A stretch of DNA of 64,000 bases from Acidimicrobiaceae bacterium (GTDB taxonomy: Bacteria > Actinomycetota > Acidimicrobiia > Acidimicrobiales > RAAP-2). Numbering within the stretch: position 1 is the first letter of the stretch; each line of letters starts with the position of its first letter. Made by a program: the position numbers and the translations under genes. The stretch lies in contig DAIEHI010000167.1 in the NCBI GenBank assembly GCA_027355725.1, forward strand, positions 7,711-71,710, given 5' to 3'. Of this stretch, positions 1 through 64,000 are shown piece after piece. The notes under the pieces were generated by a model. That model did not search any database and was not told the origin of the DNA. It was given only the letters and a program-made list of their open reading frames with translations.

Positions 1-528
1 GATCTTCTCCTTTGTTGCCTTGATGGGAATGTCCCACTTCTTCGCGTAGTCAACTGAATCGGCGCGCGTCATCCCCCAATTGCGTGCCGGGGCAAGTACT
101 TCGAGGTCAGGCGCCAACGCGTGGGTCCCCACTTCGAAGCGGACCTGGTCATTGCCCTTGCCCGTGCAACCATGTGCCACGGCCGTCGCGTTGAATTTGC
201 GTGCCTGATCGACCAGATGGCGAACGATGACGGGCCGAGAGAGTGCTGACACCAGTGGGTACTTGCCCTCATATCGTGCATTTGCTGCGATAGCGCTCGC
301 ACAGAATTCATTCGCCATTTCCGCGCGCGCGTCTACGACAACGCATTCAATGGCACCCGCAGCGAGCGCCCGCGATCGAATGTCCTCAAAACTCTCAGAA
401 CTATCCGCGTCTTGTCCCACGTTGACGAGCACGCACACCACTTCAACGCCCCACTCCTCAATCATCCACCTCACGGCGACCGAGGTGTCGAGGCCTCCGC
501 TGTAGGCGAGAACAACTCGTTTACCCAT
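1..528 (-). CDS. argG: Argininosuccinate synthase (N-terminal part; runs off window edge)
   Basis: Manual translation from ATG at 528: MGKRVVLAYSGGLDTSV...YEGKYPLVSALSRP...AHGCTGKGNDQVRF; follows argR. Confidence 0.97.
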   Translation of the reverse strand, partial: MGKRVVLAYSGGLDTSVAVRWMIEEWGVEVVCVLVNVGQDADSSESFEDIRSRALAAGAIECVVVDARAEMANEFCASAIAANARYEGKYPLVSALSRPVIVRHLVDQARKFNATAVAHGCTGKGNDQVRFEVGTHALAPDLEVLAPARNWGMTRADSVDYAKKWDIPIKATKEKI

Positions 529-1021
529 GCTTGCTACCTTTCATTGTCGTGGTCAATTCATCTAGTCCGGCCAATGCGCGAAATTGCTCGGCGAGGGAAC
601 TCCCACCCAGCGATTCGCTCGCGATGACCAAGATTGTGTCGTCGCCAGCAACGCTACCGAGTACGTCATCGAGTGCGCTTCGATCCAATGCAGAAGCCAC
701 CACATGGGCGCAGCCCGGGGGCGTTCGTACAACGACCAGGTTCGCAGAACTCTCAACTGACACCACCCATTCACCCATCATCCGGCGCAGGTGATCGAGC
801 GGTGCCGGACTGGACTTCGCGGCCGTCGCCACCACGATTCGGCGTGTTCCATGCTCGTCTCGAACCTTGATGGTCCCAAGCTCTTGCAGGTCGCGGGTGA
901 CCGTGGCCTGAGTTGCCGAGATGCCCTCACCCTGCAGGCGAGTGACCAGTTGGGCTGCCGTTGAGATCACCTCACGTTCAATGAGCTCTCCGATTCGGTG
1001 CTGACGTTGCGTCTTAGTCAT
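521..1021 (-). CDS. argR: Arginine repressor
   Basis: MTKTQRQHRI...ATQATVTRDLQELG...VVRTPPGCAHVVASALD...GSVAGDDTIL; start trimmed to ATG 1021. Confidence 0.95.
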   Translation of the reverse strand: MTKTQRQHRIGELIEREVISTAAQLVTRLQGEGISATQATVTRDLQELGTIKVRDEHGTRRIVVATAAKSSPAPLDHLRRMMGEWVVSVESSANLVVVRTPPGCAHVVASALDRSALDDVLGSVAGDDTILVIASESLGGSSLAEQFRALAGLDELTTTMKGSKHG

Positions 1022-1940
1022 TAGTCCCCTCTTTGATCCATCGCAAGACACCCAGCATCGCCGAGCGACGGTGATACACCTGTCGCCATACGAGAGACTG
1101 CGCGCTATCCAATACGTCGTCGGTGATCTCATCACCACGATGCGCGGGAAGACAGTGCAGCACCATCGCGCCCGGCTTCGCCCGCTCGAGTAGCGCCCTA
1201 TCGAGTCGGAATGGAGTGAGGTCCCTGCGGCGCTGTTCGGTTTCCGCCTCAAATCCCATCGAGACCCACGCGTCGGTGTACACAACGTCAGCATCACGCA
1301 CGGCATCGCCGGGCGAGTCGCTCACGACCAGGGTTCCACCTCCACTCACGCGCGCGGGGTCCTCTTCGCCCCCCGCCACCAGTTGATAGCCCTGGGGCGC
1401 ACCCACGGTGACATTCACCCCCAGACGCAGCAGTGCCACCGCGAGCGATCGGGTGACGTTGGTGGCGTCACCCACGTAGGCGACTTTCAAGCCCGCAAGC
1501 TTGCTCACGTCTCCGTCTGAGAAGTGTTCAGCAATGGTCAAGACGTCCGCCACCGCCTGCGTTGGATGCGCGACGTCGCTCAACAAGTTCACGAGCGACA
1601 TGCGTTCTCTCGTGGCGGCACGTATTCGCGAGAACACCATGTGATTGCGCACGCGCATCGCGCACATCGAATACATCTCAGAGAGGGTTCGCCCAATGTC
1701 CTCAGCCGACTCGCGACTGTCCAGACCAATCTCTTCGTCGCTGAAGAAGGTCACGTATCCCCCGAGTTCGTGCACCGCAGATGAACTTGACGCACGTGTG
1801 CGCAGACTTGGCCGCTCGAACACCAGTGCGACACCCTGTCCCTTCAGGGTCTCATCGTTGAATGGTGATGTCGCGTGCTTGTAGATCCTCTTCAGATCGT
1901 GCTGCGACAGTTGTTCGATCGTGGTGAAATGTCTCGTCAT
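1014..1940 (-). CDS. argF: Ornithine carbamoyltransferase
   Basis: FERPSLRT, HPTQ, YTDAWVSMG and HCLPAHRG motifs; arg context. Confidence 0.93.
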   Translation of the reverse strand: MTRHFTTIEQLSQHDLKRIYKHATSPFNDETLKGQGVALVFERPSLRTRASSSSAVHELGGYVTFFSDEEIGLDSRESAEDIGRTLSEMYSMCAMRVRNHMVFSRIRAATRERMSLVNLLSDVAHPTQAVADVLTIAEHFSDGDVSKLAGLKVAYVGDATNVTRSLAVALLRLGVNVTVGAPQGYQLVAGGEEDPARVSGGGTLVVSDSPGDAVRDADVVYTDAWVSMGFEAETEQRRRDLTPFRLDRALLERAKPGAMVLHCLPAHRGDEITDDVLDSAQSLVWRQVYHRRSAMLGVLRWIKEGTND

Positions 1941-2728
1941 TTAACTACCTCCGTAGTAGGGATTCGCCCCTCAATCGCGTCGCGAAGGGCGTGAGGTCGT
2001 TTCCCATTGGCGAGGAGTATGCGCGACGCGCCGGCCCCGAGGGCGTCGAGCGCGGCCACGAGTTTTGGGCGCATGCCATCTCGTGCCGCACCCGAGGCCA
2101 CGAGTTCTTCGATCTGTGCACCCGTCACCTTCGCCAGCGCCGTGGACGGATCGTCGACATCTGAGCGCAATTGGTCGATGTCACTCAACATCACGAGCAC
2201 ATCAGCATTGAGAGCGCCCGCCAATGCTCCCGCCGAGGAATCTGCGTTGCAGTTGAGCAATTCTCCGTCTTCATCGAGCGCGAACGGACTGATTACCGGC
2301 GTGAGTTCGCCGCCCCAGAGGGTCTCAATGATCCCAGTACGGACGCTCGGCGTGGCTCCCGCGCGTTTCCAGGGTTCACCCAACGACGTTGACCTGAACA
2401 GTCCGCCATCGCCACCGTTGATGCCCACGCTGGCAACGCCGCTCTGGGCCAGACTGGCCGTGATGAGCAGGTTCACGTGCTGAAGTGCCATTGCCACGTA
2501 CATCATGGTCACCGTGTCGGTCACGCGTAAGCCGTCAACAAAGCGACTCGCCACCCCAACACTGTCTAACAACTCACCAATTTGAGGGCCTCCGCCGTGC
2601 ACGATCGCACACTGGGTACCGCTGGCGACGAAACCGGTCAGGTCTTGAGCCAGATCAACGAGCACTGGTGCGTTCGGACGCAGGGAATCGAGCGCATGCC
2701 CACCGACCTTCACCACAACGCGTCTCAT
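1937..2728 (-). CDS. argB: Acetylglutamate kinase
   Basis: VVKVGG, VHGGGPQI, GLRVTD, NCNAD and GMRPK motifs. Confidence 0.93.
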   Translation of the reverse strand: MRRVVVKVGGHALDSLRPNAPVLVDLAQDLTGFVASGTQCAIVHGGGPQIGELLDSVGVASRFVDGLRVTDTVTMMYVAMALQHVNLLITASLAQSGVASVGINGGDGGLFRSTSLGEPWKRAGATPSVRTGIIETLWGGELTPVISPFALDEDGELLNCNADSSAGALAGALNADVLVMLSDIDQLRSDVDDPSTALAKVTGAQIEELVASGAARDGMRPKLVAALDALGAGASRILLANGKRPHALRDAIEGRIPTTEVVK

Positions 2729-3741
2729 GGGGTCACGCCGCTCAGGGGCAAGCCCATCGTCTCGTCACGACCCGTCGCCACGTTGAAGGCCTGAATTGCT
2801 TGTCCGGCGGCACCCTTGACGAGGTTGTCGAGCGAACTCATCGCTACGAGCCAACCCGTTCTTTCGTCGACTCGCGCGCTCACGAAGCAGAGATTGCTCC
2901 CAACGGGGTCCTTCAGCGTCGGAGGCTCATCGATGACCACGACGAAGGGGTCGTCTTCGTAGGTCGAACGCAGCAGCGCAAGGGCGTCGTCTGTCGTGAA
3001 GCCGGAAGCGCTCACACGCGCATAGCCCGTAATCAGCATGCCTCGACTGACCGGCACCAGGTGCGGTGTGAAGAGCACCTCGGCACCGATCTCCTCTTGA
3101 ATCTCGATTGTGTGCCGATGACGCAAGAGGCCATAGGCCTCGGCGTTACCAGAGAGTCGAGCGAAATGTAGTCGGTCACTCGTGGCTCGCCCGGCGCCCG
3201 AGACCCCACTCAGCGCATTCACGATGAGCCCGGCGGCTTCCACGACACCATGGTCGAGGAAGGGGCCGAGTGCCAGTGACGTCGACGTTGGGTAGCAACC
3301 AGGCACCGCAATCAACTGCGCGCCCACCAACTCTTCACGGTGACGTTCGACGAGCCCGTATACGGAGGCCTTTAGAAGGTGTGCCGCTCGGTGAGTTTCG
3401 CCGTACCACTCTTGGTAGTGCGACGGATCCTTCAGGCGAAAATCCGCGCCTAAATCAACGACTCGAGTACCCCGTTCGAGCAGCGAAGGCACGAGGGACT
3501 GACTGTGTCCATGGGGCAAGGCTATGAAGGCCACGTCGAGAGCAACGTCACTCGCCTCGGAGGCTTTTGCGTACATGAGATCTGGGTACAACCCCGCGAG
3601 CGCAGGCGCGTGCTCGCTGACGCGCTTACCCGCATTGCTGTCCCCGGTAGCGAGCACCACCTCAAGGTCGGGGTGTCCCGCACTGAGACGCAACACTTCG
3701 AGACCCGCGTACCCGGTTGCTCCGAAGATGCCAACGTTCAT
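2725..3741 (-). CDS. argC: N-acetyl-gamma-glutamyl-phosphate reductase
   Basis: GATGYAG, AVPGCYPT, SGVSGAGR, DNLVKGAAGQA. Confidence 0.96.
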   Translation of the reverse strand: MNVGIFGATGYAGLEVLRLSAGHPDLEVVLATGDSNAGKRVSEHAPALAGLYPDLMYAKASEASDVALDVAFIALPHGHSQSLVPSLLERGTRVVDLGADFRLKDPSHYQEWYGETHRAAHLLKASVYGLVERHREELVGAQLIAVPGCYPTSTSLALGPFLDHGVVEAAGLIVNALSGVSGAGRATSDRLHFARLSGNAEAYGLLRHRHTIEIQEEIGAEVLFTPHLVPVSRGMLITGYARVSASGFTTDDALALLRSTYEDDPFVVVIDEPPTLKDPVGSNLCFVSARVDERTGWLVAMSSLDNLVKGAAGQAIQAFNVATGRDETMGLPLSGVTP

Positions 3742-3778
3742 AGTGACATTTTATGCACAGCAAGGCACAAAAATGCAA
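3742..3778 (-). promoter_or_regulatory. Tandem ARG boxes overlapping the leaderless argC -10 element
   Basis: Minus strand TTGCATTTTTGTGCCT..GTGCATAAAATGTCACT; TGCA half-sites 20 bp apart; TAAAAT 6 nt before the argC ATG. Confidence 0.7.
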
Positions 3779-3806
3779 GTCGAGCGCAGCGAAGTATGCT
3801 CATCCC

Positions 3807-4715
3807 ATGACGCGGCGCGGATGGGTCTTGTTTATCGCAATGGCCGTGATTTGGGGTATTCCCTATTTGCTCATTCGAGTGGCGGTGCGCCAGGTGGATC
3901 CCGGGTTCTTGGTGCTTGGTCGTACCGGACCCACCGCGCTACTCATGCTCACTCTCGTGGTCAGTCGTCGTCAACTCGCACTGTTGCGCTCGAATTTCAA
4001 GTGGATTGTCCTCTTTGGCGTCGTCGAGTTCGGTGTGCCGTGGTTCTTCATGTCAACCGCGGAGAAGCACATCACCAGTTCGCTCACCAGTCTCTTGATC
4101 TGTACGGTACCCCTGTTGTCGGTGGCGATTCAACGTCTGCGTCGCACCAAAGAGCACATCAGCACTCGCCGATACGCCGGATTGGGCATTGGCGCGCTCG
4201 GTGTCGCACTGCTCGTGGGCTTGGACCTGCGCGGCGGCTCGATCGTCTGGCTTTCCATGATGTTGGTGGTCTGCGTGGGCTACACAATCGGTCCGATGAT
4301 TCTGGCGACGAAACTCTCCCACGTACCTGGCCCAGTCATCGTCGCCGGCGCAACCAGCTTCGTAGCGCTTGGATGGTTGCCGTGGTCAATCGCGCATTGG
4401 CCCGCGCACGCGTCCACTGAGACGATCTCGAGCATCGCGGTCCTGTCCATTGTCTGCACCGCTGGCGCCTTTCTCATCTTCTTCGAACTCGTGAAGGAGG
4501 TCGGCTCAACAAAATCCGTGGTGGTCACCTACATCAATACCGCCCTGGCGGTAGCGCTCGGTGTCATGGGACTGAACGAGCCGCTCACCGTCGGCATCAT
4601 CATCGGGTTCCCGCTCGTGCTCATCGGGTCCATCTTCGCCACCAGTGGCGCAACGAAGAAGGCTCCTCTACGTGGCGAAGTGAGCAGCGACACGCACCTC
4701 GTCGTCAACGACTAA
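3807..4715 (+). CDS. EamA/DMT family transporter
   Basis: About 10 TM helices; IWGIPYL, TYINTALAVALG..LNEP; ATG 3807 preceded by TATGCT-N6. Confidence 0.88.
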   Translation: MTRRGWVLFIAMAVIWGIPYLLIRVAVRQVDPGFLVLGRTGPTALLMLTLVVSRRQLALLRSNFKWIVLFGVVEFGVPWFFMSTAEKHITSSLTSLLICTVPLLSVAIQRLRRTKEHISTRRYAGLGIGALGVALLVGLDLRGGSIVWLSMMLVVCVGYTIGPMILATKLSHVPGPVIVAGATSFVALGWLPWSIAHWPAHASTETISSIAVLSIVCTAGAFLIFFELVKEVGSTKSVVVTYINTALAVALGVMGLNEPLTVGIIIGFPLVLIGSIFATSGATKKAPLRGEVSSDTHLVVND

Positions 4716-5372
4716 CCAGAGCGACTCGTGAGCGAGCGCCAGCCTCACATCGTTCCCGCCTTCCACCGGTCCGTGGTGGATCACCTCGACTGAAGCCACC
4801 GGTCCCTGGACCACTTCGGTCACGGCCTGCCAGACTGCAGCGTTATTGACGTGACCAACGACGTCCAGATCAGCCCGGCGAAGCGGCCACGCCAGCCAGC
4901 GTGCGTCAGTAGGCGGAGATGTGACGTGTACGCGCCCCGAGACTTTGCGGCCCATCATCGCTTCGCCGTAAACGTCGAAGAACGAACGGCGCACGCGAAC
5001 AGGATGACCCCCCAGGTCAATGGGTACCCACAAGGCAACGCTCTGAACCGACAACTCGTTGTTCACAAAGAGATCCGTACGACGTTCCGCCCATGCGGCA
5101 CCAACGCCACCACACCACGTCGTCAGCGCAACCGTGTCCTTTAGAACGGGCCAGCGCCCACTCGCGACAACTCTGAGTGCCGTGCGACGGACGACCCACG
5201 TATCGTCCGAAACGATTCCAGTATCGTCCCAATCATCGGTTGCCACATCCTGGAGATATCGCGCGATACCGTCGAGACGCAGGTGTCCATCGGGACCGGT
5301 GTCGCTGAGTCGGACCGGAACTTCGAGGGTGAAGGTGCGCCCGCGCTCTGGGGTGGGAACGAACTCGATCAC
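4668..5372 (-). CDS. Acyl-ACP thioesterase domain protein
   Basis: VRLSD...RLDGIARYLQDVA, DLDVVGHVNNA hot-dog motif. Confidence 0.8.
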   Translation of the reverse strand: MIEFVPTPERGRTFTLEVPVRLSDTGPDGHLRLDGIARYLQDVATDDWDDTGIVSDDTWVVRRTALRVVASGRWPVLKDTVALTTWCGGVGAAWAERRTDLFVNNELSVQSVALWVPIDLGGHPVRVRRSFFDVYGEAMMGRKVSGRVHVTSPPTDARWLAWPLRRADLDVVGHVNNAAVWQAVTEVVQGPVASVEVIHHGPVEGGNDVRLALAHESLWLVVDDEVRVAAHFAT

Positions 5373-5401
5373 CTTCTCAAGTTACCCGAGCCTCGAAGAA
5401 C

Positions 5402-7876
5402 TCAGCGAAGCACCGCACCCAATTCGCGGGCGCGCCCTATGAGTCGCTCGCGTTCGCTGCCAACTTCGGATTCACTGAGGGTTCGATCCTTTGAGCTGAG
5501 GCGGATTGAATAGGCCAGACTCCTCGTGCCCTCTGGCAGACTCTCATCCTCATACACATCAAAGAGATCAACACTCTCCACGAGCTCACTCTCAGAGATG
5601 AGCTCGTGTGCGAGGTCGCTTGCGTGCACAGAACGCGGGGTCACGAAGGCGAGATCAAAGGCTGCACTTGGGAACCGACTAGGAACCTCAGCGAGTTCGC
5701 TCCTTCGCAGTGCTCGCGTCGGATCCGCGAGCGCGTCAAAGTCAAGATCAATGACACCGAGGCGCCGACCACGAAGCGATGGTGCCAGCGACTCAATGAG
5801 CGAAGTATCCACTTCACCGACGTGGCCAATCACTGCGCCCGATTCACGGTCTACGAGGGCGCCGGTACGCGTCGGATGCAGGCCCGCTGGACACTCCATC
5901 GAACTCCTCACGACCACGTCTTTAAGCCCCAGACGCCGCGAGAGCACCGTCCAAAAGCCAACGGCGACACGCGCATCATCGTCGAGGCGTCCAAAGACGA
6001 CCGTTACTCTCTCTTTCTCGTGGGGCAATTCAAGTGTCACGCCGCCACCCTCACCACCTTTGGTGACGCGAGCATGAGTGCTCGAGAGCGGGTGAGTGAA
6101 CACCGTGCCGATCTCACCAAGCACCACGTCGCCCACACCGCGCTCGATGTTTCGAATCCAGACCTTGACGAGCCCTGTGATCATCGTCGCCCTGAGCACC
6201 GATTCTTCAGAAGCCAGCGGATTGGTGATACGCACTCGCTCCTCGTTCGAATGCACGAGATCGAAGTCGCCGTCACTGATCAGCGTGGGAGTCCACGCCT
6301 CAATCACTCCGAGGTCGACGATGACGTCGCGCACGCGCCGTCGCAGTCTCTGGCGAGCGTTGAGCCCACCCGGCTCGGGCCACGTGGGTGTGTGCCGTGG
6401 AAGACGGCCGTAGCCGTAGAGACGTGCAACCTCCTCGATCACGTCAGCGCGCCCTGGGCTGCCACTCCTCACGTCGAGTCGCGCACTGGGTGGAGTGACC
6501 ACAAGGCCCGTCGTGTCACTTTGAACGCTAAAACCGAGCCCCTCGAGTATCGACGTCACCTCGGCACGCGAGAGTGAGACCCCTAGAGTCCTAGCGATGT
6601 CGCCGTCTCGCAGGTGTACTTGCGGCAACGTCGGCACCGTACCGCGCACGTCCAACGAATTGGCCAGCCACTCCAAGTCCTCGACGCTCTCTCGCAGGAT
6701 TTCAACGAATCGTGCCACCGCTCGAAGACCGAGCTCAGGATCGACGCCGCGTTCGAATCGATTCGACGCTTCACTGCGTAGGCCGTGCCGCTTGGAACTG
6801 CGCGCAATCGTCATCGGATCGAAGTACGCGGCTTCGAGTAAGACGTCTGTCGTAGCGGCGCTGATCTCGCTCGAAGCTCCACCCATGATGCCTGCTAGCC
6901 CGAGAACGCGATCATCACCGTCGACTATGACGCAGTCCTCGCCGGTGTCGCCAAGACCGCGGCCAGCCATCGCAAGCGGACGTTGAATGCCGTCGAGGGT
7001 TTCAAGGACTTCCCCACTTCGCGCTCGTCGCACTCGAATCGTGTGCTGGGCAACATGCTGAGCGTCGTAGGGATGGGTTGGCTGTCCAAGTTCGAGCATC
7101 ACGTAGTTCGACGCGTCAACCACATTCGATATAGGGCGCATGCCCGCTGACTGGAGTCGCTGCGCTATCCAAGCGGGCGATGGACCGACCTTGACGTTTC
7201 GAAGCACTGATATCGTCAAACGCCCGCAAAGGTCAGGCGCATCAATGTGTGCTGAAGCAAACGTGGCACTCTCGACCGTGCTCGTGGCCGTGGCTAGCGC
7301 CGGCGCACGTAGCGTGCGTCCCAGCCTCGTCGCCAGATCGCGCGCAACCCCTTCAACGGACCACGCGTCGGGGCGATTGCCCTCTACGGATATATCAAAG
7401 ACCACATCGGATGTGAGTGAAAGGGCGTCGAGGAGTCCTTCGCCGATCTTTGGCGTGGTGAGTTCGTCAAGGATCATGAGGCCCTGATGATCCTCGTCGA
7501 GGCCCAACTCGCGCGACGAGCACAGCATCCCGTGCGAAGTCACGCCTCGCATCTTTCGCTCGCCGATCGCAAAGCCACCCGGCAAGACCGCCCCAACGGG
7601 TGCCAAGGGTACGAAGTTTCCAACCTCAAAGTTCGTTGCTCCACACACGATCTCGAGTGGGCCTTGACCAGCGTCCACGATCACCAATCGCACGCGATCG
7701 GCACCTTCGATGGCACGAATCTCATCGACTCGCGCTACCACGACATCTTCGAGGCCCTCGCCCACGTATTCAACGCCCTCGACCACGAGTCCTAAATCAT
7801 CAAGGATCGAGCGAAGATCATCCACGGATTCGTCGAGATCGACAAACTCTCGCAACCAACTAAGAGAGATCTTCAT
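5402..7876 (-). CDS. pheT: Phenylalanine--tRNA ligase beta subunit
   Basis: MKISLSWLREFV, IVCGATN, NRPDAWS, EASNRFERGVDP, C-terminal FDX-ACB domain. Confidence 0.97.
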   Translation of the reverse strand: MKISLSWLREFVDLDESVDDLRSILDDLGLVVEGVEYVGEGLEDVVVARVDEIRAIEGADRVRLVIVDAGQGPLEIVCGATNFEVGNFVPLAPVGAVLPGGFAIGERKMRGVTSHGMLCSSRELGLDEDHQGLMILDELTTPKIGEGLLDALSLTSDVVFDISVEGNRPDAWSVEGVARDLATRLGRTLRAPALATATSTVESATFASAHIDAPDLCGRLTISVLRNVKVGPSPAWIAQRLQSAGMRPISNVVDASNYVMLELGQPTHPYDAQHVAQHTIRVRRARSGEVLETLDGIQRPLAMAGRGLGDTGEDCVIVDGDDRVLGLAGIMGGASSEISAATTDVLLEAAYFDPMTIARSSKRHGLRSEASNRFERGVDPELGLRAVARFVEILRESVEDLEWLANSLDVRGTVPTLPQVHLRDGDIARTLGVSLSRAEVTSILEGLGFSVQSDTTGLVVTPPSARLDVRSGSPGRADVIEEVARLYGYGRLPRHTPTWPEPGGLNARQRLRRRVRDVIVDLGVIEAWTPTLISDGDFDLVHSNEERVRITNPLASEESVLRATMITGLVKVWIRNIERGVGDVVLGEIGTVFTHPLSSTHARVTKGGEGGGVTLELPHEKERVTVVFGRLDDDARVAVGFWTVLSRRLGLKDVVVRSSMECPAGLHPTRTGALVDRESGAVIGHVGEVDTSLIESLAPSLRGRRLGVIDLDFDALADPTRALRRSELAEVPSRFPSAAFDLAFVTPRSVHASDLAHELISESELVESVDLFDVYEDESLPEGTRSLAYSIRLSSKDRTLSESEVGSERERLIGRARELGAVLR

Positions 7877-8946
7877 GAGAATTGCTCCAAGAAACGAACG
7901 TCGTTCTCGGTGAGCGCCCTCATGTCAGCGATCTGATGACGCATCTGAGCGCAACGATCGATGCCAAAGCCGAAGGCGAAGCCGCTCCACACCTCGCCGT
8001 CGATACCGACCGCACTCAGCACCGCGGGATCGAGAACGCCGCACCCGCCAAGCTCAATCCATCCAGTCTGTGAACACGTCCTACAGCCTTCGCCGCGACA
8101 AATCGTGCACGTGATCTCGAATTCGGCTGATGGCTCGGTAAAAGGAAAGTACGCCGGCCTCAAGCGCGACGAGATATCGGGTCCAAAGTAGGCACGTGTG
8201 AATGTCTCTATGACGCCCGCGAGGTCGGCGAACGTGATCCCTCGATCAACGACCAGTCCTTCGATCTGATGGAACGTGGCCAAGTGGCGCGCGTCGGGGG
8301 TATCGCGTCGAAAGCAGCGCCCAGGCATCACCGAATGGATCGGCAATGTCGAGGATGACACCGCATTTTCCATCAGGTGAATCTGTGTCGGCGAAGTATG
8401 GGTTCGAAGCACCACCGTCTCCGGCTCGCCCAGCTCGACGTAGAAGGTGTCCCACATCCCTCGCGCGGGATGTGCGGGCGGAATATTGAGTGCCTCGAAG
8501 TTGTACCAGTCACTCTCGACCTCAGGTCCGTCCGACACCGTGAATCCCATCGAGACAAAGACGTCCTCGAGCTCGCGTTGGGTGGAGGCAACCAGGCTCG
8601 CGTGGCCCGTCGACGCGGGCCAACGTATTGATGCGACCACGACGTCACCAAGGTCAATGCGGTCTTGCTCTAGTTGGGCGCTGCGCGCATTCGCCGAGAG
8701 CACCTCTCGACGTTTGGCGAAGGCGTCGTCAACCAGACGTCGCGCCTCTTGGAGTCGGGCGCCAGCGTCACGGCGTGCATCGGGATCAAGCGAACCCAAC
8801 GACTTCTGTAGCGACGAGAGCGCCGAGCGCTTGCCAATGATGGAGGCTTCGGCGTCGACGAGTGCGGCGAGAGAGTCGAAGGACTCAATTGTCGCGAGCA
8901 GTCTGGTGACTTCCTGACTCAGATTCTCAAGCGGTGAGGTGCTCAT
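7873..8946 (-). CDS. pheS: Phenylalanine--tRNA ligase alpha subunit
   Basis: HPARGMWDTFY, LRTHTSP, FHQIEGL, YFPFTEPSAE, GFAFGFG. Confidence 0.97.
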   Translation of the reverse strand: MSTSPLENLSQEVTRLLATIESFDSLAALVDAEASIIGKRSALSSLQKSLGSLDPDARRDAGARLQEARRLVDDAFAKRREVLSANARSAQLEQDRIDLGDVVVASIRWPASTGHASLVASTQRELEDVFVSMGFTVSDGPEVESDWYNFEALNIPPAHPARGMWDTFYVELGEPETVVLRTHTSPTQIHLMENAVSSSTLPIHSVMPGRCFRRDTPDARHLATFHQIEGLVVDRGITFADLAGVIETFTRAYFGPDISSRLRPAYFPFTEPSAEFEITCTICRGEGCRTCSQTGWIELGGCGVLDPAVLSAVGIDGEVWSGFAFGFGIDRCAQMRHQIADMRALTENDVRFLEQFS

Positions 8947-9761
8947 AACTCCTCAAGGCTACGAGGTACGCGATGCTCGGTGGCGTCTTGTCGCTGGTAG
9001 AGGGCCTCGAAGCATACGAGTGAAGCTGCCACACCGGCGTTGAGCGATTCGCTGCGCCCCGTCATAGGAATGGTGATACTGGCGTCGCACATGGCCACGG
9101 CATGCTCATCGAGGCCAGCAGCCTCATTGCCAATGAGAACGACGCTGGGGTGGTTGAGATCGACATGTCGAAAGCTCTCTTCGCCATTGATCAGCGTTGC
9201 GAAGATCGTGGCACCTTGGGTGCGAAAGTGATCGATTGTTTCTTCGAGGGTTGCAACCACCACTGGAACGTGAAAGATCGAACCCGCTGTTGCACGCAAG
9301 GTCTTTGGATTGAAGGGATCGACCGACTGTCCCGTCAAGACAACGCAACTCACGCCCGCGGCGTCCGCAGAGCGAATGATCGTGCCAACGTTGCCCGGGT
9401 CGCGAACATCGTGCAACACGAGTACGAGGCCCTGAGCGACCAATGACGACAATTCGTGTCGCACCATGCGGACCGAGGCAAGGATCGGCTGAGGGGACTG
9501 CGCGTCGGCGATTTTCGCGATGACGCCCTCACCGAGGCGAAAGATTCTCACGCCACGTCGTTCACCTCGCTGCAGGGTGTCAACAATCGACGCTGACTCT
9601 GCTCGTTCATCAACGTAGATTGCTTCGAACTCATGTGCGACGTCAAGCGCCGCATTGATCAGGTCCGGCCCCTCGAGAACGCACACTCCCTCGCTCCAGC
9701 GCAGCGAACGCTTCTGGACCAGGCGCCGGAGTCGACGCACTCGCTGGTGTGACGATCCCAA
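8943..9761 (-). CDS. TrmH/SpoU family RNA methyltransferase
   Basis: DPGNVGTIIRSADAAG, IGNEAAGL, ESLNAGVA. Confidence 0.9.
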   Translation of the reverse strand: MGSSHQRVRRLRRLVQKRSLRWSEGVCVLEGPDLINAALDVAHEFEAIYVDERAESASIVDTLQRGERRGVRIFRLGEGVIAKIADAQSPQPILASVRMVRHELSSLVAQGLVLVLHDVRDPGNVGTIIRSADAAGVSCVVLTGQSVDPFNPKTLRATAGSIFHVPVVVATLEETIDHFRTQGATIFATLINGEESFRHVDLNHPSVVLIGNEAAGLDEHAVAMCDASITIPMTGRSESLNAGVAASLVCFEALYQRQDATEHRVPRSLEEL

Positions 9762-9779
9762 CGCCTCGATCAGAGATTC

Positions 9780-10139
9780 CTACTTAGTCAGTGCCGCGCT
9801 GGCTTGGGCGACGATGGCGGCAAATGCGGCGCTGTCGTTGACGGCCAGGTCTGCGAGCATACGGCGGTCCACTTCAATGCCCGCGGCGTTCAGCCCAGCG
9901 ATGAAGCGACTGTAGCTAAGACCGTGGGCCCGGGTACCAGCGTTGATGCGCTGAATCCAAAGTCGACGCATGTCACCTTTGCGCGCTCGTCGGTCACGAA
10001 AGGCGTACACGCCCGCGTGCTGGACGGCTTGATTGGCCGCTCGAAAAGTACGGCTGCGATCTCCGTAGTAGCCCTTGGCCTCTTCGAGAATCGCCTTATG
10101 GTGCTTCTTTGCGTTTACTGCTCTCTTGACTCGTGCCAT
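9780..10139 (-). CDS. rplT: 50S ribosomal protein L20
   Basis: MARVKRAV...LWIQRINA...YSRFIAGL. Confidence 0.98.
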
Positions 10140-10166
10140 TTCAGTTCCTCTTCTCTAACTCGTTCT

Positions 10167-10361
10167 CTACAGACCCATCAGCTTCTTGATGTTCTTCTCG
10201 ATACCGGGGGCGATGTCCGTCTCTCGTCCGAGACGACGCGTGCGCACCGACGACTTCTTTTCCATGATGTGGCCACGGAACGCCTTGCGTCGGCGCAGTT
10301 TGCCGCTACCGGTGATCTTGATGCGCTTCTTTGCGCCACTGTCTGTCTTCATCTTTGGCAT
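10167..10361 (-). CDS. rpmI: 50S ribosomal protein L35
   Basis: MPKMKT.SGAKKR.KITGSGK. Confidence 0.97.
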   Translation of the reverse strand: MPKMKTDSGAKKRIKITGSGKLRRRKAFRGHIMEKKSSVRTRRLGRETDIAPGIEKNIKKLMGL

Positions 10362-10362
10362 T

Positions 10363-10974
10363 TCAGTTCTCCTCTAGCGATACTTCAGCCGACACACTCG
10401 GCACGACTTCTCCAACGGGTACTTCTTTCGAAGATTCAGCAACTTTGGGCTTCGCCTTCTTCTCAGGACCCAGCACCATGATCATGTTTCGTCCGTCAAG
10501 CTTCGCGGCGGACTCCACCTTGGCAATGTCGGTCAACTTCTCGACGATTCGATCAAGAATCTTCTTGCCAAGTTCGGGGTGCGCAGACTCTCGACCTCTG
10601 AACATGATGGTGATCTTCACCTTGTGGCCCTCCATCAAGAACTTCTCTACGAGGCGCGTCTTGGTATCAAAGTCACCGGGTCCGATCTTGGGCCGGTACT
10701 TCATCTCCTTCACGCCTACGTTTTGAGTCTTGCGACGCGATTCCTTGGCCTTTTGAGCCTCGTCGAACTTGAACTTTCCATAGTCCATGATCCGACACAC
10801 CGGCGGTTGCGCGGTCGGTGCGATTTCAACGAGATCCAGATCAAGGCTTCGGGCCAACGCCAATGCTTCGCGAGTCGCGACGACGCCGCGCTGATTGCCT
10901 TCATTGTCAATCAGACGAACAGTATCCACACGAATGCGCTCATTGACGCGGTGGTCTCCAGGCACTGTTGCGAT
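10363..10974 (-). CDS. infC: Translation initiation factor IF-3 (probable ATC start)
   Basis: RVNERIR, PPVCRIMDYGKFKF, IMFRGRE; in-frame ATC at 10974 lies 6 nt after AAGGAG. Confidence 0.96.
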   Translation of the reverse strand: MATVPGDHRVNERIRVDTVRLIDNEGNQRGVVATREALALARSLDLDLVEIAPTAQPPVCRIMDYGKFKFDEAQKAKESRRKTQNVGVKEMKYRPKIGPGDFDTKTRLVEKFLMEGHKVKITIMFRGRESAHPELGKKILDRIVEKLTDIAKVESAAKLDGRNMIMVLGPEKKAKPKVAESSKEVPVGEVVPSVSAEVSLEEN

Positions 10975-10986
10975 AACTCACTCCTT

Positions 10987-11100
10987 GCTCTACGCGACGC
11001 CTCGATGACGTCGCCACGGCAAGCGAGGCGCAAACTCCTTAACCCGGCGCACTCGAGTGGCCAGGTGGAGGCTGGTACTACCAACCTCACTTGCTGTGAA
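10987..11100 (-). promoter_or_regulatory. Structured 5' leader of infC-rpmI-rplT (candidate L20 autoregulatory leader)
   Basis: Non-coding; hairpin GAGGTTGGT-agt-ACCAGCCTC plus further GC stems; TAACGT -10 just upstream. Confidence 0.4.
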
Positions 11101-11152
11101 CTGCCTTCCTACGTTAGCAGAAGCCCCGAAACCCACCACCACGATGCTGCTC

Positions 11153-11181
11153 GAGCTCCCGTTGCCCAGCAACGGGAGCTC
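11153..11181. repeat. Perfect 13-bp inverted repeat within a larger structured intergenic element
   Basis: GAGCTCCCGTTGC-CCA-GCAACGGGAGCTC. Confidence 0.85.
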
Positions 11182-11292
11182 AACTCAGGATGAAAGCATG
11201 CGTGAAAGGGCGCTGCGGCCACCAAGGGCCCTTGGGGCCGGCTCGCTTCGTTCTCGACGTCTGACGAGGGGTACACCAAGTAATTTGGAGCC

Positions 11293-11589
11293 ATGACTGA
11301 TGAAAACGACACGACGAACGAATCTGAGGAGATTGCCTACTTCCGCGACACCCCCGTGGAAACCGTCCTGGGCAATCACATCTTCGTCCTGCTCCAGGTT
11401 GCTGCCGTCCACCTTGCCCAGACCCCGCCGCGGCTCGAGAGCGCCCAACTCGTCATTGACACCTTGAGCGCCATGCTGAGTGCTGGTGGCGACCGACTGG
11501 GCGAGCACGTATCGCTCTATCGCAACGCGCTCGCTGAAGTCCAGCAGGTCTACGTGCGCGCGAGCACCACCACCCAAGAAAAGTCCTAG
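11293..11589 (+). CDS. DUF1844-like protein
   Basis: AAVHL...AQLVIDTLSAML...NALAEVQQVYV; divergent from infC as usual in actinomycetes; GGAG RBS. Confidence 0.7.
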   Translation: MTDENDTTNESEEIAYFRDTPVETVLGNHIFVLLQVAAVHLAQTPPRLESAQLVIDTLSAMLSAGGDRLGEHVSLYRNALAEVQQVYVRASTTTQEKS

Positions 11590-12935
11590 TTCGTCCTCGG
11601 CAAGCGGAATGTGAGGCGTAGCCCCCCGAGGGGACTCTTTGAGGTGACCATGGAACCGCCAAGCACCTCACTCAGGTCCGCCATGATGCTCATCCCCAAA
11701 CCCGATCCGCCAGACGTGCGCGCTCGCGAGGGGTCAAACCTCATGAAGCGCTGCGGCCTGAGGCCATACTGGGGAAGGCCGGGACCGCCATCTTCGATGA
11801 CGAGGACCGACTCGCCCCCCTGTCCGGACAGGCTGATACGAACGGGCGCGGTCTCGGGGGTGTGGCGAGCGATGTTGGCCAGTGCGTTGAGTACGATTCG
11901 TTCGGCGAAATCACGGCGCCCCTTGATGAGGACGTCACCTTGCACGTACTCTTCGATGCTGCGCTGAGGAGCGTCTTCTTTGAAGTCGTGCACACTCGAG
12001 CACACGATGTCACTGAGATTCACGGTATCGAGGATGTTCTGGGGGAGCTCGCGGATCTCGGCCAGTAGCAAAAGGTCGCTCACGAGCGACTCCATGCGCG
12101 CAATCTCTCGGCGCATCCTCTCAAGGGACCTCGCTCGTTGTTCGGGCCCCAGCTCCTGGGAGCTCATGAGTTCGGTGTAGCCCTTGATCACGGTCAATGG
12201 CGTGCGAAGCTCGTGCGACGCGTCGCCAATGAAACCCTGCATCGTCTCGGCGTGCCTCGCTTCCACTTCAATCTTCTCGCGAAGTGACAGCACCATCGTC
12301 GCGAGCGCGCCCTGCAGCTCTCGCACGTCACGACTCCCCCGGCTTTCGGGTATCTCCTCATAAGAGTCGCCGCCGGCCACGTCCGAGGCGTACTCAATAA
12401 GGTCCTCCATCGTCACCAGATCTCGTCGCATGAACAGCCGCGCAACCATCACCATCGCGAGCGCCGCTATCAACGCGGCGAGCACCACACGCAGTATCAA
12501 TTGGCGACCCGCATCAACGATGCTCTTGGTCGACGCCTCGATGACCAAGTAGTCACCACCTCCAATGTTTACCGATCGGATTCGAAACCCTGCGAGATTC
12601 GAAACCTCAACCACTCTCGACAGCGAGGCGTGCACGTTGGCCAACGTGGGAGCGGACTTGGGAGCGATGAGACCCTCATTGATCCGAGTGTTAGGTCCTG
12701 AGGGGTAGACCACATCCAACGTGAAGTCATACGCGCCGCTCTGCACCGCGTTATACACCGAACTCAACGTCGAGTTGGGGTTGCCCTTGCCAGACTGTGC
12801 CACCGCATCGATTGAACTGTCCAGCCTCTGGTACGCCGCGTCGGTACTGGTCTTGACTGCGTACCAGCCGACTCCGAGCGACACCACCATGGTGATGACT
12901 ATGAGCAAGATCGTCAGCCGGGTGGCCAGCTTCAC
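11586..12935 (-). CDS. Sensor histidine kinase (2 TM, HAMP)
   Basis: DASHELRTPLT H-box, EDGGPG, GGSGLG. Confidence 0.93.
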   Translation of the reverse strand: MKLATRLTILLIVITMVVSLGVGWYAVKTSTDAAYQRLDSSIDAVAQSGKGNPNSTLSSVYNAVQSGAYDFTLDVVYPSGPNTRINEGLIAPKSAPTLANVHASLSRVVEVSNLAGFRIRSVNIGGGDYLVIEASTKSIVDAGRQLILRVVLAALIAALAMVMVARLFMRRDLVTMEDLIEYASDVAGGDSYEEIPESRGSRDVRELQGALATMVLSLREKIEVEARHAETMQGFIGDASHELRTPLTVIKGYTELMSSQELGPEQRARSLERMRREIARMESLVSDLLLLAEIRELPQNILDTVNLSDIVCSSVHDFKEDAPQRSIEEYVQGDVLIKGRRDFAERIVLNALANIARHTPETAPVRISLSGQGGESVLVIEDGGPGLPQYGLRPQRFMRFDPSRARTSGGSGLGMSIMADLSEVLGGSMVTSKSPLGGLRLTFRLPRTN

Positions 12936-13621
12936 TCGGTGGTGCCTTCATCAACCAGTTTGAACCCGACGCCGCGTACCGTGCTGAGCGGTGCGAAGTC
13001 GTCACGGTGGATCTTTCTGCGCAGGTATGAAACGTAGGTGTCGAGCACCGAGGTCTCGGAGTCGAAGTCGATGTTCCAGACCTCACGCAGGAGTTGCTCG
13101 CGGGTGACCAAGCGATCCTTGCGATCCATCAGGACTTCGAGCAATCGGAATTCAGTTGCCGAGAGTTCAATGAGTTCGTCGCCCAAATGGACCTCGTGGC
13201 GATCAATGTTCATCCTGAGACGCCCGCATTCAAAGATCACGTCACCTTGAACGTCCTGATTGACTCGTCGAAGTATCGCGCGCACCCTGAGCAGGAGTTC
13301 TTCGAGACTGAACGGCTTTCGCACATAGTCATCTGCGCCGTAACGAAGACCTTGTGCCACGTCTTCAGAGGAGTCTCGAGCTGACAGCAGCAGCACCGGA
13401 GTTGTCGTATCGTGTTCGCGCAACTTCGCGAGAAACTCAAATCCATTCATATTGGGCATATTGACATCAACAATGCAGAGATCGGCTCGTTGGCGGCGAA
13501 GAACCTCGAAGGCCTCGTTGCCGTTTGATGCCGTCTCGGTTTCGAAACCAGCGATTCTTAGGGCGTCGCTCAAGAGGTCACAGACCCCGGGCTCGTCGTC
13601 GACTACCAGTACTGTTGTCAT
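12932..13621 (-). CDS. OmpR/PhoB-family response regulator
   Basis: VLVVDDE, VDVNMP, GADDYVRKPF, LSATEFRLL, TVRGVGF; start trimmed to ATG 13621. Confidence 0.95.
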   Translation of the reverse strand: MTTVLVVDDEPGVCDLLSDALRIAGFETETASNGNEAFEVLRRQRADLCIVDVNMPNMNGFEFLAKLREHDTTTPVLLLSARDSSEDVAQGLRYGADDYVRKPFSLEELLLRVRAILRRVNQDVQGDVIFECGRLRMNIDRHEVHLGDELIELSATEFRLLEVLMDRKDRLVTREQLLREVWNIDFDSETSVLDTYVSYLRRKIHRDDFAPLSTVRGVGFKLVDEGTTE

Positions 13622-13693
13622 AGCGGATTCACCATGGTGCGAGCGTACCCGCGCCACTCTGTCAGTGTTTGACACACGCGTAATTCTGGGCGT

Positions 13694-13733
13694 TCACAGC
13701 GAACCTTGGCGCACAACACAGGTATTTCACAGC
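13694..13733 (+). promoter_or_regulatory. Direct repeats (TCACAGC / ACACAGG-N4-TCACAGC), putative response-regulator site
   Basis: Heptamers at 13694, 13716 and 13727 in 11-bp register between the regulator and the divergent gene. Confidence 0.6.
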
Positions 13734-13774
13734 CTCTCTGTGTACGCTGGATGTTGTCCATGGAAGGGGTTGGT

Positions 13775-14227
13775 ATGAGCAGGCTCGCGTCGCGAAGCGT
13801 CGGCGGGCTCGGCCTCGTCATCGCGCTCGTAGCGCTCGCGCCCGGTTCGGCCTTCGCGTCCGATCATCGACCGACGAATTCAAGTCGTGACGCGACGACC
13901 ACGACCATGGTCGTGAACGCGCCGAGTGAGGGAAGTTCGACGAGTGACTCCTCGACGCCAACCAACGATCGAAAGACGTGGCGCGAGGAGATGTCGACCT
14001 ATCACGCAGCGCGCGTCGCAATCAACCAAGCCTTCAAGAGCGCCGTGACGTCAGCCCAGGCCATCTATCAGTCCGCGCGCGCGCAAGCCTCTAGCGTGGC
14101 GGCCCTCAGTACCGCGCACGCAGCCTACGTTCTCGCATTGACCCAGGCGGTTGCAGCGCGAGATTCCGCTTTGGTCAACTTGGGCCGCCCACCTTCGAAC
14201 ATGCACGCGCGCGCTTCCAAGCGCTGA
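13775..14227 (+). CDS. Secreted hypothetical protein (signal peptide, S/T-rich linker, Ala-rich helices)
   Basis: GGAAGGGG RBS; signal peptide ending AFA; helical C-terminus. Confidence 0.65.
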   Translation: MSRLASRSVGGLGLVIALVALAPGSAFASDHRPTNSSRDATTTTMVVNAPSEGSSTSDSSTPTNDRKTWREEMSTYHAARVAINQAFKSAVTSAQAIYQSARAQASSVAALSTAHAAYVLALTQAVAARDSALVNLGRPPSNMHARASKR

Positions 14228-14233
14228 GCTTCG

Positions 14234-14443
14234 TTAGGGATTCAGCGACTCAACGTCGTAGAGTTCGTCGCGTCCTAGATGACCAGCGCGACGAACCCCC
14301 TTGGCACGCGCACCCACGGTGATCGTGCGAGATCCATCAGCAATGACCACGCAGTGGAAATAGAGTTCCCCGCCACTGTCGGTTCGAAAGAGGCCGTCGC
14401 CGCGGGCCTCATCAAATGAGGCGATGTGCCCAAAGGTGTTCAA
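14234..14443 (-). CDS. Small cold-shock-domain-like protein
   Basis: G.IASFDEARGDG...ELYFHCVVIADGSR, resembling RNP1/RNP2; overlaps ribH stop. Confidence 0.6.
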   Translation of the reverse strand: MNTFGHIASFDEARGDGLFRTDSGGELYFHCVVIADGSRTITVGARAKGVRRAGHLGRDELYDVESLNP

Positions 14444-14979
14444 CGCGCGAGCGATCCCTGTCGGAGCAGTGACACCATCTCAATCGCGGTGAGCGCTGAC
14501 TCTCGACCCTTGTTCGTGTCGTCTGGCAAGGACCGTTCGAGGGCCTGCTCAACGGTGTTGGTCGTCAACACCCCAAAGACCACCGGAACTCCAGTGCGCA
14601 ACTGCACGTCCTGCACGCCGCGAGCACACTCCCCTGCCACGACCTCGTAGTGGCCCGTGTCTCCTCGAATGACGGCGCCTAGCGTGATGACTGCATCGAC
14701 AGCCCGCGGGCCGGTGGCGAATGCTTGAGCCAAAAGTGGGATCTCAAACGCTCCGGGCACCCAAGCGAGTGTTATGTCACTACGGTCAACCCCCGAGTGC
14801 TCGAGTGCCTGAAGCGCGCCTTCGAGCAGACGTGCGGTTATACCTCCATTGAAGCGACCGCACGCGACACCAATCCGCAAACCCCGACCACTGGCGTTTC
14901 CCTCGAGCTGCTCTCCCACACGAGTACGCAACGACTCAACGATGCTCGGATCGAACTCTGTTTCATTCGTCGACGTCAT
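14440..14979 (-). CDS. ribH: 6,7-dimethyl-8-ribityllumazine synthase
   Basis: RFN, VPGAFEIP, GAVIRGDTGHY, NKGRE; ATG 14979 with GGAGG. Confidence 0.95.
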   Translation of the reverse strand: MTSTNETEFDPSIVESLRTRVGEQLEGNASGRGLRIGVACGRFNGGITARLLEGALQALEHSGVDRSDITLAWVPGAFEIPLLAQAFATGPRAVDAVITLGAVIRGDTGHYEVVAGECARGVQDVQLRTGVPVVFGVLTTNTVEQALERSLPDDTNKGRESALTAIEMVSLLRQGSLAR

Positions 14980-16186
14980 CGAGTCCCTCCAAAATATGTC
15001 CCATGCGCTCGCGCTTTGTTCGCAAGTACTCGATATTGAATTCCGTAGGAAGACTCTCGAGCGCGACCCGTTCAACGATGTTGAGGCCGAATCCCTCGAG
15101 GCCACCATACTTCGAAGGATTATTGGTCATGAGGCGCATGTTTGTAACGCCCAAGTCCACGAGGATCTGCGCCCCGATGCCGTACTCGCGTGAATCAACC
15201 GGTAGGCCCAGTTCGAGGTTCGCATCCACTGTGTCGTGGCCGTTCTCTTGAAGGGCGTAAGCACGGATTTTGTGGCCCAGACCTATGCCGCGACCTTCGT
15301 GACCGCGTAGATACACGACCACGCCCGCGCCTTCCGCGGCAATCTTGGCAAGTGCGGTGTGTAACTGGGGTCCGCAGTCGCAGCGCAGCGACCCTAACGC
15401 GTCGCCCGTCAAACACTCCGAATGCACCCGCACGAGCACGTCCTTGGCCTGGCTGATATCCCCATAGACGAGGGCCATGTGCTGTTCGCCGTCCAGCACA
15501 TTTTCAAAGACCAATGCTTGGAAGTTGCCGAATTCGGTTGGCAGTGACGCCTCGGCGATTCGCCGCACCAACTTCTCGTGGTGTCGACGGTAGCGAATCA
15601 AGTCCGCGATTGTCACGATGGGCAGCGAGTGCTTGGCAGCGAACGCTTCAAGCTCGGGTAGCCGAGCCATATCGGACTTGTCAGCGGTGACGATCTCACA
15701 AAGGACGCCAGAAGGATATTTTCCAGCGAGTCGACACAGGTCTACGGTTGCTTCGGTGTGTCCAGCTCGCTTCAACACACCGCCCGGGCGATATCGCAAG
15801 GGAAAGATGTGACCAGGTCGATTGAGGTCGCTCGCACGGGTGGCGGGGTCGATCAATGCGCGTACCGTGGCCGCGCGGTCGCTCGCCGAGATACCCGTTG
15901 TCGTGCCGTGTCGATAGTCGACGGTGACCGTAAAGGCAGTGCGCTGCGCTTCGGTATTAGCCACCACCATGAGCGGTAGGTCGAGCTCGTCGGCGCGCTG
16001 GGACTCGAGGGGCACACAAAAGACGCCGGATGTGTACTCGAGGAAGAACGCCATACTCTCGGCGGTCACATCCTCGGCGGCCATGATCAAGTCGCCCTCG
16101 TTCTCACGATCCTCGTCATCGACAACAACGACCATCCCGCCCTTACGCAGTTGATCGAGTGCTTCTTCAATTGTTGACAGCGTCAT
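14963..16186 (-). CDS. ribBA: Bifunctional DHBP synthase / GTP cyclohydrolase II
   Basis: DDEDRENEGD, RAGHTEA, RVHSECLTGD, CDCG, EGRGIG. Confidence 0.97.
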   Translation of the reverse strand: MTLSTIEEALDQLRKGGMVVVVDDEDRENEGDLIMAAEDVTAESMAFFLEYTSGVFCVPLESQRADELDLPLMVVANTEAQRTAFTVTVDYRHGTTTGISASDRAATVRALIDPATRASDLNRPGHIFPLRYRPGGVLKRAGHTEATVDLCRLAGKYPSGVLCEIVTADKSDMARLPELEAFAAKHSLPIVTIADLIRYRRHHEKLVRRIAEASLPTEFGNFQALVFENVLDGEQHMALVYGDISQAKDVLVRVHSECLTGDALGSLRCDCGPQLHTALAKIAAEGAGVVVYLRGHEGRGIGLGHKIRAYALQENGHDTVDANLELGLPVDSREYGIGAQILVDLGVTNMRLMTNNPSKYGGLEGFGLNIVERVALESLPTEFNIEYLRTKRERMGHILEGLDDVDE

Positions 16187-17175
16187 CAGACCTCCACGTC
16201 CACCCTTACATCTTCGCCGATTCTCTTCACATCCACCACTCGACCTCGACGAAGCTCACCAATCGATGCCGTAGAGAGGTCCTTGAGCGCCCCAGACGTT
16301 GCCCACGAACCAGCGAATGCGGGCGCTTGATACCACACGACGTGATTCACGAGACCGTGTTCCAAGAACGCGCTGGCGGTAGTTGGGCCACCTTCGACGA
16401 GAACCTGAAGTACGTCGAGTTGTGCTAACTCATCCAAGATCACACCGAGGTCACCACTCCTCTCCAGGCACGGTCTCACTTTCGCGTGTTCGGGTGCACT
16501 GCCAAGGACCACACGAAGTGGCTCGAGGATTATGTCATCGAGTCGCGCGGTGAGTGCGGGGTCGTCCCTTCGAACGGTGCCGGCACCAACGACAATGGCC
16601 TGACTCGAGGCGCGCAGGACATGAGCGTCACGACGGGCCTCTTCTCCCGTAATCCACTGACTCGAGCCATCGGCCATCGCAACGATGCCATCGAGGGTCG
16701 AGGCGATCTTCAAGATGACGTACGGTCTGCCCGTTACGCGATGCCAGAGATAGGGCGCCAGTTGCGCTCGCACCGCTGCTTCTTGCACGCCAACCTCAAC
16801 GTCGACCCCCGATGCCTTGAGCGACATCACTCCCCTGCCCGAGACGCGCGCGTCGGGATCAAGGGTTCCAACGACGACTCGACGGATGCCAGCCTCCACG
16901 ATCGCATCCACGCATGGACCCGTTCGTCCAACGTGACAACACGGCTCAAGCGTCACCACCATCGTGGCGCCCCGCGCGCGTTCGCCGGCACGACGAAGCG
17001 CCTCTATTTCAGCGTGGGATTCGCCCGGCGCCTGAGTGTGCCCTTCGCCCACGACCACGCCGTCGTCATTGACAATCACCGCGCCCACCCACGGGTTGGG
17101 CGGTGCGTGAAGTCGTGCCTTCTGCGCGGCGCCGATGGCGAGCTCCATGAGCTCAGAGGGACCCGGCCTGGTCAC
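16186..17175 (-). CDS. ribD: Riboflavin biosynthesis deaminase/reductase
   Basis: PNPWVG, HAE, TLEPCCH.GRTGPC, SQWITG, VEGG. Confidence 0.95.
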   Translation of the reverse strand: MTRPGPSELMELAIGAAQKARLHAPPNPWVGAVIVNDDGVVVGEGHTQAPGESHAEIEALRRAGERARGATMVVTLEPCCHVGRTGPCVDAIVEAGIRRVVVGTLDPDARVSGRGVMSLKASGVDVEVGVQEAAVRAQLAPYLWHRVTGRPYVILKIASTLDGIVAMADGSSQWITGEEARRDAHVLRASSQAIVVGAGTVRRDDPALTARLDDIILEPLRVVLGSAPEHAKVRPCLERSGDLGVILDELAQLDVLQVLVEGGPTTASAFLEHGLVNHVVWYQAPAFAGSWATSGALKDLSTASIGELRRGRVVDVKRIGEDVRVDVEV

Positions 17176-17858
17176 AATTCGCTTCGCGCAGCCTCACGAA
17201 GTGCGCGTGCGGCCTCCAGGGGGGCGGGGCGAGAAAAGATCGCCGATCCCGCAACCAAGACGTTCGCGCCTGCGTGCACCGCGAGTGGCGCGGTTCGAGT
17301 ATCAATGCCGCCGTCGACCTCGATGTCAACCAACAAACGATTGTGGTCGACCTCACGGCGCGCCTCTGAGACCTTATTCATCACGTCGCCCATGAACGAC
17401 TGACCCCCGAACCCGGGGAACACCGTCATTAGCAACAACAAATCAATCTCGCCAAGATACGGTGCGACTGCCTCAAAGGGCGTATCTGGGTTAGCAGCCA
17501 ATCCGACGCGCAGCCCCAGCGCCCTCGCGTCACGTATCAGCGTGGCGGTGTCGCCGACCTCTACGTGCACCGTGCAGCCATCAGCTCCGGCTTCTTTGAA
17601 CGCTTGGAGGTAACGCCCAGGCTGGCTCATCATCAAGTGACAATCGAAGAATCGCCCACTATAGGGACGCAACGACTGCACGACCGGCGGCCCGATGGAC
17701 ACGTTGGGTACGAAATGCCCATCCATCACGTCAACATGGAGCCAATCAGTCTCAACGTCGATCTCATGCACCGCGCTCGCCAAGGCGCCGAAATCAGCGG
17801 CCAGTATCGACGGCGCTATCCGCAACGCGCCAGTCGGGCCCGCATCAATCAGAGTCAC
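17172..17858 (-). CDS. rpe: Ribulose-phosphate 3-epimerase
   Basis: IAPSILAADF, HVDVMDGHFVPN, PGFGGQ, VDGGI. Confidence 0.96.
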   Translation of the reverse strand: MTLIDAGPTGALRIAPSILAADFGALASAVHEIDVETDWLHVDVMDGHFVPNVSIGPPVVQSLRPYSGRFFDCHLMMSQPGRYLQAFKEAGADGCTVHVEVGDTATLIRDARALGLRVGLAANPDTPFEAVAPYLGEIDLLLLMTVFPGFGGQSFMGDVMNKVSEARREVDHNRLLVDIEVDGGIDTRTAPLAVHAGANVLVAGSAIFSRPAPLEAARALREAARSEL

Positions 17859-17887
17859 AATCGCAGCCTAGGGCCTCGCCACGCCGA

Positions 17888-18760
17888 TCAGGCCCACTCC
17901 GCGTGCTGCGCGTCCAGGCGTGCGCCAGACCACCAGTCCCTCGCGTTCATCGGACGAGATCCCTCGGGCTGCACCGAGTCAAGCATCAAGGCCCCGTCGC
18001 CGCACACGAGTGCCACTCCAAACGACGTCGCCGCAATGCAACCTGCGGCACCAGCCGCAGGCGACACGTGTCCCGAAAGGATCTTCGTTCGCCTGCCGTT
18101 GATTAACGTGAACGCCCGCCCCAGGCGCACGGTGCGCTCAAGGTGCACCACGCTCATCGTCGGCAGCAAGTGAAAAGTCTCGCCAGTGAGCTTCTCTGCG
18201 TACGTCGGCTCTCCCGATTGGGCGACGGGGTGTTCGAGCAAGTCTTCACTCGCGAGCACCTCTACGAGCAATGCCGCACCCATAGTGGCGAGCTCATTGG
18301 TCAGAACCGTCGCATCCTTAGAATCCACGGCTGTGCGTGCCGTCGCGTGGACTGGGCCCGTGTCGAGGGTCGCTTCGAGTGACATGACGCTGACGCCGGT
18401 GATCTCATCTCCCGCAAGTATCGCCCGCTCAACCGGCGCAGCACCCCGCCACCGCGGTAGGAGCGAGAAGTGGACGTTCAGCATCGGCAACTTCTCGAGG
18501 ACCGACGAAGGGATCATTGCGCCATAGGCGACAACGATGCCACGATCAGCCTCAATGTGTTCAAGGTCGCTCACCTTGTGACCCACCGTCAGCCCGAGCT
18601 CCAGAGCCGCACTCTTCACGGGACTCGACGTGACTTTGGCGCCGCGCCCGCGTCGCCGGTCCGGACGGGTGATCACCAACGCAATATCGTGCCCGGCTTC
18701 AACGAGCGCGCGCAACGACGGCACTGCGGCCTCGGGTGTGCCAAGAAATACCAGGCGCAT
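17888..18760 (-). CDS. fmt: Methionyl-tRNA formyltransferase
   Basis: FLGTPE, NVHFSLLPRWRGAAP, LDTG. Confidence 0.95.
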   Translation of the reverse strand: MRLVFLGTPEAAVPSLRALVEAGHDIALVITRPDRRRGRGAKVTSSPVKSAALELGLTVGHKVSDLEHIEADRGIVVAYGAMIPSSVLEKLPMLNVHFSLLPRWRGAAPVERAILAGDEITGVSVMSLEATLDTGPVHATARTAVDSKDATVLTNELATMGAALLVEVLASEDLLEHPVAQSGEPTYAEKLTGETFHLLPTMSVVHLERTVRLGRAFTLINGRRTKILSGHVSPAAGAAGCIAATSFGVALVCGDGALMLDSVQPEGSRPMNARDWWSGARLDAQHAEWA

Positions 18761-19294
18761 CTATTCGCCGAGCAGAAGATTCAAGCCATCGGGATCGGAG
18801 TCGGCGATCTGGATCCTGCGCTTTCGAAGCTCCTTCTTCGCCTCTTTGCGCTGATCCGCATCGAGGCGTTCGATCAGGAGGATCCCGTTGAGGTGGTCCA
18901 TCTCGTGTTGGAAGATGCGACCTTCGAACTCGTCGGTTTCGACATTGATCTCATTGCCATCGAGGTCATAGCCCCTCAGATGAATGGCGTTCGGTCGGGT
19001 AATCTCCCAACTCAGGCCGGGCACCGAGAGACAGCCTTCTTCGTACGTCCACTCACCTTCGGACTCGACGATCACAGGATTGACCACCACGATGGGGCCG
19101 TCACCCTTGTCATAGACAAAGAGGCGCTTTTGGACCCCGACCTGATTGGCCGCGAGGCCCACGCCAGGAGCTTCGTACATTGTCTCGATCATCGTGTCCG
19201 CCAGCGCCTTCACGCGGCCGTCAATGTCCTCGATCTCAGTGGTCACCACGTTGAGCACTGGGTCCCCATAGACGCGAATCGGCAGAGTAGTCAC
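18761..19294 (-). CDS. def: Peptide deformylase
   Basis: GVGLAANQ, EGCLS, QHEMDHLNG. Confidence 0.97.
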   Translation of the reverse strand: MTTLPIRVYGDPVLNVVTTEIEDIDGRVKALADTMIETMYEAPGVGLAANQVGVQKRLFVYDKGDGPIVVVNPVIVESEGEWTYEEGCLSVPGLSWEITRPNAIHLRGYDLDGNEINVETDEFEGRIFQHEMDHLNGILLIERLDADQRKEAKKELRKRRIQIADSDPDGLNLLLGE

Positions 19295-19351
19295 CCCTCC
19301 ACGATACCGGCACCGTGAGTGGTGGCATCGCGCGCGGCCGACAAAGTCTGG

Positions 19352-21070
19352 CTACTCGACTGCGACCCTCAATCGCCCCGTGGGGCGTTCAACCGAGCGG
19401 AGCGCTCCAATGAGCGACGCAACATCGCTTGAACGGACTTCGAACCCGTCGCGATCTCCATAGACTCTGACGCTCGTGCCAGCACTGGCCAATCGCTCAG
19501 CGAATTCCCCGGCCGCCTCTCCACTGAGACGCGCTTTGGCGCCAAAAGGCGTGAGAGCAAGCAGCCGGGCGGTCTCGATGTCATCGTGCACGATCTCGTC
19601 GAACTCTCCCCGCTCCAACGCGCGAATCACGCCATCCTCACCACGTCGAGTCTGAACGACGACGACGCCGCGGCCTTCACTACGCGCGCCAACCAGACGA
19701 CCGGCTTTGCCAACCGCACGTATCGCGGCGCGGCGAGACGAATCGCGAGCGGCAAGCAGATACTGGTCGAAGTCCACAAAGATCACGACCCCGCACCGTC
19801 GCACCCTTTGCCAGATCGCCTCGGTACCGACGACGACTCGGGCGAGCTCGCTCGAATGATCGCTCGCGCCGGTCACCTCACTCACCGCTTGACCGAGTTG
19901 AGCGGCAACGTCGCGCGCCAAGGTGCTCACCCCAACGCGCACCGGCTTCAGGTTGGTGGCACCACAGGAGCGACAAAAATTGGCGCGTGGTTCATGTCCA
20001 TCTCGACACAGCAACTGGCCATCGACCTCCAGTTCGGCCTGTCCACACTGGGCGCAGCGCGCGAGTTCCCCGCACGAGCGACACGCGAACAGCCGCCCCG
20101 TGCCCAGTCGCTGAAGAACGACCGCCACGGCAATCGGTTCGTCACCCGAGAGTGCCTTATGCGCCGCGTCGAGCGCGTCACGCGACAAGACACCATCGCG
20201 CGGGTCAGTGTTACGTCGGTCAATGACGCGCACCTGTGGCCAACCCCGCGCGATGTCGCCGTACTTCTCATAGGTCCGACTGGCAACGAGTTCCGGCGAG
20301 GGGATCATGGTCGTTGCCCACAGTGGCGCGTTCTCTCGCCGGCAGCGCTCCACGAGCATCGTGAACGCATCCCAAGTGGGAGAGGCCTCAGAGCGATAGG
20401 TCTCATCATCTGCGTCTACCATGATCGCACCAGCGACCATGGGCACCGGAGCGAGCGCCGTGCCGCGAGCGCCCACGACCACGGGCCAGCCCGCGCGCAT
20501 GCGATCCCACTCAGCGTCACCCGACGCTACGCGCACTCCGCGCTGTTCGAGACGACCACGAAGGCGGTTCGCCCACGCTTCAGTAGGTACCAGCACCAAC
20601 AAAGAGCCCCCTCGATCACGCGTTGCCTCATAGGCACCGAGTATCAAGGGCAGTGGGTCGGCGGTTGGTGAACATTGCAGGACACCAGCCTCGGCCCGCT
20701 GGGCAGTCGTTGCGACGCTGCGGGCCAGCGCTTGGGCGAGAGGCCGCTCGGGCAACACCGTGACGAGTCGATGCGGTGACGACGAGATGAGGAATCTCGA
20801 GAGTGGACTGAACCACCGCCAACTCGCCCACTCGAGCAGTTCTAAGAGTGCCGGCGGCGGGCCGTAACCCAACCACTTGACGACGGGCTTGAGTTCTCGA
20901 GTCGCCTCGGCTTCTCCAATGACCCAACCGCGCACCGAACGATTGTTGAGATTCACCCGAACGCGGTCACCAACGCCACACTGGCTCATCGACTCGCTCA
21001 GCGCGTAATCGAACGGCCTATCGATTGCACCGACCTCGGTGATGATGCGAACCGCGCGCACGGCGCTCAC
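19352..21070 (-). CDS. priA: Primosomal protein N' (degenerate helicase motifs)
   Basis: IDRPFDY 3'-DNA-binding domain, Cys-rich region, VVGTE; between metK and def. Confidence 0.8.
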   Translation of the reverse strand: MSAVRAVRIITEVGAIDRPFDYALSESMSQCGVGDRVRVNLNNRSVRGWVIGEAEATRELKPVVKWLGYGPPPALLELLEWASWRWFSPLSRFLISSSPHRLVTVLPERPLAQALARSVATTAQRAEAGVLQCSPTADPLPLILGAYEATRDRGGSLLVLVPTEAWANRLRGRLEQRGVRVASGDAEWDRMRAGWPVVVGARGTALAPVPMVAGAIMVDADDETYRSEASPTWDAFTMLVERCRRENAPLWATTMIPSPELVASRTYEKYGDIARGWPQVRVIDRRNTDPRDGVLSRDALDAAHKALSGDEPIAVAVVLQRLGTGRLFACRSCGELARCAQCGQAELEVDGQLLCRDGHEPRANFCRSCGATNLKPVRVGVSTLARDVAAQLGQAVSEVTGASDHSSELARVVVGTEAIWQRVRRCGVVIFVDFDQYLLAARDSSRRAAIRAVGKAGRLVGARSEGRGVVVVQTRRGEDGVIRALERGEFDEIVHDDIETARLLALTPFGAKARLSGEAAGEFAERLASAGTSVRVYGDRDGFEVRSSDVASLIGALRSVERPTGRLRVAVE

Positions 21071-21072
21071 CC

Positions 21073-22269
21073 TTAGAGTGACAGTTCTCGGCGCAACTCG
21101 TCAACCCGAGGAGTCTGCTCCCACGCAAAACCCTGGTCACTTCGCCCAAAGTGTCCGTATGCAGCCGTTCGCTGATAGATGGGGCGGCGAAGGTCGAGGT
21201 CACGGATGATCGCTGCGGGGCGCAGATCGAACAGGGCGTCAACCGCCTTTGCGATCCGGGAGCGATCAACTCGCTCAGTGCCGAATGTCTCCACCAGCAC
21301 CGATACCGGTCGTGCGACGCCAATTGCGTAGGCGACCTGGACTTCACAGCGTTGCGCCGCGCCAGAGGCGACCACGTGCTTGGCGACCCAGCGAGCGGCG
21401 TACGCCGCAGATCGGTCCACCTTTGAAGGGTCCTTGCCCGAGAACGCACCGCCGCCATGGCGCGCCATGCCACCGTAGGTGTCGACGATGATCTTTCTCC
21501 CAGTGAGTCCCGCATCGGCGTGAGGGCCACCCAGCACGAATTTTCCAGATGGATTCACATAGATCTTCATCGAACTCGTGTCGAGGTTCGCCGGCAGCAT
21601 GGGCTTGATGACGTGCTCGATGAGGTCATTTCGAATCGTCGTCTGTGAATCGTAGCCATCTTCGTGCTGTGTGGAGATGAGAACTGTCTCGACTGCGACT
21701 GGACGTCCAGCCTCGTAGGCAATCGTCACCTGGGTCTTGCCGTCGGGTCGCAGGTAGGGCACCTGGCCCGATCGACGGACTTGAGAAAGCCGCATCGAGA
21801 AGCGATGGGCCAACCAGATCGGCACGGGCATGAAGTCGTCGTTGTCATCGCACGCGTAGCCGAACATCATGCCTTGGTCACCCGCACCAAGTGCGTTGAG
21901 TTCGTCTTCACCTCCATCACCCGAACGATGTTCGTGCGACACGTCGACGCCATTGGCGATGTCTGGGCTCTGCTTGTCGAGTGACACCAGCACCGCGCAG
22001 GTCTTGCCGTCGAAGCCTTTGGCACTATCGTCATAACCAATATCGAGGATCGTTCGTCGAGCGATCGCACTGATGTCAACAACAGCAGACGTCGTAATCT
22101 CACCAGCCACCACGCACAGACCAGTCGTCAACAAAGTCTCGCAAGCCACTCGCGCACTCGGATCTTGGGTGAGGATCGCGTCGAGGACGCTGTCGGAGAC
22201 CTGATCGGCGATCTTGTCCGGATGACCTTCGGTTACCGACTCCGACGTGAAGAGGGTGCGGTCGCTCAT
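21073..22269 (-). CDS. metK: S-adenosylmethionine synthetase
   Basis: [28 protein letters not shown]. Confidence 0.98.
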
Positions 22270-23498
22270 GGTGCTCCTTGATTTAACAATGAAGCCACCC
22301 TAGTCAATATCTCGTACGAAATTGCTTCTTTCGATCGCAACGTCACGGTGGAGGCTTCGGCGTTCTTGGCGAGGATTACCACTTCATTGGTCGTGTGTTC
22401 AAACCCGACTCCCGCAGCACTGACGTCGTTGACAACGAGAAGATCAACGTCCTTGCGTTGAAGTTTCGCCACGGCGTTCTCAAGTACGTCGTGGGTCTCG
22501 GCGGCAAATCCCACTATGACTTGACCGCTGCGACGCTCTGCGACCAGGTCTTGAAGGATGTCCGGGGTCGCCACCAGCTCTAACACCGGGACGCCCGCAC
22601 CCTTTTTCAACTTGATCGGTGCCGAATCAAGCGTGAAATCAGACACCGCCGCGGCCATGATGATCACGTCACTCTCATGAGCCCGCTCCATGAGAGCAGT
22701 TCGCATCTGTGCCGCACTCTCCACGTGCACCACATCAACCTGGTTCACAACGTCGAGTGCCAAGTTGAGCTCGGAGGCGCTAACGAGGGTGACGTGCGCA
22801 CCGAGTCGGTGTGCGACCTCGGCTAGGGCTATGCCCTGGCGACCCGATGATCGGTTGGAGATCACGCGCACCGGGTCAATCGCCTCACGCGTCCCCCCGG
22901 CACTTATCAACACGTTCTGGCCGCTTAATGGTCCTCGGTAACCGCGAACAATGTGTTCAACCATTGCAAAGATCTCTTCAGGCTCTCGAAGCCGACCCGC
23001 GCCGACATCACCCCCGGCCAGCGCTCCAGTCGCTGGTTCCATCACAAGAACTCCACGTCGGCGCAAGAGCGCGAGATTCTCCTGTACCGAGGGCTGCTCC
23101 CACATCTCGGTGTGCATTGCGGGACAGAGCAGCACGGGCGCTCGAGACGCGAGCAACGTGGCACTCAACAGGTCATCCGCGAGACCCATTGCGAATCGCG
23201 CAATCAAGTGCGCGGTCGCTGGAGCGACCACTATGAGCGCGGCGTGTTGGCCCAGATAGGTGTGGGGAATCGGTGTCGTTGGATCACCGTAAAGGCTGGT
23301 GCGAGTCGGTTCACTGGCAAGCGCCGAGAAGGTCACCTCTCCGACAAAGCGCGTTGCGTCGCGCGTGAGGACTGGAGAGACGAAATAGCCAGCGTCGCGC
23401 AGCCGTCGCAGCAACTCAACTGACTTATACGCAGCAATGCCTCCGCCAACGCCTAGAACAATGCGAGGAGCCGAATGGTCAGGCGTCGCGGAGGGCAT
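22266..23498 (-). CDS. coaBC: Phosphopantothenoylcysteine decarboxylase/ligase
   Basis: [38 protein letters not shown]; start trimmed. Confidence 0.95.
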
Positions 23499-23832
23499 CG
23501 GTGAAGGCGTCCAGGTCGTTATTGGCGTCCTGGCGAGCCTGCTCCAACGCCTCGGCCTGGAGGCGCTCCGCTTCGATTTCCTCGGCTGTTGGGCGATGGA
23601 ATTCCAACTTGCCTTGGTACAACTCCTCCATCGCGAGCGAGAGTGACTTGTTCGACAGTGAGGTGACCTGAGGCGGAATGAGTGCTCCGTGGCCCGAACC
23701 GAGACCGTTGTAGTACTCGTTGATCTCGCGAGCACGAATTGCGGTCACCGCTACCAGCGTGAACTTGGAGTCTCCGACCTTGGCCAATAAGGTCTCGATG
23801 GGCGGGTCAACAAGTGTGGGGCGTTCGGCCAT
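23479..23832 (-). CDS. rpoZ: RNA polymerase omega subunit
   Basis: PPIETLL..V.SKFTLV...RAREINEYY. Confidence 0.92.
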   Translation of the reverse strand: MAERPTLVDPPIETLLAKVGDSKFTLVAVTAIRAREINEYYNGLGSGHGALIPPQVTSLSNKSLSLAMEELYQGKLEFHRPTAEEIEAERLQAEALEQARQDANNDLDAFTDALRDA

Positions 23833-23846
23833 GGAAAGCAGTCCTT

Positions 23847-24419
23847 TTACGAGGGAAGACGTCGCAACTGACGAAGTCTCTCCAGTATAGAGAGGATTTC
23901 GCCGGTCGCTCGCTCGATTTCATCGTTCACCACGATGAATGATGCTATTTTCTCGCCTTTTGCGAGTTCATCAGGGGTGCTTGAGAGGCGCATCGCGACG
24001 TGCTGATCCTCGTCACCGCGTCGGCGCAGTCGATCTTCGAGTTGGCCCATGGAGGGAGGCAACAACATGATCACCACCGCATCGGGGTAGGCCTCGAGGA
24101 CCTGAGCGGCCCCCTGCACCTCTATCTCGAGCAGAACGTCAGCGCCGTCCGGCGCCGTGGGAAGTGGCGTGCCGTAGAGGTTGCCGTGGAACTCCGCCCA
24201 CTCAAGGAACTGGTCATCGTCAATGGCTTCTTCAAAGGTGGCTCGATCGACGAAGTGATACTCGAAGCCCTTCTCGGTGGCGCGTTGGGGGCGAGTGGTC
24301 CAACTTCGACTGAGCCAAAGGCGATCATCTCGTTCAAGTAGTCGCTGGGCAACGGTCCCCTTGCCAACTCCGCCAGGCCCAATGAGTACGACGATCAGTG
24401 ATTCAGCGGACAAGGGCAC
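23847..24419 (-). CDS. gmk: Guanylate kinase
   Basis: GPGGVGKGT, SWTTRP, FLEWAEFHGNLYGT. Confidence 0.95.
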   Translation of the reverse strand: MPLSAESLIVVLIGPGGVGKGTVAQRLLERDDRLWLSRSWTTRPQRATEKGFEYHFVDRATFEEAIDDDQFLEWAEFHGNLYGTPLPTAPDGADVLLEIEVQGAAQVLEAYPDAVVIMLLPPSMGQLEDRLRRRGDEDQHVAMRLSSTPDELAKGEKIASFIVVNDEIERATGEILSILERLRQLRRLPS

Positions 24420-24723
24420 GAAAGAGTTCTGCGCGCTGCTTTGGACCTAGTCCTCTGATGCGGCGGGTCTTCGCGATCGAAGCGCTCTTCATGATCCGCT
24501 CGGCCTTGACCTCGCCAATGGCCGGCAGCGCGCTGATGAGGTCATAGGCCCTCATCTGAGCGACACACTCCTCGCGCTTGGCCAACTCAAACAACTCTTC
24601 GAGTGAGAGTTCACCCGACTTCACCTGACGCTTGACCTCAGCGCGACGTCGACGATTCGCTACGGCGAGGCGTGAAGCTTCGACGCGCTGTTCGTGCGAG
24701 AGAGTTGGCGGAGTTGGGGTCAC
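24403..24723 (-). CDS. mihF: Actinobacterial integration host factor
   Basis: PTLS.EQR...RRRRAEVKRQVKSG...RRIRGLGPKQR. Confidence 0.9.
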   Translation of the reverse strand: MTPTPPTLSHEQRVEASRLAVANRRRRAEVKRQVKSGELSLEELFELAKREECVAQMRAYDLISALPAIGEVKAERIMKSASIAKTRRIRGLGPKQRAELFRALVR

Positions 24724-24758
24724 GAGGTCAGATTACTCCTGTCTGGACCCTCGCATAC

Positions 24759-25595
24759 TTAGAGCAGTGCCGCGCTCAATTCGTCGCGCCAACGACGGGC
24801 GGAATCTCGAAGCGCCGAGCGCTCTGGGCCAACGTCCAGGATCGCTCTACCCACGTTGACCAGGACAGTTCCAATCGGACAGCGATCGAATAGCCGAGCG
24901 ACTTGGTCAGAGTTTGCTCCTTGGGCGCCCACGCCCGGCACGAGGTAAGGGCCTCCGAGCTGAGCCAGGTCGAACTCAGGTCGCTCCCTCGTCGCCCCGA
25001 GCACCGCACCCAGGGAACCAATGCCCTCACGACGCTCGTTGAACTCAGACACGCTTCGAAGTATCAACGACTCGACGCTCACGTCCTCATCGGTGCGAGC
25101 ACGCTGTATCTGGCGACCTTCGATATTCGAGGTGGCCGACAACACGAACGCGCCACGCCCACTCTCCTCGGCGCGACGTAGGAACGGCGCCAATGACTCG
25201 ACGCCGAGATAGGGATTGAGCGTGAGCGCATCGACACATAGAGGCGATTCGTCGGCGAGCCACGCTTCGGCGTAACCCTCGTTGGTCGATCCAATGTCAC
25301 CTCGCTTGACGTCGGCGACGATCATCACGTCGGCGTCGCGGGCGTCCTCGAGCACGCGCTCGAGGACGCGATAACCAGCCGACCCGAAGCGTTCGAAGTA
25401 CGAGACCTGAGGCTTCACGACGCTGGCGGTGCCGATCACTGCCTCAAGAACAGCCAAGGAGAAGAACTCCAATCCGTCGACGGTATCTGCTCGCCCCCAC
25501 TTCTCAATCATCGATGCGCTCGGGTCAATACCGACGCACAACGGTCCGAGGGCCTTGATGCGCTCTTGTAGGCGTACGCCGAACGATTCAGCCAT
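24759..25595 (-). CDS. pyrF: Orotidine-5'-phosphate decarboxylase
   Basis: LCVGIDP, KPQ, DVKRGDIGST, PGVGAQG. Confidence 0.95.
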   Translation of the reverse strand: MAESFGVRLQERIKALGPLCVGIDPSASMIEKWGRADTVDGLEFFSLAVLEAVIGTASVVKPQVSYFERFGSAGYRVLERVLEDARDADVMIVADVKRGDIGSTNEGYAEAWLADESPLCVDALTLNPYLGVESLAPFLRRAEESGRGAFVLSATSNIEGRQIQRARTDEDVSVESLILRSVSEFNERREGIGSLGAVLGATRERPEFDLAQLGGPYLVPGVGAQGANSDQVARLFDRCPIGTVLVNVGRAILDVGPERSALRDSARRWRDELSAALL

Positions 25596-26496
25596 GAGCG
25601 ACTCCCACTAGTTCTTCGATTGAGGCTACGTGATGCTTCTCAAGCCATTTCTGTGCACCGCGCTGTACGAGCCACGGCGCACGCGGATTGGCGAAGGTGG
25701 CGGTGCCCACTTCAACCGCGTTGGCACCCGCCATCACCATTGCGATCGCATCCTCACCGTCACTGATGCCACCCACCCCGACGATGGGGATATCGCGAAA
25801 CGCCTCGCGGCATTCAAAGACCGCACGAAGCGCCACCGGGAGGATTCCCGGTCCGCTCACGCCTCCCCCGCCGTTGCCCAGGCTCGCGCGGCGGTTCTCA
25901 ATGTCTATGGCGAGACCGAGCACGGTGTTCACCAGCACCAACGCACTCGCACCAGCCTCAATCGCTGCCCCGGCGATGGAGACGATATCGGGGGTATTCG
26001 GACTCAACTTCACCCACAGTGGTACGTTCGCCACGCGCGATGCGTCGACGATCGACCGGGTCGCCTCGGCGGAGTGAGCAAAGATTTGCGATCGACTCTC
26101 AAGATTCGGACAGCTCGCGTTCACTTCAAGCGCCACGATGTTGGCGCCTCGCATCAACGCTGCGGCCTCAGCGAACTCATCGACGTTGCGGCCCCAAATC
26201 GATCCGACAACCGTGGCGCCTCGGCGCTCGAGCGCTGGGAGGTCTTCGCGTCGCCAGTGTTCGACCCCAGGGCCCGCGAGACCCACCGCGTTCAACATGT
26301 GCCTGCCCGACGCGGCGAGTCGAGGTGGTGGATTACCGTCCCATTGAAAGGCCGCGAGTGACTTGGTCACGACCGCGCCCAGTGCTGCGAGGTCACCGTA
26401 ACCGCTCAGTTCGTCACCGTGACCAGCGGTCCCTGAGGCGGTCAAGACGAAGGAGCGAAGCGCAACATCACCCACCCTCGTGCTCAGAGCGCTCAC
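25588..26496 (-). CDS. pyrD: Dihydroorotate dehydrogenase, family 1
   Basis: TASGT, GNPPPR, NASCPN, VKLSPN, GGVSG; GTG 26496 overlaps carB stop. Confidence 0.92.
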
Positions 26497-29400
26497 TGAT
26501 GCAACTCCTGGAGTGAGCGCACGCGCCAACCGTGCGCACGGGTATCGGCAATGCCCTTGGCCGCGGCGAAGGCCGCAGCCAAGGTGGTCAGACACGGAAC
26601 CGAGTGGACCACGCACGTTGTACGGATTGAAGAACCATCTGCGCGCGCGCCGCCTCCCGAGGGTGTGTTGACGACCAGTTGGACTTCACCTGACTCGATG
26701 AGCGACACGGCATTCACGCCCATGTCCGCAAGACCAATCTTGCCGACGAGCGTGTCGACCTCAACCCCATTGGCTCGAAGGTAGCCAGCGGTACCCACCG
26801 TCGCGGCGATGACGAACCCCAAGGCCACGAGCTGGCGCGCCAGTTCAAGGCCCTGGACCTTGTCGCGATCCGCGAGCGACAAGAACACCCGACCTGAATC
26901 GGGCAGCCTCGTGCCAGCGGACAATTGTGCCTTGGCGAATGCGATGCCGAAGCTCTCGCCGATGCCCATCACCTCTCCCGTTGAGCGCATCTCGGGTCCA
27001 AGGATTGTGTCGACTCCTGGGAATCGACTGAACGGCAGAACCGCTTCCTTCACACTCACGTACTCGGGGCGCGGTGTCGTCACCGGCACCACCTGCAGCG
27101 CGCGAAGTTCCCCGAGCGTTTGGCCCATCATGACGCGCACGGCCACCTGAGCGAGCGCCACGCCGGTGGCTTTGGCGACGAAGGGTACGGTGCGACTGGC
27201 CCGTGGATTCGCCTCGAGAACATAGACGAGCCCGTCCTTCACCGCGTATTGGACGTTGATGAGCCCGACGACGTTCAATGCCGCAGCGATCTTTCGCGTG
27301 TAGTCACCTATCATCGCGAGCACCTCGTCCCCGAGGGTCTGTGGCGGCAGTGCACACGCCGAGTCACCCGAATGAACGCCCGCCTCTTCGACGTGCTCCA
27401 TCACGCCCGCGATGAAGAGGTCGCCCGTAGCGTCACGAACCGCATCCACGTCAACTTCAATCGCGTCTTCGAGGAAACGGTCGATGAGGATCGGGCGGCT
27501 CTGAGAGACACCGCCCTCTCTCGCAAGGGAACCATGCACACTCGTCAGATCGGCCATCACCCGTTCGAGCGCGGCGTCGTCATAGACAATCTCCATCGCC
27601 CTGCCACCAAGGACGTAACTCGGACGAACGAGCACGGGGTAACCAATTGACTTGACGACCCTCTTCGCTTCGGCGAGGGTCACGACGACATCTCCAGGCG
27701 GCTGGCGCAACTCGAGTGATCGACAAATGTCCGACCATCGCTCACGGTCCTCGGCCGCATCAATTGACGCGACCGACGTCCCGAGCACCATCGCCTCGTC
27801 GAGCGAATGGGACAACTTGAGTGGAGTCTGGCCCCCGAGCGAGACAATGACGCCCGCGACGCGCGCACCGTCGGTGCACGCGGCCTGCTCGGCGAGAATC
27901 ACTTCTGCGAGGTCCTCGGGTGTCAATGGCTCGAAGTAGAGCCTGTCCGAGGTCGAATAGTCGGTTGACACCGTTTCGGGGTTGCAGTTCACCATGACGG
28001 TCTCATAACCCATGTCGCGAAGCGCCATCGCCGCATGCACGCAGCAGTAATCGAACTCAATGCCCTGACCAATCCGATTTGGGCCTGAGCCGAGGATGAT
28101 GACGCGGTCTCGTGACGAGAGTTCCACTTCGGTCGTGTCGTCATAGGTGCTGTAGTGATAGGGCGTTGACGCCTCGAACTCAGCCGAACACGTGTCGACG
28201 GTCTTGAAGACCGTCGCGACACCAGCCGCTCGACGAAGCGAAGTCACCTCACTCGTGTCACCACCAGTGAGCATGGCGATTTGGGAGTCCGAGAATCCCC
28301 ACCGCTTGTACTCAAGCCATGCACCACGATCCCACGCCGCCAGCTCGACGCCGGCGACCAACGCACGCTCACGCCCAACGATCTGCTCCAGTTGGTGAAT
28401 GAACCAGAGGTCAATACGAGTGCGTCGCGCGATTTCTTCAATCGACTCCTCGCGCCACAGCGCTTCGTGCAGAGCGTACAGTCGCTCGGGCGTCGCCACC
28501 TCGCATCGCCGCCACAACGCCTCTGTGTCCAAGGCTGCGAACTCCGTGTCGCCACCGAGCGCGAAGCCCACACGGCCCTGCTCCAATGAGCGGATGGCTT
28601 TTTGCAGGGACTCTGCGAATGTGCGCCCAATCGCCATCACTTCGCCCACTGACTGCATACGCGTACCGAGCTCAGGCTTCGAGCCCGGCAGTTTCTCAAA
28701 GGCCCAACGCGGGATCTTCACCACCACGTAGTCAATGACCGGCTCGAAGCTCGCTGGCGTTGACTTGGTGATGTCATTTGGAATCTCATTCAACGTATAG
28801 CCCACTGCGAGTCGTGCGGCGATCCTCGCGATCGAGAATCCCGTCGCCTTAGATGCCAGAGCACTGGATCGGCTCACCCGGGGGTTCATCTCGATCACCA
28901 ATCGCTCGCCGTTCTCAGGGTTCACCGCGAACTGGACGTTCGAGCCGCCCGTCTCCACCCCCACTCGTCGCAGCACCGCAAAGGCGTCGTCTCGCATGGC
29001 CTGGTACTCCACGTCCGAGAGCGTTTGCGCGGGTGCGACGGTGATCGAGTCGCCCGTGTGAACCCCCATGGGGTCGAAGTTCTCGATGCTGCAGATGACA
29101 ACGCAGTTGTCTGCGACGTCACGCATCACTTCAAGCTCGTACTCCTTCCAACCAGCAATCGACTTCTCGACGAGAATCTCACCAATAGGTGAAGCTGCGA
29201 TGCCTTCTTGGGCGAGCTGGCGAAACGCGACCTCGTCATGGGCAATACCGGTGCCCGCACCGCCAAGAATGAAGCTCGGGCGCACGATGATCGGCCAGCC
29301 AATTGCCTGGGCGATGCGGGTTGCCTCTTCTACGTCATGGGCGAATCCCGATTCGGGAACCGCCAGACCGATGTCGCCCATCGCGGCCTTGAACAACTCG

Positions 29401-29786
29401 CGGTCCTCCGCGGTCGCAATCGCTTCGGGGCGCGCACCGATCACCTCCACGCCAAATCGCTCCGGCACGCCGCGGCGCACCAACTCCATGGTCAGGTTCA
29501 ACGCGGTTTGTCCACCGAGCGTAGGAAGCAGCGCATCGGGTCGCTCGCGCTCGATGATGTCAATGAGCACATCGGCGTCCAGCGGCTCGACGTAGGTGAC
29601 GTCGGCAGTCGCCGGATCGGTCATGATCGTCGCGGGATTTGAGTTGACGAGAATCACTCGGTAACCCTCTTCGCGAAGCACCTGACAGGCTTGCGTGCCC
29701 GAGTAGTCAAACTCACAAGCCTGACCAATCACGATTGGCCCTGAACCAATCACCATGATCGAATGGATATCGTTACGCCGCGGCAT
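26493..29786 (-). CDS. carB: Carbamoyl-phosphate synthase large subunit
   Basis: [48 protein letters not shown]. Confidence 0.98.
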
Positions 29787-30877
29787 TACTTACTCTCCAA
29801 GATTCCCGTGTGCAGCAGTGATTCAAAACGATCAAACAAGTAGCGTGCGTCGTGAGGCCCAGGACCCGCCTCGGGGTGATACTGCACCGAAAAGCAACGC
29901 TCCTCGGGCGTTGCGATGCCTTCAATCACGCCGTCGTTCAAATTGACATGACTGACCGTGCCCCGTGAGAGCGTGCCGGGGCTGACCGCGTAATTGTGAT
30001 TCTGGGCGGTGATCTCGATGCGCCCAGTCGCGAGGTCGTGGACTGGATGGTTGCTGCCGTGATGGCCGAAGGGCAATTTGAAGGTGGTCGCGCCGAGCGC
30101 GCTCGCGAGTAGTTGGTGGCCGAGACAGATGCCGAAGATTGGAACAGTTCCCACCAATTGACTGATCACCGCGACATTGTCTGACAACGCTGCCGGATCG
30201 CCCGGTCCGTTGGAGAGAAAGACGCCATCGGGCGAGAGGGCACGCACGTCGCTCGCTGAGGTACTCGATGGGACCACGGTCACTCGGAATCGATCGGCGA
30301 GTTGGTTCACCATCGTTGACTTGATGCCGTAGTCGAAGGCGACCACGTGCAACTGACCCTCACCACGCGTGAAAGATTGCTTGATCGACACGGTCGAAAC
30401 CAAATCGGTGTCATCAGTGCCCTTGGCGTGTCGAGCGGCATTGGCGACGAGCTCAGCGCCAGCGTGACCGAATGCCCCCGGCAGTGCACCGTGAGCACGC
30501 AGGTGACGAGTGAGTCGTCGAGTATCGATCCCGGTGATGGCCGGGATGCGATGGTGGATGAGGAAGTCCTCGAGCGAACCGGCCGAGCGCCAGTTGGATG
30601 GCACTTCACTCAGCTCGCGAGTCACGATCCCCCGACACCACGGGTGCACCGCTTCATCGTCAAGTGGCGTGACACCGTAGTTGCCGATGTGGGGATAGGT
30701 GAAAGTAATGATCTGACCCGCGTAGCTCGGATCCGTGATCACTTCTTGATAACCGCTGAGCGCGGTGTTGAAGACGAACTCACCGGTCGTCAATCCGTCG
30801 TCGGGCAAGAAACCCGCGGCGTAGCCTTCGAATCGGGTGCCGTCACCCAAAACGAGAACTGCTGGAGTTCGTCTCAT
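29786..30877 (-). CDS. carA: Carbamoyl-phosphate synthase small subunit
   Basis: [28 protein letters not shown]. Confidence 0.97.
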
Positions 30878-32187
30878 ATGAGCAGTCCCTCATTCACAAT
30901 CAGTTGTCCTTTCGCCACGGTGGCGCGAACCCGGCCGAGCAACTCGCGCCCGTGATAGGGCGTATTTCGTGCGCGACTTTGCAGCCCATCCGCGTCAACG
31001 TGCCAGCGCGCACGCGGATCGAAGACGACGATGTTGGCGTCTTCTCCGGCGACGAGCGAGCCCCCGTGCGAGCTGTGTCGAGGGTGCGCGTCACTCTTTC
31101 GAAGTTGGGCAATGCGTGCCGGACCACGACTCAGCAACTCGAAGAACCGTAGCGCCACGTCAGACCCTCCCCCGAGCGCCTCGAGCGTGAGCGACGCCGC
31201 GTGTTCGAGACCGAGCATTCCCGCTGGTGCCTCGTCGAAGGCCAGATCCTTCAGTTCTGGTGCATGAGGCGCGTGGTCGGTCGCCACCGCGTCGACCATG
31301 CCCGAACGAAGGGCTTCTCTCAGCGCCAGGACATCCGCGGCACTTCGAAGCGGCGGATGGACTTTGAAGATGGGGTCAAAACCTTCGCAGGCGCTCTCGT
31401 CGAGGGTGAAATGATGGGGCGCCACCTCGAATGTGACGCGAAGCCCCTGGCGCTGCGCCTCATGCACCAACGCGAGAGAGCGTGCGGTTGAAAGGTGCAA
31501 GAAATGCAGCGCCCCACCCGTCAATCGCACCAACTCAATGTCGCGCATCACCATCAGTTCTTCGGCGAGCGCCGGTCGACCAATCAAGCCGAGGCGACTG
31601 CTGATCGCGCCTTCGTTCATGGTGCCGTTCGACGCGAGCGATTCGTCCTCACAGTGTTGCGCCAGGCGAACGCCAAGGGGTGCTGCATATGTGAGTGCGC
31701 GTCGCATCAGTGAAGGGTCCTGGACCCCGGTGCCGTCATCGGTGAAAAGGCGCACGCCCAGTGCCGCTAGCTCGCCCATCGGCGCCAATCTCTCGCCCGC
31801 CCGCCCCACAGTGATCGCACCAGCGACGGCGATGTCCAGCACTGTTCGTGCGCCGCGCTCGAGTACGTAACTCACTAACGCGACGCTGTCGAGCGCGGGT
31901 TCGGTGTTGGGCATCGCCACCAGGGCGGTGAATCCACCAATCGCACCTGCGCGAGCGCCGCTCTCGATGGTCTCAGCCTCTTCTCGACCAGGTTCACGTA
32001 AATGCGTATGAAGATCCACAAAGCCCGGACCCACCCAACAACCCTCAGCGTCGACGACCGCGACGCCAGACGGCACCGAACTGATCTCGCCGGTCTCTAC
32101 GATCGTGCCGTCCACGACGAGAACGTCACCCATTTCAAGTGACGTCGCTCCAGCGATCATTCCATTTCGTATCACCAGTGAACTCAC
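30874..32187 (-). CDS. pyrC: Dihydroorotase
   Basis: DLHTHLREPG, MPNT, ATDHAPH. Confidence 0.95.
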   Translation of the reverse strand: MSSLVIRNGMIAGATSLEMGDVLVVDGTIVETGEISSVPSGVAVVDAEGCWVGPGFVDLHTHLREPGREEAETIESGARAGAIGGFTALVAMPNTEPALDSVALVSYVLERGARTVLDIAVAGAITVGRAGERLAPMGELAALGVRLFTDDGTGVQDPSLMRRALTYAAPLGVRLAQHCEDESLASNGTMNEGAISSRLGLIGRPALAEELMVMRDIELVRLTGGALHFLHLSTARSLALVHEAQRQGLRVTFEVAPHHFTLDESACEGFDPIFKVHPPLRSAADVLALREALRSGMVDAVATDHAPHAPELKDLAFDEAPAGMLGLEHAASLTLEALGGGSDVALRFFELLSRGPARIAQLRKSDAHPRHSSHGGSLVAGEDANIVVFDPRARWHVDADGLQSRARNTPYHGRELLGRVRATVAKGQLIVNEGLLI

Positions 32188-33170
32188 GCCGCCCCATCCT
32201 CTTTTAGCCCCGCCACACTCAGATACAAAGCAGCCATCCGTACTGGCACACCATTGGTGACCTGTCGCGCTATCACCGCCGAGGGTAGGTCAGCGACTTT
32301 CGAATCAATCTCGACCCCGCGATTCATTGGTCCGGGATGCATGATGATCGTCTCAGAGCGCAGGCGTCGCGCCCGCTCCATTGTCAGTCCATAGGTGGCT
32401 GTGAATTCCGCGAGACTCGGTACAAACGAGCCCGAGCCGCGTTCGTGCTGTAGCCGCAGGAGCCCAACGACGTCAGCCCACTCAAGGGCTTCTGAGAAAT
32501 CGTCGGCCAGTGTCACTGGCCACTCCTGCATATCCACGGGCAACAATGTCCCCGGGGCGGCAATCTTGACCTGTGCGCCGAGGGCGGTGTAGGCCTGGAT
32601 ATCGCTTCGAGCAACCCGACTATGACGTACGTCGCCCACGATCAATACGTGAAGACCTTCGAAAAGCTCTGCCCCGGATTCTTGTCCAGTGGTGTCGTGC
32701 CGTTCGGCGAGGATTTGGCGAACCGTGAAGACATCGAGCAAACCTTGGGTCGGGTGCTGGTGCTGTCCATCGCCAGCGTTGACAACGCGAACGTGTGGCA
32801 CGTAGCGGCTCACCTGCAGTGCAGCCCCGCTCGACTGATGACGCATCACCACCGCATCAATACCAAGCGCATCAATGGTGGTGATGGTGTCGCGCAGTGA
32901 TTCCCCCTTCTTCACGCTGCTTGAAGCGACTGCGAGTGAGAGGACGTCCGCGCTCAGTCGCTTTGCGGCAGTTTCAAAGCTCAGTCGTGTGCGCGTCGAT
33001 TCTTCAAAGAAGAGCGACGCCACGACGCGTCCCTTCAACGCGGGGACCTTCTTCACCGTGCGACTTTGCACTTCAACGAAGGTTTCGGCCGTGTCGAGGA
33101 TCTCGACGAGCGCTCGAGCGCTCAATCCCTCGAGCGTCAAGAGACTCTGGCCCCGAATCGAATCAATCAC
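32184..33170 (-). CDS. pyrB: Aspartate carbamoyltransferase
   Basis: STRTRLSFE, KGESL, NAGDG.HQHPTQ, MHPGPMNRG; GTG overlaps pyrR stop. Confidence 0.96.
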   Translation of the reverse strand: MIDSIRGQSLLTLEGLSARALVEILDTAETFVEVQSRTVKKVPALKGRVVASLFFEESTRTRLSFETAAKRLSADVLSLAVASSSVKKGESLRDTITTIDALGIDAVVMRHQSSGAALQVSRYVPHVRVVNAGDGQHQHPTQGLLDVFTVRQILAERHDTTGQESGAELFEGLHVLIVGDVRHSRVARSDIQAYTALGAQVKIAAPGTLLPVDMQEWPVTLADDFSEALEWADVVGLLRLQHERGSGSFVPSLAEFTATYGLTMERARRLRSETIIMHPGPMNRGVEIDSKVADLPSAVIARQVTNGVPVRMAALYLSVAGLKEDGAA

Positions 33171-33733
33171 GCCTTTTCCTCGCTTCCTATCCACACGCCC
33201 TCGAGGGTGGCAAGGATCGCTTCATGGTGCGACGTTGGCAGGTTCTTGCCCACAAAGTCAGGTCGAATGGGAAGCTCCCTATGACCTCGATCGACCATCA
33301 CCACCAATTGGATGGAAGTGGGCCTCCCCCACTCAGCCAAAGCGTTGAGTGCCGCTCGAATCGTTCGCCCAGTGAACAGCACGTCATCAACCAAGACCAC
33401 CGTTCGTCCATTGAGATCCACTGGTATCGACGTAGTGGTGGCATCGCGTAACGGATTGAGGCTCAAGTCGTCTCGGTAGAACGCGACGTCCAACGCGCCA
33501 ACGGCAACAGAATTCTCCCCGATGTGTTGAAGCTCTTGCGCTAGTCGCTTCGCGAATGCAACGCCGCCTGTTTGCAGCCCGATGATCACCAACTCTTCGT
33601 CGTGACTGTTGCGTTCAAGGACCTCATGAGCGATGCGGCGAAGTGCACGCTGCACGTCATCAGCACTGAGCAGTTGTGTGCGGGCGACGAACGAGCCGTA
33701 CCGAGATGCGTCAGGGCGTTCGATCTCGGTCAC
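33167..33733 (-). CDS. pyrR: Pyrimidine regulatory protein / uracil phosphoribosyltransferase
   Basis: RIAHE, FYRDDL, VDDVLFTGRTIRAA, DRGHRELPIRPDFVGKN; exact start uncertain. Confidence 0.95.
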   Translation of the reverse strand: MTEIERPDASRYGSFVARTQLLSADDVQRALRRIAHEVLERNSHDEELVIIGLQTGGVAFAKRLAQELQHIGENSVAVGALDVAFYRDDLSLNPLRDATTTSIPVDLNGRTVVLVDDVLFTGRTIRAALNALAEWGRPTSIQLVVMVDRGHRELPIRPDFVGKNLPTSHHEAILATLEGVWIGSEEKA

Positions 33734-33744
33734 TTCATCCTCCC

Positions 33745-33772
33745 GCCGTACGAGCCTCACGGGACCCGCTTC
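33745..33772 (-). promoter_or_regulatory. PyrR-binding RNA loop
   Basis: Minus strand GCGGGTCCCGTGAGGCTCGT matches the RUCCnGnGAGGYU consensus and lies just upstream of the GGGAGG RBS. Confidence 0.75.
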
Positions 33773-33833
33773 ACGACTTCTTCACGACAGATTAGCAGCC
33801 CACGATCACCCGAGGCTGGGAATCGATGCTGCG

Positions 33834-34760
33834 CTAACTACGCTCGAACATGTTCGCCGTCGAACTCTTACGAGATGTGGGCGCGATGACCTCCAACTCG
33901 TTTCGATGCGTAATTCGATCGATGACCCCACTGAGGGACCCCTCTGCGTTGATGGCGCGACGAATGATGATGCCAAGAACCGGCGCCGCCCAGAAGTCGC
34001 CACACACCCACAGGATCGCCCCGCCAATCTGCTGATCGGCGAACGCGGGAAAACTGACACCGGGGATGTGCTGATACACCGAATACCAACTCACGTTCGT
34101 GAGAATGCTCATCGACATTGCGAGAAATGTCATGACAACGTTGGTACCGAGAATCGCACCCACTTGCCAGACTGCGCTCTTACGTGGCTTCATTGGATAG
34201 GAGCGCAGGAATTGGAGCCAGAACAGTACGCCGGTGAAGAAGAAGCTTCCGTGCATCAAGAAGATGTGAACAAAGTTGTTGCGCTCTGACAGATCAAACC
34301 ACGATGGAATGTGCCACACGAGCATGGCCGCGTTGAACGACAACAATGCCACCCACGGATTCCTCAGTATCCGACCGAGCACTCGGAATCCTCCCGCTTT
34401 GGGGTTCAAATAGAAGAAACGACCCAACGAACGACGAACCCTCACCGGCAACGCGAACTGCAACGGAATCCACGGAGCGCCCGCCACGACCAGTGCAGGT
34501 GCCGCCAGCGAGATCAAGAGATGTTCGACCATGTGCACCGAGAAGTAACTCGATGACCAGTAGTCAATGGGTGACTCGATCGCAAGCAACAACACGAACA
34601 AGCCCGCGTAGAATATCCACGACCGTCGCCGACGCTCACGTACCCGCGACTCGCGAGAGCGCTCCTTCAATCTTCGAAGCCCGAGCTCGTGACACGCGAC
34701 CGTGAGAATGATCCCAATCAGGGCGGGGTCGAACGACCAGTGGTCAAAGACGTAACTCAC
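33834..34760 (-). CDS. Cytochrome c oxidase assembly factor, caa3-type CtaG family
   Basis: SPID..S..FSVHMVEHLL...AP, WHIP, H..MH, DQQIGGAILW; GTG 34760 with GAGGA. Confidence 0.88.
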   Translation of the reverse strand: MSYVFDHWSFDPALIGIILTVACHELGLRRLKERSRESRVRERRRRSWIFYAGLFVLLLAIESPIDYWSSSYFSVHMVEHLLISLAAPALVVAGAPWIPLQFALPVRVRRSLGRFFYLNPKAGGFRVLGRILRNPWVALLSFNAAMLVWHIPSWFDLSERNNFVHIFLMHGSFFFTGVLFWLQFLRSYPMKPRKSAVWQVGAILGTNVVMTFLAMSMSILTNVSWYSVYQHIPGVSFPAFADQQIGGAILWVCGDFWAAPVLGIIIRRAINAEGSLSGVIDRITHRNELEVIAPTSRKSSTANMFERS

Positions 34761-34874
34761 CGACGTCCTCGGGCTCTGGCTCGACGAGCGTGATTTGGTG
34801 CGATTCGAGAGCGCGGAGCATGGCGACCACTTCTGTTCTCTCCCCACGCATGAACACTCAGCCTATCTTCGCGT

Positions 34875-35267
34875 TCACGCATCGTCGACGGCCTTCAAGG
34901 ATTCGTCGTGGGCCTCTTGCGCCGCTGCAAGGTCACGCTGACGTTCCTCCCATGCGACGAGCATGGAATTGAACTGTGGAGCGATTGGGGGTTTCTCAAC
35001 ACGTTGTTTGCGATGGTGCTCTCGATCGGGGTGAATGATGTTCCACCACATGTACACCGCGAATACTCCAAGGAGGGGCCACTCGAAGACGTACGCCCAA
35101 CTAAGGCCATTGCCACCCAAAGCGCGTTTGAGTTCGAACCAGAATGCCAAGGCGCATAGCACCAGCCCTCCGGCCAGCGTCACATGAGCCCGCAGTGCCT
35201 GTGCCCCCTCAAGTCGGCGAGGTGTCTCGACTGCGGCGTCAGAACTGTTCTCATCCGGGCCGACCAT
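34875..35267 (-). CDS. Small 2-TM protein (SURF1-like motifs), paralog 1
   Basis: FWFELKRALGGNGLSWAYVFEWP; clear paralog at 42528; TAATGT-N6-ATG. Confidence 0.75.
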   Translation of the reverse strand: MVGPDENSSDAAVETPRRLEGAQALRAHVTLAGGLVLCALAFWFELKRALGGNGLSWAYVFEWPLLGVFAVYMWWNIIHPDREHHRKQRVEKPPIAPQFNSMLVAWEERQRDLAAAQEAHDESLKAVDDA

Positions 35268-35420
35268 CGGCTCACATTACCGCGACGAATGGCGGATCTG
35301 CAGGAAAATTGCATCGTCTTTCGACGAGCATGAGCCACATCGTGTCACTCGCACGAGGAACAGGCCTACTTCGCCGTGGGACCAGTAGAGTTGCATCCAA
35401 CCAAGGGAGCAAGTCGATCG

Positions 35421-36284
35421 ATGACGACCAATGAAGACGGAGCGCTTGCCCCGGAATCTCGACTGTCAGAAGCAGACCGTGCCGCCGCGTTCGTAAAACA
35501 TCAACCTGCAGACCGCGCCGCGGCCTTTCGTGCGGGCCGCGCACCAGTTCCAACCAAGTTCATTGTCTGGATGACTGCGGTGTTCGTTGTACTGGGCCTC
35601 GGCGGCGTCGTTCTAGAGCACTACTTCGGCTCTATCGGAGTCACCACAACCACAACAACGGTCTTCAAGCTCCCAGCGACTCCAAATAGCCCTTCGGGAC
35701 CGCAAATCAGTGCTTCGCTACCCGCGCTCATGGGACTCAAGTACATCGGACACGCCACGGCACCGAACTTCACGCTGGTCAATCAGAACGGCAAGAAATG
35801 GGGGCTAGCTGACGCCCGAGGCAAGGCAGTCGTGCTGGCCTTCGAGGACGCGACGTGCAACGACATTTGTCCTGTCCTGGGGGCAGAAATCAAGCAAGCC
35901 CAGCAGAGACTTGGCGTGAAAGCACAACGGGTCGTCTTTGCGATCGTCAACAGCGACCCCAAGCGCACTGCAGTCGTGCCACGACCACCAGTTCTCACGA
36001 TCCCGGGGCTCTCAAGACTCCACAACATCTATTTCTTGACTTCGAAGTTGAGTCGCCTCAATAACGTCTGGTCCAATTACGGCATCAGCATTCGGGTTGG
36101 CGCCACTGCCAACCAGGTCGCGCACAACAACATCATGTATTTCATTAGCCCCAAAGGTCAACTGACGGCCCTCGCCACACCTTTCGCTAATGAGAGCACC
36201 AAAGGTGTCTTCTCGCTCAGTGCTTCAGATATCGCACACTTCGCGCAGGGAATCGCGAACACGGCCAGTAGTCTTGTCAAATGA
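35421..36284 (+). CDS. SCO family copper chaperone
   Basis: TM anchor, APNFTLVNQNG, CNDICP (CxxxC), distal His (VAHNN). Confidence 0.88.
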   Translation: MTTNEDGALAPESRLSEADRAAAFVKHQPADRAAAFRAGRAPVPTKFIVWMTAVFVVLGLGGVVLEHYFGSIGVTTTTTTVFKLPATPNSPSGPQISASLPALMGLKYIGHATAPNFTLVNQNGKKWGLADARGKAVVLAFEDATCNDICPVLGAEIKQAQQRLGVKAQRVVFAIVNSDPKRTAVVPRPPVLTIPGLSRLHNIYFLTSKLSRLNNVWSNYGISIRVGATANQVAHNNIMYFISPKGQLTALATPFANESTKGVFSLSASDIAHFAQGIANTASSLVK

Positions 36285-36958
36285 TTGATCGTACGGCACC
36301 ACTCGAATCACCCTCGTACGACCCGGGATCGATGTCTGCTTCATCGCTTTCCTCGATGAAAGTCGTCCTCTACAGACGACCGTGGTTCCTGATCACAGTG
36401 GCCGTCATTGTGGTACTCGCTGTATCGATCATTAGCGACCTTCCTCACCCCATCACGAAGGCTGAGGACGCCACGGCACAGAACGCATCGATGAAACAAA
36501 TCAATACCGACATCGGTCCTTGCGTCTTTGCGGTGAAGGAAGCGTTCAGCTTTTACCAACAAGACGTCAGTGGCAAGCTTTCTTCGTCGAACCTTGCTCA
36601 AGTACCGAGTTTGCTCGTTGGCGACCAGACTGCGTGCTCGTTCACCAGCGGTTCGATCTATGACCTCACGAACAATATTCAAGTGCTCGATACCAAAGCG
36701 GGAAAGAATATCGACCACATGCTGAGTGTCGTGGTCTTGTGGAGCACCTCAGATGCACTCGCGGCGATTGAAGACATCCAGTACCTCTTCAATCACCCTG
36801 GCGACAAGAAGAAGCTTCAGAACCTTTCACGCGAGGAAGGTCTCTTAACCAAGGACCGCACGCTGGCCCTCAACTACGTGGCGCGGGCAGAGAAGATTCT
36901 CGGCATCAACCTGAAACAGCCAATAATGCCCGTGCTGGCTCGCTTGTCGGGAACTTGA
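36281..36958 (+). CDS. Membrane-anchored hypothetical protein
   Basis: ATGA overlap with the SCO gene; one N-terminal TM; helical exported domain with two Cys. Confidence 0.7.
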   Translation: MIDRTAPLESPSYDPGSMSASSLSSMKVVLYRRPWFLITVAVIVVLAVSIISDLPHPITKAEDATAQNASMKQINTDIGPCVFAVKEAFSFYQQDVSGKLSSSNLAQVPSLLVGDQTACSFTSGSIYDLTNNIQVLDTKAGKNIDHMLSVVVLWSTSDALAAIEDIQYLFNHPGDKKKLQNLSREEGLLTKDRTLALNYVARAEKILGINLKQPIMPVLARLSGT

Positions 36959-37011
36959 ACTTAGTAGCGTTGCCAGGCTTCTCGATTCCCACCTTGAACA
37001 GCCACTCACGC

Positions 37012-37045
37012 CTCCACTCAGACGTTCAACATTCAATGAGTGGAG
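37012..37045. terminator. Stem-loop between convergent genes
   Basis: CTCCACTCA-N16-TGAGTGGAG. Confidence 0.45.
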
Positions 37046-37064
37046 TGCCTAAGTCGCACCACTC

Positions 37065-37892
37065 TCACTGAGGCAAGTTACGCTCCGAGGTGCCCAAAGC
37101 ACGCTCACGACGCAACATAGATCCCAATTCAGCGTTCGGGTCCTCCTCACTCTGAAGCCAATGGATCAGATTCCAAAAGACCACGGGCAAGAACGTCGCC
37201 GCCGACGACACCCACATCAGCACCGCTGTCAGCTGCTGGTCAGCCCAGAGTGAGAGGCCAGTTCCCACGTGATGAAACGATCCATACCAAGGGTCGTGCG
37301 ACATCGCATTCAGATAGGCAACGATCCACACCGTCCACATTGAAATCGCGGTCATAGCGATTCGAAATGGCCTCGTAATGCCAGGACTCACGGGCGGTGA
37401 TTCAACGAGGTCGAGCCACAGCAGACTCCCCACGGCGACCAGGCTCAAAGACTCCGGCACCAGCATCCATGCGTGACGGTTCGTGTAATCAACAATTGGT
37501 GCCACTCGCCAAAAAATAGCGACGACCAGGTAACACACGAGCAACGTCACCGCACCAATATGGCTGGTAACCCCTCGCCTCGCACTGGCGAAGCGGTCCA
37601 TCACTCGAAACTCAACGGGCGAAACGATCTTGCCGTCCGGGTCAACTTCAAAATCTTCGCGCGCCGCCAGGCCCAAGAAACGCCATGGCGCACTCACCAC
37701 CAACAACGCAGGAATAACGAATGCAAAAAGCGAAAACTGAGTGGCCTGCATGAATTCAAAATGATGTGCCCAACCAGAAATCGGAGGGATAACCAGCAGA
37801 ATCCAACAACCGACGCCGAAAATTCCTAGGGCGTTCCTTCGTCGACGCACTTCGTGCGTCGACGAACGGCGCTCAGCTGTACCCGCCGTCAC
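37065..37892 (-). CDS. Divergent caa3-CtaG paralog lacking the conserved His residues
   Basis: Same TM layout and W.Y...DQQL...MW end as the 33834 gene; GTG 37892 overlaps the preceding stop. Confidence 0.75.
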   Translation of the reverse strand: MTAGTAERRSSTHEVRRRRNALGIFGVGCWILLVIPPISGWAHHFEFMQATQFSLFAFVIPALLVVSAPWRFLGLAAREDFEVDPDGKIVSPVEFRVMDRFASARRGVTSHIGAVTLLVCYLVVAIFWRVAPIVDYTNRHAWMLVPESLSLVAVGSLLWLDLVESPPVSPGITRPFRIAMTAISMWTVWIVAYLNAMSHDPWYGSFHHVGTGLSLWADQQLTAVLMWVSSAATFLPVVFWNLIHWLQSEEDPNAELGSMLRRERALGTSERNLPQ

Positions 37893-38005
37893 TCTGATGG
37901 GTGACGCTGGAAAAAGCCCCACAACAGAACACCGAATAGAACACCCAGCAGGAGCACCATCGTCAGCACCTGCGAACCAATGTAAAGATCGACTGCTTGC
38001 ATCAT
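37889..38005 (-). CDS. 38-aa single-TM peptide (candidate small oxidase subunit)
   Basis: GGAGG RBS; MMQAVDLYIGSQVLTMVLLLGVLFGVLLWGFFQRHPSE; GTGA overlap with next gene. Confidence 0.7.
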   Translation of the reverse strand: MMQAVDLYIGSQVLTMVLLLGVLFGVLLWGFFQRHPSE

Positions 38006-38069
38006 CACCTCCATCCTCAACCCTAAAGTACAAACACCAGGGACGACAAGCGCCCCATGACACGAACAA

Positions 38070-38726
38070 CTACAAGATGTAGAACAATGCCAAGAACAGG
38101 GCACCACTCAGTGCGACGAAACCCCAGAAATATGTCATCGAGGCGACGTTTGCACGAAATAGTCGTGCCGTGGCAACAGACGAGAGCTCGGGATTATCTT
38201 TGCCAAGCTCCTTGCGCATCCGCATAGAGCGAGCCACTGTGGTCTCAAGCCAGTAGACACCCACCACCAGTGTCGCGATGTTGATGACTACCCAACCGAT
38301 GAACGTCGATGAGTAACCACTGGCACCTGGGTAGAACGGCAACGTCGTCGTCTCCCAGATTTGCAGGAACAGCGCTACGAGCGATGTCAGCACACCGGTC
38401 CACACTGCAACTTGCCAGTCGAGAACTACGCCCTTTCGCAAGCGCCACTGCCCATAGATCGCAAGCACGGCCGTCAGCGCTTCGAGCGCAAAGATCGACC
38501 ATCCGAACGCCGTGGGAGCGGTCATGTTGTGGGGCCGCCACTGCAGACCACTATTTGCAGTGCGCAGGTAGAAGTATGCGAACGCGAGTGCCGCGAGCAA
38601 GAAGGTGTACATGCCAATGAACAATCGTCCACCTGACCACACCGATCCGACCTTGGCGCGCAACTCGTACTCAATCTCCTCGGGCGTCTCTGTGTAGCCC
38701 TTGGACTTGTTGTACATATCAGTCAT
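38070..38726 (-). CDS. Heme-copper oxidase subunit III-like
   Basis: LFI...AYFYLR...W.P, FLQIWE, Y.STF; about 5 TM; follows subunit I. Confidence 0.8.
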   Translation of the reverse strand: MTDMYNKSKGYTETPEEIEYELRAKVGSVWSGGRLFIGMYTFLLAALAFAYFYLRTANSGLQWRPHNMTAPTAFGWSIFALEALTAVLAIYGQWRLRKGVVLDWQVAVWTGVLTSLVALFLQIWETTTLPFYPGASGYSSTFIGWVVINIATLVVGVYWLETTVARSMRMRKELGKDNPELSSVATARLFRANVASMTYFWGFVALSGALFLALFYIL

Positions 38727-38746
38727 AGTAAATTCTCCACTTACTA

Positions 38747-40711
38747 CTAGGCCGGGCTACTGCCGGATGTTGTTGAAACGACGGGTGGTGCACTGGTGCC
38801 CAAGTCCGCAACCGGCGGGGCGCCAACTTCGCTGTAGTGATACGGGTCACTCATAACCACTGGAATTCGCTCGAAGTTGTACTCAGGAATCGGGCTCGCC
38901 GTCTGCCATTCAAGTCCGAGCGAGTCCCACGGGTTCGCTGGCGCCTTCACGGGCTTGATGTACATCGAGTACATCAAGTTCGCGAAGAACAACAGGAATG
39001 AAGCACCGAGCAGGAATGCGCTGATCGACGAGAAGTCGTTCAAGCCCTGCAGGTTCTTCGCGTAGGTGAACACACGTCGCGGCTGTCCGAGCAGACCAAT
39101 GATGAACATCGGGAAGAACGTGAGGTTGAAGAAGATGAACATGGTCCAGAAGTGCCAAAGGCCAATCTTCTTGTTCATCATGCGACCGGTCATCTTAGGC
39201 AGCCAGTAGTACAGTCCCGCCATGAACGCGAAGAGCAGTCCACCCATGATCGTGTAGTGGAAGTGCGACAGCACGAAGAACCCACCGTGCACAGTCACGT
39301 TCACCGGTACGTCTGACAAGAACACTCCCGTCACACCGCCGATGAGGAAGTTGAAGAACAACGCCATCGCAAAGAGCATGGGTATCTCAAAGCGAATCTT
39401 TGCCCTATAGAGCGTTCCCATGCCGACCAAGAAGATGAAACCCGTTGGAATGGAAATCAATTCCGTGGTGAGCATGAACAAAGGTCGCATGTCTGGGTTA
39501 ATGCCACTCTGGAAGAGGTGGTGCTGCCACACGAAGAACGACAGCAACGCCACGCCGATCATGCCTGAAGCTGCAACCTTGTACGCAAAGAGAGGTTTGC
39601 GGGTAAAGACCGGTAGAATTTCAGCAACGATACCGAATCCAGGCAGCGCCATGATGTACACCTCGGGGTGGCCGAAGAACCAGAACAGGTTCTCCCACAG
39701 GTACGAACTACCGCCGTGTTCTGACACGTAGAACGCCGTCTGCGCTGTCTTGTCCAAGATACCGAACAAGCCCGCTGCGAACAAAGTCGGCGTTGCCAAC
39801 GTCAAGAGAGCAGCGGTAGCGAGGATCGACCACACGAAGATCGGAACTCGGCTCCAAGTCATGCCCGGAGCCCTGTTGTTGATGATGGTCACCGCAATGT
39901 TGAAGCCTGCTGCCATCATGCCCATTCCAATAACCGCGAAACCGAAGAGGTACGAGATCATTCCAGGGCCCGCTTGAGTCTGAAGCGGTGCATAGCCCGT
40001 CCAACCAGTCGGGAACCCGCCGTATGGAAGCGCTGAGAAGATAACCGCGTAACCCGCAACGAAGATCCAGAAGCTGAACGCCTCAATGCGTGGGAATGCC
40101 ATCTTTCGTGAACCGATCATCAACGGTACGAAGTAGTTGCCCATCGGACCAACGATGATTGACGTCGCCATCATCATCATGATGGTGCCGTGCTCACTGA
40201 CGATCTCGATATAGGTGCCCGGTCCGAACAGGTGTGTCGTCGGACTCAGCAGTTCTGCTCGAATGGCCATTGCGAGAAGTCCACCGGTGAACATGAACAA
40301 GAGCACACCCACTACGTACTGCAGGCCCACAACCTTGTGGTCAAGCGTGTAGCGGAAGTACTTCGACCATCCCTCGACGGTAGGCTCCTGCTTCGGCTCG
40401 CGACCGAGGAGCTTCGCGAAGGGGTAGTTCAGGGCCCCAATTCCCAACAGCCAACCAACGACTGCGAAGAGCAGTGCGAAGAAGTTGGCCGCCGAGTTCT
40501 GTCCCGAGTTCTGGACGTAGGCGTAGTTGCCAGTGATTGCGTTGCCCAGCCAGTGTCCGAAGAGGTAGCCAACGATGCCAAGGACAATCGCTGTTCCTAG
40601 GTGCTGACTCATCCAGCCTGGACGCTGTGTCCAGCCAACCCTTCCCGACTGCATGGGAGGAGTTGCGCTACTGGCCGCAACTTCTGTCGGTCGTTCGGCG
40701 CTTATAGTCAT
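38747..40711 (-). CDS. ctaD: Heme-copper oxidase subunit I (A-family-like, N-terminally extended, atypical proton channels)
   Basis: DHKVVG, HGTIM, GWTGYAPL, WFFGHPEVY, VWQHH, SHFHY, QPRR; six metal-ligand His present. Confidence 0.96.
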   Translation of the reverse strand: MTISAERPTEVAASSATPPMQSGRVGWTQRPGWMSQHLGTAIVLGIVGYLFGHWLGNAITGNYAYVQNSGQNSAANFFALLFAVVGWLLGIGALNYPFAKLLGREPKQEPTVEGWSKYFRYTLDHKVVGLQYVVGVLLFMFTGGLLAMAIRAELLSPTTHLFGPGTYIEIVSEHGTIMMMMATSIIVGPMGNYFVPLMIGSRKMAFPRIEAFSFWIFVAGYAVIFSALPYGGFPTGWTGYAPLQTQAGPGMISYLFGFAVIGMGMMAAGFNIAVTIINNRAPGMTWSRVPIFVWSILATAALLTLATPTLFAAGLFGILDKTAQTAFYVSEHGGSSYLWENLFWFFGHPEVYIMALPGFGIVAEILPVFTRKPLFAYKVAASGMIGVALLSFFVWQHHLFQSGINPDMRPLFMLTTELISIPTGFIFLVGMGTLYRAKIRFEIPMLFAMALFFNFLIGGVTGVFLSDVPVNVTVHGGFFVLSHFHYTIMGGLLFAFMAGLYYWLPKMTGRMMNKKIGLWHFWTMFIFFNLTFFPMFIIGLLGQPRRVFTYAKNLQGLNDFSSISAFLLGASFLLFFANLMYSMYIKPVKAPANPWDSLGLEWQTASPIPEYNFERIPVVMSDPYHYSEVGAPPVADLGTSAPPVVSTTSGSSPA

Positions 40712-40769
40712 CGCCCGATCTCCGTTTCTTTCATGGTCATTGTCTGATTGCTCTGTGCGTATTCGTTCA

Positions 40770-41762
40770 TCATGATGTGGGCTGCTTTGCGCCGTAGGTC
40801 TCGACCTGGCTGTAAGGAGTCACGTTGCCGTCGATGTAGTAACCACCGGCCGCACCGTTCGCGTCAGGTACGTAGGTCCAAGCGAATGGAGGCAGGTTCT
40901 TCGTGTTCGCAGCGTTCGCCGCCTCGGTCGAGGTAGCCCAGTTCTGGAAGTCACTCGGAGTGACGACCTTGCCGTAGTTGAACATCGCTCCGTGCCAGAT
41001 ACCGCAGAGCTCACTGCATCGAACTGTGAAGTTGCCCAACTGATCGGTCTTGGCGTATGCCACGTCGTTCTGCTGAGGATTGGCATCGGCCTTCACGCTC
41101 AACTGATACGCCCAGAAACTGTGGATCACGTCGAGTGAGGTCACGTTGAACGCAATTTCAGTGTTGTTGGGGATGATCAACTTGGGTGACTCGAACCCAC
41201 CGAACTGAGGGTAACGGTAGGTGAACTGCCACTGCTGTCCGATGACCTGGACCACGAGGACTTGGTTGCTGCCCGGTGTCCACGACGCAGACGACGTGAG
41301 CGCAGCTGTCTCAGCCTTGGCAGACCCAGCGGGCATCCATACCGGGTTGGGGCCTTCGCCACCACCCGAGCCCTTGCCACCAATGAGGGCAACCGTACCG
41401 AAACCTGCGAGGAACAGAACGATCACCGACGTCACAACTATCCATGACACCTGTGCCTTCAGGTTCCCGCGAGCTGCTGGACCACCAATCGGTTCCGGTA
41501 CACCTGCGCGCTTGGCGCTCCAGTTGACGATTGCGTATCCCATGTAGACCCACACACCGATGAGCACCGGAAAGGCCATCAAGAACAACACGTTGAAGTC
41601 GAACTGGTTCGCTCGTGCGGTGTCGGTCATGGTCCCTGGCGGCACGTGAGGTGCGATCCAGAACATGAACAGCAGGTCAGCGGCTACCGACAGGATGATC
41701 CAAATCGTGGCCATCCGACGAAGGTGATGTGTCTCTTTTTTCATTGAATTCTCCGTGGACAT
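40770..41762 (-). CDS. ctaC: Heme-copper oxidase subunit II with CuA site
   Basis: 2 TM, GQQWQFTYRY, DVIHSFW, CSELCGIWHGAM. Confidence 0.94.
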   Translation of the reverse strand: MSTENSMKKETHHLRRMATIWIILSVAADLLFMFWIAPHVPPGTMTDTARANQFDFNVLFLMAFPVLIGVWVYMGYAIVNWSAKRAGVPEPIGGPAARGNLKAQVSWIVVTSVIVLFLAGFGTVALIGGKGSGGGEGPNPVWMPAGSAKAETAALTSSASWTPGSNQVLVVQVIGQQWQFTYRYPQFGGFESPKLIIPNNTEIAFNVTSLDVIHSFWAYQLSVKADANPQQNDVAYAKTDQLGNFTVRCSELCGIWHGAMFNYGKVVTPSDFQNWATSTEAANAANTKNLPPFAWTYVPDANGAAGGYYIDGNVTPYSQVETYGAKQPTS

Positions 41763-41764
41763 AA

Positions 41765-42448
41765 TTAGCGAACCACCTCAAGGAATCCACCCATGTAGTT
41801 CTGGGTAGACATACCGCCACCGTTGCCGTAGAGGTAGCCCAAGCCGCATGGCACAAAGCACTGCCATCGGTAACTACCTGCGGCACCCGTGCGGAAACTG
41901 AACGTCACCGTTCGGTGAGGCTGATTGACGTGACACGGTGCGACGCCACACAGCGTCGCGTTGCCGTTCACGCCCGCCAGAGGTACGTAGACACCGAGTG
42001 ACGGGACCGCGAATGTGTGGCCAACACCATCACCGGTGTTCGAGTTGTAGTTCGAGAAACTCGTGCCGTCAAGCGTTGCCTTGCCGTTCGTGGTACCAAG
42101 CACTTGGCCAAGCTGCTGATTACGCAGTGGGCTACCACTGTCGTAGTTGTAGATGGTCATGTTGATCGTGGTATTGGCCGGAAGCTTCCACGTGGTGTCC
42201 TGCACCCACTTACCGGTTGTCGGGTCCTTCACCAGGTACGACACCCACGTTGGGTGGGGGCCGAAGCCAATCGATCCCACGGTCTGGGCCGTTATGTTCA
42301 CGGCCTGTCCCGGCGCGTGCGTCTTGGTGAAGTCCATAACACCTCCAGGTGTGCCTGGTGTCAAGAACGCCGCAACGCTCCAGACAATCAGACCAACCGC
42401 AACCAAGAAGAGCCCGAGAACCGTCGCCAGTCTCCCTCTCATTGACAT
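41765..42448 (-). CDS. Membrane-anchored cupredoxin-like protein with non-canonical ligand loop
   Basis: AAGGAG RBS; N-terminal TM; LPANTTINMTIYNYD, GHTF, GSYRWQCFVPCG...GGGM.....M. Confidence 0.8.
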   Translation of the reverse strand: MSMRGRLATVLGLFLVAVGLIVWSVAAFLTPGTPGGVMDFTKTHAPGQAVNITAQTVGSIGFGPHPTWVSYLVKDPTTGKWVQDTTWKLPANTTINMTIYNYDSGSPLRNQQLGQVLGTTNGKATLDGTSFSNYNSNTGDGVGHTFAVPSLGVYVPLAGVNGNATLCGVAPCHVNQPHRTVTFSFRTGAAGSYRWQCFVPCGLGYLYGNGGGMSTQNYMGGFLEVVR

Positions 42449-42527
42449 ACACCACTCCTTGCGATTCACTGTCCCTTAATGAACTCAGGTACGAATGTAA
42501 CGGAACGGTTCACTAAAGTTAAGGTTT

Positions 42528-42847
42528 GTGACACAGGGAACTAAGAGAATTCTTGGAATCCACCTGGGTCTGGTGCTGGCGCAGCTCATATGTGTGAGTG
42601 CATTTGCGATAGAGCTCGAGCGCGCGCTGCACGGAAACTCACTCTCGTGGGCCTACGTTTTTGAGTGGCCGATCTTCTCCGGCTACGCCATCTACATGTG
42701 GCAAAAGCTATTAAAACAAGAGCGTTTGGGAGACGACGCGAACACCGCGACACCTGATCGCGACGATGATCCGGCCCTCGATCGCTTCAACGAATTCCTT
42801 CGCCAAGTGCACGACAAAACTCCTCCGGAGCCGCCGAACGAATCCTG
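42528..42847 (+). CDS. Small 2-TM protein (SURF1-like motifs), paralog 2
   Basis: FAIELERALHGNSLSWAYVFEWP. Confidence 0.75.
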
Positions 42848-42887
42848 AAAGTCTTTTCAACTTTAAGGTCCGAGAACGTTGACAATC

Positions 42888-44606
42888 TCAGTGGACGCCC
42901 TCGAGTGAGAGGAGCGCCTTCAGTTCACTCACCGCCGACGAGGTCCCCGACGCCGAAGCGATGGGGTCATCAGGCACGATCCAGTGGGTGCGCGCCGAGG
43001 GCGTGATGATAAACATCAGGTCAGAGTGAACGCTCATCTTGTCTGTTGGTTTCATGCTGACCGACACCCCGAAATTACGCCACACAGTGCGAACCTTTGC
43101 CAGTTGGCCGGTCACGAAGTAGAAATTCCTCACATTGTCCAAGCCGTGCTGCTTCATGAAATGGCGCACATCCGCCAATGTCTCATGGTACGGATCTGCT
43201 GCTACCGCGACGATGTCCAGGTTCGCGTTGAGCGAGAGCTGTGATCGAAGTTGCGCTAGTTGGTTGGCCAGTAATGGGCAGTCTGTCCAGCAATGCGGAT
43301 CAAGGAAGGTCAAGAGCGTGACGCGACCTTTGTGTTCGCCCAATGTGAAGGGCCGACCATACTGATTGGTCAGGGTGAAGGTCTTTGCCGGGAGATCAAC
43401 GGCTGACGCTGAGCCGTTTTGGGCAAGAAAGAGCGTGTTTTCAGCGCTGGCTGACGTGGCGAGCCCCATCGAGACCGCGGCGAAGATCAACATAGATGAC
43501 GCAAAGGTGGCGACCACCGCGCTCGTGGCACTCGTCAGTTCTCGTGGCATGTATCGCTGTGTCAGAGCGGTCTCTTCTCTCGGAGCGGCACACCAGGCGA
43601 GAAGCGCCAAGGGGATGAGCGAGTTCACGTCGGTGGCGACGCCGCCAAAGATGGCGGTGTCTTCGCCAATGACCCAAAAGACCACAGCGCCAGCAATCAA
43701 GGTCCACACGGGCCAGCGCCATGCGCGACTTCGCGCCATCCATAGTCCCACTGCGCTCACCATGAGCCACAAGATCACGATGATGTTGAATCCACCGCCC
43801 ATCGTCGCTGCGATTGATCCTCCACCGCGCACGATTGCCGCCAACCAGTGCGGCTGGGCGATGGCACTCATGGAACGCGTCATCTGAGCGAGCGCGTTGG
43901 TGGGTCCACCGTGCCAGAATTCAGTCGACGGCAACGCTTGAAGAAACGCACCAATCACCAGCAGCACGCTCAGTGTCCTCAGCGTCAGACGAGAGAACAA
44001 CGCGAGGAATTGGCGTTGTTCGAGCGACAACGCAATTCCCGCAATGACGTAGAAGAAGGTTGCGCCCGGCCACCCAAAAAGAAGTGACGCCCCCGAGATG
44101 AAAACACCACCCGCACCGTTACCAACGAGCCAGATCAGTCCAGCCCAGGCAGCCGAGACGGCCCCGGCGATTCGACTGGTGCGACCGCGGGCCACCAGGA
44201 TCACCAGTCCGAGACCAATCTGAAACCACGCGACACCGACCGCGAGGGTGATTGGATGGCTGTTCCACACCGAGATGCCGTGCAACATCAGCGCGTGGAG
44301 CCACGATGGCGTCCCCACTGCTGCGGGAGCGACAACATTGTTCGCGAGCCCAAGCGGCATTGAAGGCTGGAACTGCAGGATCCCGTCAATAAGCCACAGC
44401 ACACCGAATGACCAGCGTAAGTACGTACGAGATCGCGGTTCGCTTATGTCCTCGGGCGCAAGGTTGAAGGCGAAAATCCGCCGCGTCGACATAAGGAGGG
44501 CGAGCAGAACAATCGCAATCCCCCCCACCCAAAGAATGCTGGTGACGTAGAGCGCGTGATGGAAGATTGCGATGATATTGGCCAAATCGAGGGGCCGTCG
44601 ACTCAT
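42888..44606 (-). CDS. Polytopic membrane protein fused to a C-terminal SCO domain
   Basis: About 10 TM with an internal duplication; FTLTNQYG, FLDPHCWTDCP, SVHSD. Confidence 0.85.
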   Translation of the reverse strand: MSRRPLDLANIIAIFHHALYVTSILWVGGIAIVLLALLMSTRRIFAFNLAPEDISEPRSRTYLRWSFGVLWLIDGILQFQPSMPLGLANNVVAPAAVGTPSWLHALMLHGISVWNSHPITLAVGVAWFQIGLGLVILVARGRTSRIAGAVSAAWAGLIWLVGNGAGGVFISGASLLFGWPGATFFYVIAGIALSLEQRQFLALFSRLTLRTLSVLLVIGAFLQALPSTEFWHGGPTNALAQMTRSMSAIAQPHWLAAIVRGGGSIAATMGGGFNIIVILWLMVSAVGLWMARSRAWRWPVWTLIAGAVVFWVIGEDTAIFGGVATDVNSLIPLALLAWCAAPREETALTQRYMPRELTSATSAVVATFASSMLIFAAVSMGLATSASAENTLFLAQNGSASAVDLPAKTFTLTNQYGRPFTLGEHKGRVTLLTFLDPHCWTDCPLLANQLAQLRSQLSLNANLDIVAVAADPYHETLADVRHFMKQHGLDNVRNFYFVTGQLAKVRTVWRNFGVSVSMKPTDKMSVHSDLMFIITPSARTHWIVPDDPIASASGTSSAVSELKALLSLEGVH

Positions 44607-44644
44607 TCCAGGAATGACGTACCTCCTTGATCAACCACGAAGAT

Positions 44645-45043
44645 CTAGCCTAGGTCGCTCACGCACGCGGCTAAGACGCCGTTCACGAAAGAAGCCGATC
44701 CTTCGGTTGAATACACCTTGGCCAGTTCCACCGCTTCGTCGAGCACCACCGCCGTCGGCGGTGGATCATCGAGCAACAGCTCGCCAATCGCCATCGTGAG
44801 AATCAATCGATCAATCAGTGCGAGGCGTTCGAGAGTCCAATCTTGAAGGTGACGGACTATGAGTCCTTCGGCACGGCTGCGGTGTTCCTCAGACGCCAGA
44901 GCGACGGCCACCGTATAGGGATCAGGTGCGAGCGCTAGGTTCTGGATGATTTGGACGACCGGACGTTCCTTGATGGACGCTTCGTACAGGATCTCCAAAG
45001 CCCGCTCACGCGCCAGGTGGCGCTGAGTGCCGAGCTCGCCCAC
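44645..45043 (-). CDS. nusB: Transcription antitermination factor NusB
   Basis: RHLARERALEILYE, WTLERL..IDR, EAVELAK.YS, FVNGVL. Confidence 0.95.
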   Translation of the reverse strand: MGELGTQRHLARERALEILYEASIKERPVVQIIQNLALAPDPYTVAVALASEEHRSRAEGLIVRHLQDWTLERLALIDRLILTMAIGELLLDDPPPTAVVLDEAVELAKVYSTEGSASFVNGVLAACVSDLG

Positions 45044-45044
45044 C

Positions 45045-45608
45045 CTAGGCTCGGGTCATGTATTCGCCGGTGCGCGTATCGACCTTGATTGTCTCGCCCG
45101 GTCCCACAAAGAGCGGTACCTGAACAACAAAACCGGTCTCCAAGGTGGCAGGCTTTCGAGCGCCTGAGACGCGATCACCCTGAATACCTGGCTCAGTCTC
45201 GCTAATGGTCAACTCCACCGACGCCGGTAACTCAATTCCAATGATCTCGTCGTTGTGGGTGATGAGCATGGCCTTACCCGTCTCTTTCAAGAAATTCGCC
45301 GCGTCTCCGAGATTTTTCGACGACACCGGTACCTGGTCGTAGGTCGTCTGGTCCATGAAGATGTAGTCGTCACCATCGCGGTAGAGATATTGGGTGTCTC
45401 GCTTGTCAATGATGGCCTGCTCGAGTCGTTCGTCGGAACGATACGTGCGTTCGATTACAGCGCCCGAACGAGCATTGCGCAGTTTGGTGCGCACAAAAGC
45501 GCCCCCCTTGCCCGGCTTCACGTGTTGGAACTCAATCACGGTGAAGAGACCTTCGTCAATCTTCAGAGTTATGCCGTTCTTGATGTCGGATGTTGAAATG
45601 GCGGCCAT
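45045..45608 (-). CDS. efp: Elongation factor P
   Basis: HVKPGKGGAFVRTK, KPATLETG, KVDTRTGEY. Confidence 0.98.
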   Translation of the reverse strand: MAAISTSDIKNGITLKIDEGLFTVIEFQHVKPGKGGAFVRTKLRNARSGAVIERTYRSDERLEQAIIDKRDTQYLYRDGDDYIFMDQTTYDQVPVSSKNLGDAANFLKETGKAMLITHNDEIIGIELPASVELTISETEPGIQGDRVSGARKPATLETGFVVQVPLFVGPGETIKVDTRTGEYMTRA

Positions 45609-45671
45609 GAGCCCAGGAACCTTTCGAGAAAGTAGCGTTGCCCATTCTAGGCAGCCTCGCCACGACCCCTC

Positions 45672-46115
45672 CTACGGCGTCGTCAACAGTCCCTCCACCG
45701 CGTCGAGCGCCAAGGAGTAACTGAGCGCGCCGAAACCGGCAATCGAACCGTTCACGACCCCCGCCAGCGTGCTCACGTGTCGAAATGGCTCACGAGCGGC
45801 GGGGTTTGAGAGGTGGACCTCGATCTTCGCGCCCTCAAACATCGCCAGGGCGTCGGCGAGGGCCCATGAGCTGTGCGTCAAGGCACCCGCGTTCACCACT
45901 ATGGCTACGGAGTGCCCCCGCGCTGCGTGCACCGCTTCGATGAGATCACCTTCGAAATTCGATTGAAGGTGTCGCACGCTATAGCCCAGTTCCTCCGCTG
46001 CGTGGGTGAAGCGCTCCACGTGCTCGAACAAGGTGGACGTCCCATAGATCTCGGGGCTGCGCGAACCGAGTTGATCCAGGTTCGGACCCGACAACAGCAG
46101 GATTTCCTTCGTCAC
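45672..46115 (-). CDS. aroQ: Type II 3-dehydroquinate dehydratase
   Basis: GPNL..LG.R.PEIYG, QSNFEG, EVHLSNP..RE.FRH. Confidence 0.95.
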   Translation of the reverse strand: MTKEILLLSGPNLDQLGSRSPEIYGTSTLFEHVERFTHAAEELGYSVRHLQSNFEGDLIEAVHAARGHSVAIVVNAGALTHSSWALADALAMFEGAKIEVHLSNPAAREPFRHVSTLAGVVNGSIAGFGALSYSLALDAVEGLLTTP

Positions 46116-47158
46116 GCTTCACCTCGAAAGCTCTCTAGCACCCGCACAACCGTCTCGGGATCGACCCCTGGCACGACCTCAAACCCCCCCTGGCCCGCCA
46201 GTACGAATGTGAGGTCGTGATGGGCTTTCTTATCATGTCCCATGGCCCGCACTATGTCCATCGTGTCGAGGTCGTCGGGCACACTTCTATGGAGCCCGAG
46301 TTGGTCAAGGACCGTATCGTGGGCCACAATGGCGTCGGCGTCGACCCTGCCAAGTGCGTAGGCGAGTCGCGCGGCGTACGCCAGTCCGATGCCGACCGCT
46401 TCACCGTGGCGCAGTTCGTCGGTGTCTCGTTGCAGTGCCAGAGCCTCAATCGCGTGGGCCAAGGTATGTCCATAGTTCAACAAGGCGCGACGACCATTCT
46501 CGAGCTCGTCGCTTGCAACGATGGCGGCCTTTAAGCGCACACTCATCTCGATGAGTTCAAAGAGTGAAGTCGTATCCAAGTCGCTCACGTCTCGTTGCTC
46601 GAGGAGCCAGCACTTGGCGATTTCACCCATTCCACTCAAGCGCTCGCGTTCTGGCAGGCTCTCGAGCGTTTCAAAATCACAGAACACCCCAAGGGGCTGG
46701 TGGAAGGCCCCGACCAGGTTCTTGCCAGCGGCGAGGTTGATAGCGGTCTTGCCGCCGATGGCCGCGTCAACTTGACCAACGAGTGACGTCGCCACATGCA
46801 CCACGTCGATGCCGCGCAAGTACACCGCAGCACCAAATCCGGCCATGTCCGTGATTGCACCCCCGCCGACGCTCAGAATCACATCATCACGTGAGAGTCT
46901 GAGATCCGCCAGATTCTCACACAGTGCCTCGAGCGCGGAGAAGTTCTTCGCGGCCTCACCTTCTGGAACCTCGAGTACCGAGAGTCCGTCGTCAACGAAG
47001 TCAAACCACGCCTGGCGGCGCAACGATGTGGAGGTCACCACCACTACGGTCTTGGTCCGCGGGCGGGCGCGGCGAATGAACTCCAACACGCCGTGACGCA
47101 CGCCTTGGCCGAGTACGACATCATACGAGCGGTCCTTCAGAGCGATCTGTACGTTCAC
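46112..47158 (-). CDS. aroB: 3-dehydroquinate synthase
   Basis: GGGAITD, DAAIGGKT, KNLVGAFHQP, LNYGHT, HGEAV. Confidence 0.95.
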   Translation of the reverse strand: MNVQIALKDRSYDVVLGQGVRHGVLEFIRRARPRTKTVVVVTSTSLRRQAWFDFVDDGLSVLEVPEGEAAKNFSALEALCENLADLRLSRDDVILSVGGGAITDMAGFGAAVYLRGIDVVHVATSLVGQVDAAIGGKTAINLAAGKNLVGAFHQPLGVFCDFETLESLPERERLSGMGEIAKCWLLEQRDVSDLDTTSLFELIEMSVRLKAAIVASDELENGRRALLNYGHTLAHAIEALALQRDTDELRHGEAVGIGLAYAARLAYALGRVDADAIVAHDTVLDQLGLHRSVPDDLDTMDIVRAMGHDKKAHHDLTFVLAGQGGFEVVPGVDPETVVRVLESFRGEA

Positions 47159-47655
47159 TTCTCCACTTTCTGTGCCGCAGCGAGAACACGCTCGGTGACT
47201 TCTTCAAGTGTCCCCGATGCGTCAATTCGCTCACGTGATACCTCGCGGTACCACCCAACTCGTTGATCGCGAAGCCGCTCGAGTGCCTCGCGGGGATCAT
47301 CTGTCAGCAGCGGACGATCGTCTTCGCCCAGACGCTGCATCAGCACCTCCACGTCACAGTCAAGCCAGTATGTGCGTTCACGCTCGAGCAGCTTGCGCGC
47401 CGACAGCGTCGTCACGATGCCACCGCCCGTCGAGACGACCGCGTCTGAGTTGAGCGCCTCACGAAGCGCCTCGAGCTCTTCGTCACGAAAAGCGGTCTCT
47501 CCCTGCAGGCGAAGGTACTGCGCCGCCGGACAACCCAGTCGCTCGCTCATCAGAGCATCAGTGTCAACATGGACGCAGTGCCACGCGTCGGCCACCGCTC
47601 TTGCCACCGACGTCTTACCAGTGGCTGGGAGTCCGACGAGAACGAGTCGGGCCAT
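47155..47655 (-). CDS. aroK: Shikimate kinase
   Basis: GLPATGKT, GETAFR, STGGG, RPLL. Confidence 0.92.
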   Translation of the reverse strand: MARLVLVGLPATGKTSVARAVADAWHCVHVDTDALMSERLGCPAAQYLRLQGETAFRDEELEALREALNSDAVVSTGGGIVTTLSARKLLERERTYWLDCDVEVLMQRLGEDDRPLLTDDPREALERLRDQRVGWYREVSRERIDASGTLEEVTERVLAAAQKVEK

Positions 47656-47657
47656 GT

Positions 47658-48848
47658 CTAGTCGGGACGAGCGGAAGAAGACGTCGAACCCAGATTCTCG
47701 AGATAGCTCGAGTGGTTGCGACAGAACTCCTCGAGCGAATCACCCCCGAACTTACGTAACGCCTCGTTGGCGAGCACCAGTGACATCATGGCCTCGGCAA
47801 CGACACCGAGCGCAGGCACCGCGGTGACGTCCGTGCGTTCTTTGAACGAGACCGTAGATTCACCGGTCGCCACGTCCACTGTCTCGAGTACCGGTCGATT
47901 CAACGTCGCGAGGGGCTTCATCGCCAAGCGGGCGAGAACGGGCGAACCTGAGGTCATCCCACCTTCGAGCCCACCAGCATGATCCGAACGACGAATGAAA
48001 CCGCCGCCGCTCGTAAAATCCGGGTCGAGCGCGATGGCGTCGTGGGCGACGCTGCCACGCTGTGAGGCCTGCATCATGCCATCGCCGATCTCAACACCCT
48101 TCACGGCCTGGATGCTCATCAGCGCTCCCGCTAAAAGTCCATCGAGTTTGCGGTCCCAGTGCACGTAACTACCCAGACCCACCGGCACTCCATAGGCAAT
48201 CACCTCGACGATTCCGCCGAGCGAATCGCCCTCTTTCGCGCACGCTTTGATCTCACGGATCATGGCTGCGGTCGTCTCGTCGTCAAAGCAGCGCACTTCG
48301 CTCTCGTCGACCGTCGCTAGGTCCTCGGGCAGGGGCCGACGATCGCGCGGCGCGACAACCGGCCCGATCTGTACAACATGGCTGATGACCCGCACATCAA
48401 TTGAGGCGAGCAGGGCCTTCGCGAGCGCTCCGGCGGCAACACGCGCGGCAGTCTCTCGCGCACTCGCACGCTCAAGGACGTCACGCGCGTCGTCGAAGGC
48501 GTACTTCTGCATGCCCGCGAGGTCCGCGTGTCCGGGACGAGGCTTGGTCAGCTTGGTGCTCGGAGTGCCAGGCGACGGCGACATCTCTTGTTCCCACTTC
48601 GCCCACTCTGAGTTCAAGATCTCAATTGCCACTGGCGAGCCAAGAGTGCGCCCGTGGCGAATGCCACCGGTGAGCCTTAAGACGTCGCGCTCGAATCGCA
48701 TCCTCGGACCGCGGCCGTAGCCGAGTCGCCTGCGTGCGAGTTCGTCGACGATCTGTTCTTCTGAGACCGCTAGACCCGCGGGCAGCCCCTCAACGATGAC
48801 AGTAAGTGATGGTCCGTGGCTCTCACCAGCGGTTAGGAAGCGCAGCAT
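47658..48848 (-). CDS. aroC: Chorismate synthase
   Basis: [32 protein letters not shown]. Confidence 0.97.
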
Positions 48849-48876
48849 CCGTTGATTCTAGATGCGCGTGCGCGCA

Positions 48877-49527
48877 CTATTCGTTAGCGTAAAAAGGATT
48901 AACACCTGATGCGTGGTCAGTGACGTCGATAACGCCCTCAAGTTCAGGTATCTCGTCGCGCAACGTCGCCTCGATGCCCTGAGAAAGTGTCATCCGGCTC
49001 ATCGCACACCCCTGGCAGCCACCCGACATCTTCACATAGGCAACCTTGTTCTTCTCGTCCAACGCCACGAGGTCAGCACGACCTCCGTGTGAGGCGATCG
49101 AGGGATTGATCTTCTCGTCAAGCACGCTCACCGCCAGGCTCGCCAGGGCTCCCTCGATGCCCAAGGCCAAAATATCTGCGGGCACTCCCGGATTGAGCTC
49201 CTCGGGACTTGGGGCGTTCGGATTCACGAGCACCAACCCACCGGCGCCATCTGAGGCGAACTCGAGTCGACTACCACGGAGTCGACTCACGCTCTTCGCG
49301 GGAATCACGATTGTGACGTCGCCGTCTTTGCCAATCGCAGCATCGTCTGGCGCATCAGAGAGATCTGAGAAGTAGAGGTCATAGGCGTACCCCGCACCTT
49401 GGGTGCCGGTCACCTCAACCCACAATCCCAAACCTGCGCTGTTCTCTTCATTGGCGAGCGCGTCGATTACGACGTTGCGCGCTTCATCAGTGAGCGTCAG
49501 GATGTCAAAAGTCTCGACGGTGGTCAT
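48877..49527 (-). CDS. NfuA-type Fe-S cluster carrier
   Basis: Degenerate A-type N-domain plus NifU domain INPSIASHGG...GGCQGC. Confidence 0.88.
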   Translation of the reverse strand: MTTVETFDILTLTDEARNVVIDALANEENSAGLGLWVEVTGTQGAGYAYDLYFSDLSDAPDDAAIGKDGDVTIVIPAKSVSRLRGSRLEFASDGAGGLVLVNPNAPSPEELNPGVPADILALGIEGALASLAVSVLDEKINPSIASHGGRADLVALDEKNKVAYVKMSGGCQGCAMSRMTLSQGIEATLRDEIPELEGVIDVTDHASGVNPFYANE

Positions 49528-49581
49528 GGCTTGAGTCTAGAGGTGACGCCGGAGATGTCTGACGCGAACTAAGTTCTGCCT

Positions 49582-50322
49582 GTGACTCCAATACCTGATG
49601 ATGCCCACGAGTGGGTCAGTTTTGATGACAATGACGTGCAGCGAACCTGGATGTTTGACGTGACATTCCTCGAAAGTAACTGGACCTGCATCTTTGGAAA
49701 CGGCTGCCAGGGTGTACTCACCGCACCAACCCCCGAACTCGTCCAGGGCTGTTGCAGCTACGGCGCACATTTCACCGATGAAAAGGATCGGCGTCGAGTA
49801 GAAAAGGCCGCTAAGCGTCTCACCGATGACCAGTGGCAGTTCAAGCACAAGGGCAAAGAAGGCACGACAAGGGTGAAGAAAAATGGTGAAATCGTCACCA
49901 GATTGGTGAAGGATGCGTGCATTTTCCTCAATCGCCCCGACTTCCATCGAGGCGCCGGCTGCGCTTTGCACGTCTTGGCAATGGATAACGATGAGAGTTA
50001 CATCCCACTGAAGCCAGAAGTCTGTTGGCAACTCCCCCTACGACGTGATGACGAAGTCCAAGAGAACGGACGGGTCATCACGAGGATCGCCCAGTGGAAC
50101 CGAGACGACTGGGGCGCGGGTGGCGAGGAATTTCACTGGTGGTGCACCGAGGACCCAGCCGCCTTCGTTGGTGCCACCCGAGTCATCGATTCCATGCGAG
50201 AAGAACTCACCGCCATGGTCGGCGAACGAGTTTACGATCAACTGCGCGCATACGTCGACAAGCGCGCCAGTCAGCCCCAGGCGACGTTGCTGCCACACCC
50301 TGTGCTGCGGCGAAGGCCCTAG
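49582..50322 (+). CDS. Conserved Cys-rich protein (Fe-S or Zn binding, YkgJ/DUF3109-like)
   Basis: CIFGNGC, GCCSYGAH, CIFLN, GCALH, KPEVCWQLP. Confidence 0.75.
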   Translation: MTPIPDDAHEWVSFDDNDVQRTWMFDVTFLESNWTCIFGNGCQGVLTAPTPELVQGCCSYGAHFTDEKDRRRVEKAAKRLTDDQWQFKHKGKEGTTRVKKNGEIVTRLVKDACIFLNRPDFHRGAGCALHVLAMDNDESYIPLKPEVCWQLPLRRDDEVQENGRVITRIAQWNRDDWGAGGEEFHWWCTEDPAAFVGATRVIDSMREELTAMVGERVYDQLRAYVDKRASQPQATLLPHPVLRRRP

Positions 50323-50531
50323 CCCTCTGCGGCTAAAGGGTCCTCTTCGTTGAAGGTACTTCGAGGCAACGAGCCAAGAATCTCTTCGTATCGGTCCTCT
50401 TCGGCGAGGCACCACTCCGCGTGCACGTCCTCTGGTGCCGCGCCACACTCATCGCACGTCGTCGCACGAGGTCCAGTATTGCGCTTGAGTTCGCGGGCTT
50501 CGACAAACCGACGATGGCGACCCTTTTTCAC
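50319..50531 (-). CDS. Small protein with a CxxC...HxxxC motif
   Basis: GAGGAG RBS before GTG; CDECG...HAEWC. Confidence 0.55.
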   Translation of the reverse strand: MKKGRHRRFVEARELKRNTGPRATTCDECGAAPEDVHAEWCLAEEDRYEEILGSLPRSTFNEEDPLAAEG

Positions 50532-50647
50532 GTCAACTCCTCACTGGCCGCAGGCCATAACTGGCGGCGGCCGCGATTCAGTAGAACTGAACCGAGTAGC
50601 CATGATACCAACTTGAGCCTGGTCCCGGACCCCTCTAACATTCAGCC

Positions 50648-50881
50648 GTGAGCGAACCCTTTGATCCCAATGAGATGGTGCTGCGTTTTCGCGAGAGAGC
50701 AGAGGCGGTGAGACGCCGCGGCGTACCCCCCGTAGAGGGCCCCGAGCGTCAACTCTTCTTAGAAGCAGCCCGGCTGGACTTCCAGGATTACGCCATGCTG
50801 GGTGATGCCGTGGCCACCCTCGAAGACGGGATCCTTCGACTGGAGATAGACCTTCGACCTCAAGGCGACAACCAGGACTAG
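50648..50881 (+). CDS. Small hypothetical protein
   Basis: 77 aa; TAACAT-N6-GTG leaderless start; fills the gap between genes. Confidence 0.65.
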   Translation: MSEPFDPNEMVLRFRERAEAVRRRGVPPVEGPERQLFLEAARLDFQDYAMLGDAVATLEDGILRLEIDLRPQGDNQD

Positions 50882-51315
50882 TGCGTGAGTGACACCACGT
50901 CAACGCGCACGGTGGCCTCGGCGAGCTTGCTCAGACCCTTCGCGAGCGAAGCAATAGCGGCGGCGCGAGCGGCGGGGTCCGCACCCGCTTTGTAACACTG
51001 GTTGGCCCCTGCACCGAGGTTCGTGTACGCCGCAGAAAGTAGCGTTGTCGACTGGTCGTCGGGCGTGGGCAACGATGCGTTCGCTGACTCGGTGTCGACG
51101 AGCAACACCGCGCACACCGTGTGAAGCGACGCGCTCGAGGTCGCGACGTCACGAAGGGCCGACGCCGAGTGTCGAACGTCGGTCGTGAGAATCTGCATAG
51201 AGGAGTGAAAGTTACTCTGAGTGACCCACGTGCGCATGGCCGAGACCGCACTCACCGTTCCGCACGCGCTCAAGAGCAACCCCGCGATGACCAGTAGCCC
51301 CACGCGTCGAATCAC
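50878..51315 (-). CDS. Putative lipoprotein
   Basis: LLSAC lipobox; coupled to tyrS stop. Confidence 0.65.
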   Translation of the reverse strand: MIRRVGLLVIAGLLLSACGTVSAVSAMRTWVTQSNFHSSMQILTTDVRHSASALRDVATSSASLHTVCAVLLVDTESANASLPTPDDQSTTLLSAAYTNLGAGANQCYKAGADPAARAAAIASLAKGLSKLAEATVRVDVVSLTH

Positions 51316-52595
51316 TCGACAACCATGAGATGCAGTTCTCGCTTCCCGCGCCGTACCACGAGATACCGGTCGTGCAGCGTGCGCGTCAGGTCTATGGATT
51401 CACCTTCTTCAAGGCGCACATTGTTCACGTACACGCCACCTTGGGCCATGAATCGACGCCCCTCGCCCTTGGACTTGGCGAGCCCGCACCGAACCAGGAG
51501 TTCCACCGGATCAACGCCCTCGGCGAGCTCGGACCTCGACCAAGTCGATGACGGTGCGTCAGCCACAACCTGCAGCAGTGTCACCTCATCCAATTCAGCG
51601 ATCGCCTCATTGAAGAGCGCTTCGCCTGCGCGCTGCGCGTGCGCAGCGGCTCGTTCACCGTGCACGAAACTCACAACGGCGTTCGCCAGCGCACGCTGGG
51701 CGAGACGTTCTTGGGGTTTGGCGAGCGTTGCCTCGTCGAGGTCAGTGATGACATCGTGGTCAAGGAAGGTGAAATAGCGCAGCGACGCCGAGACCGTGGC
51801 GTCTTCGGTGTTGAGCAAGAACTGGTGGAGCGCGAACGGGGACGTCAACTCGGGGTCAAGCCACACCCGATCATTGCCACCTTCGGACTTGCCGAACTTT
51901 TGACCATCCGCGCGAAGTAGCAATGGCGAGGTGACGCCGTGCACCACTCGTCCGGTCACCCTGCGCACGAGTTCGGTGCCCATGGTGATGTTCCCCCATT
52001 GGTCAGAGCCGCCTAACTGAAGCGAGCAGTCATGGTCCTCGGCGAGCCGCAAGAAGTCGTAGGCCTGCATAAGCATGTACGTGAACTCGGTGAAGGAGAG
52101 ACCAACGTCCTCTCGGTCTAGCCGGCTCTTCACCGATTCCTTAGCGATCATCTGGTTCACGGTGAAGTGCTTGCCGACGTCGCGCAAGAAGTCGGTCAGC
52201 GAAATCGTGGTCAACCAGTCAGCGTTGTTGAGAAGCAACGCACGAGACGATCCCGCTTCGGGCGTGAAGTCGAGGTATTTCGATAGTTGTGAGCCAATCC
52301 CCTCGATGTTCTGTGCCAACTTCTCAGTCGTGAGAAGGGGACGCTCCGCGGCTTTGAAGCTCGGGTCGCCCACCAGTCCAGTGCCGCCGCCAGCCAGTGC
52401 GATTGGACGATTCCCGGCCAGCTGGAGTCTGCGCAGCAGACATATCTGCATGAGGCTTCCAAGGTGCAGGGAGGGCGCGGTTGGATCAAATCCGATGTAG
52501 GCAGTGACCCCACCACCACTCAACCGATCGAGAATGGCCTCGTCGGTCGTTTGGTGGACCAAACCACGAAACTGCCAATCTGCGCGTAGATTCAT
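51312..52595 (-). CDS. tyrS: Tyrosine--tRNA ligase
   Basis: YIGFDPTAPSLHLG, GGSDQWGNI, KFGKS, C-terminal S4 domain. Confidence 0.97.
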   Translation of the reverse strand: MNLRADWQFRGLVHQTTDEAILDRLSGGGVTAYIGFDPTAPSLHLGSLMQICLLRRLQLAGNRPIALAGGGTGLVGDPSFKAAERPLLTTEKLAQNIEGIGSQLSKYLDFTPEAGSSRALLLNNADWLTTISLTDFLRDVGKHFTVNQMIAKESVKSRLDREDVGLSFTEFTYMLMQAYDFLRLAEDHDCSLQLGGSDQWGNITMGTELVRRVTGRVVHGVTSPLLLRADGQKFGKSEGGNDRVWLDPELTSPFALHQFLLNTEDATVSASLRYFTFLDHDVITDLDEATLAKPQERLAQRALANAVVSFVHGERAAAHAQRAGEALFNEAIAELDEVTLLQVVADAPSSTWSRSELAEGVDPVELLVRCGLAKSKGEGRRFMAQGGVYVNNVRLEEGESIDLTRTLHDRYLVVRRGKRELHLMVVE

Positions 52596-52621
52596 GGGCC
52601 AAGTCTACGAGAACGACTCGA

Positions 52622-53362
52622 CTACAAGAGTGCGTACGAAGGCATGTGCACCTGGAGCCACACGACGAATGAGTTCCACGCCCCAGTGACCTCAGCGATG
52701 CCGATGAGTATCAGCAACACACCGCCGATCAGACCAATGATGCGCGCGTGGCGTCGCAACCACGTTGAGACGCCCTTCATCCATTCGGTGGCGATCGCCG
52801 CGATGACGAATGGCACGCCTAAGCCCAGGCAATATACGAACGCCAAGACTGAACCGCGAACGGCCGTCGCGCCCGACGACGAAGCAGCGAGGCCCAGTAT
52901 CGAGCCCAACGTTGGTCCAATGCACGGCGTCCATCCCAGCGCGAACGTGAAGCCGAGCACCGCAGCGCCCACCACGGTCACTCGCGGCAAGCGGTGTATG
53001 CGTCGTTCGCGTTGAAGCCACCCTGAAGGAAAGAAACCAGCGAAGAACATTCCCAGCATGATCGTGAGGACCCCAAAGATCACGTCGAGCATCCGCTCGT
53101 GGGAGCGAAGGGTGCTCCCAAGTCCTCCAAAGAGTGCGCCGAAACTGACGAAGACGAGCGCGAAACCCAAGATGAAGGCCAGAGAGCCAGCGACCGCCCT
53201 CCCCCGCCCAGTACGTGCTTCGACCTGACCCGACGCGCCACCGAGAAATGCGAGGTATCCGGGCAGTAGCGGCAGTACACACGGCGAGACGAATGACACA
53301 AGGCCCGCGGCGAAGGCCAGTGGAAACGCGGCAATCAAAGACACCGGGAGTGTCGCTACCAT
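52622..53362 (-). CDS. ccdA: Cytochrome c biogenesis / thiol-redox membrane protein CcdA
   Basis: SFVSPCVLPLLPGYL, GWTPCIGP. Confidence 0.92.
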   Translation of the reverse strand: MVATLPVSLIAAFPLAFAAGLVSFVSPCVLPLLPGYLAFLGGASGQVEARTGRGRAVAGSLAFILGFALVFVSFGALFGGLGSTLRSHERMLDVIFGVLTIMLGMFFAGFFPSGWLQRERRIHRLPRVTVVGAAVLGFTFALGWTPCIGPTLGSILGLAASSSGATAVRGSVLAFVYCLGLGVPFVIAAIATEWMKGVSTWLRRHARIIGLIGGVLLILIGIAEVTGAWNSFVVWLQVHMPSYALL

Positions 53363-55038
53363 CTGATGCCCCCGTCTCGAGTCACGACTGATTGAACCAT
53401 CGCGTCATGGATTCGAACGTTCTCATCTCGCTCTGGCACCGTTGCCACGACAACGCTGAGTCCGTCCCTCGAAAGCCCGCGCTCGATGGCACTTCGAAGT
53501 TGCGCGCGCGTCGATGCGACCTCAGCGCAGTGCCCGAATGCCTTGGCGATCGCGGCGAGGTCGTGCAGACGAGGCGTGCCGAAGAGTCTCTCGAAACGTT
53601 CACTCTCAAGCGCGGAAGCCTGAGGCAGGAACGAGAAGATCCCTCCGCCACGGTTGTCAGCCACCACCAGCACGCACGTCCCCCCGATCTCGCCGAGGCC
53701 GTCAACCAATCCCGACACGTCATGCAGCATCGTCAAGTCCCCAACGAGACCAATGCCTCGCCCCGCAACGCTCACGCCCAACACCGTCGACACGACGCCG
53801 TCAATGCCGTTGGTCCCACGATTGGCGTAGGTCGCACTCTGGCGTGACGGCGCCCACCACTCGACGTCGCGAAACGGCATAGAAGAGCCAATCACCAGGG
53901 GTACCTGGAGGTCAGTGCTCACCTCAACGACGGTGCGGGCGACCAGTGGTTCGTCGAGTCCACTTTCGTCGTTGGTCACGCCGTCAAGATGGTCACCCAC
54001 CGAGGTCGACGCGCGCGACCACATGAGCGCGTACTCCTTGTCAGCACTAAGTTCGTGGACCCCGCGACGAGGCAGCCCCGTGAAGTCTTCACTGATCAGT
54101 CCGTCTGGATCGGCGACCGCGCCCGCTCCAAGCAGCGCCACCGTGCGCACACTCCATTCGCGAAGTCGCGTCGCCAAGACCTTTGACGCAGGCAGTCCGC
54201 CCAGGCGAACGACGATGTCGGGCCGAGCCATTTTTGCAAAATCATCGCTTCGAAGGAGCGGATCGAAGTATGGCGTCGTTCCTTGTGCGGTCGCGTCGCC
54301 CAGCACCACCCAATCCAAGTCCCGACACGCCTCGATCACCTCCTGGTCTACGCCCTGACCCACCACGGCGAGCACGCGCTGACCAGTGACCGCAAGGTTC
54401 GCCACCTCGGCCCCGCCGCCACCAAATGAACGCCACGCGCCCCTGTCGATACGAGCGTCGGGTAGCTCCAGCGCCACGCCCAGTAACGGCTCACTGAACG
54501 CGGCGTTGAGATGCACCGGCCCCGCACTCGCCGACTCACCTACGGCGCTCATCCACAGTCGACTGGCCAGAGCACGCCACGATGACGATGCTTCGAGACG
54601 AGCAATTCCCGGCTCTTCGAACCTGCGCACCTTCCTTCCGTAGAGTTCGCGCTGTTCGATCGTCTGAGGTGCTCCTACGCCATGTAGTTCTGGCGGTCGA
54701 TCCGCGGTGATGACCAAGAGTGCGACGTTGGCGAGGTCCGCCTCGGCGACCGCGGCGTGCAGTTCTGTCGCGGCGGACCCACTCGTCACGATCACCGCCA
54801 CCGGGCGCCGAGTCACGAGTGCGCGACCGATTGCGAAGAAACCGGCACTTCGCTCGTCAATGCGCACGTGCAGTCTGAGCGCAGCATTGGCGGCACACGC
54901 TACGGCCAGAGGAGTTGAACGAGACCCGGGGCATAGAACGACATCAACAAGTCCGCAGCGTGACCACTCGTCAAACAGCGTTGCGGCAAAGGTGGCTTGC
55001 ACATCGGCCGGACTAGGTACGCTCTGTTGCAATGCCAC
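53356..55038 (-). CDS. menD: SEPHCHC synthase
   Basis: PGSRSTP, DERSAGF, TADRP, NRGTNGIDG, GGIF; start may be GTG 55002. Confidence 0.95.
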   Translation of the reverse strand: MALQQSVPSPADVQATFAATLFDEWSRCGLVDVVLCPGSRSTPLAVACAANAALRLHVRIDERSAGFFAIGRALVTRRPVAVIVTSGSAATELHAAVAEADLANVALLVITADRPPELHGVGAPQTIEQRELYGRKVRRFEEPGIARLEASSSWRALASRLWMSAVGESASAGPVHLNAAFSEPLLGVALELPDARIDRGAWRSFGGGGAEVANLAVTGQRVLAVVGQGVDQEVIEACRDLDWVVLGDATAQGTTPYFDPLLRSDDFAKMARPDIVVRLGGLPASKVLATRLREWSVRTVALLGAGAVADPDGLISEDFTGLPRRGVHELSADKEYALMWSRASTSVGDHLDGVTNDESGLDEPLVARTVVEVSTDLQVPLVIGSSMPFRDVEWWAPSRQSATYANRGTNGIDGVVSTVLGVSVAGRGIGLVGDLTMLHDVSGLVDGLGEIGGTCVLVVADNRGGGIFSFLPQASALESERFERLFGTPRLHDLAAIAKAFGHCAEVASTRAQLRSAIERGLSRDGLSVVVATVPERDENVRIHDAMVQSVVTRDGGIRW

Positions 55039-55784
55039 TCCTTCGATACGAACGCCACGGCAGCGGTCCGACCCTCGCCTGGTTGCACGGCTTCACCCAG
55101 ACCCGATCATCTGCGCACCAGTTCCGTACCATTCTGGCAGGAACTCACGAACTCCTTACACCTGACCTACCAGGTCACGGAGATGCGTTCGAGATCACGG
55201 CGACGCTTGAAGAAACCGCCGATCTGTTGGTCATGGGACTTCCCGAGCAACCGGTGGACCTTGGAGGCTATTCCTACGGCGCACGAGTGGCGTTGCACAT
55301 CGCGCTGCGACACCCGAAGCGTATTCGAAGGCTCGTTCTCATCGGCGCGAGCAGGGGCATCCACAGTGAGATCGAACGTGGCGCACGCCTCGAGAGGGAC
55401 GAGACACTCGCTCGGCACATAGTTGAGGTCGGCACCGACAGATTTCTCGATGAATGGCTGTCCCAGGAGATGTTCCAATCACTCCCCGACGACGGCGCTG
55501 AACGTGCGGCGCGAAGCACTGACCCCGGCGGTCTCGCCACTTCGCTGCGGTACTCAGGCACGGGTACCCAGGCGTGGCTCGGCGAGCGAATACAGGCAAT
55601 AAGCGCGCCGACACTCGCACTCGCGGGCGAGCGCGACGCCAAATTCACCGTCGAGGCTCGAGCCATTGCCGTGGGTGTAGCGAATGGATCATTCCAATCA
55701 ATCGAGCACGCTGGTCACGCCGCGCATCTCGAACAACCTGCGCTGTGTGCGCTGGCTGTTCAGTCCTTCCTGCTCAGCGAGTGA
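55032..55784 (+). CDS. menH: SHCHC synthase (alpha/beta hydrolase)
   Basis: LHGFTQ, GYSYGAR, GERDAKF, GHAAHLEQP; men context. Confidence 0.85.
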   Translation: MPLLRYERHGSGPTLAWLHGFTQTRSSAHQFRTILAGTHELLTPDLPGHGDAFEITATLEETADLLVMGLPEQPVDLGGYSYGARVALHIALRHPKRIRRLVLIGASRGIHSEIERGARLERDETLARHIVEVGTDRFLDEWLSQEMFQSLPDDGAERAARSTDPGGLATSLRYSGTGTQAWLGERIQAISAPTLALAGERDAKFTVEARAIAVGVANGSFQSIEHAGHAAHLEQPALCALAVQSFLLSE

Positions 55785-56643
55785 CGAAGAACGTCGCAGT
55801 CAGCAACCCACCCAAGGCAAGTTGCGTGCGCGCCGATGCTTGCAGGAGCGGCAAGAGGTCTCGACCGTTGCGCGATGAGAATGCCATCTTGAGTGCAGGT
55901 ATGTACACAATGAGGGCAAGTCCACCAATGACGGCCTCACCGCCAACGACCAGAGCGACTGCGACCGCGCCAACGCAGAGAGCGTAGAGCCACGAGGCGC
56001 GTTCACGCCCCAGTCGCGCAGCGAGGGTCTTCTTACCCGCGAGCTGATCTCCTTGCACGTCGCGAAGATTGTTCGCCTCAAGTAGTGCGCACGCCATTGA
56101 GCCGGTCGCGAGCCCGAACCACCACGCGGAACTTGGAACGCTTCGATGCTGTACATAACTCGATCCCACGGTGGCGACGAAACCGAAATAGATCATGACA
56201 AAGAGCTCGCCGAACCCGTAGTAGCCGTAGGGCTTGGGCCCACCGGTGTACAGCCATCCAGCGAGTATCGCGGTCAGCCCGACCGCCACCAGCCACCACG
56301 ACGTACGAGACGCCAAGACGAGCCCCGCAATCGCGCCGAGCGAGAAGGAACTCCAGGCGGCGTACTTGACCCTGCTCGGCGCCACGAGTTTCGAGGCGGT
56401 GAGTCGAAAGGGGCCGACGCGCACCGAGTCAGTCCCGCGCACACCGTCGGAGTAGTCGTTGGCGTAATTCGTCCCGATCTGAAGGGCGAGTGCGACGACC
56501 ATGCACAAAAGCGAGTTCAACCAATTGATCGACGCCGGTCGAACGAGTGCGGCACCAACGACCACCGGCACCAATGCAGCGGGCAACGTGCGCGGTCTGG
56601 CTGCGAGAACCCAGCGTTGGAGCGGACCCGGCACCTCGCTCAT
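55774..56643 (-). CDS. menA: 1,4-dihydroxy-2-naphthoate polyprenyltransferase
   Basis: [30 protein letters not shown]. Confidence 0.95.
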
Positions 56644-57533
56644 GGCCGTTTCGGGAACTTCGAGAAGTCAGGCTTTCGATGTTCGACGAAGGCATTCCTG
56701 CCCTCTTGCCCCTCTTCGGACATGTAGAAGAGCATCGTCGCGTCTCCCGCCAATTGCTGGACTCCTGCGAGTCCGTCTTCGGCCGCGTTGAAACCAGCCT
56801 TCAGCATCCGCAGGGCGATTGGTGAGAGGGTGAGGATCTGGCGACACCAGGCAATCGTCTCTCGCTCGAGCTGTGCGAGGGGTACGACCGTGTTCACAAG
56901 ACCCCACTCGAGCGCCTGATTGGCGTCGTATTGACGACAGAGGAACCACACCTCTTTGGCGCGTTTGACACCAATGGTGCGTGCGAGCAGCGACGAACCA
57001 TACCCTCCGTCGAAGGAACCCACGCGTGGGCCGGTCTGGCCGAAGCGAGCATTATCGGCCGCAATCGAAAGGTCGCACACTAGATGCAGAATGTGACCGC
57101 CACCGATGGCGTACCCGGCAACCTGGGCAATGACCGGCTTGGGGAGTCGACGGATCTGAATCTGCAAGTCAAGGACATTGAGTCTCCCAACGCCGTGACG
57201 TGCCACATCGTCGTCGCCAATGTAACCGTCGTCGCCGCGAATCTTCTGATCACCCCCCGAGCAGAATGCGTCAGGCCCCGCACCTGTGAGGATGATCGCG
57301 CCCACAGAGATATCGTCGCGAGCGCGTTCGAACGCATCAGACAGTTCAAAGAGGGTTTGAGGGCGAAAGGCATTTCGACGCTCTGGTCGATTGATCGTGA
57401 TACGTGCAATACCCTCACCCACCTCATAGATGATGTCGCCGTACTCTCCCTGGACTTCCCATGAGGGCAGAGGCCATGATCGAAATTCTTCGACGGGGTC
57501 GAGTGGTGAGCCGTGGATAACAGTGTCAGACAT
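56640..57533 (-). CDS. menB: 1,4-dihydroxy-2-naphthoyl-CoA synthase
   Basis: [28 protein letters not shown]. Confidence 0.97.
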
Positions 57534-57554
57534 GTCAACCACGCTACCGCTCGA

Positions 57555-59129
57555 TTACACCGGAGACGTCAGTAGTCCCGGGACCGCTCGTTCACCTGGA
57601 CGCGCCTCGTGATCGCGCAAGAGTTCGTGGAGTTCAGCCTGTGCGACGGCGTAACTGGCTTCACCAAATCTGTTCACACGTTGCAGGGGATCATCGTTCA
57701 AGTCGTACAGCTCGCCCTCAGTACCCTCATGAAGCGTGCCGGCGCCGTATTCGGTATACAAGAATTCTCGAGTCAAGACTGACCTGACGTGCACATCAAC
57801 CCCGAAGATCGATGAATCCCATTCGGTGATGGTCGAGGTGAAGGACCGCTGCTCGGCGTCGACGTCGCTCAGTGGGAGCCTCTCGCCTTCCACCCAGTGC
57901 GGCGGCTTTTGACCAGCCACGTCAAGGAACGTCGCGGCCAGTGAGACGAGGCTGACCGGTGCGGTCACGACGCTCGGCGCGATGTCACTCGAACGCGAAG
58001 GGCGCCAGATGAGTGGCAACCGCATGAGGGCGTCCACGTGATACGGACCCTTGAAGAGAAACCCGAAATCGCCCTGGAACTCTCCGTGATCGGTCGTGAA
58101 GATCACATCGACGTCTTCGCCCCAACCCTTCTCATCGACCACCTTCAGTACCCGGCCAATCGCCTCGTCGATCAACTCAACCTCAACCGCGTTCAAGGCA
58201 TTCACCTCACGCACTTGGTCGGCGCTCAACGTGGCGGGCACCCACTTCGCTGGTGCCTCGAAGTTCGATACGAGAGTTCCGTCGTACCACGCGCGCCAGT
58301 GGCGAGCCTTCTGGTCAATCAAAGCCTCGCGCAGTGAGGCGTCCTCTGGGTAGTTGACGGGAAGAGGCACTTCACGCCACGGCACTCGACCAACCTCGGA
58401 CTTGGGTGGATCCCACGGATGGTGGGGGTCGGGAAAGCTCATCCAACAGAACCAGTCCTGATCTGGGTCTTGATGACTCAGCCAGTCGATAGTTCGTTGA
58501 GCCACCCAGTCGGTGTGGTACCACTCGCGAGGCACCTTGTTGTAGCCCAACTGGGGCGCACCACTGTCGCCACCACCGGCTGCGTTGACATTGAACTCTC
58601 GATCAAGGACGGGATAGAAATCACTCACCGCTTCAGGGTGGTTTTCCCTCAGCCACTTGCTGTAGTGAAGCTGACCAGTCGGTCCGTGGGTCGCGAGCTC
58701 CATGTAGTCAAAGCCGCGGTGGACGCCTCGTCGTCCGTCGTACCATTCCTGTTCCACCGTAGGGACGCCGAGATTGGCCAACGCGTTCTCAGCAAAGCGA
58801 CCGAAGGGATCCATGAACGGCTCAAAGTGCGCCTTGCCAATGAGGGCCGTGGCGTAACCGGCGTCGTGCAGATTCTCTGCGACACTCGGCGCCGTCACCG
58901 AAAGAGGAACGCCGTTCATCCAGGCACCGTGCATCGACGGGAACTGCCCGGTCAACATCGAGGCTCTCGATGGCATGCAGACAACCGATGTTGGCTGACA
59001 GCGCTCGTAGCGAATTCCTTCACTCGCGAGTCTGTCAATGACCGGTGTGCGAGAAAGTGTCCCCCCATTCACCCCAATCGTGTCGTAACGCTGTTGATCT
59101 GTCGTGATGAAAAGGATCTTTCGCCCCAC
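57555..59129 (-). CDS. Cys-type (formylglycine-dependent) sulfatase
   Basis: TTDQQR, CMPSRASMLTG, GKAH, PHHP, TDHGE. Confidence 0.9.
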   Translation of the reverse strand: MGRKILFITTDQQRYDTIGVNGGTLSRTPVIDRLASEGIRYERCQPTSVVCMPSRASMLTGQFPSMHGAWMNGVPLSVTAPSVAENLHDAGYATALIGKAHFEPFMDPFGRFAENALANLGVPTVEQEWYDGRRGVHRGFDYMELATHGPTGQLHYSKWLRENHPEAVSDFYPVLDREFNVNAAGGGDSGAPQLGYNKVPREWYHTDWVAQRTIDWLSHQDPDQDWFCWMSFPDPHHPWDPPKSEVGRVPWREVPLPVNYPEDASLREALIDQKARHWRAWYDGTLVSNFEAPAKWVPATLSADQVREVNALNAVEVELIDEAIGRVLKVVDEKGWGEDVDVIFTTDHGEFQGDFGFLFKGPYHVDALMRLPLIWRPSRSSDIAPSVVTAPVSLVSLAATFLDVAGQKPPHWVEGERLPLSDVDAEQRSFTSTITEWDSSIFGVDVHVRSVLTREFLYTEYGAGTLHEGTEGELYDLNDDPLQRVNRFGEASYAVAQAELHELLRDHEARPGERAVPGLLTSPV

Positions 59130-59140
59130 TGATTACTCCC

Positions 59141-59533
59141 CTATTTCGACATCTCAGCTTTGCGCTTGATCTCCGCTAAGGCCTCAGCCGTCGCCCCCGC
59201 GATGATGAGGGCGAGCGCATCGGGTTCTGCGGTTGTCGAATAGACACACAGCGTGTCGTTAACGCCAAGGGCAATTACGTCAATGGTTCCTAAATGAAAT
59301 GTATACAACGGAGCCGTGATCCGGTACGCAAATCTGCGAAGTTTAGGATCAACTGCAAGAATTTTCTCAGGAATCTCCATGCCATTGCTCGTCGTCAGGA
59401 TGCGCGTTGTTCCCTCCACTGAGCAGGACTCGACACCGGGAAACCAGTCTGGTATCGACTGGGGATCCTTGATGATGTCCCAAACGGCATCGGCCGAGGC
59501 CGCGATTCGAAGTTCGTGTCGAAGTGACGCCAC
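59141..59533 (-). CDS. SRPBCC family protein
   Basis: ADAVW.....P..IPDWFPG; GAGGGG RBS. Confidence 0.75.
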   Translation of the reverse strand: MASLRHELRIAASADAVWDIIKDPQSIPDWFPGVESCSVEGTTRILTTSNGMEIPEKILAVDPKLRRFAYRITAPLYTFHLGTIDVIALGVNDTLCVYSTTAEPDALALIIAGATAEALAEIKRKAEMSK

Positions 59534-59589
59534 GCTTCCCCCTCATGGTTGGTTTACGCCAACCTACTTCCTACGCCTAATGTCACAGT

Positions 59590-60699
59590 GTGCAGCCTTT
59601 GCTCGCCCTTGACCTGCCACTCGGCCCCGCACTCGAGAAGGCGCTGCGAGACTGTGCGGACCAGCACGCGGCCTTTTGTGTCCTTGACCAGCGAATATCG
59701 CCCTCACGACGCGAGCAAGAACTCTCAATTCTTGGAGCAACGATGATCCTTGACGAGAACGGAAGCTCAGCGCTGCACTCGGGACGAGAGGTGGACGACG
59801 AGATTGGTCTCGTGATGCTCACGTCTGGCTCGAGTGGCACACCCAAGGCAGCGGAACTCACTTGGACGGCGCTCGAGGCGAGCGCCGTCCTCACCCAAGC
59901 GACACTCAGGGGTGAACGGGCGCCGGCGTGGTACCCCTGTCTGCCGGCAAGTCACATTGGGGGCCTCGCGGTACTGCTGCGCGCGATTCTCGATGACGCG
60001 ACATTGGTGTGGGGGCCGCCCGACGAACTCGAACGAGCCGCCTCGCTCGGGGCGACCCACGTGGCAGTCGTTCGAACCCAACTCGCGCGATTTGATCTGG
60101 ATGCTTTCGAGAAGGTCCTGGTCGGAGGGGCGAGGCCCCCGAGCGCGCGGGGTGAGAACGTCATCGCAACCTGGGGAATGACCGAGACCGGTTCGGGCGT
60201 CGTGTACGACGGATACCCCCTCGCGGGAGTGGATGTCGCCAGCCGTGAAGGCGAGATCATCGTTCGAAGCCCCACGCTCTTTCGTTCGTATCGAAACGCG
60301 CCACGACTTTTGACAACGGGCCCCGACGGAAGAAATGACTGGTTTGCAACGGGCGACGCCGGAAGTGTCGAGGACGGCAAGGTCTCCGTGCGCGGCCGAC
60401 TGGGCTACGTCATCAACACTGGCGGTGAGAAACTCTGGCCCGAGGACCTCGAAGTCCTGATTGCGAGCATCGAGGGGATCACAGACGTCGCGGTAACGAG
60501 TCTTTTCGACCCCGAATGGGGCGAGAAGGTCGTGGCGCTGGTAGTGAGCGACGCCTCGAACAAGGATGCACAGATCAGAGACCTCGCCGATGAAGCCATT
60601 GGCCCCTGGGCCAAGCCCAAGTTGATCCGATACGTGCGCGACATCCCGCGCACGAACAATGGGAAGATTCGTCGCAGCGCACTTCCCGGTCTCGCTTAA
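59590..60699 (+). CDS. menE: O-succinylbenzoate--CoA ligase
   Basis: TSGSSGTPK, HIGG, WGMTET, TGD, INTGGEK; men context. Confidence 0.85.
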   Translation: MQPLLALDLPLGPALEKALRDCADQHAAFCVLDQRISPSRREQELSILGATMILDENGSSALHSGREVDDEIGLVMLTSGSSGTPKAAELTWTALEASAVLTQATLRGERAPAWYPCLPASHIGGLAVLLRAILDDATLVWGPPDELERAASLGATHVAVVRTQLARFDLDAFEKVLVGGARPPSARGENVIATWGMTETGSGVVYDGYPLAGVDVASREGEIIVRSPTLFRSYRNAPRLLTTGPDGRNDWFATGDAGSVEDGKVSVRGRLGYVINTGGEKLWPEDLEVLIASIEGITDVAVTSLFDPEWGEKVVALVVSDASNKDAQIRDLADEAIGPWAKPKLIRYVRDIPRTNNGKIRRSALPGLA

Positions 60700-61484
60700 C
60701 CCACGCCCCCTGAGGGTTGGTTCGTGGTGCCACCGTCCACGACGAAGGTCTGACCAGTGATCCACGCCGAGTCATCGCTCATGAGAAAGAGCGCCATCGC
60801 CGCGATGTCACGGGCCTCGCCCAGGCGGCGAAGAGGTATGTGTTCACGCAGTGACCCTTCATTGGCTTCCCAGATACCACGCGCCAGTTCAGTGCGCACG
60901 AGACCGGGGGCGATTGCGTTCACCCGCACACCTGGTGACAGCTCCCAGGCGAATTGCTTGGTGAGATGGCTGACCGCCGCCTTGGTCGCGTTGTACCAAC
61001 CGATTCCGGGCTCGGGAGCCAACCCGCCAATGGATGCGATGTTGATGACCACGCCTCCGTGTTCGCTCATCCACTGGTGCCACGCCGCTGAGGTATGGGT
61101 GACAATCGACGCTTGGTTCACCTCGTAGGTCTTTTGCATCCGCGCGTCATCGATGTCAACGAGCGGACCGAAGTACGGGTTCGTCCCTGCGTTATTCACG
61201 AGCACGTCGAGTCGACCGAAACGATCGAGCGCACTCGCAACGCACCGGTTCGCGTCGTCACGAGAACCCACGTGGGCAACCAGAGTCTGAACGCGGTCGG
61301 TGTCGTGGAATTCAAGTAGAGCGCGAGCCAGATTCTGCTCACTCCGAGATGTGATCACAACTCGCCCACCCGAGGCGACAACTCTCTGTGCGATGGCGAG
61401 GCCTATGCCTCGGCTCGCACCCGTGACGAGCGTGACCCGACCCTCAAGGTCAGTGTCGCCACTCGACACGGGCTCTGCGACCAC
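60696..61484 (-). CDS. SDR family oxidoreductase
   Basis: TGASRGIG, NNAG, YNATK. Confidence 0.92.
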   Translation of the reverse strand: MVAEPVSSGDTDLEGRVTLVTGASRGIGLAIAQRVVASGGRVVITSRSEQNLARALLEFHDTDRVQTLVAHVGSRDDANRCVASALDRFGRLDVLVNNAGTNPYFGPLVDIDDARMQKTYEVNQASIVTHTSAAWHQWMSEHGGVVINIASIGGLAPEPGIGWYNATKAAVSHLTKQFAWELSPGVRVNAIAPGLVRTELARGIWEANEGSLREHIPLRRLGEARDIAAMALFLMSDDSAWITGQTFVVDGGTTNQPSGGVG

Positions 61485-61490
61485 CGAGGA

Positions 61491-62744
61491 CTACCTCGTA
61501 GCGCTATTCCGTCGAGCCACCGAGTCAACCGTGACTGCGGCGAGCAAGACTATGCCGGTGACGATGTACTGCGTCGAGGCGCCCATGCTCAACAGTGCCA
61601 TGCCGTTGTAGATCGTCGCAATGATGAGACCACCCACCACGGCGTGGATCATCTTTCCTCGACCACCGAAGAGGCTGGTGCCGCCAATGACCGCAGCAGC
61701 GATCGCGTACAGCGTGAGCGTGCTCGGGGGTCCGTCATTCACTCCGTTGAGCTGTGACACGTAAAGAAGGCCACCGATGCCGCCGGTGATACCAGTGAGA
61801 ATGAACGCGAGAAGGCGGTAGCGATTGACTCGCACACCCGCACGACGCACTGCCTCGCTGTTGCCGCCGATCGCATTGATATAGCGACCCGCCTTGGTCC
61901 TCGTGAGAATGAACGTGCCGATGACCAGCACCCCAATGTCAATCGGGATGGCGAAGGGCATGCCGCGAAGCACGATGAACGTGCCGCGGTTCGCGTCGAA
62001 GATCTTCGCGAGGATCAAACCCACTGCAACCAGCAGGACCACCTTGATGATGACGTATGCCATCGGTTCAGTCACCAGACCGCTCGAGCGACGGTTCATG
62101 TCCCTCTTGATGATTCGATAACACATGATCGCGACACCCACAATCGCCAAGATCCACGTCCAAAGTGGCGTCAGGTTGCCGTACACGAGGTTGTAGAGGA
62201 CCTTCTCGTGAACGGGAATTGTCCCACCAGTGCCTTGTGAGTCCACGACGTAGATAAGCACCCCTTGAAAGGCGAGAAAACCCGCCAGGGTGACGATGAA
62301 CGACGGCACGTTGAGTCGTACCACCACCATCCCGTAGAGCGCACCAATGAGCGTCACGACCAGTATGCCTGCGGGCAGCGCGAGGAACCACGACACGTGG
62401 AACTGCGGATCGACCAAGATGACCGCTACGGCACCACCGAGTACTGATGTGATACCGATAGACAAGTCAATCTCTCCGAGCAGCAAGACCCAAATCTCGG
62501 CCATGCCCAGCAAGATGAATATCGTCGCCTGTACGAAGAGGTTGACGAGGTTGCCAGAAGAGAGGAATGCGGCGTTTCGAATCTGGAAGTACGTGACAAG
62601 CAGCAGGAGCCCGATCACGACCGGGACCATGCCGCTGTCGCCTTGACGCAGGCGCTTGTACATCGTTCCGATCACGTTTGAGGCTGAATTTGGGTCCTCG
62701 GTTGATACGTGAAGTGTCGGATCATCGACGTGAGGGGCAGACAA
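61491..62744 (-). CDS. Sugar ABC transporter permease (XylH-like)
   Basis: GEIDLSIG, PSFIVTL, AIGGN.EA..RAG, IAAAVIGGTSLFGG. Confidence 0.92.
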   Translation of the reverse strand: MSAPHVDDPTLHVSTEDPNSASNVIGTMYKRLRQGDSGMVPVVIGLLLLVTYFQIRNAAFLSSGNLVNLFVQATIFILLGMAEIWVLLLGEIDLSIGITSVLGGAVAVILVDPQFHVSWFLALPAGILVVTLIGALYGMVVVRLNVPSFIVTLAGFLAFQGVLIYVVDSQGTGGTIPVHEKVLYNLVYGNLTPLWTWILAIVGVAIMCYRIIKRDMNRRSSGLVTEPMAYVIIKVVLLVAVGLILAKIFDANRGTFIVLRGMPFAIPIDIGVLVIGTFILTRTKAGRYINAIGGNSEAVRRAGVRVNRYRLLAFILTGITGGIGGLLYVSQLNGVNDGPPSTLTLYAIAAAVIGGTSLFGGRGKMIHAVVGGLIIATIYNGMALLSMGASTQYIVTGIVLLAAVTVDSVARRNSATR

Positions 62745-62762
62745 GAGATGGCTACCTTTCGA

Positions 62763-63611
62763 TTATGAGCTTGGAGCAAGCGTGGTGGGCACACGACTGG
62801 ACTGACCAGTCGTGATGAGTTCTACGGCACTATTTGTGTCGTAGTCAGAGATGGGACCGTTGCTGACGAGGCTCCCCAGGTGCATGACCGCAATGCGGTC
62901 TGCAACGCTGAAGACGTCATTGAGGTTGTGAGAAATTACAAGTACTGCGATTCCTCGCGACGAGAGCGTTCGAATGAGCTCGAGGACCTGTCTGGTCTGC
63001 GAAACACCGAGCGCCGCAGTTGGCTCGTCAAGTATCACCAGTCGAGAGTCACGCATGACAGCGCGAGCAACCGCGATGGCTTGTCGCTGACCCCCCGAGA
63101 GTGACGCCACGAGTTGACGTACAGACTTCACTGTTGAGACAGACAAATCCTTGAGGAGTTGGTTTGTGGCCAATTCCATCTTGATCTCATCGAGCGCACC
63201 GAACTTGGTCTCTTCGCGACCGAGGTACATGTTCTGGACGATGTCGAGGTTGTCACAAAGCGCCAGGTCCTGATACACGGTCGCGATACCTAGCGCGGTC
63301 GCGGTCCGCGGCGAGTGATCGTGTACTTCCTCACCCTTCCAAATGATCTTTCCCTCTGAAGGGGGCCAGATGCCAGAGATGGTCTTGATGAGTACCGACT
63401 TGCCGGCACCGTTGTCGCCAATGAGCGCGGTGACCTGACCGTCGGGTACGTCGAGATTGACGCCCTGTATTGCCTGCACGGGGCCGAAGTTCTTCGACAC
63501 ACCGCGCAGGCTCAACAAAGGCACTGAAGATGACGCCACCCCCGAGCCGCTCTGCTCGGATGGTCCCCTGGAGGACGCTGTGAGGTTCGGCGATTCGGGG
63601 GTGGTGTCCAT
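62763..63611 (-). CDS. Sugar ABC transporter ATPase (single domain)
   Basis: GDNGAGKS, LSGGQRQ, ILDEPTAAL, ISH. Confidence 0.93.
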   Translation of the reverse strand: MDTTPESPNLTASSRGPSEQSGSGVASSSVPLLSLRGVSKNFGPVQAIQGVNLDVPDGQVTALIGDNGAGKSVLIKTISGIWPPSEGKIIWKGEEVHDHSPRTATALGIATVYQDLALCDNLDIVQNMYLGREETKFGALDEIKMELATNQLLKDLSVSTVKSVRQLVASLSGGQRQAIAVARAVMRDSRLVILDEPTAALGVSQTRQVLELIRTLSSRGIAVLVISHNLNDVFSVADRIAVMHLGSLVSNGPISDYDTNSAVELITTGQSSRVPTTLAPSS

Positions 63612-63622
63612 GCTTCTACCGA

Positions 63623-64000
63623 CTACTTGATGCCGTAGGTCTTGCAGTCCTGCGCGTAGGTCGGCTGAGTTGAACCAGCGACCGTCGGAGCAGAGTTCGT
63701 GCAAAGGTCGGAGGCCTTGATGACCTTGTCCGCGATGACCGTCTTCTGGACGGTGGCGGCGGTGACCCAGGTGGCGGTCAACAGAACCGACGGAACCTTC
63801 TTCAGGCTATTGATAAGAGCTGACGAGTCCGTTGAGGTGCCGTTCACGAGACCCTTAGGTGGCTTGACACCGGCACGCAAGTACACGGCCAGTGCTGCAG
63901 CTGCCTGAGCTTCGAGCCAGATCGGCTTGTAGACCGTACCGCACTGGTATCCCGAGATGATGTTCTCGAAACCAATCAACGTAGCGTCCTGGCCCGTGAA
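63623..64000 (-). CDS. Sugar ABC substrate-binding protein (C-terminal part; XylF/ChvE-like)
   Basis: TGQDA...G.Q.GTVYKP; runs off window edge. Confidence 0.85.
   Translation of the reverse strand, partial: FTGQDATLIGFENIISGYQCGTVYKPIWLEAQAAAALAVYLRAGVKPPKGLVNGTSTDSSALINSLKKVPSVLLTATWVTAATVQKTVIADKVIKASDLCTNSAPTVAGSTQPTYAQDCKTYGIK

Follow-up and report, generated by a model that had tools for sequence, protein, structure and literature searches.

The roles of D132, N139 and K362 (R. sphaeroides numbering) underpin models of proton pumping by cytochrome oxidase, and the evidence for them comes almost entirely from engineered mutants of three model enzymes. In R. sphaeroides, N139D alone uncouples pumping (PMC7196763). 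The D132N/N139D double mutant regains full pumping, as PMC7196763 relates from Branden 2006; N139D rescues proton uptake in D132N and D132A according to PMC3840923, where D135N of E. coli bo3 is also described as rescued by a second-site Asp at position 139 or 142 (Garcia-Horsman 1995).

A natural group of oxidases that lack the K-channel Lys has been catalogued as the '2TM Chloroflexi & Actinobacteria' subclade, for which the K-channel loss, including a Gln in subunit II, is already tabulated (Degli Esposti 2021; PMC8239418 supplement, Suppl. Tables S1/S7; preprint 10.1101/2020.03.01.968255). Acidithrix ferrooxidans, Acidimicrobium ferrooxidans and Acidimicrobiaceae USS-CCA1 are listed in it (PMC8239418), and the D-channel is described as 'essentially conserved' or showing 'no significant change' (PMC8239418; 10.1101/2020.03.01.968255). 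According to a published table, the evocell classifier assigns the subclade to type A2 (PMC8239418). Among acidophilic Fe(II)-oxidising Proteobacteria (Acidithiobacillus, Acidiferrobacter), K354 (P. denitrificans numbering) is likewise exchanged for a hydrophobic residue and the entry Glu of COX2 is replaced (10.1101/2020.03.01.968255).

An A-family oxidase operon with its own assembly genes

The window analyzed here is a 64,000-nucleotide stretch of a contig from an Acidimicrobiaceae bacterium. It encodes an A-family heme-copper oxidase subunit I (P0001), and both this ORF and the whole operon around it, with its own assembly genes, are intact. The features are as follows.

33834..34847, minus strand: second caa3-CtaG gene, part of the assembly kit beside the operon
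35376..36284, plus strand: SCO1 gene, part of the same assembly kit
37065..38069, minus strand: divergent caa3-type CtaG-like gene (PF09678, 1.5e-19), the start of the ORF being doubtful
38070..38726, minus strand: 218-aa membrane protein, at the place of subunit III in the operon
38747..40711, minus strand: ctaD-like gene for subunit I (P0001, 654 aa; PF00115)
40352..40711, minus strand: N-terminal extension of P0001, ~120 aa, with two extra TM helices in the AF2 model
40770..41762, minus strand: subunit II, its CuA site (CSELCGIWHGAM) intact, without a cytochrome c domain (profile search)
41765..42469, minus strand: cupredoxin-like gene with a membrane anchor, next to subunit II on its upstream side, listed for context
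42888..44606, minus strand: SCO1/SenC joined to a polytopic membrane domain, closing the cluster on its upstream side (profile search)

Profile search matched P0001 to PF00115 at 1.2e-127, and HMMER placed the mycobacterial CtaD proteins as its best solved relatives (1e-119), with A-type PDB matches ranging from 1e-88 to 1e-120. The AF2 model (pLDDT 89) matches R. sphaeroides aa3 with a TM score of 0.9, and the top 50 Foldseek matches are all A-type (TMt ~0.9). The two extra helices, at aa 38-60 and 73-91, precede canonical helix I; the extension that holds them is covered by the alignments of relatives (100% query coverage). All six His ligands of heme a, heme a3 and CuB are present (H174, in an invariant column of the alignment, H348, H397, H398, H483 and H485), as are the heme-propionate Arg pair and the cross-link Tyr of helix VI (Tyr-I; Y352, Y280 in P. 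denitrificans). The six His, Tyr-I and the overall sequence and fold are those of the A family in Table 2 of PMC3084760, and the A1-type marker, a helix VI Glu in a GHPEV motif, is found at E350 (E278 in P. denitrificans).

Compared with canonical A1 aa3 oxidases (P. denitrificans 1AR1, R. sphaeroides 1M56/2GSM, mycobacterial CtaD 8HCR/6ADQ), P0001 shares the fold (TM 0.9, rmsd 1.2-2.1 Å) at 34-40% sequence identity, together with the six His, the cross-link Tyr, the helix VI Glu, the Arg pair and the CuA of subunit II. It differs by its two extra helices and by the replacement of D132, N139, S201, K362, S299, D412 and the subunit II Glu. The traits of the 2TM subclade, by comparison, are all there: two extra N-terminal TM helices, HPEVY, no K-channel Lys and a caa3_CtaG in the cluster. 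The published row for Acidithrix ferrooxidans and USS-CCA1 is identical to P0001 at every mapped position (Y, A, I, T, V, E and the COX2 Gln; PMC8239418). P0001 is a member of this subclade, with no difference in kind found. Neither the cupredoxin-like protein nor the 218-aa protein matched anything in Pfam or NCBIfam, COX3 profiles included for the latter.

Comparison of P0001 with its relatives gave a dN/dS of 0.03-0.13 over the 654 codons; the gene is under purifying selection, and these values reject a pseudogene or drift. It is not the sole oxidase of the cell, a reading that we rejected because most of 24 congeners additionally hold a fully canonical ctaD and the host assembly (85.6% complete) holds a canonical ctaE-qcrC-qcrA cluster, on contig C101, and cytochrome bd. 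A PF00116 search of the genome returned the window copy as the only match; the canonical ctaD and ctaC probably fall in assembly gaps. In this actinobacterium of acid habitats, P0001 serves as catalytic subunit of an additional respiratory oxidase that is well conserved and stands alongside a canonical bcc-aa3 branch and cytochrome bd.

A proposed shift of the entry carboxylate within the D-channel

Residues were mapped in a MAFFT alignment of P0001 with 121 cluster representatives, among them a reference (P0207) that carries the P. denitrificans numbering without any offset (D124, N131, E278, K354, T351, S291). A preliminary description of the window had claimed that both canonical proton channels of the oxidase are rewired. 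All the motifs it quoted were located, those of subunit I in the minus-strand ORF 38747-40711 and KAQVSW in subunit II, and alignment to R. sphaeroides and P. denitrificans numbering by HMMER and MAFFT left the substitutions standing, with no canonical residue restored. Seen again in 80 named genomes and throughout the 120 protein clusters nearest to P0001, they are neither chance nor sequencing quirks. The D-channel residues concerned are as follows.

40103..40105, minus strand: K203, at the entry Asp site (D132 in R. sphaeroides, D124 in P. denitrificans)
40082..40084, minus strand: E210, at the gate Asn site (N139 in R. sphaeroides, N131 in P. denitrificans), the proposed relocated entry carboxylate
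39662..39664, minus strand: E350, the helix VI Glu (E286 in R. sphaeroides) at the top of the channel, retained in GHPEVY

K203 and E210 lie in GSRKMAFPRIEA (aa 200-211; window 40079-40114), which HMMER pairs, as 'igsrkMAFPRieA', with mycobacterial 'igapdvAFPRlnA' (E ~1e-120). The entry Asp to Lys and gate Asn to Glu changes, with HPEVY (aa 348-352) kept, are therefore as first described. Across the 120 nearest clusters and 80 loci, position 132 is Arg in most, otherwise Lys or Gln, and never Asp; position 139 is Glu wherever the motif is readable; and GHPEVY is present in P0001 and all 120 clusters. The 132/139 swap is thus invariant in ~200 relatives. Wherever the alignment has Glu139, position 132 is non-acidic and in most cases Arg or Lys, and none of the ~440 proteins examined combines D132 with E139. 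One sister lineage (G131) has R132, Q139 and D207, and its carboxylate therefore sits on the facing gate Asn.

Of the eight residues that define the D-channel, P0001 retains five. N192, N271, Y132 and S213 correspond to Asn113, Asn199, Tyr35 and Ser134 of P. denitrificans, and the equivalents of N121, N207, S142, Y33 and E286 are invariant across the clade. The upper serines S197, S200 and S201 have become Ile, Gly and Met, the last being M265 (Ser193 in P. denitrificans). The claim that both channels are rewired holds, then, in that each channel, like the Mg site, has had its canonical key residues exchanged, but it goes too far for the D-channel, which, with N121, N207, S142, Y33 and E286 intact, appears to be re-entered and not lost, its entry carboxylate having apparently moved from 132 to 139, seven residues inward.

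Loss of the canonical K-channel and a Glu/Ser pair on helix VIII

The K-channel and exit-side positions of P0001 map as follows.

39434..39469, minus strand: helix VIII motif TTELISIPTGFI (aa 415-426), with E417 (position 353), S420 (356), T423 (T359, kept) and I426 (replacing K362); HMMER and MAFFT
39623..39625, minus strand: A363, at the S299 site (S291 in P. denitrificans); MAFFT, in agreement with the published Acidithrix ferrooxidans row
39281..39292, minus strand: VHGG (aa 474-477), in which the Mg/Mn-site His is kept and D412 and T413 are both Gly; MAFFT

In P. denitrificans terms, Lys354 and Ser291 have become I426 and A363, while Thr351 and Tyr280 are preserved as T423 and Y352. HMMER pairs 'iptgfif' of P0001 with mycobacterial 'vptgikf' (E ~1e-120). 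The loss of the Lys, the new Glu upstream of it and the exit-side VHGG, with Gly for the Mg-site Asp, had all been read correctly from the sequence. Gly412 (G476 in P0001) is common to most lysine-less relatives that retain the helix VI Glu. In subunit II, Q104 of KAQVSW (41451-41453) stands in place of the entry Glu (E78 in P. denitrificans, E101 in R. sphaeroides), as the preliminary description had it; HMMER aligns 'lkaQvsw' with 'drlEvvw' of T. thermophilus caa3, a stretch that is weak in itself but agrees with what has been tabulated before. Clade members vary here, with Gln in 48 proteins, Glu in 10, Ser in three and Val in one: the K entry is relaxed and the subunit II position drifts.

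The Glu/Ser pair E417/S420 is conserved in the 120 nearest clusters with one exception. These are the only two columns that both lysine-less clades have in common and that are missing from K-type enzymes. The pair and K362 are mutually exclusive, with no combination of K362 and E353 among the ~440 proteins examined. When residues co-switching with E353 in both lysine-less clades were sought, only S356 passed, and therefore no partner base was identified. By helical periodicity E417 points ~100-120 degrees away from the T352/T359 face.

The residues do not follow the designs described for other families. The alternative K-channel of the B family has Thr, Ser and Tyr at the sites of K354, T351 and S291, where P0001 has Ile, Thr and Ala. 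That of the C family (cbb3) has Tyr-II on helix VII and Ser and Tyr at the T351 and S291 sites (PMC3084760); P0001 has Tyr-I, with Thr and Ala. Nor are the motifs of nitric oxide reductase present (H-x-Arom-x-E; HH-x-Arom-Arom-x17-E; no Tyr-I), P0001 having HPEVY, HHLFQ and Tyr-I; E417 follows the His pair after 19 residues, as against 21 for the helix VIII Glu of nitric oxide reductase.

The lysine-less trait of the subclade was already known; the papers on the subclade mention neither the 132/139 carboxylate shift nor the E417/S420 pair (PMC8239418; 10.1101/2020.03.01.968255). Full-text searches, mostly of literature outside subscription journals, found no paper describing the D-channel swap, nor one describing a helix VIII Glu in lysine-less A-type oxidases.

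Distribution, origins and the link to acid habitats

In the tree, the group of P0001 is sister to a protein from genome G086 (SH-aLRT 97), which matches the published M/L/V residue pattern of Acidimicrobium ferrooxidans, is almost certainly that species and carries the swap. The lysine-less oxidases of acidophilic Fe(II)-oxidising Proteobacteria share one deep lysine-less group with P0001, Acidiferrobacter branching beside the actinobacterial clade; unlike P0001, Acidiferrobacter has Thr/Leu at 132/139, Tyr at N121 and no relocated carboxylate. Archaeal lysine-less COX1-3 fusions (Thermoplasmata, Marsarchaeota, marine group II, Nitrososphaerales) share the helix VIII motif T-E-x-x-S, a hydrophobic residue at 362, Gly412 and HPEVY with P0001, but form a separate clade in which subunit I is fused to subunit III. 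At T359 most of them have Phe or Ser, and D132/N139 is retained in nearly all. One Thermoplasmataceae lineage has R132/E139, like the clade of P0001, and is nested among relatives with D/N. A single clade for the swap was rejected by the AU test (delta lnL 131, p 6e-80; the group was defined after inspection of the first tree), and with it a single origin: the swap arose independently in a Thermoplasmataceae archaeon. The 251 genomes tallied in the analysis included one unpublished genome (G250), which supports none of the conclusions drawn here.

The preliminary description considered the changes suited to a large delta-pH. The lysine-less Glu353/Ser356 design is, however, shared by archaea (marine group II Euryarchaeota, Nitrososphaerales, Hydrothermarchaeota) and by numerous families of Acidimicrobiia, among them many non-acidophilic members. 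Its presence in neutral-pH archaea and in these Acidimicrobiia led us to reject K-loss as an acid adaptation as such; a large delta-pH by itself does not explain it. An acid link is left, weakly, for the 132/139 swap only: both of its independent origins are in acid-habitat lineages, and the link therefore rests on n=2. The lysine-less acidophiles Sysuiplasma and Marsarchaeota retain D/N at these positions.

Discussion

We consider it probable that P0001 belongs to a functional, O2-reducing aa3-type oxidase of the lysine-less 2TM branch that has re-entered its D-channel and abandoned the canonical K-route. The data establish which residues are present, how they are conserved and coupled, that the swap has independent origins, that selection is purifying and that a canonical oxidase occurs alongside; the proton carriers, and any pumping, we infer. 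Proton supply would still run through the D-channel, whose middle and top are intact (N192, N271, S213, Y132, E350), the entrance carboxylate having presumably left the loop (132) for position 139 (E210), where helix III makes its first turn. The Lys or Arg at the old position 132 (K203) probably pairs with E210 or tunes it. Such an arrangement would reproduce in nature what R. sphaeroides D132N/N139D and bo3 D135N with Asp142 achieve in the laboratory, both of which regain uptake and pumping. With K362, S299 and the subunit II Glu gone, the canonical K-route is probably abandoned; an invariant Glu-Ser-Thr ladder on helix VIII (E417-S420-T423), climbing one turn per step, would rise toward the level of the active site and most likely supplies an internal protonatable group near the cross-linked Tyr.

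The likeness to the laboratory double mutants lies in the carboxylate, which is absent from 132 and stands instead at 139, the gate Asn position. The clade differs in being natural, in having Glu and not Asp at 139, in having Arg or Lys (in some Gln) and not Asn at 132, and in having also lost the K-lysine; with a base and Glu where the mutant has Asn and Asp, net charge and geometry therefore differ. Also counting against the favored reading are the uncoupling caused by N139D on its own, the Ile, Gly and Met at the upper serines and the orientation of E417 off the T352/T359 face. The earlier proposal of an alternative proton path with compensating charge swaps survives in its second half, the replacements being coupled (E139 only with a non-acidic 132, E353 never with K362). 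The alternative path was overstated, since the shift mirrors laboratory variants that keep uptake and pumping.

The strongest competitor, though we think it unlikely, is a deliberately uncoupled oxidase, in which a carboxylate in the Asn gate abolishes pumping while fast O2 reduction is kept and energy is conserved solely by scalar proton consumption. It would suit a high-potential cupredoxin donor, as when Fe(II) is oxidised in acid habitats and hardly any driving force remains. N139D/N131D/N99D and N207D are the classic uncoupling mutations (PMC7196763), and the sister lineage G131 has D207; the operon has a private cupredoxin-like gene and no cytochrome c; the swap occurs in what is almost certainly A. 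ferrooxidans, an Fe(II) oxidiser at pH 2; and coupled respiration could proceed through the other oxidases of the cell. Yet in the laboratory the uncoupling by N139D is reversed once D132 is neutralised (PMC7196763), and D132 is always replaced in this clade, while most lysine-less relatives, acidophiles such as Sysuiplasma and Marsarchaeota included, keep D/N.

That both canonical channels are dead seems to us improbable. Protons would then take a new route, such as a cbb3-like 'KC' path via serines of helices VI and VII and E364, or one through the extra helices or the divergent subunit III. Degli Esposti et al. did class these enzymes as 'KC-channel' (PMC8239418), neither D132 nor N139 is kept, S197/S200/S201 have given way to hydrophobic residues or Gly, the subunit III-like protein has no COX3 profile match, and the neighbouring Acidiferrobacter has lost D132, N139 and N121 altogether. 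An unused channel would, however, hardly explain the invariance of N121, N207, S142, Y33 and E286, or of E139 itself; positions 362, 365 and 299 are hydrophobic, and the lower K region therefore offers no polar path; and the alternative K-channel residues of B-type and C-type enzymes are absent by the criteria of Sousa 2011 (PMC3084760). A decaying redundant paralogue, its channel residues drifting beside the working canonical aa3 that congeners also hold, is scarcely credible given a dN/dS of 0.03-0.13 over 654 codons, replaced residues that are invariant over hundreds of genomes, and an intact ORF, operon and set of assembly genes.

We suggest tentatively, and as a rather doubtful extension, that the channel mouth was rebuilt alike at least twice (Acidimicrobiia, Thermoplasmataceae). 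The base at 132 might pair with the carboxylate of the Asn gate, which sits at 139 or, in one sister lineage, at 207. The resulting ion-paired proton valve could let a lysine-less A-family oxidase stay coupled, or be uncoupled in a controlled way, when the external pH is very low, and the invariant helix VIII Glu-Ser pair might be a third, undescribed solution to the K-pathway, shared by all lysine-less A-family oxidases.

This large clade, under strong purifying selection, carries as a fixed natural state the 'recoupling' double change, an acid at 139 and none at 132, along with the missing K-lysine; archaea acquired the double change in a separate event. If these enzymes pump, they would give independent support to the view that one carboxylate near the channel mouth, at any site, sets the behavior of E286; if they do not, a natural uncoupled oxidase would bear on the energetics of low-pH iron oxidation. 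The apparent presence of the swap in the culturable Acidimicrobium ferrooxidans makes pumping or uncoupling measurable. Annotation pipelines label these genes as an ordinary (even 'cbb3-type') subunit I, which hides the difference.

The oxidase cluster and the mapping of its residues

The oxidase genes are flanked by housekeeping genes (nusB, efp and aro upstream; pyrR, pyrB, pyrC and carAB downstream) and comprise the following features:

42888-44606, minus strand: membrane-SCO1 fusion
41765-42469, minus strand: cupredoxin-like gene
40770-41762, minus strand: subunit II
38747-40711, minus strand: subunit I (P0001), a 654-codon ORF
38070-38726, minus strand: 218-aa protein in the subunit III position
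37065-38069, minus strand: CtaG-like gene
beside the cluster, minus strand: second CtaG
beside the cluster, plus strand: second SCO1

Subunit I gives a PF00115 hit at 1e-127; among solved structures, mycobacterial CtaD proteins come closest (about 1e-119). The AlphaFold model (pLDDT 89, pTM 0.89) superposes on the R. sphaeroides and P. denitrificans aa3 enzymes with a target-normalised TM of 0.9 and contains two additional N-terminal helices. The GC content is 0.546 across positions 36001 to 40000, which hold the oxidase structural genes, versus about 0.60 elsewhere in the window, a dip that may stem from the codon composition of membrane proteins or from a foreign origin. The CtaG-like ORF opens with a TTG codon and 60 residues oddly rich in Arg and Cys, and its Pfam match does not begin before aa 67. 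Translation probably starts further downstream, making room for a small upstream peptide.

Residues defining A-type channels were taken from the list of Sousa et al. 2011 (PMC3084760) and mapped in a MAFFT alignment of P0001 with 121 representatives of 50%-identity clusters, one of which (P0207) provides exact P. denitrificans numbering (D124, N131, E278, Y280, K354, T351, S291). In the D-channel, D124 is replaced by K203, N131 by E210 and S193 by M265, with N113, N199, Y35, S134 and E278 retained. The K-channel has lost K354 (I426) and S291 (A363) and keeps T351 and Y280; at the Mg site the His is retained, and the Asp and the Thr are each replaced by Gly. HMMER alignment to mycobacterial CtaD gave identical equivalences. 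In subunit II, the T. thermophilus caa3 entry Glu is aligned to Q104. The motifs quoted in the preliminary description were all found where it had placed them, and both its replacements in the two channels and Mg site and its Glu-to-Gln change at the subunit II K-entry hold in these alignments.

The residue just before the CuB His pair (WQHH, aa 395-398, window positions 39518-39529) is a Gln. All of the 120 nearest clusters have it, as do the Acidimicrobium ferrooxidans-like protein of genome G086 and the protein of G131; in other A-type enzymes the residue is mostly Ala, Gly, Val or Ser.

Loss of the K-channel lysine

R. sphaeroides numbers are used from here on (132, 139, 353, 356 and 362 for K203, E210, E417, S420 and I426 of P0001). 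Degli Esposti et al. 2021 (PMC8239418) defined a COX1 subclade, '2TM Chloroflexi & Actinobacteria', characterised by two additional N-terminal helices, the absence of a K-channel, HPEVY and a caa3-CtaG in the cluster. The supplementary rows for Acidithrix ferrooxidans and Acidimicrobiaceae USS-CCA1 (Y, A, I, T, V, E, COX2 Gln) are identical to P0001 at each position mapped. The enzyme is thus a member of this known subclade, and its K-loss is already catalogued. The preliminary description inferred an alternative proton path suited to a large delta-pH. However, the same helix VIII design (T-E-x-x-S-x-P, position 362 being hydrophobic) is shared by marine group II Euryarchaeota, Nitrososphaerales, Hydrothermarchaeota, Marsarchaeota and Thermoplasmata, and by enzymes of many Acidimicrobiia families, among them A2-type ones with the Mg-site Asp retained; K-loss is not acid-specific.

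When the lysine-less clades, one bacterial and one archaeal, are compared with K-type enzymes, only two columns are found that both clades share and K-type enzymes lack: Glu353 and Ser356. Glu353 is present in nearly all lysine-less members of the two large clades and never together with Lys362 among the approximately 440 subunit I sequences gathered. With the retained T359, the pair forms a polar ladder of three-residue spacing that rises along helix VIII toward the height of the CuB ligands; below this ladder, positions 362, 365 and 299 are hydrophobic. Judging from this pattern of sequence, the Glu-Ser pair may take over the function of the lysine, and we found no description of it as a lysine substitute in the searchable literature. 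Within the enzyme's own clade the subunit II entry position varies (Q 48, E 10, S 3, V 1), a drift expected if the canonical K entry is out of use.

The D-channel carboxylate is relocated

Wherever the motif could be read, Glu occupies position 139 throughout the 120 nearest protein clusters (≥79% identity) and 80 named genomes. The latter are MAGs of Acidimicrobiaceae/Acidimicrobiales, sampled from peat bog, palsa, mine-type and soil sites, and one Ferrimicrobium MAG. Position 132 in the same set is mostly Arg, otherwise Lys or Gln, and never Asp, and the combination D132 with E139 was not seen in any sequence examined. In a wider survey (251 Acidimicrobiia genomes sampled, 20 genes fetched), the basic-132 state marks one clade (SH-aLRT 99) containing the window's group, G086 and G131. 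The G086 oxidase (59% identity) is K132/E139 and has M, L and V at positions S291, K354 and S357 of P. denitrificans, as in the published Acidimicrobium ferrooxidans row (PMC8239418). That of G131 (L116, G131:C18:4200-6800) has R132, Q139 and D207 (GARRTAFPRIQA ... LVGIDLMVT), placing the carboxylate on the gate asparagine that faces position 139, where the laboratory mutation N207D causes uncoupling.

The sister of the basic-132 clade retains D132/N139 and contains further representatives of the window's own genus and family, whose identity to the window's enzyme is no more than 41 to 43%. Some genomes thus carry this different lysine-less oxidase (L127, L131 and L134 in the same genus, L129 and L132 in the same family), and a single genus holds two separate lysine-less types. 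R132/E139 also occurs in two Thermoplasmataceae COX1-3 fusion proteins, which are nested among D/N archaeal relatives of at most 41% identity. Forcing all basic-132 sequences into a single clade, a group chosen after inspection of the first tree, costs 131 log-likelihood units (AU p 6e-80). The double change therefore arose at least twice. In the searchable literature, neither this relocation and its convergent origin nor the Glu/Ser signature appears to have been described.

Does the swapped channel conduct and pump? Of the R. sphaeroides single mutants, N139D is uncoupled in its pumping and D132N retains almost no activity, but the D132N/N139D double mutant regains full pumping (PMC7196763); in E. 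coli bo3, Asp at 139 or 142 rescues D135N (PMC3840923). The natural enzymes make the same move of the carboxylate to 139, and the rest of their channel (N121, N207, S142, Y33, E286) is invariant, from which we infer that the D-channel is probably still functional. Of the rewiring proposed in the preliminary description, the coupled and compensating nature of the swaps stands; the D-channel is probably re-entered rather than lost.

The natural enzymes differ from the pumping mutants in having Glu rather than Asp, a base rather than Asn, and hydrophobic residues or Gly in place of the serines at S197, S200 and S201, so they may or may not pump. An uncoupled oxidase is a serious rival: the operon has its own cupredoxin and no cytochrome c domain, and an Fe(II)-oxidising organism that grows at pH 2 apparently carries the variant.

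In the lysine-less oxidase of the acidophile Acidiferrobacter thiooxydans (COX1 sequences P0145 / P0285), N121 is Tyr, D132 is Thr and N139 is Leu, so the D-channel entry is absent altogether, whereas the published account describes this channel as 'essentially conserved'.

An additional oxidase

The window's assembly (85.6% complete) holds one PF00115 gene. That this is the cell's sole oxidase is ruled out: most of 24 congeners have two such genes, one fully canonical (GAPDMAFPRLNA, PTGIK, HDT) and one lysine-less, and in the window's genome there are a canonical ctaE-qcrC-qcrA cluster, located on a different contig, and a gene for cytochrome bd. The rewired enzyme is therefore an additional, specialised oxidase. 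Nor is its gene decaying, since dN/dS values of 0.03 to 0.13 indicate strong purifying selection.

In a single-contig congener (G020:C1:1175201-1176536) the canonical ctaD appears as two abutting matches (profile 2-279 and 280-436), which suggests a frameshift, possibly an assembly error. In about a dozen other Acidimicrobiales families the canonical ctaD has a far more divergent companion, another PF00115 gene (105-250 bits) roughly 4 to 5 kb away, for example G036:C27:11130-12470 with 15470-16786 and G034:C59:46518-47834 with 51416-52756.

Follow-up and report, generated by a model that had tools for sequence, protein, structure and literature searches.

The protein encoded on the minus strand at positions 41765 to 42448 of the window (the whole 64,000-nucleotide stretch of Acidimicrobiaceae DNA that we analyzed) is, judging by its predicted structure, a cupredoxin, or copper-type protein, with a membrane anchor. 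Its family has no name, and we call the protein cupX. Its putative ligand set of one His, two Cys and two Met matches no described copper site. We think it somewhat more probable than its alternatives taken together, at roughly 55%, that cupX is a copper-loaded, dedicated redox partner or extra redox subunit of a divergent oxidase, and that it passes electrons to the CuA site of the subunit II (CoxB) encoded next to it. To our knowledge, copper electron-transfer sites form a small closed set comprising type 1, CuA and a few curiosities. If our reading is correct, cupX would add a sixth ligand recipe, invariant in at least 577 species genomes, and would provide a natural experiment on the tuning of a thiolate-bridged site by His versus Met. 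It would also mark a distinct oxidase type and a haem-free quinol module in the abundant Acidimicrobiales of peat, soil and mine drainage, whose respiration and iron metabolism are poorly known. Any standing beyond that of an oxidase-partner cupredoxin with undescribed ligands hinges on whether the center has two copper ions.

The open reading frame is matched by 2512 homologs of the same length, which are the members of the family in 90% clusters at E ≤ 1e-3 and which fall into 466 clusters at 50% identity; every member is annotated as hypothetical. An alternative, longer start exists at GTG 42469. Because the homologs begin at the ATG at 42448 (the close ones all being 225 to 229 aa long), and because a Shine-Dalgarno sequence, AAGGAG (minus strand, 42455 to 42460), lies 6 nt 5' of that ATG, we take the product to be the 227-aa protein whose coordinates, stop codon included, are given above. 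The 5' neighbor, a 106-aa membrane protein that is conserved at this place (42528 to 42848, plus strand), is divergently oriented, so cupX opens its operon, and its TAA stop codon is followed after only 2 nt by the ATG of coxB; the original prediction, made from the sequence alone, that this is the first gene of the operon is thus borne out. The short spacing and the strong ribosome-binding site suggest stoichiometric co-expression of cupX and coxB. The run continues on the minus strand with coxB itself (40770 to 41762; PF00116, 7.5e-16), whose family alignment shows a canonical CuA site (H214, C249, E251, C253, H257 and M260), then with coxA, the subunit I of a divergent A-family oxidase (38747 to 40711; PF00115, 1.2e-127), a conserved 218-aa membrane protein that has no Pfam match (38070 to 38726) and a CtaG-like assembly factor (37065 to 38069; PF09678, 1.5e-19). 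Assembly genes surround the operon, two SCO and two CtaG-like genes in all; one of them, a membrane domain fused to SCO1/SenC (42888 to 44606, minus strand; PF02630, 1.6e-14), is kept upstream in most loci. Of positions 38700 to 42900, two mine-drainage metatranscriptome runs that we mapped there reached only conserved parts of coxA, with identities near 90%, and no part of cupX, a result that has no bearing on transcription.

The putative copper site is read from the motif GHTF ... W-Q-C-F-V-P-C-G ... G-N-G-G-G-M-x5-M, which is present in the translated frame as originally described and has the spacing H-x52-C-x3-C-x11-M-x5-M. All of the following codons lie on the minus strand: His144, the first candidate ligand, at 42017 to 42019; the pair C197-F-V-P-C201 at 41846 to 41860; Met213, which sits in the Gly-rich loop (G-N/F-G-G-P-M in the family) and is the candidate stand-in for a missing His, at 41810 to 41812; and Met219, the equivalent of an axial Met just before the last strand, at 41792 to 41794. 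H144, C197, P200, C201, M213 and M219 are invariant in 36 members of 30 to 83% identity. In the family-model alignment of 270 proteins, which holds many fragments and was therefore counted over non-gap cells, M213 is kept in 199 of 199 sequences and M219 in 196 of 196, while C197, C201 and H144 are kept in 203 of 210, 200 of 209 and 222 of 231, respectively; the rare exceptions are likely to be frameshifted gene calls. In other words, the conservation of H, C, C, M and M, which had been proposed as a check, is essentially complete among some 270 relatives, a pattern that on this alignment lies far beyond chance.

What sets the candidate site apart is the residue that it lacks. Between C197 and M219, neither the query nor any of the 36 diverse members has a His, and position +4 is taken by a Cys; throughout the family, the second His that CuA and type-1 sites possess is missing. 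An alignment by hhalign of the cupX and CoxB families reproduced the pairing that had earlier been made by eye with the adjacent CuA domain, matching H144 with H214, C197 with C249, C201 with C253 and M219 with M260, and left the CoxB ligand H257 without a partner, as expected from the earlier description of a C-terminal His lost in favor of a Gly-rich loop with two Met. Taken by itself this alignment is not significant (E = 0.027, probability 1.8%), so the relationship to subunit II rests on the fold. In the family profile, C-F-V-P-C-G aligns with the type-1 loop of auracyanin, C-T-V-P-G-H, and the word hybrid that was first used for this loop is therefore apt. An invariant Asp, D103, which precedes an insert of 40 residues, is the counterpart of the Asp in the COX2 block D-V-x-H-S-F; short paralogs without the insert read Y-D-x3-H-T-W. 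A second motif, C167-x4-C172-x5-H178 (41915 to 41950, minus strand), is confined to the core, oxidase-linked group, where its residues are kept in 190, 187 and 181 of about 212 sequences, and is absent from distant members and paralogs. It lies in a well-modelled loop, where it might bind a further metal or form a disulfide.

To place the protein among known folds, we built an AlphaFold2 model from a 36-sequence alignment (mean pLDDT 89, pTM 0.81). The model consists of a helix at residues 3 to 29, the predicted N-terminal membrane anchor (42362 to 42442, minus strand), a short disordered linker and a beta domain of 11 strands at residues 47 to 227 (41768 to 42310, minus strand); the least confident stretch is the ligand loop at residues 201 to 212, with a pLDDT of about 59. 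Cupredoxins head both of the fold searches that we ran, in agreement with the original assignment to that fold. Foldseek placed rusticyanin first (1.2e-5), followed by subunit II of ba3 and caa3 oxidases (3.6e-5 to 1.9e-4), with mitochondrial oxidase subunit II and copper nitrite reductases as further matches. The matches listed by VIA, at Z 8.5 to 10.6, are all copper proteins: the cupredoxin domains of nitrite reductases, nitrosocyanin, rusticyanin, CupA and the CopA metal-binding domain (these two at Z 8.7 to 9.1), a Cupredoxin_1 protein of B. anthracis and the CuA domain of N2O reductase. On the model, then, the fold is that of a cupredoxin. An identity as a Sco protein (SCO1/SenC), whose C-x3-C and His chemistry is alike, was rejected on the same grounds, the modelled fold not being that of a thioredoxin; true SCO genes adjoin cupX.

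Sequence models gave little by comparison. The single cupX sequence found no match that would name it in Pfam, NCBIfam or the PDB; specifically, neither COX2 (PF00116) nor PCuAC (PF04314) matched it at E ≤ 0.1, and Cupredoxin_1 (PF13473) did not match it either. Among the 36 family members, three had sub-threshold matches to the COX2 model, the best at 5.7e-4, and two had sub-threshold matches to Cupredoxin_1, while the family profile matched auracyanin A (0.003) and AcoP (0.015) weakly in the PDB. Short paralogs, linked to NrfCD genes or standing alone, do match Cupredoxin_1 (3e-7), which makes cupX a distant outlier of that neighborhood.

A scan of one genome per species gave at least 577 carriers of the family. 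The best 80 of these are nearly all Acidimicrobiales/Acidimicrobiaceae metagenome-assembled genomes (MAGs) from palsa, bog, fen and soil, and they include an isolate, Acidiferrimicrobium sp. IK, which as a cultured carrier opens the question of cupX function to direct testing. In a class sample of 201 genomes, 8 carry the family. Near-identical DNA is also present in metagenomes from mine drainage. Two unusually long members were examined as natural fusions and found unconvincing: P0132 is a CtaG fragment plus cupX, and P0249 comes from a frameshifted long-read contig. A 404-aa soil-metagenome protein (L112, 1401 to 3392) has two tandem cupX-like domains, and the next gene matches Rieske proteins weakly. 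Literature searches on cupredoxins in Acidimicrobiia or Acidimicrobiales, and on cupredoxins together with NrfD and quinol, found no paper; both had limited coverage, so their outcome does not prove that none has been published.

The composition of the protein is as first reported, rich in Thr (26), Gly (33) and Asn (14) with only 7 acidic residues (6 Asp and 1 Glu). Low content of charged residues is common to the whole family, whose habitats are mostly those of peat, bog and soil MAGs and also include mine drainage; such a composition would fit an exposed protein and proves no acid-specific rationale for a Met in the place of a protonatable His, the swap first proposed. The soluble domain of cupX has a pI of 8.7, against 5.0 for that of CoxB, and a basic domain facing an acidic one agrees weakly with electron transfer to CoxB.

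Gene order links cupX to an oxidase. The succession cupX, coxB, coxA, 218-aa protein and CtaG-like gene is kept at all 80 loci from the best 80 of the at least 577 carriers, and cupX-coxB-coxA is kept in all six class relatives. Where the operon is rearranged (COX1 ... CtaG-cupX-COX2), cupX still adjoins COX2, as it also does in distant members of 30 to 35% identity. Each of the seven best CoxB matches in the 201 class genomes comes from a cupX locus. In four relatives with complete or nearly complete genomes, COX1 and COX2 are each present twice, once as a canonical pair and once as a lower-scoring pair linked to cupX. This assigns cupX to a second, divergent oxidase of the A family, and it appears to mark this one specific oxidase type. 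In the assembly from which the window was taken, which is 85.6% complete, the cupX-linked oxidase is the only one found, and canonical ctaC/ctaD genes were not found. A canonical actinobacterial cluster, ctaE-qcrC(dihaem)-qcrA-qcrB, does lie on contig C101 of the same genome (locus L016, G000:C101, positions 2795 to 6758), so that a dihaem cytochrome c is encoded there.

Several features of the linked genes are recorded here in their own right. The cupX-linked CoxB proteins (40770 to 41762 in the window) have a Gly-rich insert past membrane helix 2. They also share a conserved C-terminal extension of 55 residues (L-P-P-F-A-W-T-Y-V-P-D-A-N-G ...), absent from the most distant orthologs, at the place where caa3 oxidases bear a cytochrome c domain. 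A-family oxidases usually have a D-channel Asp and a K-channel Lys; at those places the translation of coxA (38747 to 40711) reads G-S-R-K-M-A-F-P-R-I-E-A and I-P-T-G-F-I, with H-P-E-V-Y kept. On a 3-kb contig (locus L017, G000:C177, 2577 to 3066), beside an IS-like transposase ORF, the 106-aa gene has a second, diverged copy (51% identity) that is joined by residues 1 to 27 of cupX (81%) and cut off by the contig end; either the operon exists twice, or assembly has broken up a strain variant. In a distant lineage, a divergent DsbD_TM/CcdA and thioredoxin pair precedes the cupX-COX2-COX1 operon (L021, 4332 to 5716) and could keep exported C-x3-C sites reduced.

Another line of evidence on function comes from paralogs found away from any oxidase. 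In genome G159, four tandem cupX paralogs lie directly 5' of genes for a four-cluster Fe-S protein and an NrfD-family membrane protein. These paralogs, which belong to a group of about 177 proteins, retain the H, the C-x2-P-C and both M; in some of them the loop is a short C-x3-C-x4-M-x5-M. Three further contexts, in MAGs of Acidimicrobiales, Candidatus Dormibacteria and Actinomycetes, likewise place one or more cupredoxins, the FeS protein and NrfD in one operon, so that the arrangement, with one to four cupredoxins, is seen in four independent genomes of two phyla (L029 (G159:C15), 5367 to 10220; L113, 8366 to 12578; L114, 9001 to 13131; L115, 8351 to 12189). The Fe-S proteins have RRxFL Tat signals and must therefore face the same side as the cupredoxins. 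These operons contain no oxidase genes, and the module has no haem subunits. An NrfC/NrfD pair is the quinol-oxidizing core of complexes such as alternative complex III, from which auracyanin, a tethered cupredoxin, receives its electrons; by its gene content, the haem-free operon is likely to encode a quinol:cupredoxin oxidoreductase related to that complex. The best available argument that this type of site transfers electrons rather than delivering copper is that the paralogs occur in operons with no oxidase to assemble. Two genomes have both the module and a true cupX. The NrfCD-cupredoxin cluster was not found in the genome that carries the window or in the complete genome G047, and for these two we can only infer the electron source. 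The membrane domain that is fused to SCO in the window also has stand-alone homologs of 33 to 50% identity in or beside NrfCD-cupredoxin operons (L029, 3256 to 4806; L114, 10580 to 11542); that is, an unnamed membrane protein family travels with both copper systems.

From these observations we infer that cupX binds copper, contacts CoxB and acts as follows. Anchored in the membrane and facing outward, the protein would hold copper through His144, Cys197, Cys201, Met213 and Met219. The C-x3-C loop would resemble that of CuA, except that a Met on a larger, Gly-rich loop would take the place of the second His, the one on the solvent side. From this site, electrons would pass singly to CuA in CoxB. 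In this organism, cupX would be reduced by the bcc complex through its dihaem QcrC; where the haem-free Tat-FeS/NrfD quinol module is present, the paralogous cupredoxins of that module may reduce it. Co-folding of CoxB residues 126 to 330 with cupX residues 36 to 227, each with its own alignment, gave a score of 0.26 (mark 0.32) and speaks neither for nor against binding. The original prediction had cupX as an electron donor in place of cytochrome c. Synteny and the paralog context make an electron-transfer role tied to subunit II likely, and that part stands; the replacement of cytochrome c lacks support, given the dihaem cytochrome c encoded in the same genome and the canonical oxidase that the complete relatives also have.

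A more far-reaching version we offer only tentatively, at well under even odds. It holds that the His-Cys2-Met2 set forms an undescribed copper center, either a CuA-type Cu2S2 core with Met for the solvent-side His or a mononuclear bis-thiolate, within a "copper wire" free of haem c that leads from quinol, or from an external donor such as Fe(II), to the divergent aa3 oxidase. This version covers Acidimicrobiia and Dormibacterota and takes in the stand-alone cupredoxin as well as the Tat-FeS/NrfD paralogs.

The main alternative is that cupX is a tethered Cu(I) carrier that loads, repairs or shields the CuA (or CuB) site of its own oxidase. Flexible Gly-rich loops with Cys and Met are also typical of copper chaperones, and cupX offers soft Cys, Met and His ligands on such a loop, a fold similar to that of the Cu(I) chaperone CupA and an operon set amid assembly genes. 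PCuAC, the copper loader of CuA elsewhere, was not found in four of the five cupX genomes, but this does not discriminate, since genomes that lack PCuAC also run a canonical oxidase. AcoP, discussed further below, is reported to preserve oxidase activity, and a chaperone-like role, protecting the oxidase rather than donating electrons, has been discussed for it (PMC10804444). Against this stand the paralogs with identical ligands in tandem arrays by an oxidase-free quinol module, which are hard to explain as chaperones of CuA, and the place of cupX as the first gene, tightly coupled to coxB, which points to subunit-like amounts. We therefore regard a carrier role as unlikely, though it deserves serious weight.

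Rusticyanin and sulfocyanin feed the oxidase in acidophilic iron oxidizers, and cupX might similarly be an entry point, reduced by Fe(II) or another extracellular donor. The first place of rusticyanin in the Foldseek list, the near-identical DNA from mine drainage and the relative in Acidiferrimicrobium sp. IK agree with this; however, the carriers are mostly MAGs from peat and soil, with physiology that is uncharacterized, and the sequence does not indicate an iron-binding surface, so we consider this reading quite improbable. Still less probable is a purely structural role without metal, in which cupX, as a degenerate copy of the domain of subunit II with its cysteines in a disulfide, would do no more than stabilize the complex: one CuA ligand is indeed lost, and copper-free COX2-like domains exist (CyoA of quinol oxidases), but decayed sites drift, whereas in cupX the five ligand positions stay unchanged at identities as low as 30% and in paralogs of another operon type, the two Met without a single exception.

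We return to the preferred reading, that of a redox partner of the oxidase, and to how such a protein compares with known copper proteins. Its closest characterized analog is AcoP of Acidithiobacillus ferrooxidans (PDB 7Z3B and related entries), which has an N-terminal anchor and a single periplasmic cupredoxin domain with a long ligand loop, interacts with an aa3-type oxidase and exchanges electrons with cytochrome c (PMC10804444, PMC4059628). The predicted architecture of cupX, one anchor and one cupredoxin domain, is the same, and its partnership with an oxidase is seen as genetic linkage. The ligands of AcoP are classical and mononuclear, H85 and C159-x6-H166-x4-M171 (PMC4059628), whereas cupX has its second Cys at +4 and no loop His, comes from another phylum and has no significant sequence relationship to AcoP.

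The CuA motif is H-x34-C-x3-C-x3-H-x2-M (PMC6189053). With CuA domains cupX shares the modelled fold, the C-x3-C, the upstream His in an (H)(T/S)F strand, the Met before the last strand, the conserved Asp before the His and a membrane anchor. It differs in the absent second His, in an inserted 11-residue Gly-rich loop with an extra invariant Met, in the 40-residue insert between Asp and His and in having one helix rather than two. An identity as a canonical CuA domain was rejected for the missing His and the unmatched COX2 model, and one as a type-1 blue copper protein for the lack of a His between C197 and M219 and the Cys at +4; the original conclusion that the site fits neither motif is upheld. 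By its putative ligands, then, cupX has the defining set of neither type 1, CuA nor AcoP.

Tethered cupredoxins that work between an NrfD-type quinol-oxidizing complex and a terminal oxidase include auracyanin, with alternative complex III in Chloroflexus, and sulfocyanin and halocyanin, with archaeal oxidases. All three are type-1 proteins, with a His where cupX has the residue just past its second Cys, and unlike those systems the FeS/NrfD module of the cupX paralogs has no haem subunits. PmoD has a CuA-like site in a cupredoxin homodimer, formed by Cys41, Met49 and His51 of two monomers (PMC6189053). Like cupX it is a membrane-tethered cupredoxin of unknown function with non-canonical CuA-type ligands in a copper-enzyme operon, but its site comes from another part of the fold, while in cupX a single chain supplies both Cys, from the classical ligand loop. 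CupA and the CopA metal-binding domain of Streptococcus pneumoniae (PDB 4F2E, 4F2F) are likewise anchored cupredoxins with Cys and Met ligands; the comparison here is one of fold and ligand types. CupA differs in facing the cytoplasm, where it serves an efflux pump as a Cu(I) chaperone. What appears to be new in cupX is a cupredoxin oxidase partner with an undescribed ligand set, in a family for which Pfam and NCBIfam have no model. By analogy, cupX would work most like AcoP, auracyanin or sulfocyanin, while in its predicted structure it looks most like the domain of subunit II.
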